A stretch of 64,000 nt of DNA, taken from NCBI GenBank assembly GCA_942492425.1, contig CALOEQ010000016.1, positions 43,156-107,155 on the forward strand, written 5' to 3'. This document shows, one piece after another, positions 1 to 64,000 of this stretch. This DNA comes from an uncultured Flavobacteriaceae bacterium (GTDB lineage: Bacteria > Bacteroidota > Bacteroidia > Flavobacteriales > Flavobacteriaceae). A program made the position numbers and the translations under genes. Under the pieces are notes generated by a model. It did no database searches. It was not told the origin of the DNA and worked only from the letters and a program-made list of their open reading frames with translations. The first letter of the stretch is position 1, and each line of letters starts with the position of its first letter.

Positions 1-1393
1 TGCCGCTGTAGGCCTCCAGGATATTTCGAACCATGGGTAATCCCAGACCCATGCCACTGGATTTGGTCGTGAACTTGGGTTCGAAAACCATGGCGGCATC
101 CTCTTTGCGAATTCCGTCCCCATTGTCTTCAACTTCGATCAAAACATGGTCTTCAAACTCCTTCAATCGCACTTCGATTGAGGGTTTATCGGTATTCTTG
201 AGGGCATGAATCGCGTTGGTGATCAAATTGGTAATGATTCGTGTGAGATGAATCTTGTCCAGCTTGATCATAATTGACTCCTTCTCCCTTGTGTAATTGA
301 TGAAAGGTTCGTGAAAGATATCGAGTGCCTTCTTAACCTCCTCCACAAGGTTGAGGTCCTCCCATACCGCCTGGGGCATCTGGGCAAAGTTGGAAAAAGC
401 GGAGGCGATCGAGCTCATCGTATCGATCTGTTGAATCATGGATTCACTGAACTCCGACAACTTTTCTTTGATCGCAGGGTCCTTGGGATCGAAGCTATGC
501 GCGAAGCTTTGTACGCTCAATCGCATTGGGGTGAGCGGATTCTTTATCTCATGGGCGACTTGTTTGGCCATCTCCCGCCAGGCCTGTTTCCTTTCACTTC
601 TTGCCAATTTTATGGCTGATTCCTCAATCTGGTCAATCATGCTGTTGTACGATTCGACCAGGTTGTTGATCTCCTGGCTCGCATCCTCCATGACGAGTTT
701 TTCATTGGTGCGCTCCACGGTCGTCTGACGTATTCTACGGCTCACATACTCGAGGGACTTTGTTATGTACTTGGAAAGAAAATAGGCCATCAGAATGGCA
801 ATAATGAGAATCAGCAGGTAAACCAGAGACAGTCTTGTGAGAAATTCTTTGAGTTCCTCGTCCTGAAAGGTGTTATCCTGCAAATAAGGAACTCCAAGAA
901 TTCCTATGGGCTGATCCCTTGATCCGATGAGAAAAGAATAGGAGGACTTGAATTTATTTCCATCCGGGCCACGTTTGGTGAGAACCACCCTGTGCTCCTC
1001 GCTCCCGACGATCTGCTCCATGATGTCAGGAGAGAGGCTCGCGTCAATGGTATCTGTTTCTGCTTCGTAAAAAGAGCTCCTCAACAAGGATCCCGTGAGG
1101 TTGTAAATATTGATGTCCAAATTGTGGATGTCTGAAATCTCGTTCAGCTTCTTATCGAGAAGGCTCGGAAGCATGAGCGTTTCGAGATAGTTTACGGTGT
1201 CCCGGTTCAGCGCATATGTTATGGCAGATTTGATGGCCTCCTCTTTTCGCTCCAAACGCTCGTTATGATAATCGTCTGCCTGCTCGTTGTATTGATAAAT
1301 GGTAATTGCCGCAATAAGGACCGAAGCCAGCACCACAAGAAATATCATCGCGATGAAGATGCGCGTACGCAACGAAAACTTGTTGATGCCCAT
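1..1393 (-). CDS. Sensor histidine kinase (NtrY/NtrB-like, HAMP + HisKA + HATPase), 3' end runs off the window
   Basis: Manual translation from ATG at 1393 (MGINKFSLRTRIFIAMIFLVV...). H-box AWREMAKQVAHEIKNPLTPMRL, N-box NLITNA, G-boxes DNGDG and SGMGLGL. Absent from the ORF track because the stop lies outside the window. Confidence 0.9.
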   Translation of the reverse strand, partial: MGINKFSLRTRIFIAMIFLVVLASVLIAAITIYQYNEQADDYHNERLERKEEAIKSAITYALNRDTVNYLETLMLPSLLDKKLNEISDIHNLDINIYNLTGSLLRSSFYEAETDTIDASLSPDIMEQIVGSEEHRVVLTKRGPDGNKFKSSYSFLIGSRDQPIGILGVPYLQDNTFQDEELKEFLTRLSLVYLLILIIAILMAYFLSKYITKSLEYVSRRIRQTTVERTNEKLVMEDASQEINNLVESYNSMIDQIEESAIKLARSERKQAWREMAKQVAHEIKNPLTPMRLSVQSFAHSFDPKDPAIKEKLSEFSESMIQQIDTMSSIASAFSNFAQMPQAVWEDLNLVEEVKKALDIFHEPFINYTREKESIMIKLDKIHLTRIITNLITNAIHALKNTDKPSIEVRLKEFEDHVLIEVEDNGDGIRKEDAAMVFEPKFTTKSSGMGLGLPMVRNILEAYSG

Positions 1394-1444
1394 GTCTTGT
1401 TTTTGGGTAAAGATAAGAAAAACGGTAACAGCCTGCTGGCCGAT

Positions 1445-3211
1445 TTAAAGGGATTTGGACAGGGTGAACAAGAACTCAACACCGCCATTTTGATGATTTC
1501 CGGCGGTTATTTCTCCCCCGTGCAACTGGATGGCATTCTTAACGATGGACAGACCCAAACCTGTTCCGCCTTTTTCCCGGGATCGATCATTGTCTACCCT
1601 ATAGAATCGCTCAAATATTCTCAGGAAATGCTTCTTTTCTATCGTTGCCCCGGTATTGGAGAAGGAAAAATAGTAGTAATTGGAATCTTCCAGGTAATTG
1701 TTCACCGAGATCTCAATGTTTTCTCCCCCGTACTTGATGGCATTGTCAAAGAGATTGTAAAAAACCGAGAAGAGCAGCGAGCGATTGGCATTCAGGATGA
1801 TGGGCTTGGGCAACCTGATTTTAACGTCACAATTCTTTGCCTGCAGACTCAATGCCAGGGAGTCTTTGACCTCATAGATCAAATCATTGAGATTGACCGT
1901 CTCAAAGGAGAATCTCTCCCTGGCCTCTGACATCTTCTGAAGAAGAGAGATATCCTCGATGAGATCCGAAAGTCTTTCCGACTGGGCATAGGCATTGCCA
2001 ATGTATTTCTTGGCGTCTTCCTTGCTGATATCATTGTTATTGAGCAATTCCAGGTAGCCAAGAATGATCGTTATCGGGGTTTTCAACTCATGGGCAATGT
2101 TGCTTGTGATCTGCTCTTTTATGATCTTCTGTTTTTCAATCTTTGTGATGTCTCGGATGACAACTTCGAAGGATCGATCTGAAAATACGATGGCATGCAG
2201 ATTGAAGGCCCTCTTGTCTCGGTATACGATATCCTCAAAATGGGGCAAATCCTTCTTATCAATCTCCTTGTCCCCATGCAAATAGGTGTCGACAAATGCA
2301 TTGAGTTTTCGAAACTCCTTGACCTCGAATATCTCCTCTTCGGAAATCTTTGATTCTTTGGAAATGATATTAATAAACTGGATGAAGTGATTGTTTCTAA
2401 GTATTTTCTTCTTTTGGGGTGTAAAAAAAGCAATGCCTTCGTTCAGAGCGATCAGATGCGAGAACATCTTGTTCTTTTCGATCTCGATGGTACTTTTTGC
2501 CGCAGTCAGCTTATCGTAGATTTCAACAATCTGGTTGCTAATCTCCCCAAACTCGCCATCCGGAAAAACAATCTTTTCTTCTATTTCTTCACCTTTACTC
2601 AAGCGAGACGCAAAATCCTTCAGTTTGAGCAGGACACCCGATAGATTCCGCAATACGAGACTCAATATCCCCCATGTCACAAGAAAAAGAACAAGCAGAT
2701 AAAGCAGAAAGATTTTTTCTATGTTCATGAAATTCTTGACCTGCACGTCATAGTGAGCCGCGACGCGCACAAACATGTTTTCATAATTCTTCGCGTAATA
2801 ATAGTACTCATACCCGGTCGTTGAGGATTCGCGTATGTGCGAGCCAGAGCCCGATTTTTGCGCCAGTTTGATCTCGGGTCTATGGAGGTGATTTTCCATT
2901 TTGGAGGGATCGGAGACCTCAGAGTCATAGAGCACCTTCCCAAACATATTTATGATGGTGATCCGAATGTTGTTGGTAGGAATGTAATAATACAGTGAAT
3001 CCAGCTGGGAGTAGGACGTCTTTGGGTCGAGATTCTTCTTTTCAATGTAATTGTAGGTCAACTCGGCAATGTTGTCCAGGTTCATTTCCATCTGCTCCCT
3101 CTTGAATGCCTTTTCGCGGTTGTACTGCAGAAACAGCACCAGCGTGGTAAAGAGGAGAAATATCCCTGAGAGATAAACAAAAAGCTTTTGCCTGTACTTG
3201 AGCTTCAACAT
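1445..3211 (-). CDS. Sensor histidine kinase, PhoR-like
   Basis: Two TM segments, H-box AHELKTPITIILGY, NLFDNAIKY, FERFYRVD..RSREKGGTGLGLSIVK. Start taken at MLKLKY (3211); the track ORF extends to 3250. Confidence 0.9.
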   Translation of the reverse strand: MLKLKYRQKLFVYLSGIFLLFTTLVLFLQYNREKAFKREQMEMNLDNIAELTYNYIEKKNLDPKTSYSQLDSLYYYIPTNNIRITIINMFGKVLYDSEVSDPSKMENHLHRPEIKLAQKSGSGSHIRESSTTGYEYYYYAKNYENMFVRVAAHYDVQVKNFMNIEKIFLLYLLVLFLVTWGILSLVLRNLSGVLLKLKDFASRLSKGEEIEEKIVFPDGEFGEISNQIVEIYDKLTAAKSTIEIEKNKMFSHLIALNEGIAFFTPQKKKILRNNHFIQFINIISKESKISEEEIFEVKEFRKLNAFVDTYLHGDKEIDKKDLPHFEDIVYRDKRAFNLHAIVFSDRSFEVVIRDITKIEKQKIIKEQITSNIAHELKTPITIILGYLELLNNNDISKEDAKKYIGNAYAQSERLSDLIEDISLLQKMSEARERFSFETVNLNDLIYEVKDSLALSLQAKNCDVKIRLPKPIILNANRSLLFSVFYNLFDNAIKYGGENIEISVNNYLEDSNYYYFSFSNTGATIEKKHFLRIFERFYRVDNDRSREKGGTGLGLSIVKNAIQLHGGEITAGNHQNGGVEFLFTLSKSL

Positions 3212-3337
3212 TTGAGTTCCTAATCGAATAATCCGCAAAATTACGCCCAAATTACGGTGGAGAAAAACCTGGTCAATTAAGCAACGATTATCAATACATT
3301 ACCCCAATGTTAAGTCCGACCGCAAAGAATTTTCTCA

Positions 3338-4120
3338 TTATCCTCGAATTCCTTCTATGAACTCGGGAATCGCATCAATCCCTTTCTTTTCGAGAAATTT
3401 TACAAAGGCAGACCCGATGATGGCTCCGGAGGTGCTGCGGGTTGCCTGGTCGAAGGTGTCGTGATTTGAGATTCCAAAGCCAACGATTTGTGGAGCGCTT
3501 AAATTCATCTCTGAAATCCTTTTAAAATAATCCTCCTGCTCCGAACCGAAACTGCTTTTCGCTCCCGTGGTACTGGCCGAACTCACCATATAGATAAAAC
3601 CGTTGGATATCCTGTCGATGAATCGGATCCGTTCTTCGCTTGTCTGTGGGGTAATCAGAAAAACGTTGATCAAACCATATTTCTCAAAGATTTCCCGGTA
3701 TTGAGCGTTGTAGACATCTACCGGAAGGTCAGGAATGATCAGGCCGTCGATTCCAGTTTCCCGGCATTTTCGACAAAAGTTCTCGATTCCGTATTGCATC
3801 ATCGGATTGAAATATCCCATGATCAGCAGCGGTATTTCAACATGATCCCGGATGTTCTTCAACTGTTCAAAAAGGACATCCGTGGTCATCCCGTTGTCCA
3901 GGGCCTTGGTGCTGGATTCCTGTATGGTCGGACCATCCGCCAGGGGATCCGAAAAAGGAAGGCCGATCTCCACCATGTCAACTCCTGACTTCTGCAGCTT
4001 TTCCAGGATGGGCACTGTATCTTCCAGTTTTGGAAAGCCCGCCGAAAAATAGATGGAGAGCAATTTGTTTTCTCCTTCGGCACTGCCCGCTTTCGATAGC
4101 GCTTTATTTATTCTGTTCAT
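3338..4120 (-). CDS. trpA: Tryptophan synthase alpha chain
   Basis: EIGLPFSDPLADGPTIQ motif, GFGIS, position in trp operon. Confidence 0.98.
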   Translation of the reverse strand: MNRINKALSKAGSAEGENKLLSIYFSAGFPKLEDTVPILEKLQKSGVDMVEIGLPFSDPLADGPTIQESSTKALDNGMTTDVLFEQLKNIRDHVEIPLLIMGYFNPMMQYGIENFCRKCRETGIDGLIIPDLPVDVYNAQYREIFEKYGLINVFLITPQTSEERIRFIDRISNGFIYMVSSASTTGAKSSFGSEQEDYFKRISEMNLSAPQIVGFGISNHDTFDQATRSTSGAIIGSAFVKFLEKKGIDAIPEFIEGIRG

Positions 4121-4195
4121 TCTTTTGAAATTATCCTCAAATTCATCTTAAGATTTGGCTTCTGTCTACTTTCCTGAATCGTTCAGAAGAGTCGG

Positions 4196-5383
4196 CTACA
4201 ATCCAAAATAGGAAATATAGGTGTCCAAATCCTTGTCTCCCCTTCCTGAGAGATTGATAACCACCACATCATTCTCTTTGAAATCGATTTTCCCCAGAAC
4301 AGCAAGCGCATGAGAGGTCTCAATAGCTGGAATGATTCCCTCAAGCTCAGAGAGCTCCAGGCCGGCTTTCATTGCTTCATCATCGGTCGCGCTCAAAAAT
4401 TGGGCCCTTCCCGACTTGAAAAGATATGCGTGTTGGGGACCCACTCCCGGATAGTCGAGTCCCGCTGAAATGGAATAGGGCTCCACGATCTGTCCGTCTT
4501 CTGTCTGCATGAGAAGGGTTCGGCTTCCGTGGATGATCCCTTCGCGGCCCAGAACACTGGTAGCTGCCGATTGTCCCGAATCAATTCCTTTGCCCGAAGC
4601 TTCAACTGCAATGAGTTTCACCTCTTCTTTATCCAGGTAGTGATAAAAGGCTCCCGCGGCATTACTTCCGCCACCGACGCAGGCAATGATGTAATCCGGG
4701 TTCTCCCGCCCTTCCTTTTCTTTCAGTTGTCCGATCATCTCCTCCGAAATGACCGACTGGAATCTCGCCACCATATCCGGATAAGGATGAAATCCAACTA
4801 CGGAACCTATGATATAGTGAATCTCAACAGGATCGTTGATCCAGGCCCGAATCGCTTCATTGGTGGCATCTTTCAGGGTCTTGCTGCCCGAGGTGGCGGG
4901 CACGACCTCAGCACCCAGCATCTTCATGCGGGCCACGTTCGGGGCCTGTCTGGCGATGTCGATCTCACCCATGTACACTTTGCACTCCATTCCGGCAAGC
5001 GCACAAACGGTCGCAGTGGCGACTCCGTGCTGGCCCGCTCCGGTCTCGGCGATGATTCTTTTTTTTCCCAGTCTTTTGGCCAAAAGGATCTGACCGATGG
5101 TGTTGTTGATCTTATGGGCCCCTGTATGATTGAGATCCTCTCGTTTCAAATAGATGCGTGCCCCGTATCGCCTGGAAAGTCGCTCAGCCAGATACAGGGG
5201 AGTCGGACGCCCTACATAATCCTTGAGAAGCTGGTTGAATTCCTTCACAAACACGGGATCATTCATGATCTCCAGATAACGCTCCTGCAACTCCACCATA
5301 TTCGGGTAGAGCATCTCGGGTACAAAGGATCCTCCAAATTCACCGTAGTACCCTCTTTCGTCAGCATGATATGTTTTACTCAT
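4196..5383 (-). CDS. trpB: Tryptophan synthase beta chain
   Basis: [15 protein letters not shown] (PLP lysine), [34 protein letters not shown]. Confidence 0.99.
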
Positions 5384-6021
5384 GATTGTATGTCTTTAAA
5401 ATCCTTTATAAATACCTTTAGTTTCTCTATGTCTTTCATTCCGGGAAACAGCTCAAACCGACTGTTCACATCAATGGCGTGACACATTCCTGATTTTTCA
5501 GATTTACTGAAGTCCTTGAGAGCTTCAATATCATCGGGCCCTATGCCTCCACTCAGAAAAAACTTGGTTTTCAATGGGTATCCCGATAAAAGCTCCCAGT
5601 TGAACTGTATTCCATTACCTCCTCGTTCTTTACCCTTCGTGTCGAGCAAAAAGTAGTCGCAAACCGCTTCGTAAGGCTTCAGTTGCTCCCAGCTCATCGA
5701 ATCCCCAACGGGAAACGCTTTGATGATTTTCACTTCCGGATCCTCTAGCCGAGCCCTTAGTTTCTCAACATAGTCGGGGCTTTCCTCACCGTGAAGCTGT
5801 ATGCCCGCGAGTTGATTGGAACGCACCATTTCTACAACCTCGTCTTCTTCCTGGTTCACAAAAACACCTATTTTTTCAATTCCTTCACGGATTTCAGGAA
5901 GCTCTGCCTCGACAAATCTTTTGGAACCGGAAAAAAACAGGAAACCCATATAATCTGGGTGCAGCGCCTCCAGCTCATGAATATTCTCGTTGTATTTCAT
6001 GCCACAGACCTTGATTTTCAT
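5380..6021 (-). CDS. trpF: Phosphoribosylanthranilate isomerase
   Basis: [35 protein letters not shown]; 4-bp overlaps with neighbours. Confidence 0.96.
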
Positions 6022-6806
6022 GCTCCGGTCGATTTTATAAATTCTTCAGCCGCGGCTCCGGGATTCTCCGTTTTCATGAAATTCTCACCGATCAGGAAGC
6101 CTTTGAACCCGTAGTCACGAAGTTCCTTGATCGCTCGAGGATCGCTGATCCCACTCTCCGAAACGGCCAGTTTATCCCCGGGAATGATCCCGGATAATTT
6201 CTTGCTCGTCTCAAGGCTTACCTCAAAGGTCTTGAGATTCCTGTTGTTCACGCCGACGAGGTCAATGTGGGTCAAATCGTTCCTTTTCAATTCTTCTTCC
6301 CCATGAACTTCCATGAGAACCTCCAGGCCCAGATCATGGGCGACCTGTGAGAGCATTTTCAACTGTTCCGGTTTCAATACTGCGGCGATGAGCAGGATCA
6401 CATCAGCTCCAAAGGCTTTCGCTTCGAAAAGCTGATACGGGTCAATCATGAAATCCTTCCTAAGCACCGGAATCTCGACCGCCGCACGTGCCTGCAGAAG
6501 ATCATCCAGGGACCCGCCAAAATACTTGGTATCGGTCAATACCGAGATTCCTGAGGCTCCGGCCGCTTGATATCCCGTCACGACTTCCGCAACACCACTC
6601 TTCTGGTTTATGACTTGTTTCGAGGGGGATCGACGCTTGAATTCCGCAATGATTCCGCTACCTTTCTGCAAGGATTCCCTCAAGGAAAAGGCCTCTCTCT
6701 CGATCATAGGCGAATTCCTGAGATAGTCCAGGGGAAGTACCGACTTTTTCAAATCAACCTCCACCCGCTTATCCGCAACTATTCTTTCTAAAATATTCAT
6801 CTTCAA
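6018..6806 (-). CDS. trpC: Indole-3-glycerol phosphate synthase
   Basis: IIAEFKRRSPSK, ISVLTD, LRKDFMID, GVNNRNLKTF, VSESGI. Confidence 0.98.
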   Translation of the reverse strand: MKMNILERIVADKRVEVDLKKSVLPLDYLRNSPMIEREAFSLRESLQKGSGIIAEFKRRSPSKQVINQKSGVAEVVTGYQAAGASGISVLTDTKYFGGSLDDLLQARAAVEIPVLRKDFMIDPYQLFEAKAFGADVILLIAAVLKPEQLKMLSQVAHDLGLEVLMEVHGEEELKRNDLTHIDLVGVNNRNLKTFEVSLETSKKLSGIIPGDKLAVSESGISDPRAIKELRDYGFKGFLIGENFMKTENPGAAAEEFIKSTGA

Positions 6807-6860
6807 ATGCCTCTTTTGTGGCTCTTCATTTTCAATCCTAATGGTTTCGTTCTTATCGTT

Positions 6861-7853
6861 CTAGTTATTCAGTTCCAGTAGCTTTTTGAAACTATCGAAG
6901 CCCCGTCCACTGAACATTGATTCCCGAGCTCGTTCAAAGCCCTCTTCATGCGTGATGCTCTCTGCGACGGCTATGGCCATTCCCGCATTGGCACAAACCA
7001 CATTGCTTTGCGCTTCCGTACCCTCTCCCTGCAATACCTTCAAAAACACATCGGCACTTTCCTTTACGGATGCCCCTCCGTGAATTTGTTCAGGTTTCAA
7101 GGCTTCCAGTCCGAGGTCTGCAGAGGAAATAATCCTCTCTTCACGGTTTGTTATTACCTTGGCCCGGTCGGTAAGTGAGATTTCATCATATCCCGCCAGG
7201 TCATGCAGAATGGCAAAATTCTTGTCTGTTGTCTGGTAGAGATAGCCGTACATTCGGGCCAGTTCCAGGCTGAATACCCCCACCATCTGGTTCTTCGGAA
7301 ATGACGGGTTCACCATCGGACCCAGCATGTTGAAAAAGGTTTTCACACCCAGCTCCCTTCGTATGGGAGCTACGGTCTTCATGGCCGGATGGAAAAGCGG
7401 TGCGTGCAAGATGCAGATACCCGCCCGGTCAATCGATCTTCTCAGGGTCTCCTCGTCGTTTGTGAAACGCACCCCCAGATGCTCCAGCACATTTGATGAT
7501 CCGCAGGTGGAAGAAACGCCATAATTGCCGTGCTTGGCCACTTTCACACCCGCACCGGCGGTTACAAATGAAGCGAGGGTGGATATGTTAAACGTGTCCT
7601 TTCCGTCACCCCCGGTGCCACAGAGGTCAATGGCATTGAAGTTCGACAGATCTATCGGCAAGCACATTTCAAGAAGAGCCTCGCGAAATCCGTCCAATTC
7701 CTCGACAGAAATGCTGCGCATCATGTACACCGTCAGGAAGGATGCGATCTGACTGGGATTGTAATTGTCTTTGGAGATATTCTTCAAAACCTCATTGGCC
7801 TCCTTTTTCGAAATGGTCTCCTGATTGATCAATCTGTTAAGAATCTCTTTCAT
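6861..7853 (-). CDS. trpD: Anthranilate phosphoribosyltransferase
   Basis: DLCGTGGDGKDTFNIST, AKHGNYGVSSTCGSS, FNMLGPMVNP. Confidence 0.98.
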   Translation of the reverse strand: MKEILNRLINQETISKKEANEVLKNISKDNYNPSQIASFLTVYMMRSISVEELDGFREALLEMCLPIDLSNFNAIDLCGTGGDGKDTFNISTLASFVTAGAGVKVAKHGNYGVSSTCGSSNVLEHLGVRFTNDEETLRRSIDRAGICILHAPLFHPAMKTVAPIRRELGVKTFFNMLGPMVNPSFPKNQMVGVFSLELARMYGYLYQTTDKNFAILHDLAGYDEISLTDRAKVITNREERIISSADLGLEALKPEQIHGGASVKESADVFLKVLQGEGTEAQSNVVCANAGMAIAVAESITHEEGFERARESMFSGRGFDSFKKLLELNN

Positions 7854-7918
7854 TCTTTACTAATTATCGATTGCTGTTAAATATGCCAATCGTTGTTTTG
7901 TTGTATTCAAGTTCATTT

Positions 7919-8494
7919 TCATTCTGTCTGTCCGATCCAGTTTTTGAGCATCGCCGTTCCATCCGGGGTCAGGATCGACTCGGGGTGATACTGAACCGCC
8001 CTCACATCAAACTCGCGATGTCTCAGGGACATGATCTCCCCGTTTTGATCCAGGGAAGTCACCTCCAGGCTTTCGGGCAAATCCCTTGAAACGACCCACG
8101 AATGATAGCGCCCTACTTCCATTTCTTTTGAAAGATTCTCATAGAGAACTTCGTCGTCAACCACTCGTTTGATGGTGGTGGCCACCCCGTGATAAACCTG
8201 GTCAAGGTTTACAAGTGAGCCTCCAAAGACCTCAGCAATCGCCTGTTGTCCGAGGCAAATCCCGAGGATGCTCTTGGTTGAGGCAAATTTTGCAATGATC
8301 TCTTTCAACATCCCTGCCTCATCGGGAATTCCCGGACCGGGTGACAGCAAAATTTTATCAAATTCCTCCACTTCCGACAATTCGAGCTTGTCATTTCTTT
8401 TCACCGCGACTTCACATCCGATTTCTTTCAGGCAGTGAACCAGGTTGTAGGTGAACGAATCGTAATTATCTATGACCAGAATCTTGTTCATCAT
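7919..8494 (-). CDS. trpG: Anthranilate synthase component II (glutamine amidotransferase)
   Basis: IDNYDSFTYNL, SPGPGIP, GICLGQQ, RYHSW, QYHPES. Confidence 0.98.
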   Translation of the reverse strand: MMNKILVIDNYDSFTYNLVHCLKEIGCEVAVKRNDKLELSEVEEFDKILLSPGPGIPDEAGMLKEIIAKFASTKSILGICLGQQAIAEVFGGSLVNLDQVYHGVATTIKRVVDDEVLYENLSKEMEVGRYHSWVVSRDLPESLEVTSLDQNGEIMSLRHREFDVRAVQYHPESILTPDGTAMLKNWIGQTE

Positions 8495-9891
8495 CAGATA
8501 TTTTCTGCGAGCTCCAATGCCTTTTTCAGGGCCCCCAACTTGTTATAAACTTCCTGCAGCTCATTCTGAGGCTCTGATTTCGCAACAATACCGGCTCCTG
8601 CCTGATAATAGAGCCTGTGGTTCTTGCTCAAAAATGAACGTATGATGATCGCGTGATTGAAATTGCCTTCAAAATCCATGAACCCAATCGCTCCACCGTA
8701 AAAGGTCCTGTTGCTCTTCTCATATTGATCGATGAGCTGCATCGCCTTGTGTTTGGGAGCTCCCGACAGCGTACCCGCCGGAAAGGTGTCTGCCACGACC
8801 TGGTAGGTCGGCACCTCCGGGTACTTCTCCCCGACAACCTTGGAAACCAGGTGAATCACATGCGAGAAAAACTGGATCTCCTTGTATCTCTCAACATTCA
8901 CATGCTCCCCGTTTCGGCTCAGGTCATTGCGTGCCAGATCGACCAGCATGACGTGCTCTGCATTCTCCTTTTCATCTTCCGCCAGGGACTTGGCCGCTTC
9001 AAGGTCCTTTTCATCATCTCCCGTTCTTTTGAAGGTTCCTGCAATCGGATGAATTTCTGCTTTCCCCTGATCGATAACCAGCTGGGCCTCAGGAGAAGAA
9101 CCGAAGATCTTAAAGTTCCCGTAGTCAAAGTAAAACAGGTAGGGTGACGGATTCACAGAGCGCAAGGCCCTGTAAACATTGAACTCATCCCCTTTGAAAC
9201 CCTGGGAAAACCGCCTGGACAGGACCAATTGAAACACATCCCCCCTGTAGCAATGCTTTTTTGCGAGTTCGACATGCTCGAGAAATTCTTCATCCGTCAG
9301 GTTGGACCACTCATCTTGTTCATTGCTGTAGGAATAGGAGGCGAAATTACGGGTCGAGATCAGCTGATGAATCTCTTCTGTATTGTCAGAACCATCGTAA
9401 ACATGAGAGAAAATATAGGCCTCGTTCTTGAAGTGATTGATCGCGATTATATTTTGATACACCGCATAATAGATATCGGGGATGTCGAGGTCCTCCTTCT
9501 TGGTGATCTCAATATCCTCGAAATACCTGACCGCATCGTAGGAAACGTAACCAAACAAGCCATTGTTTATGAACTTGAATGGCAGTTTCTCGGTTTCAAA
9601 TTGCTCCCCGAACGCCTGGATGATATCTGAAACTTTATTCTTTTTATTGAAATGCTCGTTTCTCGAGCTGCCATCCGGGAACAACTCGCGCACGCTCCCG
9701 TCTTTGATCTCGATGCTTGCTATCGGATTGCAGCAGATATAGGAAAAACTATTTTCATTTCCATGGTAGTCTGAACTCTCCAACAGAATGCTGTTCGGAT
9801 ACTTGTCCCTTATTTTCAGGTAAACACTCACAGGGGTCAGGGTATCCGCCAGGATCTTTTTAAAATCGGTTTTGAGTTTGAATTTTCTCAT
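8494..9891 (-). CDS. trpE: Anthranilate synthase component I
   Basis: LLESS, GDVFQLVLSRR, NPSPY, GSSPE, PIAGT, EHVMLVDLARND, FPAGTLSGAPK. Start at MRKFKLK (9891); the longer track ORF runs through the attenuator. Confidence 0.97.
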   Translation of the reverse strand: MRKFKLKTDFKKILADTLTPVSVYLKIRDKYPNSILLESSDYHGNENSFSYICCNPIASIEIKDGSVRELFPDGSSRNEHFNKKNKVSDIIQAFGEQFETEKLPFKFINNGLFGYVSYDAVRYFEDIEITKKEDLDIPDIYYAVYQNIIAINHFKNEAYIFSHVYDGSDNTEEIHQLISTRNFASYSYSNEQDEWSNLTDEEFLEHVELAKKHCYRGDVFQLVLSRRFSQGFKGDEFNVYRALRSVNPSPYLFYFDYGNFKIFGSSPEAQLVIDQGKAEIHPIAGTFKRTGDDEKDLEAAKSLAEDEKENAEHVMLVDLARNDLSRNGEHVNVERYKEIQFFSHVIHLVSKVVGEKYPEVPTYQVVADTFPAGTLSGAPKHKAMQLIDQYEKSNRTFYGGAIGFMDFEGNFNHAIIIRSFLSKNHRLYYQAGAGIVAKSEPQNELQEVYNKLGALKKALELAENI

Positions 9892-9897
9892 TTGAAT

Positions 9898-9928
9898 CAA
9901 AAAAAAAGGCTTGTCGTGAAGACAAGCC
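9898..9928 (-). terminator. trp attenuator terminator hairpin
   Basis: Minus strand GGCTTGTC-TTCAC-GACAAGCC followed by a T run, just before the trpE start. Confidence 0.9.
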
Positions 9929-9958
9929 AGGATCATTTTATAATATACCGGTAACGCC

Positions 9959-10015
9959 TCACAAAATCTTGCTTTGCAAAGACCACCACCAGTTATGTAC
10001 GTTATTCATATTCAT
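9959..10015 (-). CDS. trpL: trp operon leader peptide (MNMNNVHNWWWSLQSKIL)
   Basis: 18-codon ORF with three consecutive TGG codons about 30 nt upstream of the terminator hairpin preceding trpE; alternative start at 10009. Confidence 0.85.
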   Translation of the reverse strand: MNMNNVHNWWWSLQSKIL

Positions 10016-10116
10016 GACGAAATTGTTGTTAATCGACATATTAACTTTTCGCGAAAGCAAATATAAAACAATTTTTATCGGCACGGAAAAAAAATTGAGC
10101 AACTTGCCAGGCTGAC

Positions 10117-11208
10117 CTAGGGTACCAGCTGCACTTGCTGCCAACCCGTCCCGTCGTGAAAGAAAAGGTCTCCACCAGTGCTCACATAGAGATCTCCGAG
10201 TGCCCCTGTCGGAGGCGCTGCCTGTGGTTCAAGTCTCATGACCCCGTTAATATGCACTTTTTGCTGTGGGCTCGAGGTTCCGACGCCCAAATTGCCCTCC
10301 ATATAGGAGTCTCCTGTATTGTCAGAATACAGCGCATAGCTGTTCCCGGCCACATTGGAAAATGGAGTTGAAATGTAGAGCGCATAGCTGTCGCCACCAA
10401 CCGATCCCGAGCCTGCTCCACCGATAAAGAGGCCGTAACCGTCACCTGTTATGGTTCCGTTGTTTGTAAAGAACATGGATCCGAGAGAAGGCTGTGACAT
10501 AGTTCCCCCAGATTGATTAAAGACACCTATATCGATTCCTCTGACCAAGTTGTAATAGTTCCCGCCCTCCTCATTCGTTGCCAAAGCGACAAAACCCGCT
10601 CCATAACCGATGTTGCTTCCGTTACTAATTTGAGGATCCAACATCCAGCCGCTGTGTTTATCGTTCCACTTCCGGCTCGGATTCTGAACAATTCCCTGGG
10701 TTCCTATCGCATAGTCAACCGTTGCAGGGCCCGTGATTCCTTGCAACGCTCCAAGGGCCTAAGGTGCGGCACTTGTTCCTGATCCACTCGTAAAAAGCAT
10801 CAATACGTGCAGCCGTATACCGTGTCGTCATTATCCTTTTCCGCGAACAAATAGTTTGTGAGCCTGACTGAACTGATTGAGTCCGATTCCAACCCGTCCA
10901 TCATAAAAAGCGATATCGTCCGGGTTGCCATCAACAAACTTCCCGACGCCGGGTTTTGACTCTGCCCAGGCTCCGTCAATGTACGACCAGAAACTTTGTG
11001 TATCTGTGTCGTATACCTTAAGGGCTTCAGCCGGATTTGCTATGGCTTCTCTTTGAGCAGTGGTCATTCTTGGCATCAAAAACCCCTTGTCTGCTGATGA
11101 AACTTCAAGTGCCGCCGAGGCATCGGGTGTTGTCGTACCAATACCCACCTGGGCATAAGCTGCTGAAATAACAAAGGTGAAAAGAACAAAAGTGATGATT
11201 TGTTTCAT
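10117..11208 (-). pseudogene. Frame-disrupted secreted VGIGT-repeat surface protein (two track ORFs, 10831..11208 and 10117..10746, from one gene); pseudogene or local sequencing errors
   Basis: Signal peptide plus AQVGIGTTTPDASAALEVSS...GFLMPRMTTAQR N-terminus and C-terminal GNLGVGTSSPQQKVHING. Both pieces are in the same frame, separated by stops at 10833, 10830 and 10761, with protein-like sequence in the other frames between them. Confidence 0.7.
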
Positions 11209-11268
11209 AATTGAGTTGTATTAGTCTTTCTGTATTGGATTCGTTTGTTTTCTAGGATTGTTTTCTCA

Positions 11269-12222
11269 CTACTCGACGAGCATTTTTTTAACCCCGGTTT
11301 TTCCGTCTTCTTCGAATTTCACGAAGTACAAACCGCTTTCCAGGTTACCCTTGGATACCTGACCCGTTCCATTGTACGTTCCGACGTTGTTGTAAGAACG
11401 AACAAGTCTTCCGCTCAGGTCAAAAACATTTATTTCCAAATTATTGAATTCCTGCTTTGAGCTGAATCGAATTTCGGACTCTCCAAGTCGCACAGGATTG
11501 GAGAGCAAACTGAACCCCGAGGAGAATAATTCGTCCTCAACGGAAAGCACCGTTTCAGTGTCTATTCCGAAAGTGAATTGCCCGAATCCATTGAGGTCAA
11601 CAGACTGATTCGGATCGCTGGTGACATCTCCTTCATTCACATCTCCCTGGAGAACGTAGGTTTGACTGGCGCTTACCAGGTCCCAGGTCCCGTTGTTTAA
11701 GCCCACTATGCTTATCGAATTAAAAACACCTCCGTTGTCATTCACCAGTTGCTCCATGCCACTGTCGCTATTCCAGGGCAAAGTAATTACGGCATTCCCG
11801 GAAAGCTCCCAATACTCAACTTCACCAACCGCATCAACTCCCTGTCCGTTGCTTCCTGCAGCTGGAGTAGCCTTGAAGTACTCGGCTGTCACATCCCCGG
11901 AATGATCAGCAAACACCGGAGCATAAACCCCATTGTTTCCCACCGGGAGCTTTGTCGTACCCGAACCCGAAGCCGTCAGCCTGCCATTCACATACTCCTG
12001 CGAGTCACCCCAGGTATTTCCAGACTCCACAAAAAAATCACCATTGTCAGCTACCTCTACCACATTGTCACTCGTTGTGAACCCTGTGCTATTACCGAGG
12101 TAGAAAACCGAATCATCACCAATGTAAAGAGACTGCGCCTCTAAGGATGAGCCTCCAAATAGCATTGCAAAAGAGAATGAGATAACTTGAAAGAATAATG
12201 AAGTGTGTAAAAATCTTCGCAT
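11269..12222 (-). CDS. T9SS type A (Por secretion) C-terminal domain protein
   Basis: Signal peptide; C-terminal SNPVR...INVFDLSGRLV...NLESGLYFVKFEEDGKTGVKKMLVE matches the T9SS CTD pattern. Confidence 0.88.
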   Translation of the reverse strand: MRRFLHTSLFFQVISFSFAMLFGGSSLEAQSLYIGDDSVFYLGNSTGFTTSDNVVEVADNGDFFVESGNTWGDSQEYVNGRLTASGSGTTKLPVGNNGVYAPVFADHSGDVTAEYFKATPAAGSNGQGVDAVGEVEYWELSGNAVITLPWNSDSGMEQLVNDNGGVFNSISIVGLNNGTWDLVSASQTYVLQGDVNEGDVTSDPNQSVDLNGFGQFTFGIDTETVLSVEDELFSSGFSLLSNPVRLGESEIRFSSKQEFNNLEINVFDLSGRLVRSYNNVGTYNGTGQVSKGNLESGLYFVKFEEDGKTGVKKMLVE

Positions 12223-12316
12223 AGGCTCTATATTTCACTCGAAAATAACAACTTTTTATGACTTATTCCCGGTTTTAAGGGCTCTAATTCGCCCAGGGAC
12301 AAACCTTATTTTACTT

Positions 12317-13408
12317 CTAATCCTGAAACTCGAAAGAACTTGAGATTCCTTCGTAAACAATTTTTCCGTGAACGATGTTAAGACCTTTCTCAAGGACATG
12401 ATCTTCCTCGCAGGCCTTCTTCCAACCCTTGTTCGCAATGTTCAAAACGTAAGGCAGTGTCACATTGGTAAGAGCTTTCGTTGAAGTGTACGGAACGGCA
12501 CCGGGCATATTGGCGACGCAATAATGCACAACATCATCAATAATATAGATCGGATCTTCGTGTGTTGTGGGATGCGTCGTTTCAAAACATCCCCCCTGAT
12601 CAACGGCGACATCGACCAGCACGGTTCCCGGATGCATTTCTTTGAGCATTTCCCGGGTGATCAGCTTTGGTGCCTTTCCTCCGGGGATCAACACCCCTCC
12701 GATGATGAGATCATTCGTTTTGATATGCTTGAGGATATTATAGCTGTTGCTGAACTCGGTCACTACGTGATTGGGCATGACGTCATTGACATAGCGCAGC
12801 CTGTCCATGTTGATATCCATAATGGTGACCATAGCTCCCAGGCCCGCGGCCATTTTTGCCGCCTGAACCCCAACCACTCCGGCTCCAAGAACCAGGACTC
12901 TTCCCGGAGGAACCCCCGGAACGCCACCGAGCAGCACACCCTTGCCCTTGACGGGTCTTTCCAAATACTTCGCACCCTGTTGGATCGCCATTCGGCCTGC
13001 GACTTCCGACATAGGTGTGAGCAGAGGAAGTTTGCCATCATCCGTCTGCACGGTCTCGTAGGCTATGCAAATGGCCCCACTGTCTATCATGGCCCGAGTC
13101 AATTTTTCGGAAGACGCAAAATGGAAATAGGTGAAGACGATTTGATCCTCTTTGATAAGGTCGTATTCCGCTTCGATCGGTTCCTTGACTTTGACAATCA
13201 TTTCAGCACGATCGTAGACTTCATTCATGGATCCGAGAATAATTCCCCCGACTCCTTTGTATTCTAAATCCTCATAGCCGCTGCTGATTCCCGCCCCGGT
13301 TTGAATAATCACCTGGTGACCATTATTTGTGAGTTCATATACACCTGCCGGGGTCAATGCCACCCGGCTTTCGTTGTTCTTGATTTCTTTGGGAAGGCCT
13401 ATGATCAT
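12317..13408 (-). CDS. ald: Alanine dehydrogenase
   Basis: IIGLPKEIKNNESRVALTP, KVKEP, FTYFHFA, PMSEVAGR, GAGVVG, DVAVDQGGC, VANMPGAVP. Confidence 0.97.
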   Translation of the reverse strand: MIIGLPKEIKNNESRVALTPAGVYELTNNGHQVIIQTGAGISSGYEDLEYKGVGGIILGSMNEVYDRAEMIVKVKEPIEAEYDLIKEDQIVFTYFHFASSEKLTRAMIDSGAICIAYETVQTDDGKLPLLTPMSEVAGRMAIQQGAKYLERPVKGKGVLLGGVPGVPPGRVLVLGAGVVGVQAAKMAAGLGAMVTIMDINMDRLRYVNDVMPNHVVTEFSNSYNILKHIKTNDLIIGGVLIPGGKAPKLITREMLKEMHPGTVLVDVAVDQGGCFETTHPTTHEDPIYIIDDVVHYCVANMPGAVPYTSTKALTNVTLPYVLNIANKGWKKACEEDHVLEKGLNIVHGKIVYEGISSSFEFQD

Positions 13409-13535
13409 GACGCTATTTTTTTTGCTAAAAATAGCTCAAATGAAGAAGTTCAAAGAGAGAATTCTGTCAATAGTATTTTAAATTTATCAACAATTCAAGC
13501 GATTCTTTCAACATTCCATATCGTTTTGCTGAAAT

Positions 13536-16358
13536 CTATCCGACAACGTTAATGATTTTACCCGGAACAAAAATCACTTTCTTAGCCGTTCGTCCCCCAA
13601 GCTGTTGAAGTGTCCGTTCATCTGACAGCACAATTTTCTCAACCTCCTCCTTCGAGAGGTCAAGGGCGAGTTCAAGCGTAAAGCGCATTTTTCCATTGAA
13701 GGAAATCGGATATTCTTTCGTGCTTTCTATCAAATGGGTCTGGTCAAAAATCGGGAAATCGACCGAAGCAATGGATTGTGAATGACCGAGTTTCTCCCAA
13801 ATTTCCTCTGCGATATGAGGAGCGTACGGGGAGATCAAGACAATCAGGGGCTCAAGAATGGCCCTCTTGTCACATTTCATGGCGGTAAGCTCATTCACCG
13901 CAATCATAAAGGAACTCACCGAGGTGTTGAAAGAAAAGTTGGCAATATCCTCATCGACCTTCTTGATGGTCTTGTGCAGGGTTTTGAGCTCTTCCGCAAC
14001 AGGCTCGTCATCCGATACCGAGAAAATGCCGTCCGCCCCGTTGTGGTATAGCTTCCAGAGTTTCTTCAAAAAACTGTGCACTCCCGAAATTCCCGCTGTG
14101 TTCCAGGGCTTGGCCTGCTCCAAAGGTCCCAGGAACATTTCGTACAGTCGAAGGGTATCGGCACCGTAATCATGACAGATATCGTCGGGGTTGACCACGT
14201 TGTATTTCGACTTGGACATTTTTTCAACTTCGCGACCCACGATGTATTTTCCATCATCCAGGATAAATTTGGCCTCCTGAGCCTCCTTGTTTCGGGTGCT
14301 TTTCCTGAAGGCCTCCACATCCAATTCGTTTGAGGCATTGACCAGGCTCACATCCACGTGAATAGGTTGAACTTTTTGATCTCCGATAAGGGTTTGAGAC
14401 ACATAGGTATTTTCCCCTTCCAGGCGATACACAAAGGCACTGGTGCCCAATATCATTCCCTGGTTGATCAGTTTTTTGGCGTACTCCTCGACCGGGACCA
14501 ACCCGCGGTCAAACAAAAACTTCTGCCAAAAGCGCGAATACAGCAAATGCCCTGTCGCGTGTTCGCTCCCTCCAATATACAAATCCACGTCGCGCCAGTA
14601 CTCCAACGCTTTTTTGCCCGTAAAGGAAGTTGGGTTGCGGGCATCCATGTAGCGATTGAAGTACCAACTGCTGCCGGCCCATCCCGGCATCGTGTTGAGC
14701 TCGATCGGAAACACGCTCTCCTGGTCGATCAGGTCGTTGCTGACAACTTGTTCGGTCTTGGTGCACCAGGCCCAGTTCTTTGCATTTCCGAGAGGGGGCT
14801 TTCCGTCTGAGGTCGGAAGGTATTTTTCGACCTCCGGCAGTCTCAAAGGCAAGTGCTTCTCATCAATGATGCGAGGCACTCCATTGTCATAATAAACCGG
14901 GAATGGCTCTCCCCAATAGCGCTGTCTCGAAAAGACAGCATCCCTGAGTCGGTAGTTGATTTTTCCCTGCCCAATGCCTCTTTTCTCCATCTCATCGATG
15001 ATCCTGCGAATGGCTGTGGTCGCATCCATGCCCGAAATAAAATCAGAATTGGCGATGATCGCGCTTTTGTCGTCGCAGGCGGATTCTGAAATGTCCTGGT
15101 TCTCAAAAATGTTAGGGATTTCAAGGCCAAAGTGCTTCGCAAAATCGTAATCGCGCTGGTCACCGCAAGGGACGGCCATTACCGCACCGGTACCATAACT
15201 GGCCAGAACGTAGTCGCCGATCCAAATCGGAACGTCTTCCCCGGTGAACGGATGAACCGCATAGGCCCCGGTAAAAACCCCACTGATGGTTTTCACGTCC
15301 GACATACGATCACGCTCACTTCTTTTGGAAGTGGCCATCACGTACTCCTCAACTTCATCCCGCTGATCGGAGGTCGTGATCTTTTCGACCAACTCGTGCT
15401 CGGGTGCAAGGGTCATAAAAGAGACCCCGTAAATCGTATCGGGCCGGGTGGTAAAAACCTGAAATTCTTCCTCCGAGTCCTTGATTTTAAAACGGACCAT
15501 GGCTCCTTCTGATCTTCCGATCCAGTTTTTCTGAGAATCCTTGAGTGACTGGGGCCAGTCAATCTTTTCCAAACCGTCCAGCAGGCGCTGTGCATAAGCC
15601 GTGATTCGCATGGACCACTGTTTCATTTTCTTTCTGACCACCGGGAAACCTCCTCGTTCCGAAACCCCATTGACAATCTCGTCATTGGCCAGAACCGTAC
15701 CCAGCTCAGGGCACCAATTGACCTCCGTTTCCGACAGATACGTAAGCCGGTATTTGGCCAAAACCGCTTCTTGCTCAAAGGCCGTCCAACTGTTCCATTG
15801 TGAAGCGCTGAAATCTGGCACGTCTTCGTCGCATGCCGCATTTATTCTTTGATTCCCTTCCTTTGCGAACACATCCACCAACTCTGAAATGGGTCTTGCC
15901 TTGTCTGCATCTTTACAGTAGTAGGATTCAAAAAGCTGTATGAATATCCATTGGGTCCAGCGATAATACTCCGGATCAGAGGTTCGAACTTCTCGACTCC
16001 AATCATAGGAGAATCCGATCTGGTCGAGTTGCCGCCTGTACGTTTTGATATTTTTCTCGGTTGTCTTCGCCGGATGCTGACCCGTTTGAATCGCATACTG
16101 TTCCGCGGGAAGCCCAAACGAGTCATAACCCTGAGGATGAAGCACGTTGAATCCTTTGTGTCTCTTGTAGCGCGCATAGATATCTGATGCAATGTATCCC
16201 AGGGGGTGTCCCACGTGGAGTCCGGCACCACTTGGATAAGGAAACATGTCCAAAACATAGAACTTGGGTTTGGAACTCTCGTTTTGAGCCTTAAAGGTTT
16301 CGTTCTCCAGCCAGTATTTTTGCCATTTGGCCTCTATTTCATTGAAGTGATATTTCAT
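13536..16358 (-). CDS. leuS: Leucine--tRNA ligase
   Basis: MFPYPSGAGLHVGH (HIGH), SRQRYWGEP, MPGWAGSSWY, YIGGSEHA, KMSKS. Confidence 0.99.
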   Translation of the reverse strand: MKYHFNEIEAKWQKYWLENETFKAQNESSKPKFYVLDMFPYPSGAGLHVGHPLGYIASDIYARYKRHKGFNVLHPQGYDSFGLPAEQYAIQTGQHPAKTTEKNIKTYRRQLDQIGFSYDWSREVRTSDPEYYRWTQWIFIQLFESYYCKDADKARPISELVDVFAKEGNQRINAACDEDVPDFSASQWNSWTAFEQEAVLAKYRLTYLSETEVNWCPELGTVLANDEIVNGVSERGGFPVVRKKMKQWSMRITAYAQRLLDGLEKIDWPQSLKDSQKNWIGRSEGAMVRFKIKDSEEEFQVFTTRPDTIYGVSFMTLAPEHELVEKITTSDQRDEVEEYVMATSKRSERDRMSDVKTISGVFTGAYAVHPFTGEDVPIWIGDYVLASYGTGAVMAVPCGDQRDYDFAKHFGLEIPNIFENQDISESACDDKSAIIANSDFISGMDATTAIRRIIDEMEKRGIGQGKINYRLRDAVFSRQRYWGEPFPVYYDNGVPRIIDEKHLPLRLPEVEKYLPTSDGKPPLGNAKNWAWCTKTEQVVSNDLIDQESVFPIELNTMPGWAGSSWYFNRYMDARNPTSFTGKKALEYWRDVDLYIGGSEHATGHLLYSRFWQKFLFDRGLVPVEEYAKKLINQGMILGTSAFVYRLEGENTYVSQTLIGDQKVQPIHVDVSLVNASNELDVEAFRKSTRNKEAQEAKFILDDGKYIVGREVEKMSKSKYNVVNPDDICHDYGADTLRLYEMFLGPLEQAKPWNTAGISGVHSFLKKLWKLYHNGADGIFSVSDDEPVAEELKTLHKTIKKVDEDIANFSFNTSVSSFMIAVNELTAMKCDKRAILEPLIVLISPYAPHIAEEIWEKLGHSQSIASVDFPIFDQTHLIESTKEYPISFNGKMRFTLELALDLSKEEVEKIVLSDERTLQQLGGRTAKKVIFVPGKIINVVG

Positions 16359-16496
16359 CTTGTCCGTTGGTTTCTCCTTGATTCATAAAGGGTTTGAGGA
16401 GCGCAAAGTTACGCTTAAAGGCCGAATGTGCAAAGAATCCAATTGTATCTTAATTTTCCTATATTTACCTTCCTATTCTCACTAACACAAACACGC

Positions 16497-18116
16497 ATGT
16501 ATAAACCCCTCATATACGTCGCGGTGATTTTTCTTCTGGCCGGGTGCCAGGAAAAAACAGTAGCCGACCTCATTGTAACAAACGCCAAAATCATAACCGT
16601 CGATGACTCTTTTTCATCTGCGGATGCCTTCGCTGTGGCGGATGGAAAGTTCCTCGCTGTAGGTTCCAAAAAGGAAATCATGTCTCAGTTTCGATCTCAG
16701 AACAAGATAGATGCCGACGGAAAAACCATTGTTCCGGGCCTGATTGACGGTCATTGCCATTTTTACAATTTGGGCATTTTCATGCAGAAGGTCGACCTGG
16801 CTGGAACGGAGAGCTACCAGGAAGTCCTGGATCGCGTGGTTGCGTTCCAAAAAGAACAGAAGTCAGACTTTATTATTGGTCGGGGCTGGGATCAAAACGA
16901 TTGGGAGAACAAGGAGTATCCAACCCGCAAAGAACTGGATCGTCTCTATCCGAAGACTCCTGTGGCCCTCACCCGGATTGACGGACACGCCATGCTGGCC
17001 AACAAAGCCGCTCTTGACCTGGCAGGAATCGATTCGAATACCCAGGTTGAAGGAGGCGAAATCATCGTTGAAAATGGAAAAGCGACAGGGGTTCTGGTCG
17101 ACAATGCCATGAACCTGGTGGAGGCTGTTATTCCAGCTCCCGACCGGGACACCAAGATCAAGAGCCTGCTCGATGCACAAGAGAAATGTTTTTCACTGGG
17201 GCTGACTTCTGTAAGTGATGCGGGTCTTGACCGGGAGATCATTGAGCTCATTGACAGCCTTCAAAAGGCACAATCTCTCAAGATGAGAATCTATGCCATG
17301 ATCTCTGCCACGAAAGAAAACCTGGATCACTATCTATCGGCAGGAACATCCAGGACCGACAGACTGAATGTCTCGTCTTTCAAGGTTTACGCCGACGGAG
17401 CATTGGGTTCCAGAGGTGCGGTTTTGAAAGAATCCTACTCAGACCGGGAGAATCATTTTGGAGCGATGGTGACCCCGCTTGACACCCTGAGTGAAATCGC
17501 CCGCAGGCTCTCCAGGTCGGATTTTCAAATGAATACACATGCCATCGGCGACTCGGCAAATGCTTTTGTGCTGAAGACCTATGCCAAAAACCTTAAGAGT
17601 CAGACCAATCGTCGCTGGAGGATCGAGCACGCCCAGGTGGTATCCCCGGATGACTTCCTTTATTTTACAGAAATTCTTCCATCCATCCAACCTACGCATG
17701 CCACAAGTGACATGTATTGGGCCGAGGACAGACTGGGTTCCGATCGAATCAAAGGAGCTTACGCTTTCAAGGAATTGCTCGACATCAACGGAAGGGTTGT
17801 TCTCGGGACTGATTTCCCCGTTGAGAAAGTTGACCCCATGCTCACTTTTTACGCTGCTGTGGCCCGCCAGGACCTCAGTGGCTTCCCGGAGGGAGGATTT
17901 CAGATGCAAAACGGCTTGAGCCGGGAAGAGACCCTAAAGGGAATGACGATCTGGGCCGCTTATGGCAATTTCGAAGAAGGGGAGAAAGGATCCATTGAGC
18001 CGGGCAAATTCGCTGACTTTGTAATTCTTGACAAGAATATCATGGAGATCGATATCGATGAGGTGCCTGAAACCAAAGTCCTTGGAACCTATGTGAATGG
18101 GGAAAAAGTATACTAG
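16497..18116 (+). CDS. Amidohydrolase 3 family (YtcJ-like) lipoprotein
   Basis: Lipobox LLAGC, PGLIDGHCH, ADGALGSRGA, THAIGD, RIEHAQ, QPTHATSD, GTDFPVE, GSIEPGKFADFV. Start taken at MYKPL. Confidence 0.9.
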   Translation: MYKPLIYVAVIFLLAGCQEKTVADLIVTNAKIITVDDSFSSADAFAVADGKFLAVGSKKEIMSQFRSQNKIDADGKTIVPGLIDGHCHFYNLGIFMQKVDLAGTESYQEVLDRVVAFQKEQKSDFIIGRGWDQNDWENKEYPTRKELDRLYPKTPVALTRIDGHAMLANKAALDLAGIDSNTQVEGGEIIVENGKATGVLVDNAMNLVEAVIPAPDRDTKIKSLLDAQEKCFSLGLTSVSDAGLDREIIELIDSLQKAQSLKMRIYAMISATKENLDHYLSAGTSRTDRLNVSSFKVYADGALGSRGAVLKESYSDRENHFGAMVTPLDTLSEIARRLSRSDFQMNTHAIGDSANAFVLKTYAKNLKSQTNRRWRIEHAQVVSPDDFLYFTEILPSIQPTHATSDMYWAEDRLGSDRIKGAYAFKELLDINGRVVLGTDFPVEKVDPMLTFYAAVARQDLSGFPEGGFQMQNGLSREETLKGMTIWAAYGNFEEGEKGSIEPGKFADFVILDKNIMEIDIDEVPETKVLGTYVNGEKVY

Positions 18117-18670
18117 ATATCGAAACGAATCGGTGCGGTCACCCGGGCCGTGTCCCATCCCAGGACCATATTGATGTTTTTGCCCTTTTCTTTGAAGGCG
18201 ATTGAGAACGCCTCGATAAATTCGGCACGACTCACTTTGGCCTGAACCCTTGCCACATCGTATTTTTCATCGTATTCGTAGGTACCCCAAACATCCGTCT
18301 TTGAGCTGAGAATCAGGGTCCATTCTTTTTCGTTGGGAATCGCGTAGAGAACATAGGTTCCTGCCTTTACTTCGGTTCCTCCAAAGAGCACGTCCTTGTA
18401 AAACACAACTTCTGTAGCCTCATTGGCACCTACTCTCCAGATCTGACCGTAGGGAATCACTTCTTCAAAAAGGTCCCTGCCCTTTTTCATGGGTCTGCCA
18501 TAAAGCACTTTTATGCTTGGAGGAGCAATTTTATTGGTCCTGAAATAGACAATGTCGTGGGGACTTTCATCGAGATCCTTGAAGTCTTGAGCTTGAGCGC
18601 TCCCAATGGATAGTAGCGTCACAAAAGTGAACAAACAGGAAAATAAGAGGGTCTTTTTCATCGCAATCAT
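18113..18670 (-). CDS. DUF2911 domain protein
   Basis: Signal peptide; YGRP.KKGR, IPYGQIWRVGANEATE, GTYVLYAIP.EKEWT. Confidence 0.85.
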   Translation of the reverse strand: MIAMKKTLLFSCLFTFVTLLSIGSAQAQDFKDLDESPHDIVYFRTNKIAPPSIKVLYGRPMKKGRDLFEEVIPYGQIWRVGANEATEVVFYKDVLFGGTEVKAGTYVLYAIPNEKEWTLILSSKTDVWGTYEYDEKYDVARVQAKVSRAEFIEAFSIAFKEKGKNINMVLGWDTARVTAPIRFDI

Positions 18671-18705
18671 CTTTTCAAATTCTCGTTTCGCATTGGGTTT
18701 CAAGG

Positions 18706-19272
18706 TTAGATTTTGGCCAGCATCGGGCTCGTGTCATCCAATGGAATATCCACCCGGGTTTCCTCCCAGGCCAGAACCATAAAAGCATCTTTGAAATCTT
18801 TCTTGAAGGCAATGGAGAAAACGTCAAGTGGTTCATTCACGTCCTTCTTGACTTTTATCTTGAATCGGGCCACATCTTTCTCCGGGTTGTAGAAAAAGGC
18901 GCCCCAGGTATTCGTATTGGAATTCAGGATTATGGTCCATTCTTTCTTGCCCGGTATGGTGTGCATTACATAAGTTCCCTGCTTTACCAGCTTGTTTCCG
19001 AACATCATGTCCTTGTAGAAAGTGATTTCGGTCGCCTCGTTGGCACCGGTTCTCCATATCTCTCCGTAGGGAACGAGTTTGCCAAAAACCTTTCCTTCTT
19101 CAACGGAGGGCCTGCTGTAGACCACTTTGACCAATGGATCTGATTTCTGGTTCGGCCGTAAATAGGCAATATCCACTGGGGCCTTATCCAATTGATCAAA
19201 CCGTTGGGAAAATGCATTAGACTGGAAAAAGAGCGCACACAGGATGGCACAGGTAATAGCAATTTTTTTCAT
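18706..19272 (-). CDS. DUF2911 domain protein (tandem paralog)
   Basis: VVYSRP, LVPYGEIWRTGANEATE, GTYVMHTIPGKKEWT; clearly similar to the downstream gene. Confidence 0.85.
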   Translation of the reverse strand: MKKIAITCAILCALFFQSNAFSQRFDQLDKAPVDIAYLRPNQKSDPLVKVVYSRPSVEEGKVFGKLVPYGEIWRTGANEATEITFYKDMMFGNKLVKQGTYVMHTIPGKKEWTIILNSNTNTWGAFFYNPEKDVARFKIKVKKDVNEPLDVFSIAFKKDFKDAFMVLAWEETRVDIPLDDTSPMLAKI

Positions 19273-19445
19273 AGCAACAAATAATTATTCGATAATCATT
19301 CGAAGGTTTATAACGAAGAATACCCTGAAATATTTTATCATTTCTCTCCAAAAAATCAGAAAGACGGATGTTAAATAGGGTTAAAAGGCGGGTGCATGGC
19401 ATTAAAATACTATTTTTGTACTTGCGAATATTAGAATGTCTAGAA

Positions 19446-20120
19446 ATGAAGCTATTGATTGTCGAGGATGAGCTTGAATTGCTGAATTCCACTTGTGTAT
19501 ACCTGCAGAAAGAGGATTTTGTGTGCGAACCGGCTTCGAATTTCTTTGAAGCGGAGGACAAATTGCTTTCCTACAATTACGACGTCGTGATACTCGACAT
19601 CAACCTTCCGGATGGGAATGGACTGAATCTGCTCAAATATATCAAGGAGAAGAGCCCGGAAACAGGAGTTCTAATTGTTTCGGCCAAGGATTCACTCGAT
19701 GACAAGCTCAAGGGCCTCGACCTGGGAGCAGATGACTACATCACCAAGCCTTTTCACCTGGCCGAATTGAATTCCAGGGTCAATTCTCTTTTGAGAAGAA
19801 GAAAGTTCGAAGGGAACAACAATATAATTTTTGAGGAAATCGAGATCGATCCGGTGGCAAAGATCGCCCTGGTGAATGCCAAGCCCCTGGATCTAACCAA
19901 GAAGGAGTACTTTCTTCTATTGTACTTTATCACAAATAAAAACAGGGTACTTACCAAAGAGGCGATCGCTGAGCACCTATGGGGTGACAATATAGACATG
20001 GTCGACAATTTTGACTTTATCTACACCCACATGAGAAATTTGAGAAAGAAACTCAAAAAAAGCGGGGCCAACGACTATCTGCAGACAATTTACGGTCTCG
20101 GCTATAAATTTGGAGAATAA
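19446..20120 (+). CDS. OmpR/PhoB-family response regulator
   Basis: LLIVEDE, LDINLPDGNG, GADDYITKPF, winged helix with HMRNLRKKL and TIYGLGYK. Confidence 0.95.
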   Translation: MKLLIVEDELELLNSTCVYLQKEDFVCEPASNFFEAEDKLLSYNYDVVILDINLPDGNGLNLLKYIKEKSPETGVLIVSAKDSLDDKLKGLDLGADDYITKPFHLAELNSRVNSLLRRRKFEGNNNIIFEEIEIDPVAKIALVNAKPLDLTKKEYFLLLYFITNKNRVLTKEAIAEHLWGDNIDMVDNFDFIYTHMRNLRKKLKKSGANDYLQTIYGLGYKFGE

Positions 20121-20141
20121 TCCTCAAGTAATGAGTCCCAG

Positions 20142-21389
20142 GTGAAGCTAATTGAGAAAACAAGAAGGAAATACATTCCTTACGCCATTCTGATCTTTGT
20201 CATCTCAAGTGTGGTGATCTATTTTACCTTGATGCGGATCACCATCGCCAAGCAGGATGAAAAACTCAAATGGGACAAGGAGCTCATTGCCCAAAAGATC
20301 AAATACGATTACCCTTTGCCAATTTTTGAGGTGGATGACTACAAATCGAAAACACCGGTCAAGGACACCTTATATTTCAAGGACACCCTTATTTATCAGG
20401 TGGTCAGCGGAGTAGAGAAATATGAATTGTACAGGCAACTGACTTCCATTGAAAACTTGCAGAACAGAACCTATCGTATTGTTACGAGAACTTCACTTGT
20501 TCGAAACCAGGATTACATTCTTATTATAACCCTTTCGGTTGGAATCGTGGTTCTCCTGCTGATGATCACAGTCTATTTTGTCAACACACATGTCATGAGA
20601 AAAGCCTGGCTGCCCTTCTATGAAAATCTTCGGATCGTCAAGAACTTCAGCGTTGAGGACAACAAGCCAGTCACGCTCGAGAAATCAGGAATCGACGAGT
20701 TCGAGGAACTCAACGACTCCCTGACGCGTCTCACCGATAAGATCATTTCAGATTTCAACAACCTGAAGGAGTTTACCGAAAACGCATCACACGAGATGCA
20801 GACCCCCCTGGCCATCATGCAGTCAAAATCCGAGATGCTGCTGCAATCTGAGAATCTCAATCCTGAACATATTGATCACATCCGAGCCATCTACACTTCT
20901 GTGCAGCGCCTATCCAAATTGAACAAGACGTTGCTGCTTCTATCAAAAATTGAGAACAACCAGTTCACCGAAAGAGAAACTATCGACGTCAACAAGAGCA
21001 TTGAGAGACAATTGGATATCTTTGAAGACTTTATCGAGAACAAAAAACTTGAACTGGTCATGAATACAGCGATGGATGTCACAATTAAAGCAAATCCTTT
21101 GCTGTTTGACATGGTGATATCAAACCTGATCAGCAATGCGATCAAACACAATGTCAAAGGCGGGAACATTACGATATCCACCACCAAACTCTTTGTCAGT
21201 GTATCCAATTCGGGAGCCCCGACCAAACTGGATTCCTCATCCTTGTTCGAACGATTCAAAAAAGAGAGCCAATCGTCGAATTCCTTCGGACTCGGATTGG
21301 CAATCGTCAAGAAAGTTTGCGACAACTACAACTGGAAGATCACCCACTCTTTTGCTGAAGACCAGCACAATATTTCCGTTTACTTCTAG
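20142..21389 (+). CDS. Sensor histidine kinase (cognate of the upstream regulator)
   Basis: Two TM helices, FTENASHEMQTPLAI, NLISNAIKHN, FERF, GLGLAIVK. Confidence 0.94.
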   Translation: MKLIEKTRRKYIPYAILIFVISSVVIYFTLMRITIAKQDEKLKWDKELIAQKIKYDYPLPIFEVDDYKSKTPVKDTLYFKDTLIYQVVSGVEKYELYRQLTSIENLQNRTYRIVTRTSLVRNQDYILIITLSVGIVVLLLMITVYFVNTHVMRKAWLPFYENLRIVKNFSVEDNKPVTLEKSGIDEFEELNDSLTRLTDKIISDFNNLKEFTENASHEMQTPLAIMQSKSEMLLQSENLNPEHIDHIRAIYTSVQRLSKLNKTLLLLSKIENNQFTERETIDVNKSIERQLDIFEDFIENKKLELVMNTAMDVTIKANPLLFDMVISNLISNAIKHNVKGGNITISTTKLFVSVSNSGAPTKLDSSSLFERFKKESQSSNSFGLGLAIVKKVCDNYNWKITHSFAEDQHNISVYF

Positions 21390-21426
21390 AAGGTTCCCAG
21401 AATTTCAGCAAACATATCTCCCAGTC

Positions 21427-21460
21427 TTCAGAATTTCTTTAGAATGACACCTTATGTTTG
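21427..21460 (+). promoter_or_regulatory. Putative response-regulator box (11-bp direct repeat) plus Bacteroidota -7 element, unit 1
   Basis: TTCAGAATTTC-TTTAGAATGAC (21427-21448), then TATGTTTG (21453-21460) matching TAnnTTTG. Confidence 0.6.
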
Positions 21461-21466
21461 CCTTGT

Positions 21467-21685
21467 AATTGGATGTTGTTACTCATTCAGTAACTATTTC
21501 AGAACGTTCAAAATTCATGCTATGAATACTGAAATAAGCTAAACATCAATTGATTCTCAACGAGACCAGAATATTTTGAGGGGAATATGAAGTTTTCGAA
21601 CAGAATCAGGTATAAATTGAAACATTAAGCTGTTTTGATTTGCAATAATAAGCCTGTAATTGACTCAATTGCAGGCTTTTATTTT
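21467..21685 (+). ncRNA. Candidate sRNA 1 (TCS-regulated; boundaries approximate)
   Basis: Lies between a promoter and a terminator hairpin (AAGCCTGTAATTG-ACT-CAATTGCAGGCTT-TTATTTT). No long ORF. Shares two motifs with unit 2. Confidence 0.45.
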
Positions 21686-21709
21686 AAAAATTTCAATTCT
21701 GAGCAAAAC

Positions 21710-21743
21710 TTCAGATTTTCTTCAGAATTCATACCTACTTTTA
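21710..21743 (+). promoter_or_regulatory. Putative response-regulator box plus -7-like element, unit 2
   Basis: TTCAGATTTTC-TTCAGAATTCA (21710-21731), then TACTTTTA (21736-21743), with the same 7-nt spacing as unit 1. Confidence 0.55.
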
Positions 21744-21749
21744 CGTCAG

Positions 21750-21949
21750 TTTTGATAGCAGCGCTCTTTTTTGTTGCTTCATGACTTTCAATTAAAAGTA
21801 AAACTTTAGTAGTTTTTGCTGAAAGATTAAAATATTGGACTGAGGGGAATGATATTTTAGATCGATCGGCGTTGCAAATACAACAAATATTAAGCTATTT
21901 TAATTTGCAAAATAAAAAACCTGTTCAACGTGTTGAGCAGGTTTTTTTT
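21750..21949 (+). ncRNA. Candidate sRNA 2 (paralog of sRNA 1; boundaries approximate)
   Basis: Ends in the hairpin AAAAAACCTGTTCAAC-GT-GTTGAGCAGGTTTTTTTT. Contains TGAGGGGAAT and ATTAAGCTATTTTAATTTGCAA, as in unit 1. Confidence 0.45.
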
Positions 21950-21968
21950 GTGCTGTTCTACAACTTAT

Positions 21969-23531
21969 CTAATTGGATGGTGCCGTTGTCATTTGTTGTA
22001 GAACTTTGTCGACACTCAGGCTGCCACTTTTCGCGGGTGGGAAGTCTTTGAACGAAGACAGAAAGTTTGAGACAATCGCCTGTGCCGGAACCATCGTCCA
22101 CATCTTTTCACCTTGCCAACGCAGATACATCAAACTCTCGCCAGGGGCCCTTTCATAAGGATCCTGCCTGAGATTCACAATGATTGGCCAACTCGGAGAT
22201 TTTCTGTAAGCAGTCGTCAGGTTTCCTTCAATTATTGAAAAATGCACTTTCCAATCCTTATAACGAAGTGCATTCAAATTGCCTCCGGCGTCAAAATAGA
22301 ATATTTCCTTGCGGTATCCTTCTGGATTCTTTCCGGTCAGCATATCCATTTGATTGTACCCGTCGAGATGTACTTTAAACGTTTTGCCATCTGCCTTGTA
22401 TCCGCTCAACAACTTATTCTTCAAATCGGTTTCACCCAAAGCAGCTGCGAAGGTTGGCATCCAGTCCTCATGGCTGAAAATACCATTGATGACTGTTCCA
22501 GGCTCTATCTTACCAGGCCATCGCACCAATTGAGGCACTCTGAAGCCTCCTTCCCAGGTCGTTCCTTTTTCCCCTTTGAAAGGAGAGGTTCCACCATCGG
22601 GCCAGCTCATCATTTCTGCTCCATTGTCTGTACTGAAAACAACTATAGTATTGTCCGCAATTCCGAGCTCATCCAACTTATCCAGCAACTTTCCGACAAC
22701 ATAATCCAGCTCCATCATTCCATCTCCATAAAGACCCCCGCCTTCAGAGCTGTTCACCCATTTTTCAGCGAGATGGGTCCATACGTGCATCCTTGTGCTG
22801 TTGTGCCATAAAAAGAAAGGCTTCCCGCTTTTGGCCTGCTCTTCAATGAATTTGAGCGAACGGTCCAAAAGATCCATCTCAACCGTTTCCATTTTTTTCG
22901 TATCCAGCGGACCGTGGTCTTTGATGGTCTGTTTTCCTACCCTACCCCATCTCGGATCCTCAGTCGAGTCGTCTTTGCCCGTTGCATAGGTTTCCAGAAC
23001 ACCTCTGGGGCCAAATTTCTTGTGAAACTCCTCATCTTTGGGATACTCCGGATCTTCAGGCTCTTCCTCAGAATTCAAATGATAGAGATTTCCGTAGAAC
23101 TGGTCAAATCCATGGAGGGTGGGCAAAAATTCGTTCCTGTCACCCAGGTGATTCTTTCCGATCTGAGCCGTCGAGTAACCATAATTCTTGAGCATCTGCG
23201 CAATGGTCATATCAGAGTCTCTGATTCCTTCCTTGGCACCTGGCATGCCTATGGTGAGCATCCCGGTCCTGAAGGGGCTTTGCCCCATAATAAACGCCGC
23301 TCTGCCCGCGGTACAGCTCTGCTGTGCATAAGCATCGGTCATGATTGCACCTTCATTTGCAATTCGATCGATGTTGGGAGTCATGGGCTTTACCATGCCC
23401 CTGTGGTATGCACTGATGTTATCCACGCCCAAATCATCTCCCCAGATAACAATAATATTTGGCCTATCCTGGCCATACAACGAAGTGCTGACTATAAAAA
23501 GCAGCAATACTAATTGATCTATTTTTCTCAT
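21969..23531 (-). CDS. Arylsulfatase (S1 formylglycine-dependent sulfatase, Cys type)
   Basis: Signal peptide, PNIIVIWGDDLG, SCTAGRA (C-x-A-x-R), GKNHLG, HGFDQFYG, FSTDNG, KGTTWEGGFRVP. Confidence 0.95.
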   Translation of the reverse strand: MRKIDQLVLLLFIVSTSLYGQDRPNIIVIWGDDLGVDNISAYHRGMVKPMTPNIDRIANEGAIMTDAYAQQSCTAGRAAFIMGQSPFRTGMLTIGMPGAKEGIRDSDMTIAQMLKNYGYSTAQIGKNHLGDRNEFLPTLHGFDQFYGNLYHLNSEEEPEDPEYPKDEEFHKKFGPRGVLETYATGKDDSTEDPRWGRVGKQTIKDHGPLDTKKMETVEMDLLDRSLKFIEEQAKSGKPFFLWHNSTRMHVWTHLAEKWVNSSEGGGLYGDGMMELDYVVGKLLDKLDELGIADNTIVVFSTDNGAEMMSWPDGGTSPFKGEKGTTWEGGFRVPQLVRWPGKIEPGTVINGIFSHEDWMPTFAAALGETDLKNKLLSGYKADGKTFKVHLDGYNQMDMLTGKNPEGYRKEIFYFDAGGNLNALRYKDWKVHFSIIEGNLTTAYRKSPSWPIIVNLRQDPYERAPGESLMYLRWQGEKMWTMVPAQAIVSNFLSSFKDFPPAKSGSLSVDKVLQQMTTAPSN

Positions 23532-23608
23532 AAAATAAAGTTTAGTTGATGATAAGTTCTTTGTAAAAATACGGCCAAAATCAAGACGTATTCCACGACA
23601 GGAAATTC

Positions 23609-23661
23609 AAAAGGGGACAAAAAGGGGACAAAAAAAGATAAAAAGGGACAAAAAGGGAGCA
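23609..23661. repeat. Five helically phased AAAAGGG(G)ACA-type repeats upstream of the sulfatase
   Basis: AAAAGGGGACA x2, AAAAAAGATA, AAAAGGGACA, AAAAGGGAGCA; period 10-11 bp. Confidence 0.8.
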
Positions 23662-23683
23662 ATAAAATGTTGAATTGCCTTTT

Positions 23684-24550
23684 CTAAATTTGATCTACAA
23701 ATTCCTCAAGTTTGACATCTGTCCGGCTCAAACCGATTTTCATTCTGATTCTGTATCTTTTTTTCTTGATTGCCTCCTTGCCTATATTTAGCAATGACGC
23801 AATCTGAAATCCACTGAGCTTGATCTTGAGATAAGCGAGATATTTGACTTCCGAATTTGTCAGAGAAGGGTATTTCGTTGTGAGATTTCTGAAAAAATTC
23901 TCATGGACTTCATTGAACCTCAATTGAAAAACATCCCAGAGCTCTTTTTTTCTTGATTCAAGATTTAATCTATGCTCCAATTCGTTCAACTCGTTCCTAA
24001 CATCCTCTATGGAATCCAGCCCTTTGAGGACTTTCAATTTCCTGCTCAACTCCGATTTCAATCGGATCAATTCAGCATTTTGTTCGCTGAACGTGAAAAG
24101 CTCCCGGTTTTTCCGGTTTAACTTAAACCTCAAAGTCTCCAATTCTTTGCGGGTCATCACGTAGTCACTTACGTCTAAACCGACACCCAGAAAACAGGTT
24201 TTACCGCGTGATACGAACTTGTATCCTTCAAAGAGATAAGGCAATGTGTCTCCATTTTTCAACCTCAGGTTGGCGTTGACCTGTTTCACAGTACCTTTCA
24301 ACATTATTTCCGCCAAGCCATTTTGGATTACCCCAAAATCTTCGGGGTAAAAAAATTCAAATACCTTTTTCCCCAGGAGCTCTGCAGAAGAATATCCGGT
24401 TACTTTCTCGTGATTTACATTCCAATGAATCAAATGAAAATCATTTCCCCGCCCTTCGTATATGTAGAAAATGCCTGGCAGAAAATCAATTATCAAATCA
24501 TTCTTGAGCTTGTGCAGGTCAAAATCATTCTGTCCGATTTTCATAATCAA
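23684..24550 (-). CDS. PAS-domain transcriptional regulator with C-terminal LuxR-like HTH
   Basis: PAS features NVNHEKVTGYSSAELLGK and LRLKNG, a coiled coil, and C-terminal F..F.EVH..F...L...YPSLTNSEVKYLAYLKI.LS..QIA.LLNI...AIKKKRYRIR.K. Confidence 0.85.
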   Translation of the reverse strand: MIMKIGQNDFDLHKLKNDLIIDFLPGIFYIYEGRGNDFHLIHWNVNHEKVTGYSSAELLGKKVFEFFYPEDFGVIQNGLAEIMLKGTVKQVNANLRLKNGDTLPYLFEGYKFVSRGKTCFLGVGLDVSDYVMTRKELETLRFKLNRKNRELFTFSEQNAELIRLKSELSRKLKVLKGLDSIEDVRNELNELEHRLNLESRKKELWDVFQLRFNEVHENFFRNLTTKYPSLTNSEVKYLAYLKIKLSGFQIASLLNIGKEAIKKKRYRIRMKIGLSRTDVKLEEFVDQI

Positions 24551-24734
24551 TCCAATATTCCTAATACTTTGAATAAGACCTCAATATAATCAAATTCATC
24601 AGGGTGCAAGCGAGCGAAGTCAAATGGGCCGAATGTTGATAACTTAGAGCCCGATAAGGGCAAAATAAACCCTGATAAAACAAGGGGTTTTGTTATATTT
24701 GTACGGTTTAAATTGAAGGACAAAAACACAGTAG

Positions 24735-26678
<1,944 letters not shown>

Positions 26679-26695
26679 TTTTAAACCAGATAAAA

Positions 26696-27631
26696 ATGAA
26701 AGTAACTATCGTAGGTGCAGGAGCCGTAGGAGCCAGTTGTGCCGAGTACATCGCCATTAAAGATTTCGCATCTGAAGTCGTGATTGTGGATATCAAAGAG
26801 AACTTCGCTGAAGGAAAGGCCATGGATCTGATGCAGACCGCCACCTTGAATGGGTTCGATACCAAGATCACAGGATCTACGAATGATTATTCAAAAACAG
26901 CGAACAGTGACGTTGCCGTCATCACAAGCGGTATTCCGAGAAAGCCGGGAATGACCCGTGAAGAATTGATCGGAATCAACGCGGGAATCGTGCAGACGGT
27001 TGCGAAAAGCATACTGGAACACTCTCCAAATGTCATTTTTATCGTGGTGAGCAACCCGATGGACACCATGACCTATTTGACGCACAAAGCCTTAGGATTG
27101 CCTAAAAACCGCATCATAGGTATGGGTGGTGCCCTTGACAGTGCGCGATTCAAGTACAGATTGGCAGAAGCCCTGGATTGCCCGGCCTCAGATGTGGATG
27201 GCATGGTAATCGGTGGCCACAGTGACACTGGAATGATCCCGCTGACTAGACTCGCGGTGAGAAACAGCGTACCTGTCACCAAATTCTTATCGGATGAAAG
27301 ACTTCAGGAAGTAGCAGAAGCCACTAAAGTTGGAGGAGCCACCCTGACCAAAATGCTTGGAACGAGTGCCTGGTATGCTCCCGGTGCTGCCGTGTCTTCA
27401 CTGGTTCAATCCATCGTATGCAACCAAAAGAAAATGTTTCCATGCTCAGCCATGCTGGAAGGGGAATACAACCTCAATGACATCTGTATTGGAGTTCCTT
27501 GCATCATTGGCAAAAACGGAATCGAAGAAATTGTATCGATCGACCTCAGCGAAGCTGAAAGCGACAAATTGCAAAACAGTGCAGAGGCTGTGCGCAAGAC
27601 CAACGGATTGCTGGAAGAGGTTTTGAACTAA
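26696..27631 (+). CDS. mdh: Malate dehydrogenase (LDH-like)
   Basis: GAGAVG, ITSGIPRKPGMTREEL, VSNPMD, LDSARF, IGGHSD, GTSAWYAP. Confidence 0.97.
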   Translation: MKVTIVGAGAVGASCAEYIAIKDFASEVVIVDIKENFAEGKAMDLMQTATLNGFDTKITGSTNDYSKTANSDVAVITSGIPRKPGMTREELIGINAGIVQTVAKSILEHSPNVIFIVVSNPMDTMTYLTHKALGLPKNRIIGMGGALDSARFKYRLAEALDCPASDVDGMVIGGHSDTGMIPLTRLAVRNSVPVTKFLSDERLQEVAEATKVGGATLTKMLGTSAWYAPGAAVSSLVQSIVCNQKKMFPCSAMLEGEYNLNDICIGVPCIIGKNGIEEIVSIDLSEAESDKLQNSAEAVRKTNGLLEEVLN

Positions 27632-27687
27632 AACCGGCAATGGTAGGGTGCAAACGGGAGTCATCATGACCTTCCTTGTGCTTTGTT

Positions 27688-27730
27688 AAAACAAAAAACC
27701 ATCTTGAAAATCAAGATGGTTTTTTGTTTT
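27688..27730. terminator. Bidirectional intrinsic terminator between mdh and the M61 peptidase
   Basis: Perfect 20-bp stem AAAACAAAAAACCATCTTGA-AAA-TCAAGATGGTTTTTTGTTTT between convergent genes. Confidence 0.9.
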
Positions 27731-29613
27731 CATCCTTTAAGCCAGGCTTCCAGGAGCTCGAGCTCCTTCTCCGTTGCCTCTTCTTTCCTTCCAAGCTTCT
27801 TCCCTACCGTGTAGGATGGTGTGAGCTCTTTGGCAATGATGATCTCTTCCCCGTCCCGATCGAGTTTCACCACAACCTTCTGACCTGGTGTCCATCCGTA
27901 GGCTGCTCCAACCACGGCGTTTGCATTCTCCAGGGTGATAACTGTCCCATCAATCTCCTTGATAACGTCACCGGGCAACACGCCATTCTCATGCCAAAAG
28001 CTATTCTGAGCGACGGCTTCACTGAAGAAAATCGTTCCGTCTTCCTGACGCCCCTTCAATATAAGGGCCCCATTGTTCATGATATAATTCGTCTGGATTC
28101 GACCTTCGATCATCCCCAAACCGACTTTTGCGAAATAGACGTTGTAGTCAATTGGAGTACCCCCAATGACATGATTCTCAAAAAAGGCTCCTACCTCGGG
28201 ATAGGTCATCGCTGTGATCTCTTCAATGATCGATTCATCTTCAAAGGGCTTATCGACCCCGTATTTTTCAGAAAGCTCCTTCATCACCGAGAGTATGCCT
28301 CGCTCCCCTCCGCTTTGTTCGCGGATGATTATGTCCAGGCACATTCCGATCAGGGCTCCTTTCTGATACACGTTGTAATAATTTGACGCATAGGGCTGCT
28401 CGAGGATGTTCTCGCTCATCTCCGTAAAGCTCATGGTGTCGTTCAAGGACGCCGCCGTCTGTATTTTTTGCATCAGGTCCCCGTAGAATTCATCCTCATC
28501 GACAAGACCCTGGTTGACCTGGAAATGGGTGGCAAAATACTCGGTTAGGCCCTCGTACATCCAAAGGTGCTTGGAGAAGCTCGGGTCGTGATAGTCAAAA
28601 TAATGCACATCTTCGGAGTGGACCGACAGGGGCGTCAAAATATGGAAGAATTCATGACTCACCACATCGATCATGCTGGCATCGAGACTCGCCTCTGACA
28701 TGGATTCGGCCATCACCACCACTGTCGAGGTGTGATGCTCCAGGGCACCAAATCCTCCGGGAGCCTCATCGGTGTTGTCGGCGAGGTAGAGATAGATATC
28801 GTAGCGCTTTGTCGAATTGACCGATCCCAGGTACGCCTTTTGGGCCTCCATCATTTTATACATGGTCTCTTTAAGGTGCTTGGCACTGTGCTTCCCACTC
28901 GGGGAGAAAACACTGAGCACGATCTTAATGTCGCCCACCTGGAATTCCTCTACGTCCAGGTCACCGAACATCATCGGATTGTCGGTGATTTCAAAATATC
29001 GATCGGCTGCGTAACGCGTCGTGGTCACCGAGCCTTCCGCGTTTGTTTTTTCTTCGACAACCGGCAATGCAGCTGTCCTTTCAAAAGACGAGGGAGACAC
29101 AATCTCAAGCACATAGGAATTGTCCTTCAGAGAGTCAAAATACCCGACAAAACCGTGGAGGTTCAAAACGTAATTCGAGGATTCGATATTGGTTCCTGCC
29201 GGTGAGAACGGAGTGGGTTTTCCACTGCCCTCCTGGTCAAAAGTGTCATTGACCCAATAGGTGATTCGATCCAGCTCCCTGGAGCCGTACACCGCCCAGG
29301 AATTCGTGTCCAGGCGTTCGGTTTTTAATTCCTTCCCGTCGTAATCGAGAGCTCTCAGGGAATCCACAAAGCTCCCGTAATCTCCGACAGCATAGGTTCC
29401 CTGGATCACCCGGGGCAACCTGTAAACAACCGTATCGGAGAGGAACCTGCCGGGATCCATCTCTACCGGAACCTTATCCTGCTCAACCCGTGTCAGGTCT
29501 ATTTTTGATTGAATGACCGTTTGGGTTGCCAGGTCATTGGAAGAAGATTTCGAGCTTCCGCAGCTTATCAGCAGCGCGCTCGTCATAGCCAATGCGAGTA
29601 ATTGTTTTATCAT
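27730..29613 (-). CDS. Peptidase M61 family (glycyl aminopeptidase-like) lipoprotein with C-terminal PDZ-like domain
   Basis: Lipobox LLISC, GFGALEH, SHEFFH (HExxH), LWMYEGLTEYFA, VYQKGAL. Confidence 0.9.
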   Translation of the reverse strand: MIKQLLALAMTSALLISCGSSKSSSNDLATQTVIQSKIDLTRVEQDKVPVEMDPGRFLSDTVVYRLPRVIQGTYAVGDYGSFVDSLRALDYDGKELKTERLDTNSWAVYGSRELDRITYWVNDTFDQEGSGKPTPFSPAGTNIESSNYVLNLHGFVGYFDSLKDNSYVLEIVSPSSFERTAALPVVEEKTNAEGSVTTTRYAADRYFEITDNPMMFGDLDVEEFQVGDIKIVLSVFSPSGKHSAKHLKETMYKMMEAQKAYLGSVNSTKRYDIYLYLADNTDEAPGGFGALEHHTSTVVVMAESMSEASLDASMIDVVSHEFFHILTPLSVHSEDVHYFDYHDPSFSKHLWMYEGLTEYFATHFQVNQGLVDEDEFYGDLMQKIQTAASLNDTMSFTEMSENILEQPYASNYYNVYQKGALIGMCLDIIIREQSGGERGILSVMKELSEKYGVDKPFEDESIIEEITAMTYPEVGAFFENHVIGGTPIDYNVYFAKVGLGMIEGRIQTNYIMNNGALILKGRQEDGTIFFSEAVAQNSFWHENGVLPGDVIKEIDGTVITLENANAVVGAAYGWTPGQKVVVKLDRDGEEIIIAKELTPSYTVGKKLGRKEEATEKELELLEAWLKG

Positions 29614-29746
29614 GAATAAATTTGAATTGATTTCCCAAATGAGAGCTCAAAGATGAAAGATTGTTACTTTTCGCATACCTAAAGATTTGTTAAAAAATCA
29701 ATTCTCAATCCCGGTCGACTTCATCCACACCGGCAAAAAAGCCCTA

Positions 29747-31420
29747 TTACGAAAGGCCCGAAATGGTTCCCTCATTGTCGATCGACATGCCCTCAGAAGC
29801 AGGTCTGGAGGGTAATCCCGGCATTCGCATCATCTTCCCCACAATGGGAATCACAAAGCCGGCACCGGCCGCAATCTCTATTTCTCTGACGTGGATCTCA
29901 AAGTTCTCCGGTCTTCCGATCAATTTCTCGTCATCGGAAAAACTCTTCTGGGTCTTGGCTATGCAGATGGCAAAATTTTCAAATCCGAGACGCTTGATCC
30001 TTCTCAGGTTCAACTGGGCCTTTTTTGTGTAACTCACATGGGAAGCGCCGTAAATCTCTTTTGCGATCGTGTCGATTTTATCGACGACAGGTGAATCCCA
30101 GGAATAAAGGGGTTTGAAATGAGACGCCTTGCTCTCCACCACCTCCGCGACGGCCGCGGCCAGATCCATGGTTCCATCTCCTCCTTTTGCCCAGCCTTCG
30201 GATAAAACTGCTCTTACGCCCAGAGCCGCACAATGATCGATGATGAATTTCACCTCCTCTTCGGAATCATTCGTAAAACCGTTGATCGCCACAACGGGCT
30301 CAATATGGAATTTCCTTATGTTTTCTATGTGCTTGTCCAGGTTTGCAATTCCCTTTTGCACCTTTTCAAGACTTGGCGTATTGAGCTCATCCGGCAGCGC
30401 ACCTCCATGATGTCTCAGGGCCCGTATGGTAGCCACCAGAACCACGGCACTTGGGCTCAGGTTCGCAGCGACACATTTGATGTTCAGAAACTTCTCCGCC
30501 CCGAGGTCGGCTCCAAATCCGGCTTCCGTGACAACGTATTCCGAAAGGGAGAGCCCCATTTTGGTGGCCAGTATCGTATTGGTTCCCTGGGCGATATTGG
30601 CAAAGGGTCCTCCGTGTATAATCGCGGGGTTTTTCTCCAGGGTCTGCACAAGATTGGGTTTGATCGCATCCTTGAGAAGGATGGCCATGGCATTCTCGGC
30701 CTTCAGATCCCGGGCAAAAACAGGCTTCTTGTCAAAGGTAAAGCCGACGAAAATATTGCCCATTCGCTCTTTGAGATCCTCAAAACCCGTTGCCATGCAG
30801 AGGATGGCCATGATTTCAGAGGCGGGTGTGATGTTGAATCCGTCTTCACGGGGAATTCCGTTTGCCGTTCCTCCGAGACCTATGGTGATCTGACGCAGGG
30901 CGCGGTCGTTCATGTCAATGACCCGTTTCCAAAAAATAGCCCGTGGATCCAGGTTCAAATTCTCTACTTTCTGAAGATTGTTGTCAATCAGGGCGGCAAG
31001 CAAATTGTTGGCCTTCTCGACCGCATTGAAGTCGCCTGTGAAATGCAGATTGATGTCCTCCATCGGGACCACCTGGGAATACCCTCCTCCGGCAGCACCG
31101 CCCTTGATTCCGAAAACGGGGCCCAGCGAAGGTTCGCGCAAAACAACGGTCGCTTGCCTGCCTATTTTGTTCAAACCTTCGGTGAGTCCAATCGAAACCG
31201 TCGTTTTGCCTTCCCCGGCCGGAGTTGGCGTGAGCGCAGTCACCAGCACCAGGTTGTTCTTTTTTATTTTCTCCTCATCGATCAGGTCCAGCGGAAGCTT
31301 TGCTTTGTACTTTCCGTAAAGCTCCAGGTCATCTTCCTTGATACCCAGTTTTTGGGCAATTTCAACAACGGGCTGCAACTGTGTTTTTTGAGCAATTTCT
31401 ATGTCGGATAAAGGTTTCAT
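29747..31420 (-). CDS. fhs: Formate--tetrahydrofolate ligase
   Basis: TPTPAGEGKTT, LREPSLGPVFGIKGGAAGGG, LHFTGD, HGGPFANIAQG, TEAGFGADLGAEKF, MRMPGLP. Confidence 0.98.
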   Translation of the reverse strand: MKPLSDIEIAQKTQLQPVVEIAQKLGIKEDDLELYGKYKAKLPLDLIDEEKIKKNNLVLVTALTPTPAGEGKTTVSIGLTEGLNKIGRQATVVLREPSLGPVFGIKGGAAGGGYSQVVPMEDINLHFTGDFNAVEKANNLLAALIDNNLQKVENLNLDPRAIFWKRVIDMNDRALRQITIGLGGTANGIPREDGFNITPASEIMAILCMATGFEDLKERMGNIFVGFTFDKKPVFARDLKAENAMAILLKDAIKPNLVQTLEKNPAIIHGGPFANIAQGTNTILATKMGLSLSEYVVTEAGFGADLGAEKFLNIKCVAANLSPSAVVLVATIRALRHHGGALPDELNTPSLEKVQKGIANLDKHIENIRKFHIEPVVAINGFTNDSEEEVKFIIDHCAALGVRAVLSEGWAKGGDGTMDLAAAVAEVVESKASHFKPLYSWDSPVVDKIDTIAKEIYGASHVSYTKKAQLNLRRIKRLGFENFAICIAKTQKSFSDDEKLIGRPENFEIHVREIEIAAGAGFVIPIVGKMMRMPGLPSRPASEGMSIDNEGTISGLS

Positions 31421-31577
31421 AAAGTGCTTGATTTATTTGCTCAATTTAATAAAAATTAAACAGTTAGCCCTCAAATTAAGGCCGCCAAAATTATAGGTTT
31501 TATTTCTTTCAAACCTAAATCTTTTGAGTATATTTGCCCGATTAAATCAAAAATAGGATTACTAAATAGTAAAAAGC

Positions 31578-34547
31578 ATGCAGAACAAGGGACTTGTTAG
31601 ATTATTTGCGATCATTTTGAGTGTAGTTTGTCTCTATCAACTATCCTTTACGTGGTTCGCAAAGAATGTGGAGAAAGAAGCAGCGATTTATGCAGAAACA
31701 ACTGCTACATCCTCTGATTCAGAAGATATTGGACGTCTCGAGAAAAAATACCTGGACTCTGTCGCAAACACACCGGTGGTGAATCTGGGTTTCACTGAGT
31801 TCACCTATGACGAAGTTAAAGAAAAGGAGATCAACCTGGGGCTGGACCTTAAAGGAGGTATCAATGCCATTTTGGAAGTATCCGTACGTGACATTCTCGT
31901 CGGCCTGTCGGACCAATCGAAAAACCCGGTGTTCAACCAGGCCCTCGACGATGCAACCCAGGCACAGAAAAACAGTGACAAGGACTATTTGACCCTGTTC
32001 TTCGAGTCCTTCGAGGCCGCTAGCCAGGGAAGTGTCAAGTTGGGTGATCCGAGCATCTTCGGAAACAAGTCGCTCAAGGACAAGATCAATTTCAAAATGA
32101 CCGATGAGGAGGTCAAGCCTATTTTGCAGGATGAGGTAAAAGGGTCCATAAACACGGCTTTCGAAGTTTTGAGAAGCCGTATTGACCGTTTCGGGGTGAC
32201 ACAACCCAATATCCAAAGGGTGGGAGAATCCGGAAGGATCCTTATTGAACTGCCCGGCGCCAAAGACATCGACCGGGTGAGAAAACTCCTCCAGAGCACT
32301 GCGGAACTCCAATTCTGGGAAGTATACACCAACCAGGAAATGGCACAGTTCTTTCTGTCTGCCAATACCACACTGGCTCAAATTCTCAAACCTGAAGAAG
32401 AGGTTGAAAAAGACAGCGCTACCACGACAGAAGAAGAAATTGACGATCTGTTGGGAGAAGTCAAGGACTCTATCGACTTCGAAACCCAAAACCCTTTGTT
32501 TGCCAAGCTTTTCGTGCGTTTTCCCCAAACCCAGGGAGACATCAGCTCGATGCTGGCATCGGCGAGCGTAAACGACACAGCGGCCATCAACAGCTACCTG
32601 GCGATGAAAGAGGTGAGAGCCTTGTTGCCGGCTGACATGAAATACACCAAATTCGCCTGGGATGTCAAGGCGAACAATGACTTTTTGAGCCTTTATGCAC
32701 TAAAGTCAAATCGCGATGACTTGGCGCCCATCCAGGGAGATGTCATTTCGGATGCGCAACAGGTTTTTGACCAGCTGGGTGCCAACCCTGAGGTCAGCAT
32801 GACCATGAACAGCAAAGGAACCAAGCAGTGGGCAAAAATGACAACGGCTAACGTTGGAAAATTTGTGGCGGTTGTTCTCGATGACTACGTCTACTCTGCT
32901 CCACGCGTCAACGACGCAATCACCACGGGCAGGACTTCGATATCGGGTCAGTTTACTATTGATGAGGCCCAGGATTTGGCCAATGCCCTGAAGTCCGGTA
33001 AGCTACCGGCTGCAGCACGTATCATCCAGTCTGACGTGGTTGGGCCCTCTTTGGGTCAGGAAGCCATCGACAGCGGTACCTATTCCTTTATCATTGCCCT
33101 GATCATCGTTTTGCTGTGGATGATATTCTACTATGGAAAGGCAGGAATATTCTCTGACATTGCACTGGCACTCAACATACTATTCATCTTTGGTGTTCTC
33201 GCCTCGTTTGGAGCCGTGTTGACGCTGCCCGGAATCGCAGGTATCGTATTGACCATCGGTATGTCTGTGGATGCGAATGTTCTCATCTATGAGAGGATCA
33301 AGGAAGAGCTCAATAAAGGCAAAGGCATGAAAGAATCCATCAATGATGGTTTCAGCGGTGCCCTGTCATCCATTTTGGATGCCAACGTCACCACCCTTCT
33401 TACAGGTATCATCCTGTATGTCTTCGGAACCGGACCGGTAAAAGGTTTCGCGACTACGCTCATGATCGGTATCGTGACTTCTCTTTTCTCAGCCATCTTC
33501 ATCACCCGATTGTTGATCGAGTGGTACGTGAGAGGAAACAAGACACTGACCTTCAACACCAATATCACCAAGAATTGGTTCAAGGACGTTGATGTGGATT
33601 TCCTGAGAAAAAGAAAAATGGCCTATATCATTTCAGGAACTATACTCATCGTCGGTATCGGTTCGCTCCTGACCAACGGTTTGAATTACGGTGTCGACTT
33701 CAAAGGAGGTAGAACGTATACGGTTCGATTTGCAGAGAACGTGAGTGCGCCTGAAGTAGCCAATAGCTTGAAGGATGCCTTTGGAAGCTCTCCTGAGGTT
33801 AAAACCTTCGGTTCGGCCAACCAGCTCAAGATCACAACCAAATTCAAAATCGATGACAACAGCGTCGGTGTTGATGAGGAGATTCAGAACCTTCTTTACA
33901 CGGGAGTTCAGGCTTTCCTTCCCGAGGGAATCAGCTACGACCAGTTCAAAGGAGCCGACAACGAAATGAACGTCGGAATCATGCAGTCGATCAAAGTCGG
34001 CCCAACGATTGCCGACGATATCAAGCAGGCTGCTTTTTGGGCTATTTTGGGGTCTCTCATTGTCGTATTCCTTTACATATTGCTTCGCTTTAGAAAATGG
34101 CAATTCAGCCTTGGGGCAGTTGCGGCGGTTTTCCACGACGTGCTGATCGTGCTTTCGATCTTCTCCTTGTTTTACAAGATATTGCCGTTTGACATGGAAA
34201 TAGGACAGTCCTTCATTGCAGCTATCCTGACGGTTGTGGGTTACTCCCTGAACGATACGGTGGTTATCTTTGACCGTATCCGCGAGTTTCACTTGAAGCA
34301 CCCGAACTGGGTCTACAGCAGAACTGTGAACACGGCTCTGAGCAGCACCCTGGGAAGAACGGTGAATACCTCGCTTACCACCTTGATCGTATTGCTCGCG
34401 ATATTCATCTTTGGAGGTGATTCCATCAAAGGATTCATGTTTGCCCTCATCATTGGTGTGATCGTGGGTACTTATTCCTCGCTTTTCATCGCCTCGCCAA
34501 TCATGTACGATACGACAGAAAAGCTCGGAAAGAAATCCAAGAAATAA
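31578..34547 (+). CDS. secDF: Protein translocase subunit SecDF (fused)
   Basis: LGLDLKGG, RILIELPG, VGPSLG, GMSVDANVLIYERIKEE, GVDFKGG, GYSLNDTVVIFDRIRE. Confidence 0.98.
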   Translation: MQNKGLVRLFAIILSVVCLYQLSFTWFAKNVEKEAAIYAETTATSSDSEDIGRLEKKYLDSVANTPVVNLGFTEFTYDEVKEKEINLGLDLKGGINAILEVSVRDILVGLSDQSKNPVFNQALDDATQAQKNSDKDYLTLFFESFEAASQGSVKLGDPSIFGNKSLKDKINFKMTDEEVKPILQDEVKGSINTAFEVLRSRIDRFGVTQPNIQRVGESGRILIELPGAKDIDRVRKLLQSTAELQFWEVYTNQEMAQFFLSANTTLAQILKPEEEVEKDSATTTEEEIDDLLGEVKDSIDFETQNPLFAKLFVRFPQTQGDISSMLASASVNDTAAINSYLAMKEVRALLPADMKYTKFAWDVKANNDFLSLYALKSNRDDLAPIQGDVISDAQQVFDQLGANPEVSMTMNSKGTKQWAKMTTANVGKFVAVVLDDYVYSAPRVNDAITTGRTSISGQFTIDEAQDLANALKSGKLPAAARIIQSDVVGPSLGQEAIDSGTYSFIIALIIVLLWMIFYYGKAGIFSDIALALNILFIFGVLASFGAVLTLPGIAGIVLTIGMSVDANVLIYERIKEELNKGKGMKESINDGFSGALSSILDANVTTLLTGIILYVFGTGPVKGFATTLMIGIVTSLFSAIFITRLLIEWYVRGNKTLTFNTNITKNWFKDVDVDFLRKRKMAYIISGTILIVGIGSLLTNGLNYGVDFKGGRTYTVRFAENVSAPEVANSLKDAFGSSPEVKTFGSANQLKITTKFKIDDNSVGVDEEIQNLLYTGVQAFLPEGISYDQFKGADNEMNVGIMQSIKVGPTIADDIKQAAFWAILGSLIVVFLYILLRFRKWQFSLGAVAAVFHDVLIVLSIFSLFYKILPFDMEIGQSFIAAILTVVGYSLNDTVVIFDRIREFHLKHPNWVYSRTVNTALSSTLGRTVNTSLTTLIVLLAIFIFGGDSIKGFMFALIIGVIVGTYSSLFIASPIMYDTTEKLGKKSKK

Positions 34548-34673
34548 GATTCCATGACCGGTTGTTTCCGGTCTTGAATTCAAACGATTCAAGTAAAAAC
34601 CTTTTGGGCAATATTGCTCGAAAGGTTTTTACTTTTTACTAATTTTGCAGTCTCTCAGAAACATTTGCCGACC

Positions 34674-35222
34674 ATGAGCTCGACGAGTAGCATTAAAATC
34701 AAAGATCGAACCTTTGTCCCCTTTATAGACCGGGAGAGAATTGCGAAATACGTGAAGTTTCTTGCCAATCGGGTTGCAGAGGAAATGGAACCTGAAGAGG
34801 TTCCGATCTTTGTTGGCATTCTCAATGGCTCTTTCATGTTTGCTGCAGATTTTATCCGGGAATACCCTGGGGATTGTCATATCACTTTTGTGAAAATGGC
34901 CTCCTATGATGGATTGAATTCATCCGGCAAGGTCAAACACCTGGTGGGGGTCAATGAAGACCTGAACGGCAAGACAGTTGTGATTTTAGAAGACATCATA
35001 GATACCGGGAACACGCTGGCAGAGATCTATGAGATTTTCAGGGACAAGAACGTGAAGCAATTGAAAATTGCAACCCTGTTCTTTAAACCCGACGTCTTCA
35101 AAAAGGAATTGCCCATCGATTATATTGGCAAGTCCATTGAAGACAAATTCGTCATTGGCTATGGACTTGATTTCGACGGGCTGGGCAGGAATCTGCCGGA
35201 TTTGTACCAGCTCGAGGAATGA
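34674..35222 (+). CDS. hpt: Hypoxanthine phosphoribosyltransferase
   Basis: GILNGSFMFAAD, LEDIIDTGNT, FVIGYGLDF. Confidence 0.93.
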   Translation: MSSTSSIKIKDRTFVPFIDRERIAKYVKFLANRVAEEMEPEEVPIFVGILNGSFMFAADFIREYPGDCHITFVKMASYDGLNSSGKVKHLVGVNEDLNGKTVVILEDIIDTGNTLAEIYEIFRDKNVKQLKIATLFFKPDVFKKELPIDYIGKSIEDKFVIGYGLDFDGLGRNLPDLYQLEE

Positions 35223-35256
35223 CCAAAGAAATAAAAGTGAACCAAATACGCAAAAC

Positions 35257-35829
35257 ATGAAGAATATAGTTCTTTTCGGACCTCCGGGAGCAGGCAAAGG
35301 CACTCAGGCCGTTCTTTTGAAAGACAAATACAATCTGGTCCATATCTCAACAGGTGACGTTTTCAGATACAACATCAAAAATGAAACCGCATTGGGCAAA
35401 CTGGCCAAGTCCTACATAGACAATGGAGATCTCGTTCCAGATGAGGTTACCATAGATATGCTCAAGGCAGAGGTCAACAGCAACCCGGATGCCGAGGGAT
35501 TCATATTTGACGGATTTCCCAGGACCGAGTCCCAGGCGATCTCCCTTGACGCCTTTTTGAATGAAAAGAACGAATCCATCAATGGCATGGTCGCCCTTGA
35601 GGTACCCGAAGATTTGCTGGTTGAACGAATTTTGAACCGCGGAAAAACCAGTGGAAGAGCCGACGATCAGGACGTTGAAAAGATCAAGAACCGGTTCCAG
35701 GAATACGAGACCAAAACCTCGATCCTGAAGGAATATTACCAGAATCAAAACAAGTACTTCGGAATTGACGGCGTAGGGAGCATCGAGGAGATCACCTCGC
35801 GCCTGGAGAAGGTATTTGACAATCTTTAG
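35257..35829 (+). CDS. adk: Adenylate kinase
   Basis: FGPPGAGKGTQ, HISTGD, FDGFPRT, RADDQ (short LID). Confidence 0.97.
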   Translation: MKNIVLFGPPGAGKGTQAVLLKDKYNLVHISTGDVFRYNIKNETALGKLAKSYIDNGDLVPDEVTIDMLKAEVNSNPDAEGFIFDGFPRTESQAISLDAFLNEKNESINGMVALEVPEDLLVERILNRGKTSGRADDQDVEKIKNRFQEYETKTSILKEYYQNQNKYFGIDGVGSIEEITSRLEKVFDNL

Positions 35830-35838
35830 GGTCGTTAC

Positions 35839-36828
35839 ATGACAGAAGGAAACTTTGTTGACTATATAAAAATCTGGGCCGCATCCGGCCACGGCGGAAA
35901 AGGGTCTGTGCATCTGCATCGTGAAAAGTTTGTGACCAAGGGAGGTCCGGATGGAGGTGACGGTGGACGCGGTGGCCATGTCATCCTCAGGGGAAACAAG
36001 AACATGTGGACCCTGTATCATCTCAAATTCAAAAAACACTTCAAAGCCGAACACGGGGCTGCTGGAAGCAAGAACAGGAGCACCGGGAAAGACGGAGAGG
36101 ACGTGTATGTCGATGTCCCGCTGGGAACCGTTATAAGAGACGGGGAAACCCAGGAGATGCTCTTCGAGATCACGACCGACGGCGAGGAGTTGATCCTGTG
36201 TGAAGGAGGCAAGGGCGGCAAAGGGAACTGGCACTTCAAATCAGCCACGAATCAGACCCCGAGATATGCCCAACCGGGCCTGGAAGGACAGGAGGGCTGG
36301 TACCAGCTTGAATTGAAACTGCTTGCAGACGTCGGACTGGTCGGATTCCCGAATGCCGGAAAATCGACTCTGCTTTCGGTCCTGACATCAGCCAAACCCA
36401 AAATTGCCGATTACGAGTTTACCACGCTCAAGCCCAACCTGGGGATCGTGGAATACAGGGGCTTCAAGAGCTTTGTGATGGCCGACATTCCCGGGATCAT
36501 AGAAGGAGCGGCAGAAGGCAAAGGGCTGGGACACAGGTTTCTCAGGCATATTGAGCGAAATTCCACCCTGCTTTTTCTGATACCGGCTGACAGCAAGGAC
36601 ATCCGCGAGGAGTACAAAATCCTCCTCAATGAATTGAAAAAACACAATCCTGAGTTGCTCGATAAAGAAAGGCTTCTCGCTATCAGCAAATCGGATCTTC
36701 TGGACGAGGAGCTCGAAGCGGAATTGAAACAGGAGCTCCCTGAGGACATTCCTCACATTTTCATCTCCTCGCTTTCTCAAAAAGGCCTTGTAGAGCTTAA
36801 GGACATGCTCTGGGACATGCTCAACTGA
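35839..36828 (+). CDS. obgE: GTPase ObgE/CgtA
   Basis: [35 protein letters not shown]. Confidence 0.98.
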
Positions 36829-36831
36829 CCG

Positions 36832-36972
36832 CTATTCTCTCACTTCAAAAAGTCCCGACAACAAGCTGTCGACATTGAAAAACAAAAAGAGGACTATGAT
36901 CAGGAGGATCAACAGGATAATCGCCCTTTTGTAATTGGGCTTCTTTCTTTTTACAAATTTGGTTTCCGTCAT
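36832..36972 (-). CDS. Small single-pass membrane protein (46 aa), below the ORF-track cutoff
   Basis: MTETKFVKRKKPNYKRAIILLILLIIVLFLFFNVDSLLSGLFEVRE: basic N-terminus plus TM helix; fills the gap between obgE and mnmD. Confidence 0.7.
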   Translation of the reverse strand: MTETKFVKRKKPNYKRAIILLILLIIVLFLFFNVDSLLSGLFEVRE

Positions 36973-37020
36973 AGCGCCATAACTTAATCCAACTCCAAGT
37001 TACCCAAAAAGGGATCAAAT

Positions 37021-37698
37021 TCAAAGCATTTCCAGGTCTTTTGTACCCCTCAACATTTCTCGTTTCCCCGGAGGACCGGGAAGTCGTTCCACCTCAAAAC
37101 CAACAGCCTGCAGAGCCCTTCTGACACTTCCCTTGGCCGAGTAGGTCACCAAAACACCTTTTTGGCCAAGGGCCCGGTACATTTTTTCAAAAATGGCTTC
37201 TGTCCATAGCTCGGGCTGCACCCGCGGACCAAAAGCGTCAAAATAGATCAGATCATAAGTGGCCGACTCGTTGAAATCAGTCAAAAGACCTTTTACCTTC
37301 CTCAATTCGAAGCTTTCGTCGATCCGTGCAGTTCGGTCCCAGGGACTTTTGTGCAAGCTCTCAAAAAGGGATTGTGACTCCTCATGTCCGAGTGCAGCCG
37401 GGTAGTCGAGTTCTATAGCCATATCGATCGAAATCGGGTACGCCTCAAGGCCGCAATAATGTACCTTCAGATTTCGATTTTGGGCCTCCAGCCAGGTGAT
37501 GAAGCAGTTCAAACCCGTGCCAAAACCCATTTCTAAAATTCTGACCTCGGTGCCATCTCCAAACATATCCAGGCCGCTTCGAATAAAGACGTGGTAGGCT
37601 TCCTGCAGGGCCCCATGACGGGAGTGATAAGTCTCGTCATGTTCCGGAAGGTAAAGGCTTTTGGAACCATCGGAAGTTTGGATGATTTTTCGCTCCAT
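37021..37698 (-). CDS. mnmD: tRNA mnm5s2U34 methyltransferase MnmD (MnmC N-terminal domain)
   Basis: TSDGS.SL, ETYHSRHGALQE..HVF, LEMGFGTGLN, YFDAFGP, PELW, ERLPGPPGKREM. Confidence 0.92.
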   Translation of the reverse strand: MERKIIQTSDGSKSLYLPEHDETYHSRHGALQEAYHVFIRSGLDMFGDGTEVRILEMGFGTGLNCFITWLEAQNRNLKVHYCGLEAYPISIDMAIELDYPAALGHEESQSLFESLHKSPWDRTARIDESFELRKVKGLLTDFNESATYDLIYFDAFGPRVQPELWTEAIFEKMYRALGQKGVLVTYSAKGSVRRALQAVGFEVERLPGPPGKREMLRGTKDLEML

Positions 37699-37794
37699 CT
37701 CAAGGGATTTGAAGCAAAGGTAACCAAATAAATTCCTTGGGGCCAAAGCCGTAATTGAGCCATATTGTCTATTTTTGTATTAAAATACAATAGG

Positions 37795-38865
37795 ATGAGC
37801 TTCGAAGTCAGCAATACGATTCTAATTGAGAGAGCACAGCAATCAAAGATCAGTGAGGTCGATTTTGACAATCTGCCATTTGGCAAGATCCGAACCGATC
37901 ACATGCTCATATGTGAATATTCAGACGGAAAGTGGAATCAGCCCCGCGTTGTTCCTTACCAGGACATCAGCCTGGACCCTTCAGCCAAGATCTTCCATTA
38001 CGGTCAATCGATTTTTGAGGGGATGAAGGCCTACAAAGATGAGCAGGACAGAATTTGGCTTTTCAGGCCGTTAGAGAATCAGAAGAGGCTGAACATCTCT
38101 GCGAAAAGACTGGCAATGCCAGAGCTCCCCGAAGCCTATTTCATGGAAGGACTCAGCACACTGTTGAAGTTGGACAAGGAATGGATTCCAACAACTGCAG
38201 ACAGCTCACTTTACGTGCGGCCATTCATGTTCGCATCAGGAAAGGGTTTCCACGCTTCTCCTTCGGATGCCTACACCTTTGTCATCGCCTGCTCTCCTTC
38301 AGGACCTTACTTTGGCGGAAAGATCAAGGTCCTTATCGAGGAAAAATACGCCCGTGCCGCGAACGGAGGAGTTGGCTTTGCCAAGGCCGGAGGAAATTAT
38401 GCCGGACAGTTCTATCCAACCAACCTGGCCATTGAAAAGGGTTACCAGCAGGTGATCTGGACCGACGACATCAAACACGAGTTCATTGAGGAAGCCGGGG
38501 CCATGAATATTTTCGTCCGCATCGGAGACAAACTGCTCACTGCACCCACCAGCGACCGAATACTCGACGGGGTGACCCGAAAGAGCATCATCGACGTGGC
38601 AAAAGACATGGGAATCGACGTGGAGGTCAAAAAAATAAGAGTGGATGAACTGATCGAGGCCCATCAAAAAGGAGAGCTCAAAGAGATGTTTGGCGCAGGA
38701 ACCGCGGCAGTCGTCTCTCCCATCTCCGGATTCGGCTACCAAAACAAAGATTACGAGCTTCCTGAATTGGAGGACAATTACGCTGACACCCTGAAAAAGA
38801 GAATCACCGACATCCAGTACAATCGGGACGAGGACAAGTTCGGCTGGCGCTACGAGGTCAAATGA
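37795..38865 (+). CDS. ilvE: Branched-chain amino acid aminotransferase
   Basis: FHYGQSIFEGMKAY, LYVRPF, AKAGGNY (PLP lysine), EEAGAMN, ILDGVTRKS, GAGTAAVV. Confidence 0.96.
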   Translation: MSFEVSNTILIERAQQSKISEVDFDNLPFGKIRTDHMLICEYSDGKWNQPRVVPYQDISLDPSAKIFHYGQSIFEGMKAYKDEQDRIWLFRPLENQKRLNISAKRLAMPELPEAYFMEGLSTLLKLDKEWIPTTADSSLYVRPFMFASGKGFHASPSDAYTFVIACSPSGPYFGGKIKVLIEEKYARAANGGVGFAKAGGNYAGQFYPTNLAIEKGYQQVIWTDDIKHEFIEEAGAMNIFVRIGDKLLTAPTSDRILDGVTRKSIIDVAKDMGIDVEVKKIRVDELIEAHQKGELKEMFGAGTAAVVSPISGFGYQNKDYELPELEDNYADTLKKRITDIQYNRDEDKFGWRYEVK

Positions 38866-39250
38866 CTTTCCTTAGAATTGTCTCAATGTCAGGCTTGAAG
38901 TAATTCGGACCCTTCATGACTTTGCCGTCTTCCCGGTAGATCGGTTTGCCGTCCTGGCCCAATTTACTCATGTTGCTGCGCTGAATCTCTTCGAAAACTT
39001 CTTCGATCTTGTGCTGCATGCCGTGCTCGAGTATCGTTCCGCACAGGATGTAGAGCATGTCACCGAGGGCGTCCGCGACTTCGATCAGATCCCCGTTTCG
39101 CGCGGCTTCCAGGTATTCCTCATTTTCCTCGGCCATCAGGTTGAACCGCAGTTGAAGCTTTTCCTCGGGGAGCGAGGCTATCGGCTCGTGCCGAACACCC
39201 AGCCCAAAGGCCTCATGGAAATCCTGGACCGCTTTTATTTTCTTGTTCAT
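38858..39250 (-). CDS. MazG-like nucleoside triphosphate pyrophosphohydrolase
   Basis: EENEEYLEA...EVADALGDMLY, EIQRSNMSK, DGKVMKG. Confidence 0.9.
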   Translation of the reverse strand: MNKKIKAVQDFHEAFGLGVRHEPIASLPEEKLQLRFNLMAEENEEYLEAARNGDLIEVADALGDMLYILCGTILEHGMQHKIEEVFEEIQRSNMSKLGQDGKPIYREDGKVMKGPNYFKPDIETILRKVI

Positions 39251-39253
39251 TCT

Positions 39254-39976
39254 TTAAAAAAATTTAACTAGAATTCCGGGAGGCAATATCCGTATCATCA
39301 GGGCGACCAAGCCCCAACGACGGGTGACGTAGACCCTCCTCTTTTTTTTCTTAATTCCTGCGTAAATCTGTCGGGACGCTTTGTCAAGGGTAGCCATCCA
39401 AAAGGTGTCCCCGGTGATTATATCGGTATCGACATATCCCGGTAAGATATCGGTTACCTGGATTTTTGCCTTTTTCGTACGTTTGGCTTTCATCCACAAG
39501 GATTCGAGATAGTTCGACTGAAAGGACTTCGAGGCGTGATACGCCGGTACGTGCCTGTTTCCGACCAGGGAGGCTATGGAGGTGATCCCGACCAAATGTC
39601 CGTGCCCCTGAATTTTGAAGTAGTTGTAGGCCAGCTGATAAACGCGGGCTGCCCCGATCACATTGGTGTTCAAGGTAGGCAGGTCCTTGTCCCATTCAAG
39701 ATCAAAATTGTTCTCCCCGATCCCCGAATTGTGGATGATCAGATTCACCTGGCCCATTGTGGAAGGCAGTTCTTCAAAGAGCCTTCCCGTGTCATCGACA
39801 TCGGTTATGTCGTGCTGCCGGATCACGTAGGATTTCGGAGCGGTCGCTTGAAGTGACTCCAGTCGTTCAAGTCTTCTGCCCGTGATCAATACCTTGTAAC
39901 CGTCCTGGACCAACAGCTGTGAAAGTGCCCTTCCTATCCCTGAGGTTGCCCCGAAAACAATCGCATTTCTGGTCAT
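39254..39976 (-). CDS. SDR family oxidoreductase
   Basis: GATSGIG, NSGIG, YHASK (YxxxK), PGYVDT. Confidence 0.92.
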   Translation of the reverse strand: MTRNAIVFGATSGIGRALSQLLVQDGYKVLITGRRLERLESLQATAPKSYVIRQHDITDVDDTGRLFEELPSTMGQVNLIIHNSGIGENNFDLEWDKDLPTLNTNVIGAARVYQLAYNYFKIQGHGHLVGITSIASLVGNRHVPAYHASKSFQSNYLESLWMKAKRTKKAKIQVTDILPGYVDTDIITGDTFWMATLDKASRQIYAGIKKKKRRVYVTRRWGLVALMIRILPPGILVKFF

Positions 39977-40011
39977 AAACTCTTACCTTTGCAGTCGTAA
40001 ATATAACCAAA

Positions 40012-40197
40012 ATGTTCTCCAAGGGACAAACGATTTTTGCCGTGCTATTTGCCCTCGCTTTTGTGGGGATGATGATATGGAGCTACCGAAAGGACATCCC
40101 GCTCCACAGGACCTATTACAGCAAAGTTTGGTTGGTGGCCCTGGGAATATTCCTGGTCATTGCCCTGTTCGCGGCCATCACTTTCTGGCTGCATTAA
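40012..40197 (+). CDS. Small two-helix membrane protein
   Basis: 61 aa with two hydrophobic segments and its own TAnnTTTG-like promoter (TACCTTTG) upstream. Confidence 0.75.
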   Translation: MFSKGQTIFAVLFALAFVGMMIWSYRKDIPLHRTYYSKVWLVALGIFLVIALFAAITFWLH

Positions 40198-40230
40198 GTC
40201 GGACTTCATGAAGTCGCTTGAATTTTCTAA

Positions 40231-41499
40231 TTAAATGCTTTCGACCGGCTTTTCCTCAGGCACAATCTTGTAGAGCTTGTCGCTCGGCCTGATCCTGAAT
40301 TCGAGAGGAAGGGTAATGGAGTCCCCGCGAGATGCGACATCTCCTTTCTCATCGTTTACAAACATTTCTTTCACCTGAAGCTCCTGGGCTCCTGTTGTGG
40401 GGCCGGTAATGAGAATCGTATCCCCGACCTTGAGATCAAACGCTTCAAGCTTGAATTCCCCGATGGAGGCTTTCGGGAAGTAGTGCACCCCTTTTCCGAT
40501 GTACACCTTTTTCTGTGTGGCATGAGATCCTGATCCTTTGCTCCACTCTCCCAGCTTTTGGCCCAGGTAATACCCGTTCCAGAATCCGCGATTGTAAACC
40601 TTCTCAAGATCTTTCATCCATTCGATCACCTTGTCCTTGTCATAGGTTCCTGCCGTAATCGAGTCAATCGCATCGCGATAGCAACGAATCACCTTGGCCA
40701 CGTACTCCGGCGCCCTGCCGCGACCTTCTATCTTCAGGACCTTGATCCCGGCATCCGAAACCTGATCGAGAATGTCAATGGTGCACAGGTCTTTGGGGGA
40801 CATGATATATTCATTGTCGATCTCCATTTCGAAGCCCGACTCCTGGTCGATCACCGTGTATTTCTTTCTGCAATTCTGCTTGCAGGCTCCCCGGTTTGCA
40901 GAGGAATTATGCGAGTGCAGGCTCAAATAGCATTTGCCCGATACGGCCATGCAAAGCGCCCCGTGACCAAAGATCTCGATCTCGACAAGCCGTCCCGAAG
41001 GGCCTTTGATCTGCTCCTTCTCGATCTGCTCCGTGATCTTTTTCACCTGACGCAGGCTGAGCTCCCGGCTCAATACGACAGTATCCGCAAACATGGCATA
41101 GAACTTCAGGGTCTCGATGTTGGTCACATTGATCTGAGTTGAGATGTGAACCTCCATCCCTTCCTGTCGCGCTATGGCAATGACGGCCTGATCCATCGCA
41201 ATGACTGCTGTGATCTTCGCTTCCTTTGCCTGTCGGATAAGGGTCTTCACGATACTCAGATCGTGATCGTAAATGATGGTGTTCAGGGTCAGATAGGTGC
41301 GAACGTTTTTCGCACTGCAGCGGTCGGATATCTCCTGCAGGTCATCCAGTGTGAAATTGATCGAGGCACGTGCCCGCATATTCAATTGCTCCACTCCAAA
41401 GTAAACCGAATCTGCTCCATTGTCGAGTGCCGCCTGCAGGGACTCGAAATTACCCGCCGGAGCCATGAGCTCAATCTTGTTCTCGCTGTTCACTACCAT
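40231..41499 (-). CDS. Peptidase U32 family protein (tRNA/rRNA hydroxylation-type)
   Basis: ELMAPAG, GADSVYFG, E.F.HGALCMAVSGKC, NRGACKQNCR, KIEGR. Confidence 0.92.
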   Translation of the reverse strand: MVVNSENKIELMAPAGNFESLQAALDNGADSVYFGVEQLNMRARASINFTLDDLQEISDRCSAKNVRTYLTLNTIIYDHDLSIVKTLIRQAKEAKITAVIAMDQAVIAIARQEGMEVHISTQINVTNIETLKFYAMFADTVVLSRELSLRQVKKITEQIEKEQIKGPSGRLVEIEIFGHGALCMAVSGKCYLSLHSHNSSANRGACKQNCRKKYTVIDQESGFEMEIDNEYIMSPKDLCTIDILDQVSDAGIKVLKIEGRGRAPEYVAKVIRCYRDAIDSITAGTYDKDKVIEWMKDLEKVYNRGFWNGYYLGQKLGEWSKGSGSHATQKKVYIGKGVHYFPKASIGEFKLEAFDLKVGDTILITGPTTGAQELQVKEMFVNDEKGDVASRGDSITLPLEFRIRPSDKLYKIVPEEKPVESI

Positions 41500-41688
41500 A
41501 GTGCCATTTTTTCTGAGCTGCAAAAATACGATATATTCTTAAAATGTCGCTTTGTTAAAAAAACCCGACTCCCGGGCAAAGCTGAAATAAATTAAACAAT
41601 GTGCCAAGATTCGATGAAACCTTTGCCCGACATCTCACATAAATTGTGATATTTGCTCCTTCAAAAGCAAACAAATAAATATTTGAAA

Positions 41689-42684
41689 ATGAAAATTGCA
41701 GTTGTAGGAGCCACCGGAATGGTCGGTCACGTCATGTTAAAGGTGCTCGAGGAAAGAAATTTCCCGGTCACGGAGCTTTTGCTTGTCGCCTCTGAAAGAT
41801 CAGTAGGAAAGACAATGCAGTTCAAGGGAAAAGACCATGTTGTCATCGGGTTGGAGGACGCCGTGAAAGCACGTCCGGACATAGCCCTGTTCTCAGCGGG
41901 TGGTGGAACGTCACTCGAATGGGCACCAAAATTCGCAGAAGTCGGAACTACCGTGGTTGACAATTCCTCGGCCTGGCGGATGGATCCGGACAAAAAACTC
42001 GTCGTGCCCGAGATCAATGCTTCCGAGTTGACCGAAAACGACAAGATCATCGCCAATCCGAATTGCTCAACCATACAAATGGTGGTCGCACTGGCCCCTC
42101 TGCACAAAAAGTACAAAATCAAACGCCTGGTGATTTCTACCTACCAGTCCATCACGGGAACCGGGGTAAAAGCCGTTCAACAGTTGGAGAATGAATATGA
42201 AGGTGTTCAAGGGGAAATGGCCTATCCCTACCCGATTCACAGGAATGCATTGCCGCACTGTGATGTCTTCGAGGCGAACGGCTACACGAAGGAGGAAATG
42301 AAGCTGGTCAGGGAGACCCAAAAGATCCTCAATGACAGAACCATAGCCGTAACAGCCACTGCAGTTCGAATCCCCGTGGTTGGTGGTCATTCGGAGAGCA
42401 TCAATGTCGAATTTGAGAAGGAATTCGACCTGGAAGAAGTCAGACAGATCCTACGTGAGACCGAAGGAGTCGTCGTGCAGGACGACCTGGAGACCAACAC
42501 CTACCCGATGCCGCGATTCGCAGAAGGAAAGGATGAGGTTTTTGTAGGAAGGCTGCGACGCGATGAGTCCCAACCCCAAACCCTGAACATGTGGGTGGTG
42601 AGTGACAACCTGAGAAAAGGTGCGGCTACCAACACGATTCAAATTGCGGAATACCTGGCGAAACACCAGCTAGTATCGGCATAG
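41689..42684 (+). CDS. asd: Aspartate-semialdehyde dehydrogenase
   Basis: VGATGMVG, DNSSAWRM, ANPNCST, TYQSITGTG, RIPVVGGHSE, DNLRKGAATN. Confidence 0.98.
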   Translation: MKIAVVGATGMVGHVMLKVLEERNFPVTELLLVASERSVGKTMQFKGKDHVVIGLEDAVKARPDIALFSAGGGTSLEWAPKFAEVGTTVVDNSSAWRMDPDKKLVVPEINASELTENDKIIANPNCSTIQMVVALAPLHKKYKIKRLVISTYQSITGTGVKAVQQLENEYEGVQGEMAYPYPIHRNALPHCDVFEANGYTKEEMKLVRETQKILNDRTIAVTATAVRIPVVGGHSESINVEFEKEFDLEEVRQILRETEGVVVQDDLETNTYPMPRFAEGKDEVFVGRLRRDESQPQTLNMWVVSDNLRKGAATNTIQIAEYLAKHQLVSA

Positions 42685-42704
42685 AAGACTGCCGAATTTG
42701 GACC

Positions 42705-42734
42705 AAAAAAAAGGCTGCCGATTGGCAGCCTTTT
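42705..42734. terminator. Bidirectional terminator between asd and trxA
   Basis: A8-GGCTGCC-GATT-GGCAGCC-TTTT. Confidence 0.85.
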
Positions 42735-42746
42735 ATCATTTATCTC

Positions 42747-43115
42747 TTATTTCTCGACTTTAAGCACATCTTTGATCACCTGCTCCAGGTTGTGCTTTGG
42801 AAGGGCACCCTGGGCCATCTGGGGCTGCTCGTCTGAAGGACAGAACAACATCGATGGAATGCTCCGGATGCCGAAGGCAGCAGAGAGCTCCTGTTCCACT
42901 TCAGTGTCTACCTTATAGATGTCAACTTTTCCGGCATATTCCTCGGATAGTTCCTCGAGGATTGGGGCGACCATCTTGCATGGGCCACACCAGTCGGCAT
43001 AAAAGTCTATGATACAGGGTTTGTCACCCTCGAATTTCCACTCTTTATTTTGTTCGTAGTTGAAGACCTTCTGAAGGAAAGTCTCTTTTGTCAATAACTC
43101 GGTCATCGTATTCAA
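42747..43115 (-). CDS. trxA: Thioredoxin
   Basis: DFYADWCGPCKM, GIRSIPS. Confidence 0.95.
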   Translation of the reverse strand: MNTMTELLTKETFLQKVFNYEQNKEWKFEGDKPCIIDFYADWCGPCKMVAPILEELSEEYAGKVDIYKVDTEVEQELSAAFGIRSIPSMLFCPSDEQPQMAQGALPKHNLEQVIKDVLKVEK

Positions 43116-43254
43116 TTTTAATTTAACTCTTGTTTTTCAGAAATATAGCAAATGCCATACCGCTTTGAAATCAGGTACAAAGTGACGCATTAATTGACAT
43201 TCTGTCGGTCACCAAAGTTACAGTGTATTCTAAACTGAGGGTTCCTGAGGCGCT

Positions 43255-45519
43255 TTAAACCGGAATATGTGCCCTTTTCATGCTGATGTGAAATTCCTGG
43301 TAAAGCTCGAGCAGGCTCATAATGGCCGATATGAGATCTTTGGTTTCCAGCAGGTTTCCAAAATACAGGGTCGTATTCTTTGCACTGCTCTCTTCCGTTC
43401 TTATGCGATGAATTTGCTTTTGAATGGAATCAGAAACGTGATCCAGCAGTTCCTGTTTTTCTGCTACAATCTTCACAATGTTGTCAAAATCCCGATTCTC
43501 AAATGTAACTGCAATGTCTTTGAGCATATTGGACAATTGATCATCGATGATTCTCAAGTCGCCCGTCTGAGATTTTTTGAGGTTCTTGTGATTGTTGTTC
43601 ACGTGTTTAAAACTCGCCGTTGAAATATAGCTTATGGACTGCGAAATGTCCTGCAAGTAACCCAGCACCAGCAAATAGAAGCGGCTGGCTTCCACAGAGG
43701 ACTCATCCATGGATTTGATAAAATAAAAGGCTTCATCTTTCAGGGCATCAACCTCTTTGTTGAGTTTCTTGACGTGTTTGTCTGTTTTCTTAAGCTTGTT
43801 CAAATCGTGCGAAGACAAATCCGTGACAACATTGCTGTACAATTTCTGTACTCGGGACACTACCTCAGCAATGTGGTCGGATGTTTCATCAATGACCTCT
43901 TTAGCCGTTATGAGCTCTGCCCGCTTGATGACGCGCTCCTGAGCCTTTTCTTTCTCTTCTTTCCTGTGACCGATATAGTTCCTCGCCAACAGAACCAGTA
44001 CAAGCAACAATATCAGCCCAACGGCAATAATTCCACCCAAATGAATGATGTAGGCAAACAGTCCCGATGTGAAAAAGGCAACAATGGCTGTGAAGAACCA
44101 ACCTCCAATCACATTGAGAACCCCGGCTACCCGGTAGACCGCACTTTCCCTGTCCCAGGCGCGGTCAGCGAGGGAGGTTCCCATCGCCACCATAAAAGTC
44201 ACATAGGTCGTCGACAAAGGCAGTTTGAACGAGGTGGCAATTGAGATCAGGACCCCGGCCACCATGAGATTCGTTGAGGCGCGCACCGCATCAAATGCAG
44301 GCATCTCATACATTGCCTTACGGGACATCTTGATCACGGGCTTTTGAAACTTCCTTTCAACCCTCTCTTTTACGCTGTCAGGTATGATTAGGCCGGTCGT
44401 TCTTATCACCCCCAGCGACGTTCTCACAATCATTCGGGACAGTCCATTCGGTTCAAAGCGCTCCTGGCCTTCCGACTGGCGTGCCAGATTGACTTCCGTT
44501 TGAGTCACTTTTCTCGCTTTCGTAGAAAACCACAGGGTCGCCACCATAATCAATCCGGCCAGAATGAGAAAAAGCTCAGGAGTCGGAACCTCGCCTGCCA
44601 GCACTCCCATATTGAAGGATTCAGCCGACATTCCGGATTCATTCCAGGCCTGGTATGAATTAAAGGCAGCCATTGGGACACCGATGAAATTGACCAGGTC
44701 ATTTCCTGCGAAAGCCAGGGCAAGCGCAAATGTTCCGACGGAGATAATCAGTTTGTATATATTGAATTTCAAAATCGAGGCGAGGAAATAGGACAATGCC
44801 GTCCATATGACAAAGGAACCCCCGATAATAGACAGCTGATTGGATTCAACCACATCCTGGATCTCTCCATAGATAGAAGTCCCCTGCAGACCTTTCATAA
44901 AAATGAAAAAGGTGATTGAGGTCAGGGCAAAACCGCTGAAAAGCGCAGAATAGATTACAGGCTTTTGGTCAAAGTCAAAGGACATGAAAAGGCGCGTCAG
45001 AAACTGCACCATGGAGCCTATTGAGAATGCGAAAATGACGGACAGAAAGATCCCGGAGATGATGAGGCTTGCCTGGGTCGTATTGATGTAATTTGATAAA
45101 TCCAACAGGGTTTGATCATCCGAGATCAGTATTTTGATCACACCCATGGCTACGGCAGCACCCAGCAACTCGAAAACGATGGAGACGGTGGTCGAAGTCG
45201 GCATGCCGAGCGTATTGAAAAAGTCGAGAAGGAGAATGTCGGTGACCATGACCGCCATGAAAATGATCATGATCTCGGAAAAAAAGAACTCTCCCGGGTT
45301 GAAGATTCCCTTCCTGGCCACTTCCATCATTCCACTGGAGAAGACAGCTCCTACAGCGATCCCAATACTCGCCACGATCAGGATGGTTCGCATGTTAATC
45401 ACCTTGGATCCTATGGCTGAATTCAGGAAGTTCACCGCGTCATTGCTGACCCCAACGACCAAATCTATTGCCGCCAGTCCAATCAGCGCCACGATCATTA
45501 AAATATATGCATCTCCCAT
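43255..45519 (-). CDS. Inorganic phosphate transporter (PiT family) with C-terminal PhoU-like helical domain
   Basis: GVSNDAVNFL, GMPTSTT, FAGNDLVNFIG, PLSTT signature repeats; soluble helical C-terminus. Confidence 0.93.
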   Translation of the reverse strand: MGDAYILMIVALIGLAAIDLVVGVSNDAVNFLNSAIGSKVINMRTILIVASIGIAVGAVFSSGMMEVARKGIFNPGEFFFSEIMIIFMAVMVTDILLLDFFNTLGMPTSTTVSIVFELLGAAVAMGVIKILISDDQTLLDLSNYINTTQASLIISGIFLSVIFAFSIGSMVQFLTRLFMSFDFDQKPVIYSALFSGFALTSITFFIFMKGLQGTSIYGEIQDVVESNQLSIIGGSFVIWTALSYFLASILKFNIYKLIISVGTFALALAFAGNDLVNFIGVPMAAFNSYQAWNESGMSAESFNMGVLAGEVPTPELFLILAGLIMVATLWFSTKARKVTQTEVNLARQSEGQERFEPNGLSRMIVRTSLGVIRTTGLIIPDSVKERVERKFQKPVIKMSRKAMYEMPAFDAVRASTNLMVAGVLISIATSFKLPLSTTYVTFMVAMGTSLADRAWDRESAVYRVAGVLNVIGGWFFTAIVAFFTSGLFAYIIHLGGIIAVGLILLLVLVLLARNYIGHRKEEKEKAQERVIKRAELITAKEVIDETSDHIAEVVSRVQKLYSNVVTDLSSHDLNKLKKTDKHVKKLNKEVDALKDEAFYFIKSMDESSVEASRFYLLVLGYLQDISQSISYISTASFKHVNNNHKNLKKSQTGDLRIIDDQLSNMLKDIAVTFENRDFDNIVKIVAEKQELLDHVSDSIQKQIHRIRTEESSAKNTTLYFGNLLETKDLISAIMSLLELYQEFHISMKRAHIPV

Positions 45520-45692
45520 ACACAGCCGTGATGATAATGGCAAAGCTATAATCAATATAATTCCTCAATGTTATCTTAATGTTATGTTTTAAAATATAAT
45601 TTTGATCCAGCATTAACACCTGTGAGGCGAAGCAGTACTTCTACCTTTACAACAATCGGTGAAATGGTGGTATATTTGCGAAAACTTCCTGC

Positions 45693-47816
45693 ATGCACAA
45701 AATACTCGTAGCGCTGATCACAGCTTTTGCCCTGTTTGTTTCCTGCGGAAATCCTAAAAAAGACGCCATGGACCAAGAACACAAGTACACCAACAACCTG
45801 ATCCACGAAACCAGCCCCTATCTGTTGCAACACGCGCACAACCCAGTAGATTGGCATCCCTGGAACGAAGAGACCCTCGAACTGGCGAAAAAAGAGGACA
45901 AGCTCCTGCTGATCTCAATTGGGTATGCCGCCTGTCACTGGTGCCATGTCATGGAACATGAGAGTTTTGAAGATTCCGCGGTCGCTGCAGTCATGAACGA
46001 GCATTTCATCAACGTGAAAGTGGATCGCGAAGAACGACCCGATGTGGATCAAATCTATATGAACGCTGTTCAGCTGCTCACAGGCCGCGGTGGATGGCCC
46101 CTGAATTGTGTGGCCCTCCCTGACGGACGTCCCATCTGGGGAGGCACCTACTTCCCCAAAGAGAATTGGATGAATGCCCTGAATCAGCTATCCGATCTGT
46201 ACGCGAACGACCGGGAAAAAGCACTGGACTATGCCGAAAAGCTAACCCAGGGTGTGCAACAATCGGGTCTGATTGCCCTCAATGAAAAACCAGCAGATTT
46301 CTCCATGGAAGAACTTGAATTGTCGATCGAGAACTGGAAATCAAACATGGATGTCAAAAATGGAGGACGCCCGGGAGCCCCTAAGTTCCCGATGCCGGTC
46401 AACATCGAGTTCCTGCTCCGCTACGGGGCTCAGAGCCAGGACCAGGATATTCTGGACTATGTGAATACGACCCTTACCCAGATGGCTTACGGAGGCATCT
46501 TCGACCAGGTTGGAGGCGGGTTTGCCCGTTATTCGGTAGACGATCACTGGCATATACCCCATTTTGAGAAAATGCTTTACGACAATGCCCAATTGGTCTC
46601 GTTGTATTCCCTGGCATTTCAGGCCACAGGAAATCCGCTTTACAAAGAAATTGTTGAGGAAACCACAGGCTTTGTCGAGCGCGAGCTCTATGATGATAAG
46701 GGCGGCTTCTACTCTTCGCTTGACGCTGATAGTGAGGATGAAGCAGGAGAACTCGAGGAAGGCGCATTTTATGTCTGGACCAAAGAGGAGCTCCAGTCGC
46801 ATCTTGGAGAGGATTATGAGCTCTTCGCCAAATATTACAATGTAAACGGCTATGGCAAATGGGAAAAAGACCTCTATCATCTCATTCGCTCGGTTTCAGA
46901 TGAGACGTTCTGCAGGGAGAATGGCCTTGAACTCCAGGAGCTGAAGCAAAAAGCAGGGTCCTGGAAAGAGAAATTGCTCACTGAAAGGGAGAAAAGAAGC
47001 AGACCGCGTCTCGACGACAAGATCCTGACCTCCTGGAACGCGCTCATGCTGAGAGGCTATGCACAGGCTTACGCCGTATTCGGCGAGGAGCATTACCTGA
47101 AAATGGCCCTTAAGAATGCCCATTTCATCCAACGCAATATGATGCAGGAGGACGGAGGGCTCTTCAGAAATCACAAAGGTGGTAAGAGCAACCTGGATGC
47201 CTACCTCGAAGACTATGCCGCTGTTATTGAGGCATACATCGCTCTCTACGAAGTAACGCTTGACATGGGGTGGTTGCAATCGGCCAAACAATTGGCTGAC
47301 TACTGCTACGATCACTACTATGACGACGAAAGCAAAATGTTCTTTTTCACCTCTGATCGTGAAAAGAACCTGATCTCCCGCAAAGTCGAGACAGATGACA
47401 ATGTCATACCTTCTTCGAATGCCACGCTCGCTCAGAGCCTTTTCAAACTCGGGCATTACTTTGGAAACAAACATTATCTGCAAAGTGCCTCGACCATGCT
47501 GAACAACATGAAAATGAATGTGGTCGAATACGGAGCCGGTGCAGCCAAATGGCTGGGGCTCTATGCGAATTACCTGGGTGACTACTATGAAATTGCGGTC
47601 GTTGGCCCGGAAGCAAAACAACGCATCTCAGAGATCAATCGTCAGTACATTCCAAACAAGCTGATTGTCGGTAGCGAGAAAGAAAGCTCCCTGCCCTTGC
47701 TGGAATACAAATACAGTGAAAACGAGACCACGATCTATGTTTGTATCGACGGGGCGTGCAAATTACCCGTGACGGCTTCAGAAAAGGCCCTCGAACAAAT
47801 TGAAACTGCCTTTTAA
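45693..47816 (+). CDS. Thioredoxin-domain YyaL/SPATA20-like lipoprotein
   Basis: Lipobox [66 protein letters not shown]. Confidence 0.93.
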
Positions 47817-47856
47817 GCAATTTTCGAGATCTGCAAAAGAGGTCTGAAAAGTTAAG

Positions 47857-48537
47857 TTAAAAATAGCGTTTCGGCTTGCCGGCCACAAAATCTTTCAGGT
47901 AAAAGGGCTCGAAGTAAGCAAGGTCTTCGTATTGCTCTGCAGCGGCCTTTTTTTCGGCAATCCGGGCCATCTCACGAGCGGAAGGGAACCTGCCTGTAAC
48001 AAAGACGGCATTCGGATGATTGATCACCTCATGGGTCTTGGATGCTCCATCACCCAAAAAGAAGACTTTGTTGTCATTGAGATAATCTGAGAAGGATCCG
48101 GCTTCAATAATTTCTGCCCGGGTCTCCCGAATTTCTTCAAAATGATCATTATACACGGCTGAGTAGACTTCCATTCTTCTTGCGTCCAAAAGGGGTACGA
48201 TAAGGCCTTTCTCAGTCATTTCGATCTGCATGGCCAGACTCTCCAGGGTCGGCACCGAGATCAGCGGCTTTCCTAGGGCATAACAGAGACCTTTGGCTGC
48301 TGAGACCCCAATTCGCAGACCCGTATAAGACCCCGGGCCCTTGCTAACGGCCACCGCATCCAATTCGGCTAGTTTTCTGTCTGAGGAAGCCATCACTTCC
48401 AGGATAAAAGAGTGTAGCTTCTCTGCATGCGAGAATTTCTCCTCGTGCAGCTCTTTCAAAGAAATCACTTCTCCATCCGCTGCAAGCGCGACCGAGCAAT
48501 TCTTTGTAGCCGATTCGATACTCAGGATAAGGGCCAT
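47857..48537 (-). CDS. tsaB: tRNA threonylcarbamoyladenosine biosynthesis protein TsaB
   Basis: IESATKNCSVA, AVSKGPGSYTGLRIG, LDARRMEVY. Confidence 0.97.
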   Translation of the reverse strand: MALILSIESATKNCSVALAADGEVISLKELHEEKFSHAEKLHSFILEVMASSDRKLAELDAVAVSKGPGSYTGLRIGVSAAKGLCYALGKPLISVPTLESLAMQIEMTEKGLIVPLLDARRMEVYSAVYNDHFEEIRETRAEIIEAGSFSDYLNDNKVFFLGDGASKTHEVINHPNAVFVTGRFPSAREMARIAEKKAAAEQYEDLAYFEPFYLKDFVAGKPKRYF

Positions 48538-48570
48538 GGAAAGGTCTTCAAATCATCTTAGGTTCTCGAC

Positions 48571-50022
48571 TCATTTGAGATTCTCAACCGGAACACCGTA
48601 GTAGAACTCCAATAGTTTAACTCTGAAAATGAAGTCGTATTTGGCCGTCAAAAAGTCGGAGTTGGCCCGGACCAGCTGGTTCTTGATCTGGCTGAAATCA
48701 AAGGAATTCAAGACCCCAACATCAAAACGCTCCTGGGCGTAGTCGAATGACACCTCCCGAGCTTCAAGTGACCTCTTGGTGGCATCGTATAATTTCAAGG
48801 CTCCAATCGCATCGGCATATACCTGGTGTATGGTACGTTCCAGGGTGAGCTCTTCCTGCTCCAACTGGAATTTCTGCTGATCGTAGTTGATCTTGGCTCT
48901 TCTCACATCGTTTGAGGCCGAGAATCCGTTGAGTATGGGAATATTCAAACTGAGACCGAAAGCACTACCCTTGTTCTGATCAATCTGATCGAAGAACGGG
49001 TTTGCCGGCCCGGTAACCGGTATGAAATTGTCTGAAATCACATTATCTCCTGTGGTTTCGACCCGACCGATAATCTGTGTCGGGTTATTGGGGTCGAGTT
49101 CCGCTCCTGTGATAATGTCTCTGTCTGAATACCTCGAGTTCCATTGGTAGAAACCAGACAAGGTAGGTTGCAAGGCTCCTTTGGCCAATTTTATGTCTGA
49201 TTCTGCGATCTCTATGTTTGCCCTGGCCACTTTAATCTCGTTTCGATTCTCCAGAGCCGTCTCATAGATCTTGTCCACGGAGTAATCCGCCAAATTCAAA
49301 AGGGGAAGCGTCTCTATTTCTTCATTGGCGACTTCAAAACTGTCATAATCCTCCAGTTGAAGCAGCTGGGCCAGGTTGATCAGCGCCAGGTTCACATTGT
49401 TCTCGGTAATGATCAGGTTCTGCTCATCATTGGCCAGGGTCGCCTCAACATCCAACAGGTCGCCCTGGGGCATTGTTCCGGCGTCAACCAGCCGCGTCGT
49501 GCGCTCAAGCTGCTCCTTGGTGATCTCCACCTGTGGGATCGCCACATTCACCGCTTCTTTGGCGAACAAAACCTGCAAATATGCGTTGATAACCTGCAAA
49601 GTCACGTCATCTTTGATCCTGTCCAGCTGGTACTGACTCGCCAGTATGCTGAGTTCGGCCCTTTTCAGCTGGTTCTGATTCCTGAAACCCCTGTAGATGG
49701 CTACGCCCGATTGAATACCTCCCGTTGTCGTCTGGGAGGTTTGGTTGATCAAGACTCCGGTAGCCGGATCCTGCGTCAGACCCGAGTTCCATGCACCCGT
49801 GCTGCTAAAGTTCAGGTTCGGAATAAAATTTCCAATAGCCTGTCTTTTGTCCACTTCGGCGAGGGCAATGTTGTTCTCGCTCTGTTTCACCTGGATATTG
49901 TTTTCCAAGGCATAGTTCACGCAATCTTCGAGCGTCCATTTTTTATTGGCAAGGTCTTCGGTCTGAGCCTGAACGGATAGAAAAAAACTTAAGATCAAGA
50001 TCAGGGTTAGCGGTGCTTTCAT
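48571..50022 (-). CDS. TolC family outer membrane protein
   Basis: Signal peptide, WTLEDCVNYALENN, two OEP repeats, LNIPILNGF, KLLEFYYG. Confidence 0.93.
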   Translation of the reverse strand: MKAPLTLILILSFFLSVQAQTEDLANKKWTLEDCVNYALENNIQVKQSENNIALAEVDKRQAIGNFIPNLNFSSTGAWNSGLTQDPATGVLINQTSQTTTGGIQSGVAIYRGFRNQNQLKRAELSILASQYQLDRIKDDVTLQVINAYLQVLFAKEAVNVAIPQVEITKEQLERTTRLVDAGTMPQGDLLDVEATLANDEQNLIITENNVNLALINLAQLLQLEDYDSFEVANEEIETLPLLNLADYSVDKIYETALENRNEIKVARANIEIAESDIKLAKGALQPTLSGFYQWNSRYSDRDIITGAELDPNNPTQIIGRVETTGDNVISDNFIPVTGPANPFFDQIDQNKGSAFGLSLNIPILNGFSASNDVRRAKINYDQQKFQLEQEELTLERTIHQVYADAIGALKLYDATKRSLEAREVSFDYAQERFDVGVLNSFDFSQIKNQLVRANSDFLTAKYDFIFRVKLLEFYYGVPVENLK

Positions 50023-50123
50023 AAAAAGTAATTTCAATATTGGAATTCGTTGTATATGACGAGGGGTTAAAAAAAATGTTACAGTAATTCTCAATTATCT
50101 GAGACGATTATTCAGGAAATGCA

Positions 50124-50378
50124 TCAGGCAGCGGATGAAGTTCGCCTCCAGTTTCGATAAAGTAGATAGGAAGCCACGGCCACAACGATATAAGGAAAGG
50201 CCATCAGGTAAACAATGCCCGAGTTGATGCCCTCAGCGATTTCTTCCCCGCCCTGCTCCACCACGGCCCGGCACATGGCACATTGAGCCCTCAAGGATTC
50301 GGACTGAAGAAACAACATCCCGGCAAGGAGCGTCCAGCCTCTTTTCTTTAGCCTGAGAATTTGGAATTTAGAGCGCAT
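50124..50378 (-). CDS. Small membrane protein with AQCAMC motif, last gene of the cox assembly operon
   Basis: Signal-like N-terminus, QCAMCRAVVE, GINSGIVYLMAFPY TM segment. Confidence 0.75.
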   Translation of the reverse strand: MRSKFQILRLKKRGWTLLAGMLFLQSESLRAQCAMCRAVVEQGGEEIAEGINSGIVYLMAFPYIVVAVASYLLYRNWRRTSSAA

Positions 50379-50454
50379 TCTGACCCGATTGAAAATACAT
50401 TTGCAAAAATAACCCATGTTTTGGGCATGACCAAAGATTCATTCGAATTGAAAT

Positions 50455-50967
50455 CTAGTAGTAGGGCGAGATCATTAAATAAACAATCACACCGGTAATG
50501 GTGACATACAACCAAATCGGAAAAGTGATCCTGGCTATTTTCTTGTGACGCTCGACATCACGCGTTATTCCGCGTACAAAGGTGATCAGAACGAAGGGAA
50601 TGACTACGATCGAGAGCAGGATATGAGAAATAAGCACAAAAAAGTAAACCCAGCGAATTATCCCTTCACCCCCGAATGAAGTGGAGTCCGACGTCATATG
50701 ATACAAGACATAAAGGATCAGGAAAACCGCGGAGAGCACCATACAGGCCTTGACCAGGTTCTCGTGAAGGTCAATCTTCTTTTTCTTGATCGCCCAAAAG
50801 GCAAGCAGAAGCAAAACCGAGGTCACGGCATTGATACCCGCATAGATCGGCGGTAGAAAAACAGGTAGATCCAGGTCAATTTTCACTCCAAAAAGCGCTG
50901 CCACCACCAGGGGTATGGCAATAGACAGAATCGTGATCAGCTTGTTGTATTTCTTGGCGTCTTCCAT
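50455..50967 (-). CDS. DUF420 family membrane protein
   Basis: Four TM helices, FLILYVLYH, LISHILLS, HKKIARITFPIWLYVTITGV. Confidence 0.9.
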   Translation of the reverse strand: MEDAKKYNKLITILSIAIPLVVAALFGVKIDLDLPVFLPPIYAGINAVTSVLLLLAFWAIKKKKIDLHENLVKACMVLSAVFLILYVLYHMTSDSTSFGGEGIIRWVYFFVLISHILLSIVVIPFVLITFVRGITRDVERHKKIARITFPIWLYVTITGVIVYLMISPYY

Positions 50968-50974
50968 AATTTCT

Positions 50975-51610
50975 TTATTCTTTCAGTAAGACAGCAATAT
51001 CCTCCTTGAGCCATTCCACCTCCTTGGGATCCAACCCATTGTAAAACTTGATGGGATTCACCATATCGCCATTCTTAACCGTTCTGGAGCGAATGTATCC
51101 TTGCTTGTCAATGAGTGCAAAAAGACCGGAGTGCTCGAAGCCCCCCTCGACGTCCTTGTTCTCTCCCGCATAGAGTTTGAAGCCGTTGTTCGAAAAGTTG
51201 TAAATGGAATCCTTCTCTCCCGTCAAAAAGTACCAGTTCTTTAGCGTTGCCCCTTTCTTGCTCGCGTATTGCTTCAAAACGGCAGGCGTGTCTCTTTTGG
51301 GATCGATGCTGATCGAAGCAATCCCGAACTCGGGGTTGCCGTAAAACTCCTTCTGCAGCTTCAACATGCTCTCGTGCATCTTCGGACAGATCGTCGGACA
51401 GGAAGTGAAGAAAAACTCAACCACGTAAACCTTGCCCTCAAAATTCTTCTGGCTGACTGTCACGGAATCCTGGCTGATAAACTCAAACGAGGGAACCTTT
51501 TCAAAGGTCATCAATTCTGTGCCTTGCAACCGGTCAATAATTTTCGGTATGGCCCAGATCCCAAAGATCAGGATGACAAAGGCTACCGCGATGTAGGAAT
51601 TCTTTTTCAA
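50975..51610 (-). CDS. SCO1/SenC family copper chaperone
   Basis: FFFTSCPTICP (CxxxC), SIDPKRDT, FEHSG; TTG start. Confidence 0.95.
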   Translation of the reverse strand: MKKNSYIAVAFVILIFGIWAIPKIIDRLQGTELMTFEKVPSFEFISQDSVTVSQKNFEGKVYVVEFFFTSCPTICPKMHESMLKLQKEFYGNPEFGIASISIDPKRDTPAVLKQYASKKGATLKNWYFLTGEKDSIYNFSNNGFKLYAGENKDVEGGFEHSGLFALIDKQGYIRSRTVKNGDMVNPIKFYNGLDPKEVEWLKEDIAVLLKE

Positions 51611-51615
51611 CTTTT

Positions 51616-52275
51616 TTAAATCTGTCTTTTGTTCTTCTTCAGGGCAAGCCGGTCTTCCGCGACGACAACTTTCACATCATCGACCATTTCCTGGTGGACG
51701 GTGGAAATCGACTCGGCATTGTACCCGTAGCGCATCCCGTCCGGCATCTCATCATCTTCTGACCTGCCTCGCAGATTCATGTCGCGATCAATGATGAATG
51801 CATTTTGGGTGTACAGCTTTTCATCCAGGGAAATATTGGTTTGAAGACTTTCGAACAGGTTTCTCACCTGGCTTTCCGAACCGAATAGAAAGTGCCATTC
51901 GCTCACGTCGTAGGTTGCTCCCAACTCCTTTTTCAGCTGCTCGGCATCGGCCTCAGAACCTTCCGGCAGGACCACAACAAACTGAAACCCTTTGAAGCCA
52001 TAGAAATGTTTGTAAATCTTTTCGTTCAGGTTGAGCGCATTGGTTTTGTGCTTCAAGGGTTCCCGCCCCAGGAAACACATAATATTGATGTTGCCATCAA
52101 GACTGACCGAATCTGAACCCGTATCTGAGCGAAACTCCTTGACGTCGTCAACTCCGGTAGTGAGTACCGGCAACTTCGCAAAGTTATTGGTTCCTGTCAG
52201 CAGGAAAATATAGAACAACAGGGGTCCGAAGAAAAGGATGGACAAGATTACCGTATTTCGTCCCGGTTTTGCCAT
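51616..52275 (-). CDS. SCO-like/thioredoxin-fold membrane-anchored protein lacking CxxxC
   Basis: N-terminal TM; WHFLFG, FIIDRD.NLRG and Y.. pattern parallel to SCO proteins; only one Cys. Confidence 0.65.
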   Translation of the reverse strand: MAKPGRNTVILSILFFGPLLFYIFLLTGTNNFAKLPVLTTGVDDVKEFRSDTGSDSVSLDGNINIMCFLGREPLKHKTNALNLNEKIYKHFYGFKGFQFVVVLPEGSEADAEQLKKELGATYDVSEWHFLFGSESQVRNLFESLQTNISLDEKLYTQNAFIIDRDMNLRGRSEDDEMPDGMRYGYNAESISTVHQEMVDDVKVVVAEDRLALKKNKRQI

Positions 52276-52336
52276 TATTGAAGATAAAAAAAGTGTTTTG
52301 AACACTCAAAACACTTGTTATACTTTATTCGATGCA

Positions 52337-52690
52337 TCAATTGTATGACCAACGCAACCACTGCTGATCGATCGCTCCCAGGGAGCCTCCTTCATAAAGC
52401 AAGAAGAAGGAGAGATATCCAATAAGGAATACTACCGTCCAAACGATTGCCCTTCTCAACCAGGTCACCTCATCTTTCAGGTGCATGAAATACCAGGCAA
52501 TGCCATAAGCCTTAACCAGGGTCAGGATCAGGAAGATCCAGTTCAGCAAGCTCGTACCAAGCACGTTTGACAGGTGCAGCGCAGCGGGCTTATAGATCCC
52601 CAGAACAACTTCAACGATAGTTACAACCGAAAGAAATCCGAAGACTTTCCAAATCAATACAGCGTGTGAATGTGAATGTTCGTTCGACAT
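52337..52690 (-). CDS. Cytochrome c oxidase subunit IV family (caa3-type)
   Basis: Three TM helices, LTLVKAYGIAWYFMHLKDE. Confidence 0.88.
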   Translation of the reverse strand: MSNEHSHSHAVLIWKVFGFLSVVTIVEVVLGIYKPAALHLSNVLGTSLLNWIFLILTLVKAYGIAWYFMHLKDEVTWLRRAIVWTVVFLIGYLSFFLLYEGGSLGAIDQQWLRWSYN

Positions 52691-52707
52691 ATGCTACTCT
52701 TAAAGGT

Positions 52708-53685
52708 TTAAATCAGATAGAAGAATGTGAATACAAATACCCAGACCAGGTCGACAAAGTGCCAGTACAGACCTACTTTCTCAACCATTTCATAATGTCC
52801 TCGTCGCTCGTAGGTTCCGATGATCACGTTGAAAAAGATGATCACATTGATCACGATTCCGGAGAATACGTGAAACCCGTGAAACCCTGTTATAAAGAAG
52901 AAGAAATCGGCAAAAAGCGTCTTTCCGTATTCATTTTCGGTGAGATTGGCTCCCTCCACAACGCGAACGGCCTTATCCAGGAATTTATTGGCTTCTTCCC
53001 TGGAAACGATTGTCTTTTCTTTGGTTTCGAGATTGATCAGCTCGGTTCGCAATGCGATGTCAGGATTGTTTGCGAACCCTTCCTTGACCTGCTGCAAAGT
53101 GACAGATGGCAGAGTCGCTTCTTCCACGAACCAAAGCCCGTTGTGCTTCTCGTGCTGCACCCGCTCGGAAGCAGCATTCGATGCAAAGCTTTGAAGCGTC
53201 ACCTGGTGACCCGAGGCATCCACAAACTGAACGATCTTGCCGTCTTCCAGCTGCAGGGCACCGTAACTTCCGTTGATGAAGGTTTTCCACTCCCAGGCCT
53301 GCGAGCCCACGAAGATCAAACCTCCTATGATGGTCAATCCCATGTAAACAATGACCTTGTTCTTCTGCATCAATTTACCGGCATCAACCGCCAATACCAT
53401 GGTCACAGAGGAAAAAATCAGGATGAATGTCATGAAGGCCACATAGTACATCGGGTAGTCACCATGAATAAAAGGAATGTGGGTAAATACCTCATCCGCA
53501 ATCGGCCAGGAGTCCAGGTACTTGAATCGAATCAATCCATAGGCACCCAAAAAACCCGAAAAAGTGAGGGCATCTGACATGATGAAGAACCACATCATCA
53601 TTTTTCCATAACTGGCGTCAAAAGGTCGGTTTCCGCCTCCGCTCCAAACTCCACCTTTCGGTGTATCAGCAACTACTGCCTCCAT
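52708..53685 (-). CDS. Heme-copper oxidase subunit III-like protein (larger part)
   Basis: GKMMMWFFIMSD, TFILIFSSVTM, FFITGFHGFHV, GLYWHFVDLVWVFVF. Confidence 0.93.
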   Translation of the reverse strand: MEAVVADTPKGGVWSGGGNRPFDASYGKMMMWFFIMSDALTFSGFLGAYGLIRFKYLDSWPIADEVFTHIPFIHGDYPMYYVAFMTFILIFSSVTMVLAVDAGKLMQKNKVIVYMGLTIIGGLIFVGSQAWEWKTFINGSYGALQLEDGKIVQFVDASGHQVTLQSFASNAASERVQHEKHNGLWFVEEATLPSVTLQQVKEGFANNPDIALRTELINLETKEKTIVSREEANKFLDKAVRVVEGANLTENEYGKTLFADFFFFITGFHGFHVFSGIVINVIIFFNVIIGTYERRGHYEMVEKVGLYWHFVDLVWVFVFTFFYLI

Positions 53686-53815
53686 TTACTGTAAAAAGTT
53701 TAGTTTAAATGATCTTCTTGACTACAAAAAAACTGATATAAGTCATGTTTTTTCTTAAGCAGCAAAAATATAAAAATTATTCATATGTCTTGTCAAACCT
53801 GAAAAAATGTTCCCC

Positions 53816-54382
53816 TTAACGGATAAAAAAGAAAAAGAGAAAAAGATAGATCCAGAGCGCGTCGACAAAGTGCCAAAATATGGCACCGAGAGTAAAACCC
53901 AAATGATCCTCAACCGTGTAGCGATGCTGCAAATTTTTGTAAATGACACGGATCAAGACGATTATCCCTGCAAAGATGTGCAACAAGTGCGCCCCTGTGA
54001 TCACGTACAAAAACGAAGAAGCCACATTGCTCTCCGGACCCGTCGTGTACAATCCTGCCTCGATGAGCTGGTTGAATCCGTTGAATTGATAGAAGACAAA
54101 GGCCAGGCCCAAAACCAGGGTCAGGCCCAGAAACAAGTTGGATCTGGAGTGATCTCCAGAAAGCAGGGATCGCCTGGCCAGGACAAAAGACACGCTGCTC
54201 AAAAGAATCAGGATCGTGCTGAGGTAAAAAGCGGAGGGCAGCTCAAAGCTCACCCAGTCTTCTCTTGCCCGGCTGACAACATAGGCGCTGGTCAGTCCGG
54301 CAAACATCATGGTCATGCTGATCATGGAGATCCAGAGCATCTGTTTGAAAGTCCTTTCCTTAACTTTTTGTTCCATTTGCAT
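53816..54382 (-). CDS. Heme-copper oxidase subunit III-like protein (second part)
   Basis: MMFAGLTSAY, TILILLSS, TGAHLLH, FWHFVDALWIYLF. Confidence 0.92.
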   Translation of the reverse strand: MQMEQKVKERTFKQMLWISMISMTMMFAGLTSAYVVSRAREDWVSFELPSAFYLSTILILLSSVSFVLARRSLLSGDHSRSNLFLGLTLVLGLAFVFYQFNGFNQLIEAGLYTTGPESNVASSFLYVITGAHLLHIFAGIIVLIRVIYKNLQHRYTVEDHLGFTLGAIFWHFVDALWIYLFLFFFFIR

Positions 54383-55266
54383 CAGTGAAAGAATTTGTCG
54401 ATCACAAAAATAATTTGGATCGCGGTTATATATAAAACACTGGCCAGCATCAGTTTTCGCGCCATCACGTTGGTCTGTTCGCGGTGGAGTTTAACCCCGT
54501 ACCAAAGCATCACAAGACCCAGTCCAAAAATGAGTACCGCCGAAAGTGGCAGCAGGTAGAGGCTTCCTGTGATCCTGAAAACCGGGATCACGGAGACCAC
54601 CAGCATGAAAATCGTATACAAGATGATCAGACGCGTCGCTTTTTTATTCTTTTCGCCGGTAGGCATCAAATTGAAGCCCGCCTTTTTGTATTCGTCGAAT
54701 TGCAGCCAGCCAATGGCCCAAAAATGGGGAAACTGCCAGAAGAACTGGATCATGAAGAGCATGCCCGGCTCAATGCCAAACTGACCCGTGGCCGCGACCC
54801 AGCCCAGCATAAAAGGAATGGCTCCGGGAATGGCACCCACAAAAACCGAAAGCGGCGTGATCGGCTTCAAAGGCGTGTAAGCCGAGGTATACAGAAATAT
54901 CGAAACCGATCCGAACAGCGCGGTGCGTTCGTTGATCCCGTAGAGGATGATCACCCCGAGCAAAGTCAGGGCAACTGCGATGACCATCGCGACATTGACT
55001 GAAATCCGGCCGGCCGGAATGGGCCGGTTCATCGTTCTTTTCATCAAAGCGTCCGGGCCGCGTTCAATGATCTGGTTGAAGGCATTCGAGGCCCCAACCA
55101 TGCAGTACCCACCGACAGCCAGCAAAACAAGTATTTTCCAATCGATCTGATCGGCTGCCAGCAAATATCCCGCTATGGAGGAAAAAACCACGCTGACAGA
55201 CAGACCGAACTTGGTCAGCTGTTTGAGATCATCCAGAATGTTGTACTGTAAAACTGCGGTTTTCAA
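54382..55266 (-). CDS. cyoE: Heme o synthase (protoheme IX farnesyltransferase)
   Basis: NQIIER..DALMKRT.NRPIPAGR, YTPLKP, GAIPGA, FWQFPHFWAI. TTG start at 55266 inferred because a TATATTTG -7 element (55297-55304) overlaps the track start. Confidence 0.96.
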   Translation of the reverse strand: MKTAVLQYNILDDLKQLTKFGLSVSVVFSSIAGYLLAADQIDWKILVLLAVGGYCMVGASNAFNQIIERGPDALMKRTMNRPIPAGRISVNVAMVIAVALTLLGVIILYGINERTALFGSVSIFLYTSAYTPLKPITPLSVFVGAIPGAIPFMLGWVAATGQFGIEPGMLFMIQFFWQFPHFWAIGWLQFDEYKKAGFNLMPTGEKNKKATRLIILYTIFMLVVSVIPVFRITGSLYLLPLSAVLIFGLGLVMLWYGVKLHREQTNVMARKLMLASVLYITAIQIIFVIDKFFH

Positions 55267-55381
55267 GATACTATCGCCCTCTTTCTTAAATCGCTGCAAA
55301 TATATCCATTAATTGAGATTCGCACCCACTTAAAAGCCAAAAAAATCTACCTAAAATACTTTGCGATTTCTTAAAATGTAT

Positions 55382-55389
55382 TAAATTTG
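55382..55389 (+). promoter_or_regulatory. Bacteroidota sigma-A -7 element for the tRNA locus
   Basis: TAAATTTG matches TAnnTTTG, about 55 nt upstream of tRNA-Gly. Confidence 0.6.
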
Positions 55390-55443
55390 CGCCTGCCTAA
55401 CGGACAATGTTTGAACGGAAGGCGTGTTCATTGACTAAAACTT

Positions 55444-55515
55444 GCGAAAGTAGCTCAGGGGTAGAGCATCACCTTGCCAAGGTGAGGGTCGCGGGTTCAA
55501 ATCCCGTCTTTCGCT
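55444..55515 (+). tRNA. tRNA-Gly (GCC)
   Basis: Acceptor GCGAAAG/CTTTCGC, anticodon arm TCACC-TTGCCAA-GGTGA, T-loop GGTTCAAATCC; CCA not encoded. Confidence 0.97.
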
Positions 55516-55574
55516 CATAGAGATCAGATGATTATATGATTGATTTTCATCTTTTTGAAAGAAGATAGCGACCC

Positions 55575-55639
55575 GGTCGCCTGCCATGCCTTTCGGCAGG
55601 TAAACCGGCAGGCAGGGGTTCAAATCCCGTCTTTCGCTC
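55575..55639 (+). repeat. Direct copy of the tRNA-Gly 3' half interrupted by a 35-nt CTGCC...GGCAG palindromic insert
   Basis: GGTCGC (=55487-55492) + insert 55581-55615 + GGGTTCAAATCCCGTCTTTCGCTC (=55493-55516). Confidence 0.9.
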
Positions 55640-55662
55640 TAGTAGCACACCATTTAGGAGTG

Positions 55663-55748
55663 GCTCGGATGGTGGAATTGGTAGACACGTTGGACTTAAA
55701 ATCCAATGGACAGCAATGTCCGTGCGGGTTCAAGTCCCGCTCCGAGTA
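55663..55748 (+). tRNA. tRNA-Leu (TAA)
   Basis: Acceptor GCTCGGA/TCCGAGT, anticodon arm TTGGA-CTTAAAA-TCCAA, long variable arm, GGTTCAAGTCC. Confidence 0.97.
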
Positions 55749-55754
55749 CAAATG

Positions 55755-55791
55755 AAAAAAGACCAGGTCGAAAGACCTGGTTTTTTGTTTT
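55755..55791 (+). terminator. tRNA operon terminator
   Basis: GACCAGGTC-GAAA-GACCTGGT followed by TTTTTGTTTT. Confidence 0.9.
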
Positions 55792-55830
55792 AGAGCGGTC
55801 GCGTAGAGCTCGCTCTTAAGCGATCGCGAG

Positions 55831-55915
55831 AAAACAAAAAACCCGGGCCGCGTAGCGCCCAGGTCTTTTTTCTCAGCTTGTTCGGACGGGACTCAGCGAA
55901 GCTAATTCCCGCATT
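55831..55915. repeat. Left copy of the island-flanking repeat (degenerate inverted copy of tRNA-Leu 3' end plus terminator)
   Basis: 55854-55915 is identical to 61525-61586 (62 bp); block-wise reverse complement of 55723-55791. Confidence 0.92.
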
Positions 55916-55962
55916 TCGGACGGGACTCAGCGAAGCTAATTCCCGCCTTTCAGACGGGACTC
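55881..55962. repeat. 34-bp tandem repeat, about 2.4 copies
   Basis: TTCGGACGGGACTCAGCGAAGCTAATTCCCGC(A/C)T at 55881 and 55915, partial TTCAGACGGGACTC at 55949. Confidence 0.9.
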
Positions 55963-56188
55963 GCCGCAGGCAAAACCGCTCCCAACTTCACAAAACAATT
56001 AAGCATAGCTCGCTCAAAAGTGATTTAGAGAAAAACAAAAAATCGGAGGCGCAGCGAATGATTTTTTCTCTGACTTTGTTCGGAGGAGAAAGAAAGCCTG
56101 GCGTATGGAGCTTTGGGTTTAATGGGTTGCATTTGCTTCATTTATTTGTACGTCATTTCTACTCTACTGAATTGATTTCAATTCTGAT

Positions 56189-57139
56189 TTATACTTGTCG
56201 TTCAAATGACTCATCAATAATACCTCTCAAATGCTCGAGTAATTCCGGTGAAGGTGTTTGGTAATCCTGCAATTCGTACACCTTGCCCAAAAACTCATAT
56301 TTACCAAGACCAAATCGGTGATAAGGAAGCAACTCATAATCAATCACGTTTTTATAAGGTTTGATAAACTCCAGAACAGCGCGGACATGTCCTTCGTCCG
56401 CATTAATACCGGGTATTAGGGGTGTGCGAGTGATAAATTCCGTATTGGGAAATTTCTCATATGCTTTTTTGAAATTTTCAAGTAGCCGTTCATTACCTAC
56501 GCCCGTCCACTTTTTGTGGCGATTCGAATCCATCAATTTATTATCGTGTAGCATTAAATCAACATAAAGTAAAACTTTCTCCATGTATTCCCAGGGCACA
56601 TTTCCGGCTGTTTCAATGGCTGTATGAATGCCGCTTTCTTGAGCTCCGCGCAAAATGGCTGCAGTAAAATCGGGTTGCAACAGACACTCTCCGCCACTAA
56701 TGGTCACTCCACCACCGGTATTGCGGTACATGCTTTCGTCTTTTAATGCTTCGTCAAGCACTTCGCGTGCAGTCATTAATTTACCGAACATACCTATTGC
56801 TCCGGTAGGGCACAATTCTGCCAATTCTTCCGTACATGAGTTGGCTAAATCCCAGTTCGCTTTTACTTTATCATCATCATCTCCTTCTGATACATAAAAT
56901 GCTCCTTTGGGAAATGGTTCTTTAAGACAAACACCGCATTCTGCTGCTCCTTTGCAGAGTTTTCGACTAAAATCCAGTTCTGGTTTTGGTTTGATACTTT
57001 CGGGGTTGCTGCACCATTTGCAACGCAGGGAGCATCCTTTCACGAATACAGTGGTTCGGGTTCCGGGTCCGTCTTCTCCGCAGTATCGCTGAATATTCAG
57101 CACGCGTCCTGTTATATCTAAATAGTTTTGATCTTCCAT
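56189..57139 (-). CDS. Glycyl-radical enzyme activating protein (radical SAM, with ferredoxin-like insert)
   Basis: DGPGTRTTVFVKGCSLRCKWCSNPES (CxxxCxxC), insert CKGAAECGVC...CPTGA, GGVTISGGEC, HTAIETAG, ELLPYHRFG..KY. Confidence 0.96.
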   Translation of the reverse strand: MEDQNYLDITGRVLNIQRYCGEDGPGTRTTVFVKGCSLRCKWCSNPESIKPKPELDFSRKLCKGAAECGVCLKEPFPKGAFYVSEGDDDDKVKANWDLANSCTEELAELCPTGAIGMFGKLMTAREVLDEALKDESMYRNTGGGVTISGGECLLQPDFTAAILRGAQESGIHTAIETAGNVPWEYMEKVLLYVDLMLHDNKLMDSNRHKKWTGVGNERLLENFKKAYEKFPNTEFITRTPLIPGINADEGHVRAVLEFIKPYKNVIDYELLPYHRFGLGKYEFLGKVYELQDYQTPSPELLEHLRGIIDESFERQV

Positions 57140-57149
57140 GATTCTCGTA

Positions 57150-58301
57150 TTAAGCTCCTGTGTAAATTCCCAATGCCCGTGCTACTCTCATAAATTCATT
57201 ATCTGTGCTCACGGTGCGTTTTTTATTCAGCGCATCAATTAGCGGTACAAAGTCAATATGAGGCGGTACAAATGCCGCCAAGGTGCCAAACTTGTTATCC
57301 TCAAGCGCTTTTACAGAAGCAGCACCATAGGCCAGTCCCAGTTGACGGTCAACCGCTGTGGCCTCACCGCCACGAGTCCACGGACCGAGCACCAGTGGAA
57401 AAACCTCATCTGACATTAACTGTTGCAAAGCATTCGCCAGTGTTTTGGCTGCTTTCCCGCTCTTGTTGATGACAAATTCATTACTTTCTTCTGTAGCCAG
57501 CGGGGACAGCGCCTTTTTCAAATCGTCAAGGGTATCACTTGTAACTCCGGGAAGATTTGTGAACGAACTCCCTTCTGCAACCACCACGAGGGCATAAGAG
57601 TGATCAGACGTAATCCTGGATTGAAGTTGTTTCGCAAGTTTATTTACATCACATGGGAATTCGGGCAATACGACTGCATCAGACAAGACAGCAATGCCGC
57701 TTTGCAATGCCAACCAGCCAGCCTGTGATCCAAGGACTTCAACGATCCCGATTTTTTTTGATGAAATGGCTCCTTGTTTCGCCCTGTCGAGCATTTCGAT
57801 ACTAAAGCTAAGGGCAGTATTGAAACCAAAAGCCACAGCAGTGGACGCCATATCATTTTCAACCGTTCTTGGAATGCATATTGATTGCAAACCCTTGAGG
57901 TTCAATTTGTGCAGGATACTTAATCCCCTACCCATCATGATGGCGATTACCGCATCGATTTTTTCTTTTTTCAGATTTTCCAGAAGGGTATCAGACATGT
58001 CCACTTCTTCCACCATTTCCAGCTCGTTTATGGTCCGTACATTGAAGGGGTCGACAGTTGCTGCTGTACCCATGACATCGCTCCCCGTTGGGTTTAGTTT
58101 TTCTATGATATCAGGCCCCAGGTCAATTAATCCATCGTTCGGATATTTTTCAGGAAAGAGCAACCCTTCGAAACCGTCAAGTATACCTACTACTTCCCAA
58201 CCTGCTTTGTGTGCTGAAATAGCAGCTCCCATAATCATGGAATTGATGCCGGGAGTATACCCTTCCCCAATGGCGATAGCTATTTTCTTTATGGTTTTCA
58301 T
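57150..58301 (-). CDS. 6-phosphofructokinase-fold protein with degenerate catalytic motifs
   Basis: Collinear with PfkA group III (PG.N, G..DGFEGL, P.T.END, GF.TA, EV.G..AGWLAL, VVAEG, RGG..TA.DR.L), but GGD, GGDG, TIDND and MGR are altered. Confidence 0.85.
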   Translation of the reverse strand: MKTIKKIAIAIGEGYTPGINSMIMGAAISAHKAGWEVVGILDGFEGLLFPEKYPNDGLIDLGPDIIEKLNPTGSDVMGTAATVDPFNVRTINELEMVEEVDMSDTLLENLKKEKIDAVIAIMMGRGLSILHKLNLKGLQSICIPRTVENDMASTAVAFGFNTALSFSIEMLDRAKQGAISSKKIGIVEVLGSQAGWLALQSGIAVLSDAVVLPEFPCDVNKLAKQLQSRITSDHSYALVVVAEGSSFTNLPGVTSDTLDDLKKALSPLATEESNEFVINKSGKAAKTLANALQQLMSDEVFPLVLGPWTRGGEATAVDRQLGLAYGAASVKALEDNKFGTLAAFVPPHIDFVPLIDALNKKRTVSTDNEFMRVARALGIYTGA

Positions 58302-58324
58302 AATTACTTTCTTTAAGTATTATT

Positions 58325-58362
58325 AAAGATACAGTCGAGGGAAAACCCTCGACTGTATCTTT
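58325..58362. other. Perfect 17-bp intergenic hairpin directly after the GRE stop
   Basis: AAAGATACAGTCGAGGG-AAAA-CCCTCGACTGTATCTTT. Confidence 0.9.
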
Positions 58363-58367
58363 TGATT

Positions 58368-60842
58368 CTATTTAAATGTTTGCAACGTACGCTCAATGAC
58401 TTCGTTCTGAACGCCCACATCAAGTTTGGTAAAGAAGGCACTGAAACCGGCTACACGAACCACAAGGTCTCTGTAATTCTCAGGATGCTTCTGTGCATCT
58501 CTAAGCATATCGGTATCCAGACAGTTGAACTGAATGTGATAGCCGCCATTGTCGAACAAGGTTTTTACCAGACCCAAAATTTGATCTCTACCTTTTCGTG
58601 ATTTCAATTGGTCGGGTTGAACTTTCATGTTCATATGTGTGGCCGTCCATCTTACAGGATCGCCACCCATGGCAGCCGACATCACCAAAGCAGTTGGTCC
58701 ATTCACATCTGTACCTGGCATGGCCGACAGGCTGCCATCGGTAAGTGCCTGTCCGGCTTTTTTACCGGTAGGCAATGCACCGGTCACTTTACCCATCAGG
58801 TTGTGGATACTCTTGGTGTATTGGTCGAGTGATGTTTTGTACAGCTCGTCCTTACCGAGATAATTACCTCCGCCATCTACACTGTTGAAGGTATCCAGGA
58901 TACTATCATTGACTCTTCTCACCATCATATCCGCTTCATGGATATTATTTCCATACTTAGGCGCATCCACATACACCATCTTATGAACACGCTCATGCTC
59001 TCCTTCAAAGTTGGCGGCCAGTGCTGCCATTAATTCTTTCCAGCTCAGTTTCTTTTTATCGTATATCAAGTCCTTGACAGCCATTAAGCCATTCGCAGCA
59101 TCCACCTGTCCTACGGAGATTTGGGCTATGGTATAGTAGTTGGCCCCACCATGCCACACATCCAAACCGGATTCAAGGCAACCAATAGTCAGGCAAGAAC
59201 GCCACGTTGCAGGCAGGTATTCTGCCGCCAGCATACTGGCAATCCATGCTCCTCTACGAAGTACATCTTCACAGTATTGCAGTTGTTTTTCAAAGGCGGC
59301 ATACACATCCTCAAACGTTTTAAATGTTTCAGGATTGCCTGTTTTGGGACCTACCTGCTTTTGGGTACGCGGATCAAATCCATCGTTCAATGTTAATTCC
59401 AGTACTTTACCCAAATTTGGCTGACCTTCCACGGGGTGTCCGGTCTCGTAAGGAATATAGCTGCCCACACAGGCGCCTATACAGGTACGTCTGGCTTTTT
59501 CAAGCGACAACTTACCTGCTTTTGATTCAGGCCAGTTGTATAAGGCCCGTTTCACCATGGCCTCACCACTCACAAACTGCGGCATACCGATACCGGTGCC
59601 TATGACATCCAATACTTTCTCCAGCAACTTGCCGGGAGTTTTTGGCGTATGGCACAGCGTCAATGGCGGCTGCGGCAAGTGCAGATAATTGCTGGCATCG
59701 AGAATTACAAAGTCCATTTCGGCATGGGCATGCTCGCCATTTATATCATAACCTCCCAAGGTAATACTTTGTCCAAGGTCGGCCGAATTTTGCAATGCAA
59801 CCTTCTCTCCAAAGTAATAGCCGATCTCATTGAGTTTAAGAATCAGGTTTCTGAACATGAAGGTGGCATCCTCATAGGTAATCAGCCCGGCTTCTTTATC
59901 GCGCTGATAAAAGGGCTCCAGGTTTTGACCCAGGTACGCTTCAGAATATCCACAACCCACCTGTTCCATTTCGGCTATGATGTGGCAGAAGAAGTGTGCC
60001 TGCATGGCTTCACGTAGGTTTCGGGCCGGGTGCTCAGGAACACGCTCACAGGTTTCGGCCAGCGAAATCAATTCAGCTTTACGTGTTGGATTTGTTTCCT
60101 TTTCTGCCATTTCGCGCGCTTTTGCCGCATAGCGGTTAGCATAGCGCACAATGGCCTTCATGGTAATTAATGAGGCTTCATAGAAATAAAATTTCTCCTT
60201 GTTTGGCAAACGCATATCCAACTCATACATGCGTTCTTCCACATATTTAATCATACTGCCGAGGCCTTCATTATAAACCTTGGGGTAATTGAGGTTACCG
60301 CCACCTGCCGGCCAGTCAAAGAAGCTAATTACATAGCCTGAATCATAAATCGGTTTCGGATCAACGCCATAACGTTTTTCGTAAATTTCCAGAACCCGTG
60401 GTACCTGCGAACGTTCTGTCCAGTAGTCGAGCACCCATTGGTTGGCTTCCCGTTCTTCGGGTGTTTTTGAGTTTTCGATGGTGTTCTCTTCAATCATCCA
60501 GCCTACCTGCCATTCGGGGTAGGTGTAGATGGCATTGAGTGAGCCCGCCATAGCGCCAACCAGCAAGTTGTCGTCAATGTAAATCTTTTTGGTGTCGAGC
60601 AATTCTGCATTGAATTTGGCCCTGCGGATAATGTTGGGATAACCCTCAGTTTCCTGATACACCTTTTTCATGACGATCACTCGCTCAAAATCAATGGGAG
60701 GAGGTGTACTTCTCATCAATTCTTTGAGTACATCAATACGTTCATCGCTCGCATTCACTTTGGCTGTGCCTGCGTAAGGCTTGCCTTCTAATTTGCGTCC
60801 CGGCAATGTATAATATGGAATACCTGTTTCTGTAGTTTTCAT
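58368..60842 (-). CDS. Glycyl radical enzyme (PFL2/decarboxylase-type superfamily member, uncharacterised subclass)
   Basis: C-terminal GGYHIQFN...LRDAQKHPENYRDLVVRVAGFSAFF (Gly799), QSITLGG, LPQP, Cys loop CIGACVGS (Cys458), TDGSLSAMPGTDVNGPTA. Confidence 0.96.
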   Translation of the reverse strand: MKTTETGIPYYTLPGRKLEGKPYAGTAKVNASDERIDVLKELMRSTPPPIDFERVIVMKKVYQETEGYPNIIRRAKFNAELLDTKKIYIDDNLLVGAMAGSLNAIYTYPEWQVGWMIEENTIENSKTPEEREANQWVLDYWTERSQVPRVLEIYEKRYGVDPKPIYDSGYVISFFDWPAGGGNLNYPKVYNEGLGSMIKYVEERMYELDMRLPNKEKFYFYEASLITMKAIVRYANRYAAKAREMAEKETNPTRKAELISLAETCERVPEHPARNLREAMQAHFFCHIIAEMEQVGCGYSEAYLGQNLEPFYQRDKEAGLITYEDATFMFRNLILKLNEIGYYFGEKVALQNSADLGQSITLGGYDINGEHAHAEMDFVILDASNYLHLPQPPLTLCHTPKTPGKLLEKVLDVIGTGIGMPQFVSGEAMVKRALYNWPESKAGKLSLEKARRTCIGACVGSYIPYETGHPVEGQPNLGKVLELTLNDGFDPRTQKQVGPKTGNPETFKTFEDVYAAFEKQLQYCEDVLRRGAWIASMLAAEYLPATWRSCLTIGCLESGLDVWHGGANYYTIAQISVGQVDAANGLMAVKDLIYDKKKLSWKELMAALAANFEGEHERVHKMVYVDAPKYGNNIHEADMMVRRVNDSILDTFNSVDGGGNYLGKDELYKTSLDQYTKSIHNLMGKVTGALPTGKKAGQALTDGSLSAMPGTDVNGPTALVMSAAMGGDPVRWTATHMNMKVQPDQLKSRKGRDQILGLVKTLFDNGGYHIQFNCLDTDMLRDAQKHPENYRDLVVRVAGFSAFFTKLDVGVQNEVIERTLQTFK

Positions 60843-60887
60843 TTGAATAAATTATTAAGTTAAAAAATGAGTTTATTAATACTTATC

Positions 60888-61079
60888 CTAAGCGCGAACT
60901 GTCAGCCAAGGCACCAGCGACTTTCGGCAGTTTGGCCATGGTGTGCTTTCAGCCGGTGTAGTTCTCATAATTTCTTTTAAGGTGTCAATGCAAGCAGTAT
61001 CTGCGTTTACTTTTGCTTTAGAAATCTTTTTCGGACGAGCAACTAAACCTGCTTCTAAATTTTGATCTTTTTATGTCAT
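60888..61079 (-). pseudogene. Remnant of a second, diverged glycyl radical enzyme gene
   Basis: ATG-ACA-TAA, then an open frame containing AKVNADTACIDTLKEIMRTTP, 14/21 identical to GRE residues 27-47 (AKVNASDERIDVLKELMRSTP). Confidence 0.7.
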
Positions 61080-61506
61080 GATATTATTGTTTATTGCGAA
61101 TATTTCTATTAAAGTGAGTTATTTATCCTTCATCTTGTGATTACATTTTTTACCTGCGGTTCGACTGTCGAATAAGAGTAAATTTCGTAGGGCAGTGTTA
61201 AAGAATATGCATATTAAATTTATGAGTTAAAATCTTCCGAATCAATACTTATTATTTGGTATTTTTTGGATACATGACCTATTCTAAATACCAGGGAAAT
61301 TTGTCATATAAGTTTGACTCTATGGTGTTTTTTATAGTTCCTCGAAACGAAAAATTTTGTTGAATTTTTTTTCGGTAATATGATGGGCGATTTGGGCTTA
61401 TTATTAATTATTAAACCTTCGTTTATGAGCATATCTTTGAGGTTGTATATATCATGTAGGTTCTTATAGAAAGAGTTCGAGAACTGGAGCGTATGGGGTA
61501 AAAATG

Positions 61507-61586
61507 AAAAACCCCGGGACGCGGAGCGCCCAGGTCTTTTTTCTCAGCTTGTTCGGACGGGACTCAGCGAAGCTAATTCCCGCATT
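61507..61586. repeat. Right copy of the island-flanking repeat
   Basis: AAAAACCCCGGGACGCGG + 62-bp exact match to 55854-55915. Confidence 0.92.
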
Positions 61587-61606
61587 GACATGTCAAGTTG
61601 ATCAAC

Positions 61607-62044
61607 CTAAACCCCGAAAAGTTTTTCCGCCTTTCCTTTTACCAACCAGGAGGAGAAAATTTTCTTGCTTTTTCCATCTTTCTGCATTGCAAACCGAAAA
61701 CTGACTAACCCAGCAGATTTCCTGAACTGAATTTCGACTTTTTCTTCGGTAAAATCGAGAGGCTGAGCCTCTTCCGGCACACTGTCAAAACCCTTCAAAA
61801 CCAGGTTCTTGAGCTGCTGATAGTTGTTGTATTCATCCGGAAAATAAAAGCTTTTGTATTTTGGAAAACGCCTTTTCTTCGCATCGCGAAAGCGGATTTC
61901 ATACATCCCGTCTTGAAGGGTGCACTCGGCTTCCACCACATTCATCAGCCGAACTTCTCCAATGAATTTTTCCTCTTCCTGAGCCTGGATCAAGAGGGGA
62001 ACGAGCAGTATGAAAAGGGTGAGCCAGCTCCGGGTTGGATTCAT
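61607..62044 (-). CDS. Hypothetical secreted protein
   Basis: Signal peptide (WLTLFILLVPLLIQAQ); start taken at MNPTRSW. Confidence 0.75.
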   Translation of the reverse strand: MNPTRSWLTLFILLVPLLIQAQEEEKFIGEVRLMNVVEAECTLQDGMYEIRFRDAKKRRFPKYKSFYFPDEYNNYQQLKNLVLKGFDSVPEEAQPLDFTEEKVEIQFRKSAGLVSFRFAMQKDGKSKKIFSSWLVKGKAEKLFGV

Positions 62045-62163
62045 TTTCTGTTTCATTTTTGATCTCATGACCGAAAGGTATAAAATTGATCCGTAAACCT
62101 GGCTGTAATCTCCTTCTCAACAAAATGACTAGAAATTAGCGTATTATCCTCATTTTTTGTAAA

Positions 62164-63222
62164 TTGAAGGATATGTTTACTCGACTTACAAACCCAATTC
62201 TCCTGGTCCTATTTTTGCTGACCGGAATATCTTTTGCACAGGGCACTTCAGACATCCTGTTTTCTGAACCTGCTGCCAACTCCTCTGACCCAGCGGATCT
62301 CTTGACCCTTAGACTTGAAATCCCCATTAAGACCCTGAGAAAAGAAACCAACGACAGCACCTTTACGTCGAGCACGATTTATTTTAAAGAACAGAGCACC
62401 TGGGACTCTCTGCCTGTTGAATTGAGAACCCGCGGAGAATTCAGAAGGAAGAAGTGCATATTTCCTCCGGTTAAAATCAAGTTTTCCAAGAAAGACATTG
62501 AAAACACATTGTTTGACAGCAACAGGAAGCTGAAACTGGTGGTTCCCTGTCGACATGAGGAGGCTAAAAACGACAATGTTGTCAAGGAGTATTTGGCCTA
62601 TAAATTGTATGAACCCGTTACTCCATACCATTTTAAGACGCGGCTTGTCAACCTCGAATGGTCCCAAAAAGCTTCCAAGAAGAAATCCGGTCACGAATTG
62701 AAGGCCATTTTGCTGGAGGACCTGGATCACCTGGCTGATAGAGTGGGTGGCGATGCCTACGATCGAAACGTCCATCCTATGCGGCTGGATACTTTGAACG
62801 GGATTCGAAATGCCTTTTTTCAGTACATGATCGGCAATGCAGATTATTCGGTAACGCAGGGTCACAACTACAAGATCATCTACCACAATGAAAAATTTCT
62901 GGTCATCCCCTATGACTTTGACCTGGCGGGTTTGGTCAATGCCGATTACGGGAAGTCATCGGACGTTCAAAACCTGCGTTTCATGGGAGACCAACCCGCC
63001 GACAGAATCTATCGGGACTTTCCTCGTAATCCGGCTCTGGTAGAGCAAGTTCGGCAGGAATACCTGAGCAACAGAGAAGCCATTTTTCTTGCACTTCAAA
63101 ATACCAAAGGCTTCTTTGACAATGAAGATGAATACGCAGAAGCGGAACTTTACCTCACAAAATTCTACCAGGTTCTGGAAGATGACAAGAAATTCAACAG
63201 GGTAATAATCAATAGCAAATGA
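62164..63222 (+). CDS. Secreted hypothetical protein with CotH-like atypical kinase motifs
   Basis: Signal peptide, RGEFRRKKC.FPP.KIKF, KLVVPC, EYLAYKLY, FQYMIGNADY, HNYK, IPYDFDLAG. Confidence 0.65.
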   Translation: MKDMFTRLTNPILLVLFLLTGISFAQGTSDILFSEPAANSSDPADLLTLRLEIPIKTLRKETNDSTFTSSTIYFKEQSTWDSLPVELRTRGEFRRKKCIFPPVKIKFSKKDIENTLFDSNRKLKLVVPCRHEEAKNDNVVKEYLAYKLYEPVTPYHFKTRLVNLEWSQKASKKKSGHELKAILLEDLDHLADRVGGDAYDRNVHPMRLDTLNGIRNAFFQYMIGNADYSVTQGHNYKIIYHNEKFLVIPYDFDLAGLVNADYGKSSDVQNLRFMGDQPADRIYRDFPRNPALVEQVRQEYLSNREAIFLALQNTKGFFDNEDEYAEAELYLTKFYQVLEDDKKFNRVIINSK

Positions 63223-63226
63223 ACCG

Positions 63227-63742
63227 TCAATCGGCAGGTCTGCCACTGTCGATGGAAAACATCTTTTTTTTGGAAATGATTTTTGTAGTTTGACGAATGT
63301 TTCTTTTCAGTTTACTGAGACGATAGTCGACCAGGAAAGCAGCAAATATATATCCGACAAGAAAAAAAATAGCTGAAATGACCACAATAAAAATCATCTC
63401 GGCCCAGGCCTCCTCATAGGGAAACAAGATCCGATCAATACTATCCAATCGCTCCAGGGATTCAAAACGATCCAGGTTTTTCATTACATTGAACGGAAAG
63501 CTGAAATACTCCACTATCCCATATTCGATGCTTTCGAAACTCTGGATCAGATATGCAACACTGGATGTTAGATAGGCAATGATCGAAAACCCGAAACCTA
63601 CCATGCGGGAATATGTAGATCTGTAGCGGAGCCATTCAATATCGGTCACATCTCGCGGGCCAAGCTGACTCCGGCCGGCAAACCACTTCTTGACGCTGAA
63701 TTTCGATCGGTATTTTTTGACATAATCAATCGAATAACTCAC
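63227..63742 (-). CDS. Hypothetical membrane protein (2 TM)
   Basis: GTG start; two hydrophobic segments; 171 aa open frame. Confidence 0.65.
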   Translation of the reverse strand: MSYSIDYVKKYRSKFSVKKWFAGRSQLGPRDVTDIEWLRYRSTYSRMVGFGFSIIAYLTSSVAYLIQSFESIEYGIVEYFSFPFNVMKNLDRFESLERLDSIDRILFPYEEAWAEMIFIVVISAIFFLVGYIFAAFLVDYRLSKLKRNIRQTTKIISKKKMFSIDSGRPAD

Positions 63743-63903
63743 CCAGCAAAAAGAAGAAATAAGGGTGTGACCATAATCACCAAAAGGCCTATGACAAGAA
63801 GAAAAATTATCACAAAATCAACCAGGGAATCAAACTCCAGGTTGAGACCTCTCAAGAAGTCGAGTTTTGCGAAGCCTAATATCAAAAGAGCATCTGTCCC
63901 CAC
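63739..63903 (-). CDS. Possible small membrane protein (54 aa)
   Basis: GTG-started frame ending ...FVIIFLLVIGLLVIMVTPLFLLFAG whose TGA overlaps the GTG of the next gene (GTGA), suggesting translational coupling; start uncertain. Confidence 0.35.
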   Translation of the reverse strand: MGTDALLILGFAKLDFLRGLNLEFDSLVDFVIIFLLVIGLLVIMVTPLFLLFAG

Positions 63904-64000
63904 GGAATCTTCGATTATAACTCCACTTAAACTAGCAGATCAAATAATTGGAAACAAATGATTTAGGACGAACTGTCCTTAATTCTTATCGGAGACACCC

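What the first reader, a model, noticed from the sequence alone, without database searches (positions are those of the whole stretch)
58368..60842. Glycyl radical enzyme with a non-canonical active site (GACVGS Cys loop), probably an uncharacterised subclass
Seen: intact Gly loop (RVAGF, Gly799) and a Cys loop reading R-T-C454-I-G-A-C458-V-G-S. The widely conserved GRxDQY segment reads AYLGQN. Established: PFL has an adjacent Cys-Cys pair; the eliminases (CutC, glycerol/propanediol dehydratases, HypD, IslA) have GCVE with a catalytic Glu two residues after the thiyl Cys; HPAD has C-x-E; BSS-type enzymes have LCMSP. This protein has Gly at that position and matches none of them. No small Fe-S subunit gene (HpdC or BssB/C type) is visible nearby. 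Inference: a GRE doing unassigned chemistry, possibly decarboxylase-like. It sits in a flavobacterium that also encodes an aerobic heme-copper oxidase, although GREs are oxygen-labile.
Basis: partly seen in the sequence, partly recalled or inferred. Interest (0 to 1): 0.8.

Follow-up and report, generated by a model that had tools for sequence, protein, structure and literature searches.

The report
Unassigned glycyl radical enzyme cassette
This is a real, strongly conserved three-gene set (a glycyl radical enzyme, a degenerate phosphofructokinase-like protein and an activating enzyme) that is found in many bacterial phyla, fits no characterised enzyme class, and so probably carries out anaerobic radical chemistry that has not yet been described.

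Summary
Window 58368-60842 (minus strand) encodes an 824-aa glycyl radical enzyme (GRE) with an intact Gly loop (G799) and thiyl Cys (C458). [quoted passage not shown]

It scores below every curated GRE model and is about 30% identical to the nearest solved structure, HypD. A June 2026 GRE review does not mention it.

1. An invariant second Cys (C297) sits on strand beta-1, where eliminases carry their catalytic Asp or His.
2. Five active-site positions are invariant Gly, which implies an enlarged pocket.
3. A PFK-fold gene lies between the GRE and the activase. It lacks the Mg-ATP Asp103, Arg171, Arg243 and His249.
4. The order GRE, hairpin, PFK-like, activase recurs at 69% identity or more in at least 202 species-level genomes from about 10 phyla.

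The PFK-like stop codon usually overlaps the activase start. About half of the related loci also carry a DszB-like desulfinase, a CoA-disulfide reductase with a rhodanese domain, rhodaneses and SulP/SBF transporters.

C454 is not conserved. Nothing supports decarboxylase chemistry.

Best reading: a new GRE class with a two-thiol active site and a non-kinase PFK-fold partner of the activase. Its substrate is unknown, anionic and possibly an organosulfur compound.

The parts
58368..60842 (-). Glycyl radical enzyme, 824 aa. Key codons: C297 59952-59954, C458 59469-59471, G460 59463-59465, K677 58812-58814, G799 58446-58448.
   Evidence: Pfam PFL-like plus Gly_radical. The motifs GCG (beta-1), GACVGS, WPxGGGN and RVAGFSAFF are each present in 84 of 84 family members.
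58325..58362 (-). Perfect 17-bp stem-loop in the 66-nt spacer between the GRE stop codon and the PFK-like start codon. No U-tract follows it.
   Evidence: A strong hairpin sits at the same position in 83 related loci. Median z is -4.9 against shuffles and the median uninterrupted stem is 14 bp. The stem sequence differs between clades.
57150..58301 (-). PFK-fold accessory protein, 383 aa, with a degenerate kinase site.
   Evidence: Pfam PF00365, E 2.3e-54. It is below all NCBIfam PFK cut-offs. Across 64 orthologues, relative to E. coli PfkA, D103 becomes G/A/M/V, R171 becomes E/A/S/K, R243 becomes F/Y and H249 becomes P, and the effector-site arginines R21, R25 and R54 are lost. G124 becomes an invariant R. 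D127(E/D), D129, R252 and K162 are kept.
56189..57139 (-). GRE-activating radical SAM enzyme, 316 aa. CX3CX2C at C36/C40/C43, plus an extra Cys-rich insert.
   Evidence: TIGR02494 at 309 bits against a cut-off of 174. Pfam Radical_SAM and Fer4_12. Cys positions. The gene starts 10 nt after the PFK-like stop codon.
60948..61046 (-). Remnant of about 30 codons that resembles a GRE N-terminus, just upstream of the present start codon.
   Evidence: tblastn against P0006 residues 14-43 gives 60% identity. The peptide reads RPKKISKAKVNADTACIDTLKEIMRTTPAE.

Best explanation
The window carries the minimal form of a widespread, uncharacterised GRE system. The transcription order is GRE, a stabilising hairpin, a PFK-fold protein, then the activase.

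Shown:
- The radical machinery is intact: the Gly fingerprint, the thiyl Cys458 and a dedicated radical SAM activase.
- The acid/base set of eliminases is gone. The Glu of CXE and its His partner are both Gly.
- The PFL catalytic set is gone: C418, R176, R435 and W333.
- An invariant Cys297 occupies the beta-1 position of the catalytic Asp/His.
- S353, Q474 and K677 occupy the positions that bind the substrate carboxylate in HypD.
- The PFK-fold gene is always present. It lacks the Mg-ATP and fructose-6-phosphate arginine/histidine residues. Its stop codon usually overlaps the activase start codon.

Inferred mechanism:
1. Under anoxia the activase, working with the PFK-fold protein as a non-kinase partner, installs the Gly799 radical. 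The partner would dock on the activase or sense a ligand.
2. Cys458 thiyl abstracts a hydrogen from a fairly bulky anionic metabolite, which is anchored by K677, Q474 and S353 in a Gly-lined pocket.
3. The substrate radical fragments by redox-neutral C-X cleavage.
4. The Cys297 thiol, not a carboxylate or imidazole, supplies the proton or hydrogen atom on the opposite face.

Gene neighbourhoods in about half of the related loci suggest that the substrate or product is an organosulfur anion, with sulfinate or sulfite then passed on. Those neighbourhoods hold a DszB-like desulfinase with its catalytic Cys, His and Arg conserved, a CoA-disulfide/persulfide reductase with a rhodanese domain, rhodaneses, SulP/SBF transporters and outer-membrane-like proteins.
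For: Identity and distinctness.

Active-site mapping onto HypD, using residue roles from PMC7077986 and the alignment, and onto E. coli PflB and YbiW:
- C297 = HypD D278 = GDH H164 = YbiW H282 = PFL A272.
- G460 = Glu of CXE.
- G182 = HypD H160.
- G296 = HypD W277.
- G357 = PFL W333.
- G181 = PFL R176.
- S353 = HypD S334, Q474 = HypD Y450 = PFL R435, K677 = HypD T645.
- These residues are invariant in the 15-sequence alignment. The four motifs tested are present in 84 of 84 members.

Distribution and gene order:
- 202 species-representative genomes; 80 loci fetched at 69% identity or more, from about 10 phyla.
- The order GRE, PFK-like, activase holds in essentially every locus with enough downstream DNA.
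- The sister clade (P0121-like, 47% identical) has a GRE and an activase but no PFK-like gene.

PFK-fold degeneracy.

Coupling to Fe-S proteins:
- The PFK-like stop and activase start overlap in 30 of 42 scorable loci, 24 of them by the 4-nt ATGA overlap.
- The GRE to PFK-like spacer is 55-360 nt in the loci examined and holds a strong hairpin.
- PFK-like paralogues are each followed by a roughly 380-aa Fe-S protein, several with overlapping stop and start codons.

Sulfur neighbourhood, counted over 85 loci:
- DszB-like in 45, CoADR-rhodanese in 43, SBF in 39, SulP in 27, rhodanese in 26. Their positions vary.
- DszB C27, H60 and R70 are conserved.
Against: - No biochemical data exist for this family. 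No usable 3D model was obtained (AF2 mean pLDDT 44), so all residue placements rest on sequence alignment to solved relatives.
- The window itself, and about half of the related loci, carry none of the sulfur genes within 10 kb. That link may reflect co-regulation under anoxic or sulfidic conditions rather than one shared pathway.
- Cys297 could be structural, or could have a different role.
- The PFK-fold protein keeps G11, T125(S), D127(E), D129 and R252. Most orthologues also keep R72. A divergent phosphotransfer activity is therefore not excluded.
- The sulfonate-binding Arg/Gln pair of IslA-type lyases probably aligns with P178 and G182 (my estimate from residue-number offsets, not a direct alignment). 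If so, any sulfonate pocket differs from the known one.
Confidence: 0.4

Rival explanations
1. RNR-like reductase. Cys297 on beta-1 plays the part of the bottom-face Cys of ribonucleotide reductases. The enzyme would carry out a net reduction, for example dehydroxylation or dephosphorylation of a phosphorylated or nucleotide-like substrate. It would then be re-reduced by formate or by a thiol/disulfide system such as the CoADR-rhodanese protein or the Cys-rich 380-aa Fe-S protein.
For: - There is an invariant Cys on the first barrel strand opposite the thiyl Cys.
- The pocket is enlarged, with a Gly-rich WPxGGGN loop and K677, which would suit phosphate binding.
- A pyridine-nucleotide disulfide reductase lies immediately upstream in many loci.
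- Cys-rich Fe-S partner proteins are present.
- The partner protein derives from a fold that binds nucleotides and sugar phosphates.
Against: - Only one extra invariant Cys is seen.
- There is no sequence relationship to NrdD beyond the shared superfamily fold.
- CoADR is absent from the window and from half of the loci.
- No formate-handling genes appear among the recurrent neighbour clusters that were annotated.
- The placement of Cys297 is by alignment only.
Confidence: 0.15
2. PFL-like C-C lyase with a 'split' cysteine pair. Cys297 from beta-1 replaces PFL Cys418 as the thiyl that adds to a carbonyl and carries an acyl-enzyme intermediate, which is then passed to CoA.
For: - C297 aligns with PFL Ala272 and A457 with PFL Cys418, an apparent swap of where the thiol sits.
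- The sister clades read G-C-V-S-T, close to PFL C-C-V-S-P, and share the beta-1 Cys.
- A sister locus encodes a thiolase with its canonical motifs (my reading: NRQCGSS, NEAFA, GHPVGNSG, LCTGGG) and a TRAP transporter.
- A CoA-disulfide reductase is a frequent neighbour.
Against: - PFL R176, R435 and W333 are replaced by Gly, Gln and Gly.
- The PFL model scores 81 bits against a cut-off of 994.
- No pta/ackA, focA or formate dehydrogenase genes appear among the recurrent neighbour clusters that were annotated.
- The distance between C297 and C458 is unknown.
Confidence: 0.12
3. Kinase-coupled sugar-phosphate pathway. The PFK-like protein is an active, unusual phosphotransferase of PPi or ATP type. 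It makes a phosphorylated (or sulfonated) sugar that the GRE isomerises or cleaves, by analogy with YbiW/PflD 'anhydroglycolysis' or SqiK in sulfoglycolysis.
For: - PF00365 membership.
- The best PDB hit is a PFK whose motifs I read as PPi-type (GGDD and PKTIDND).
- R124 is invariant, at the position where I recall PPi-PFKs carry Lys124.
- D127(E), D129, T125(S), R252 and K162 are kept.
- YbiW and PflD act on sugar 6-phosphates.
- A PfkA-family sulfofructose kinase (SqiK) exists.
- GH63-like and Zn-ADH genes occur in 11-14 loci.
Against: - Asp103 (the Mg ligand) is lost in 64 of 64 orthologues. R171, R243 and H249 are also lost, and the window's own copy lacks R72 as well.
- YbiW and PflD keep CXE, whereas this GRE does not.
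- The PFK-like gene is translationally coupled to Fe-S proteins, and paralogues pair with a non-GRE Fe-S protein. That arrangement looks like a protein partnership rather than a pathway kinase.
Confidence: 0.13
4. Aryl- or alkyl-acetate decarboxylase.
For: - The IAD and HPAD models give partial matches of 406 and 335 bits.
- AAD works without a small subunit.
- K677, Q474 and S353 could hold a carboxylate.
Against: - Scores are lower than for the eliminase models and far below the cut-offs of 1100 and 1150.
- HPAD and IAD use a Glu two residues after the Cys, which is absent here.
- No aromatic-acid genes appear among the recurrent neighbours.
Confidence: 0.07

Closest known systems
trans-4-hydroxy-L-proline dehydratase HypD (PDB 6VXC) and other GRE 1,2-eliminases and isomerases (GDH, CutC, IslA, HpsG, YbiW, PflD)
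   Same: - Best sequence matches: HypD E 2e-115, GDH E 2e-104.
- Same 10-stranded barrel family and same Gly and Cys loops.
- Same type of ferredoxin-insert activase; the best activase model is the HpsH type.
- S353 matches HypD Ser334.
   Different: - The CXE Glu becomes Gly460, its His partner becomes Gly182, and the catalytic Asp278/His164 becomes Cys297.
- Several bulky pocket residues are Gly.
- Scores are less than half of each equivalog cut-off.
- None of these enzymes has a PFK-fold partner.
Pyruvate formate-lyase PflB / TdcE
   Same: - GRE fold.
- Val follows the thiyl Cys (C-V).
- Two cysteines are probably present in the active site.
   Different: - The second Cys is not adjacent on the loop (A457 aligns with PFL C418). 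It comes from strand beta-1.
- R176, R435 and W333 are absent.
- TIGR01255 scores 81 bits against a cut-off of 994.
Class III (anaerobic) ribonucleotide reductase NrdD
   Same: By analogy only, from my own knowledge: a glycyl radical, a thiyl Cys on a finger loop, and a second Cys on the first barrel strand facing a phosphate-bearing substrate.
   Different: - No detectable sequence relationship.
- No NrdD domains were matched.
- A reductant requirement is unknown.
Multisubunit GREs (HPAD gamma; BSS/MASS beta, gamma, delta)
   Same: A GRE that comes with an obligatory extra gene in the same operon.
   Different: - The known accessory subunits are small Fe-S or rubredoxin-like proteins.
- Here the partner is a 383-aa PFK-fold protein without Cys motifs, and it is coupled to the activase gene rather than to the GRE gene.
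PfkA-family phosphofructokinases (nearest PDB hit 44xa; the SqiK sulfofructose kinase is also PF00365)
   Same: - PF00365 fold across the full length.
- D127/D129-type acidic pair and the R252-G-G motif.
- The 'AGWL' motif is shared with the top PDB hit.
   Different: - The GGD(G/D) Mg-binding Asp is lost, as are R171, R243 and H249, and the allosteric-site residues R21, R25 and R54.
- There is an insert of about 40 aa after the AEG motif.
- It is below all curated PFK cut-offs.

Membership tests
Glycyl radical enzyme superfamily (PFL-like branch) | PFL-like barrel domain plus a C-terminal glycyl radical domain with the fingerprint RVxG[FWY]x6-8[FL]x4Qx2[IV]x2R | tested here: met
   PF02901 E 3e-137 and PF01228 E 1.7e-25. 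R796-VAG799F...L807...Q812..V815..R818 matches the fingerprint quoted.
Glycyl radical enzyme superfamily (PFL-like branch) | Conserved thiyl Cys at the tip of the Cys loop | tested here: met
   C458 aligns with HypD C434, GDH C433, PFL C419 and YbiW C441. Present in 84 of 84 family members.
Glycyl radical enzyme superfamily (PFL-like branch) | Dedicated radical SAM activase with CX3CX2C encoded nearby | tested here: met
   ORF 56189-57139. TIGR02494 at 309 bits against a cut-off of 174. C36/C40/C43.
Glycyl radical enzyme superfamily (PFL-like branch) | Formation of a stable glycyl radical (EPR) | not testable with these tools
   Needs anaerobic expression and EPR.
GRE 1,2-eliminases and isomerases | CXE motif: a Glu two residues after the thiyl Cys that hydrogen-bonds the substrate | tested here: not met
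   The family reads C458-V-G460, invariant. The review states that all characterised eliminases and isomerases keep CXE.
GRE 1,2-eliminases and isomerases | Score above a curated equivalog cut-off (HypD, CutC, HpsG/HpfG, PflD-type) | tested here: not met
   461/1100, 352/1050, 377/1000, 360/1000 and 315/1109. It is also below the PFL2-3 subfamily cut-off, 436/678.
Pyruvate / 2-ketobutyrate formate-lyase | Adjacent Cys-Cys pair, plus the carboxylate-binding Arg176 and Arg435 | tested here: not met
   A457-C458. R176 aligns with G181, R435 with Q474 and W333 with G357. TIGR01255 at 81 bits against a cut-off of 994.
GRE decarboxylases (HPAD, IAD, PAD, AAD) | Equivalog-level similarity; Glu at C+2 (HPAD, IAD); Fe-S small subunit (HPAD) | tested here: not met
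   IAD 406/1100 and HPAD 335/1150, both partial coverage. No Glu at C+2. No small-subunit gene in the window.
X-succinate synthases | Fe-S beta/gamma subunits and the fumarate-binding site | tested here: inconclusive
   BSS alpha and MasD are weaker PDB hits, at 262 and 248 bits. No beta/gamma genes lie in the window. Residue-level comparison was not done.
6-phosphofructokinase (for ORF 57150-58301) | PF00365 fold | tested here: met
   E 2.3e-54 across the whole profile.
6-phosphofructokinase (for ORF 57150-58301) | Catalytic and binding residues: G-G-D103 (Mg-ATP), R72, R171, and R162/R243/H249/R252 (fructose-6-phosphate). Residue roles are from my knowledge of E. coli and Bacillus PfkA. | tested here: not met
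   - D103 becomes G/A/M/V in 64 of 64 orthologues.
- R171 becomes E/A/S/K.
- R243 becomes F/Y.
- H249 becomes P.
- The window copy has R72 replaced by T.
- Kept: D127(E), D129, R252 and K162.
- It is below all NCBIfam PFK cut-offs.

The most novel reading that the evidence does not exclude
This would be a PFL-type glycyl radical enzyme that works with two spatially separated cysteines, either as an RNR-style reductase or with an acyl- or thio-enzyme intermediate. Installation of its radical would be controlled by a PFK-derived pseudo-kinase bound to the activase. That would add a new GRE class and the first non-Fe-S accessory protein of a GRE activase. It would give widespread bacteria from lineages with aerobic members in soils and sediments a dedicated anoxic pathway, possibly for organosulfur compounds.
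Probability: 0.2. Interest if true: 0.9.

Novelty: new variant of a known kind. Interest (0 to 1): 0.72.

Why it matters
- GRE classes are defined by a handful of active-site solutions: CXE eliminases and isomerases, the Cys-Cys pair of PFL, decarboxylases and X-succinate synthases. A family with neither CXE nor a Cys-Cys pair, but with an invariant Cys on beta-1, points to chemistry outside the present classification.
- The family is unusually conserved (69% identity or more across about 10 phyla) and widespread (at least 202 species-level genomes, mostly environmental metagenome-assembled genomes). Its reaction is therefore likely to matter in anoxic soil and sediment metabolism.
- The strictly linked PFK-fold protein would be a new kind of GRE or activase accessory factor. 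It is also a clear case of automatic mis-annotation, because every database name for it is '6-phosphofructokinase'.
- Two cultured carriers make the question testable: Eudoraea adriatica DSM 19308 and Flavihumibacter profundi KCTC 62290.

Tried and rejected
- AlphaFold2 model of the GRE from the 15-sequence family alignment. Mean pLDDT was 44 and pTM 0.30, so it was unusable. No fold search was run on it, and pocket residues were mapped by alignment instead.
- Literature. Seven full-text searches (GRE with phosphofructokinase/PFK, desulfinase, CoA-disulfide reductase/rhodanese, Sulfomarinibacter, Acidobacteria/Planctomycetes), plus reading the 2026 GRE review and searching the 2024 AARE paper, found no description of this family.
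- Riboswitch or regulatory RNA upstream. Rfam found only the two tRNAs and sub-threshold noise.
- PFK-like/activase gene fusions as 'Rosetta stone' evidence. Four of six apparent fusions were artefacts of my ORF caller, which extended the activase frame through GC-rich DNA. The other two (L035, L057) are in-frame in the assemblies, but I suspect single-base errors. I did not use them.
Rejected, because it is Ala in 7 of 84 members.
- Accessory sulfur and Fe-S genes in the window. tblastn found none.
- Horizontal transfer signal from base composition. There is no clear GC anomaly.
- Sigma-70 promoter scan. Not above chance.
- A full tree or sequence-similarity network with all characterised GREs was not built, because most of their sequences were not retrievable here. 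Curated HMM scores, PDB hits and the 50%-identity representative search were used instead.
Full report
**1. What is there**

Three co-directional ORFs lie on the minus strand:
- An 824-aa protein at 60842-58368.
- A 383-aa protein at 58301-57150.
- A 316-aa protein at 57139-56189.

Pfam assigns them as PFL-like plus Gly_radical, PFK, and Radical_SAM plus Fer4_12. The third passes the NCBIfam model for GRE-activating proteins, TIGR02494, at 309 bits against a cut-off of 174. It has CX3CX2C at C36/C40/C43.

The Gly-domain fingerprint given in the 2026 review is matched exactly.

Beyond two tRNA genes lie COX3, COX4_pro and UbiA-family genes, the last of which I read as heme O synthase. The oxidase remark is therefore correct.

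**2. It is not any characterised GRE**

- Against NCBIfam, the GRE is far below every equivalog cut-off: HypD 461/1100, IAD 406/1100, HpsG 377/1000, CutC 352/1050, HPAD 335/1150, PflD-type 315/1109 and PFL 81/994. It is also below the broad PFL2-3 subfamily cut-off, 436/678.
- The best solved structures are HypD (E 2e-115) and glycerol dehydratase (E 2e-104).
- An exhaustive HMMER search of 1.84 billion cluster representatives found the nearest full-length non-family representatives at 47% and 44% identity, and the rest at 40% or less.
- The ten nearest that were scanned also fail every curated cut-off.
- The June 2026 review of the superfamily (PMC13450708) lists all known classes. It states that all eliminases and isomerases keep the CXE motif, and that only PFL and TdcE have two cysteines on the loop. 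It does not describe this family or any PFK-associated GRE.
- Seven full-text searches found nothing.

**3. Active-site anatomy by alignment**

I aligned the protein with E. coli PflB, YbiW and PflD, taken from the MG1655 record. I also used the HMMER alignments to HypD and GDH. The alignment is trustworthy because it puts PFL C418, C419, G734, W333, R435 and R176, and YbiW C441 and E443, in the expected columns. The HypD chain numbering (offset +20) reproduces W277, D278, F152, R156, H160, S334, D339, F340, Y450 and T645 exactly as described in PMC7077986.

The mapping is:

| This enzyme | Equivalent position |
|---|---|
| C458 | thiyl Cys |
| A457 | PFL C418 |
| G460 | Glu of CXE |
| G182 | HypD His160 (partner of that Glu) |
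| G181 | PFL R176 |
| G296 | HypD W277 |
| C297 | HypD D278 = GDH H164 = YbiW H282 = PFL A272 |
| G357 | PFL W333 |
| S353 | HypD S334 |
| Q474 | HypD Y450 = PFL R435 |
| K677 | HypD T645 |

Three conclusions follow:
- The acid/base apparatus of the eliminases and the pyruvate site of PFL are both absent.
- Five pocket positions are Gly, which implies a larger cavity.
- A Ser/Gln/Lys trio sits where HypD holds its substrate carboxylate, and an invariant Cys flanked by glycines sits where the eliminases have their catalytic acid.

In a 15-sequence family alignment all these residues are invariant. In 84 family members from the fetched loci, the motifs GCG (beta-1), GACVGS, WPxGGGN and RVAGFSAFF are each present 84 of 84 times.

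The beta-1 Cys and the loss of the Glu are shared with more distant unassigned clades, whose Cys loops read CVST, CVQS/T or CVGT. K677 and the ARR motif are shared only with the two nearest, P0121 and P0122.

**4. Distribution and conserved gene order**

A pattern scan of one genome per species (GTDB r232) found 202 genomes encoding a relative. The best 80 loci are 69-95% identical to the window protein. Their records are labelled:
- Flavobacteriaceae and other Bacteroidota.
- Acidobacteriota.
- Planctomycetota.
- Verrucomicrobiota.
- Chloroflexota.
- Alpha-, Beta-, Gamma- and 'Delta'-proteobacteria.
- Calditrichia.
- Nitrospiraceae.
- Hydrogenedentes.
- Aminicenantes.

Two cultured strains are included, Eudoraea adriatica DSM 19308 and Flavihumibacter profundi KCTC 62290.

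In essentially every locus with enough downstream DNA the order is GRE, PFK-like, activase. Three loci have the activase before the PFK-like gene and two have an insertion. Loci of the 47%-identical sister clade have a GRE and an activase but no PFK-like gene. The PFK-fold gene is therefore specific to the GACVGS family.

**5. The PFK-fold protein is not a canonical kinase**

The motif replacements are seen independently in the tool's own alignments to PDB PFKs.

| PfkA residue | In this family |
|---|---|
| Asp103 (Mg-ATP) | G/A/M/V in all orthologues |
| Gly104 | R/Q/K |
| Arg171 | E/A/S/K |
| Arg243 | F/Y |
| His249 | P |
| Effector-site Arg21, Arg25, Arg54 | lost |
| Gly124 | invariant Arg |
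| G11, T125(S), D127(E/D), D129, K/R162, R252 | kept |

The top PDB hit carries motifs I read as PPi-type (GGDD and PKTIDND), and I recall that PPi-PFKs have Lys at position 124. The window copy also lacks Arg72. All curated PFK models are failed. Every database name for these proteins is '6-phosphofructokinase', which is probably wrong.

**6. The PFK-fold gene is coupled to Fe-S proteins, not to the GRE**

- The spacer from the GRE to the PFK-like gene is 66 nt in the window and 55-360 nt in the related loci examined. It always holds a strong stem-loop immediately after the GRE stop codon.
  - In the window this is a perfect 17-bp stem at 58325-58362 with no U-tract.
  - Over 83 loci, the first 75 nt after the stop have a median MFE of -30.5 kcal/mol and a median z of -4.9 against shuffles. 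In 96% of loci z is below -2, and the median uninterrupted stem is 14 bp.
  - The stem sequences differ between clades.
- In contrast, the PFK-like stop and the activase start overlap in 30 of 42 scorable loci, 24 of them by the 4-nt ATGA overlap. In 11 more they are 0-20 nt apart; the window has 10 nt.
- Many loci carry one or two additional modules. Each is a PFK-like paralogue (45-54% identical) followed, usually with an overlapping start codon, by a 375-400-aa Fe-S protein. That protein has an N-terminal region that looks winged-helix-like to me, a Cys-rich middle and a C-terminal 2x[4Fe-4S] domain.
- The same Fe-S protein directly follows the activase in at least 8 loci.
- A homologue (26% identity over the full length, E 4e-27) sits next to a thiolase with its canonical motifs in the sister-clade locus.

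I infer that the PFK-fold protein is a protein partner of the activase and of related Fe-S proteins, and that the hairpin sets a high ratio of GRE to partner proteins.

**7. Wider neighbourhood**

I clustered all ORFs of 85 loci. Recurrent neighbours, at variable positions on either side, are:
- A cytoplasmic DszB-like protein in 45 loci. PDB 2DE2 matches at E 1.7e-11 over the full length, with DszB Cys27, His60 and Arg70 conserved.
- A CoA-disulfide reductase fused to a rhodanese domain in 43 loci, often ending 50-140 nt upstream of the GRE.
- SBF transporters in 39 loci.
- Sigma-54 activators with GAF or PAS domains in 29 loci.
- SulP transporters in 27 loci.
- Single-domain rhodaneses in 26 loci.
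- An unassigned signal-peptide protein, possibly outer-membrane, in 20 loci.
- A small ferredoxin in 14 loci.
- SAM synthetase in 13 loci.
- GH63-like plus Zn-ADH genes in 11-14 loci.

This is a clear sulfur and anion-transport theme. It is compatible with an inducible pathway for an imported organosulfur anion that yields sulfinate, sulfite or persulfide.

The window has none of these genes, and about half of the loci lack them within 10 kb. They are therefore accessory, or they may reflect co-regulation under anoxic, sulfidic conditions.

**8. Mechanism**

Shown:
- Intact radical machinery.
- Absence of the known catalytic solutions.
- A second invariant thiol at the catalytic-acid position.
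- An anion-binding trio.
- A Gly-lined pocket.
- An obligatory non-canonical PFK-fold gene coupled to the activase.

Inferred as most likely (confidence about 0.4):
1. The activase, together with the PFK-fold partner, installs the Gly799 radical.
2. Cys458 thiyl abstracts a hydrogen from a bulky anionic substrate held by K677, Q474 and S353.
3. The radical fragments in a redox-neutral C-X cleavage.
4. Cys297 delivers the proton or hydrogen atom that a Glu, Asp or His provides elsewhere.
5. The sulfur genes process the product.

Rivals are:
- An RNR-style reductase (0.15).
- A PFL-like acyl-enzyme lyase with a split Cys pair (0.12).
- A true kinase-coupled sugar-phosphate pathway (0.13).

None can be excluded without biochemistry.

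**9. Limits**

- The only structure prediction attempted failed (pLDDT 44), because the permitted alignment was shallow and too uniform.
- All pocket assignments are by homology.
- Sequences of several characterised GREs (IslA, HPAD, PAD, AAD, BSS) were not available for residue-level comparison.
- Many related loci are metagenome-assembled genomes in which I suspect occasional frameshifts.

**10. Verdict**

The finding is real and better than first described. It is a distinct, widespread and highly conserved GRE class with a two-thiol active site and a PFK-derived accessory protein. Its function is unknown. I rate it a new variant of a known kind, with interest 0.72.

Noticed in passing
window 58325-58362 (minus strand); same position in L001-L085: A strong stem-loop sits immediately after the GRE stop codon in the spacer before the PFK-like gene. 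It is present in nearly all related loci across phyla, with different stem sequences. Median z is -4.9 and the median uninterrupted stem is 14 bp. It usually has no U-tract. It is probably an intercistronic mRNA-stabilising or attenuating element.
   Followed up: partly
window 60948-61046 (minus strand): A remnant of about 30 codons resembling a GRE N-terminus (RPKKISKAKVNADTACIDTLKEIMRTTPAE) lies 105-200 nt upstream of the present GRE start codon. This suggests that an older copy was replaced by recombination or transfer. Unlike its closest relative L006, the window locus also lacks all accessory sulfur genes.
   Followed up: partly
L018 14807-17127 and 19007-21360; also L021, L022, L042, L066, L044, L047, L049, L058: Extra modules occur one to two times per locus. 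Each is a PFK-like paralogue whose stop codon overlaps the start of a 375-400-aa Fe-S protein with no known family. That protein has a Cys-rich DCVCK...KRCGF...GGCxC region and a 2x[4Fe-4S] C-terminus. The same Fe-S protein follows the activase in L004, L016, L030, L055, L063, L070, L079 and L080.
   Followed up: partly
L002 4905-6098 (and 44 other loci): A cytoplasmic DszB-like protein has the desulfinase catalytic Cys, His and Arg conserved. It is often arranged with a rhodanese and a CoA-disulfide reductase-rhodanese fusion next to the GRE cassette. This may be a module for anaerobic sulfinate, thiosulfonate or thiosulfate handling.
   Followed up: partly
L086 2747-15970; L087: The sister GRE clade (47% identical, Cys loop GCVST, same beta-1 Cys) sits with a thiolase that keeps its canonical motifs, a homologue of the 380-aa Fe-S protein, a sigma-54 activator, a rhodanese and a TRAP transporter. 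It has no PFK-like gene.
   Followed up: partly
L035 12485-14248; L057 12538-14691: The PFK-like and activase reading frames are fused in-frame in two metagenome assemblies. I suspect assembly indels, but a real fusion would support a physical partnership.
   Followed up: no
window 62164-63222 (+): A 352-aa ORF has a weak CotH kinase-like domain (E 9e-6). It lies upstream of and divergent from the GRE cassette, next to small ORFs with no family match.
   Followed up: no
window 45693-47816 (+): A 707-aa protein combines a thioredoxin-like DUF255 domain with a GlcNAc 2-epimerase-like domain. It appears unrelated to the finding.
   Followed up: no
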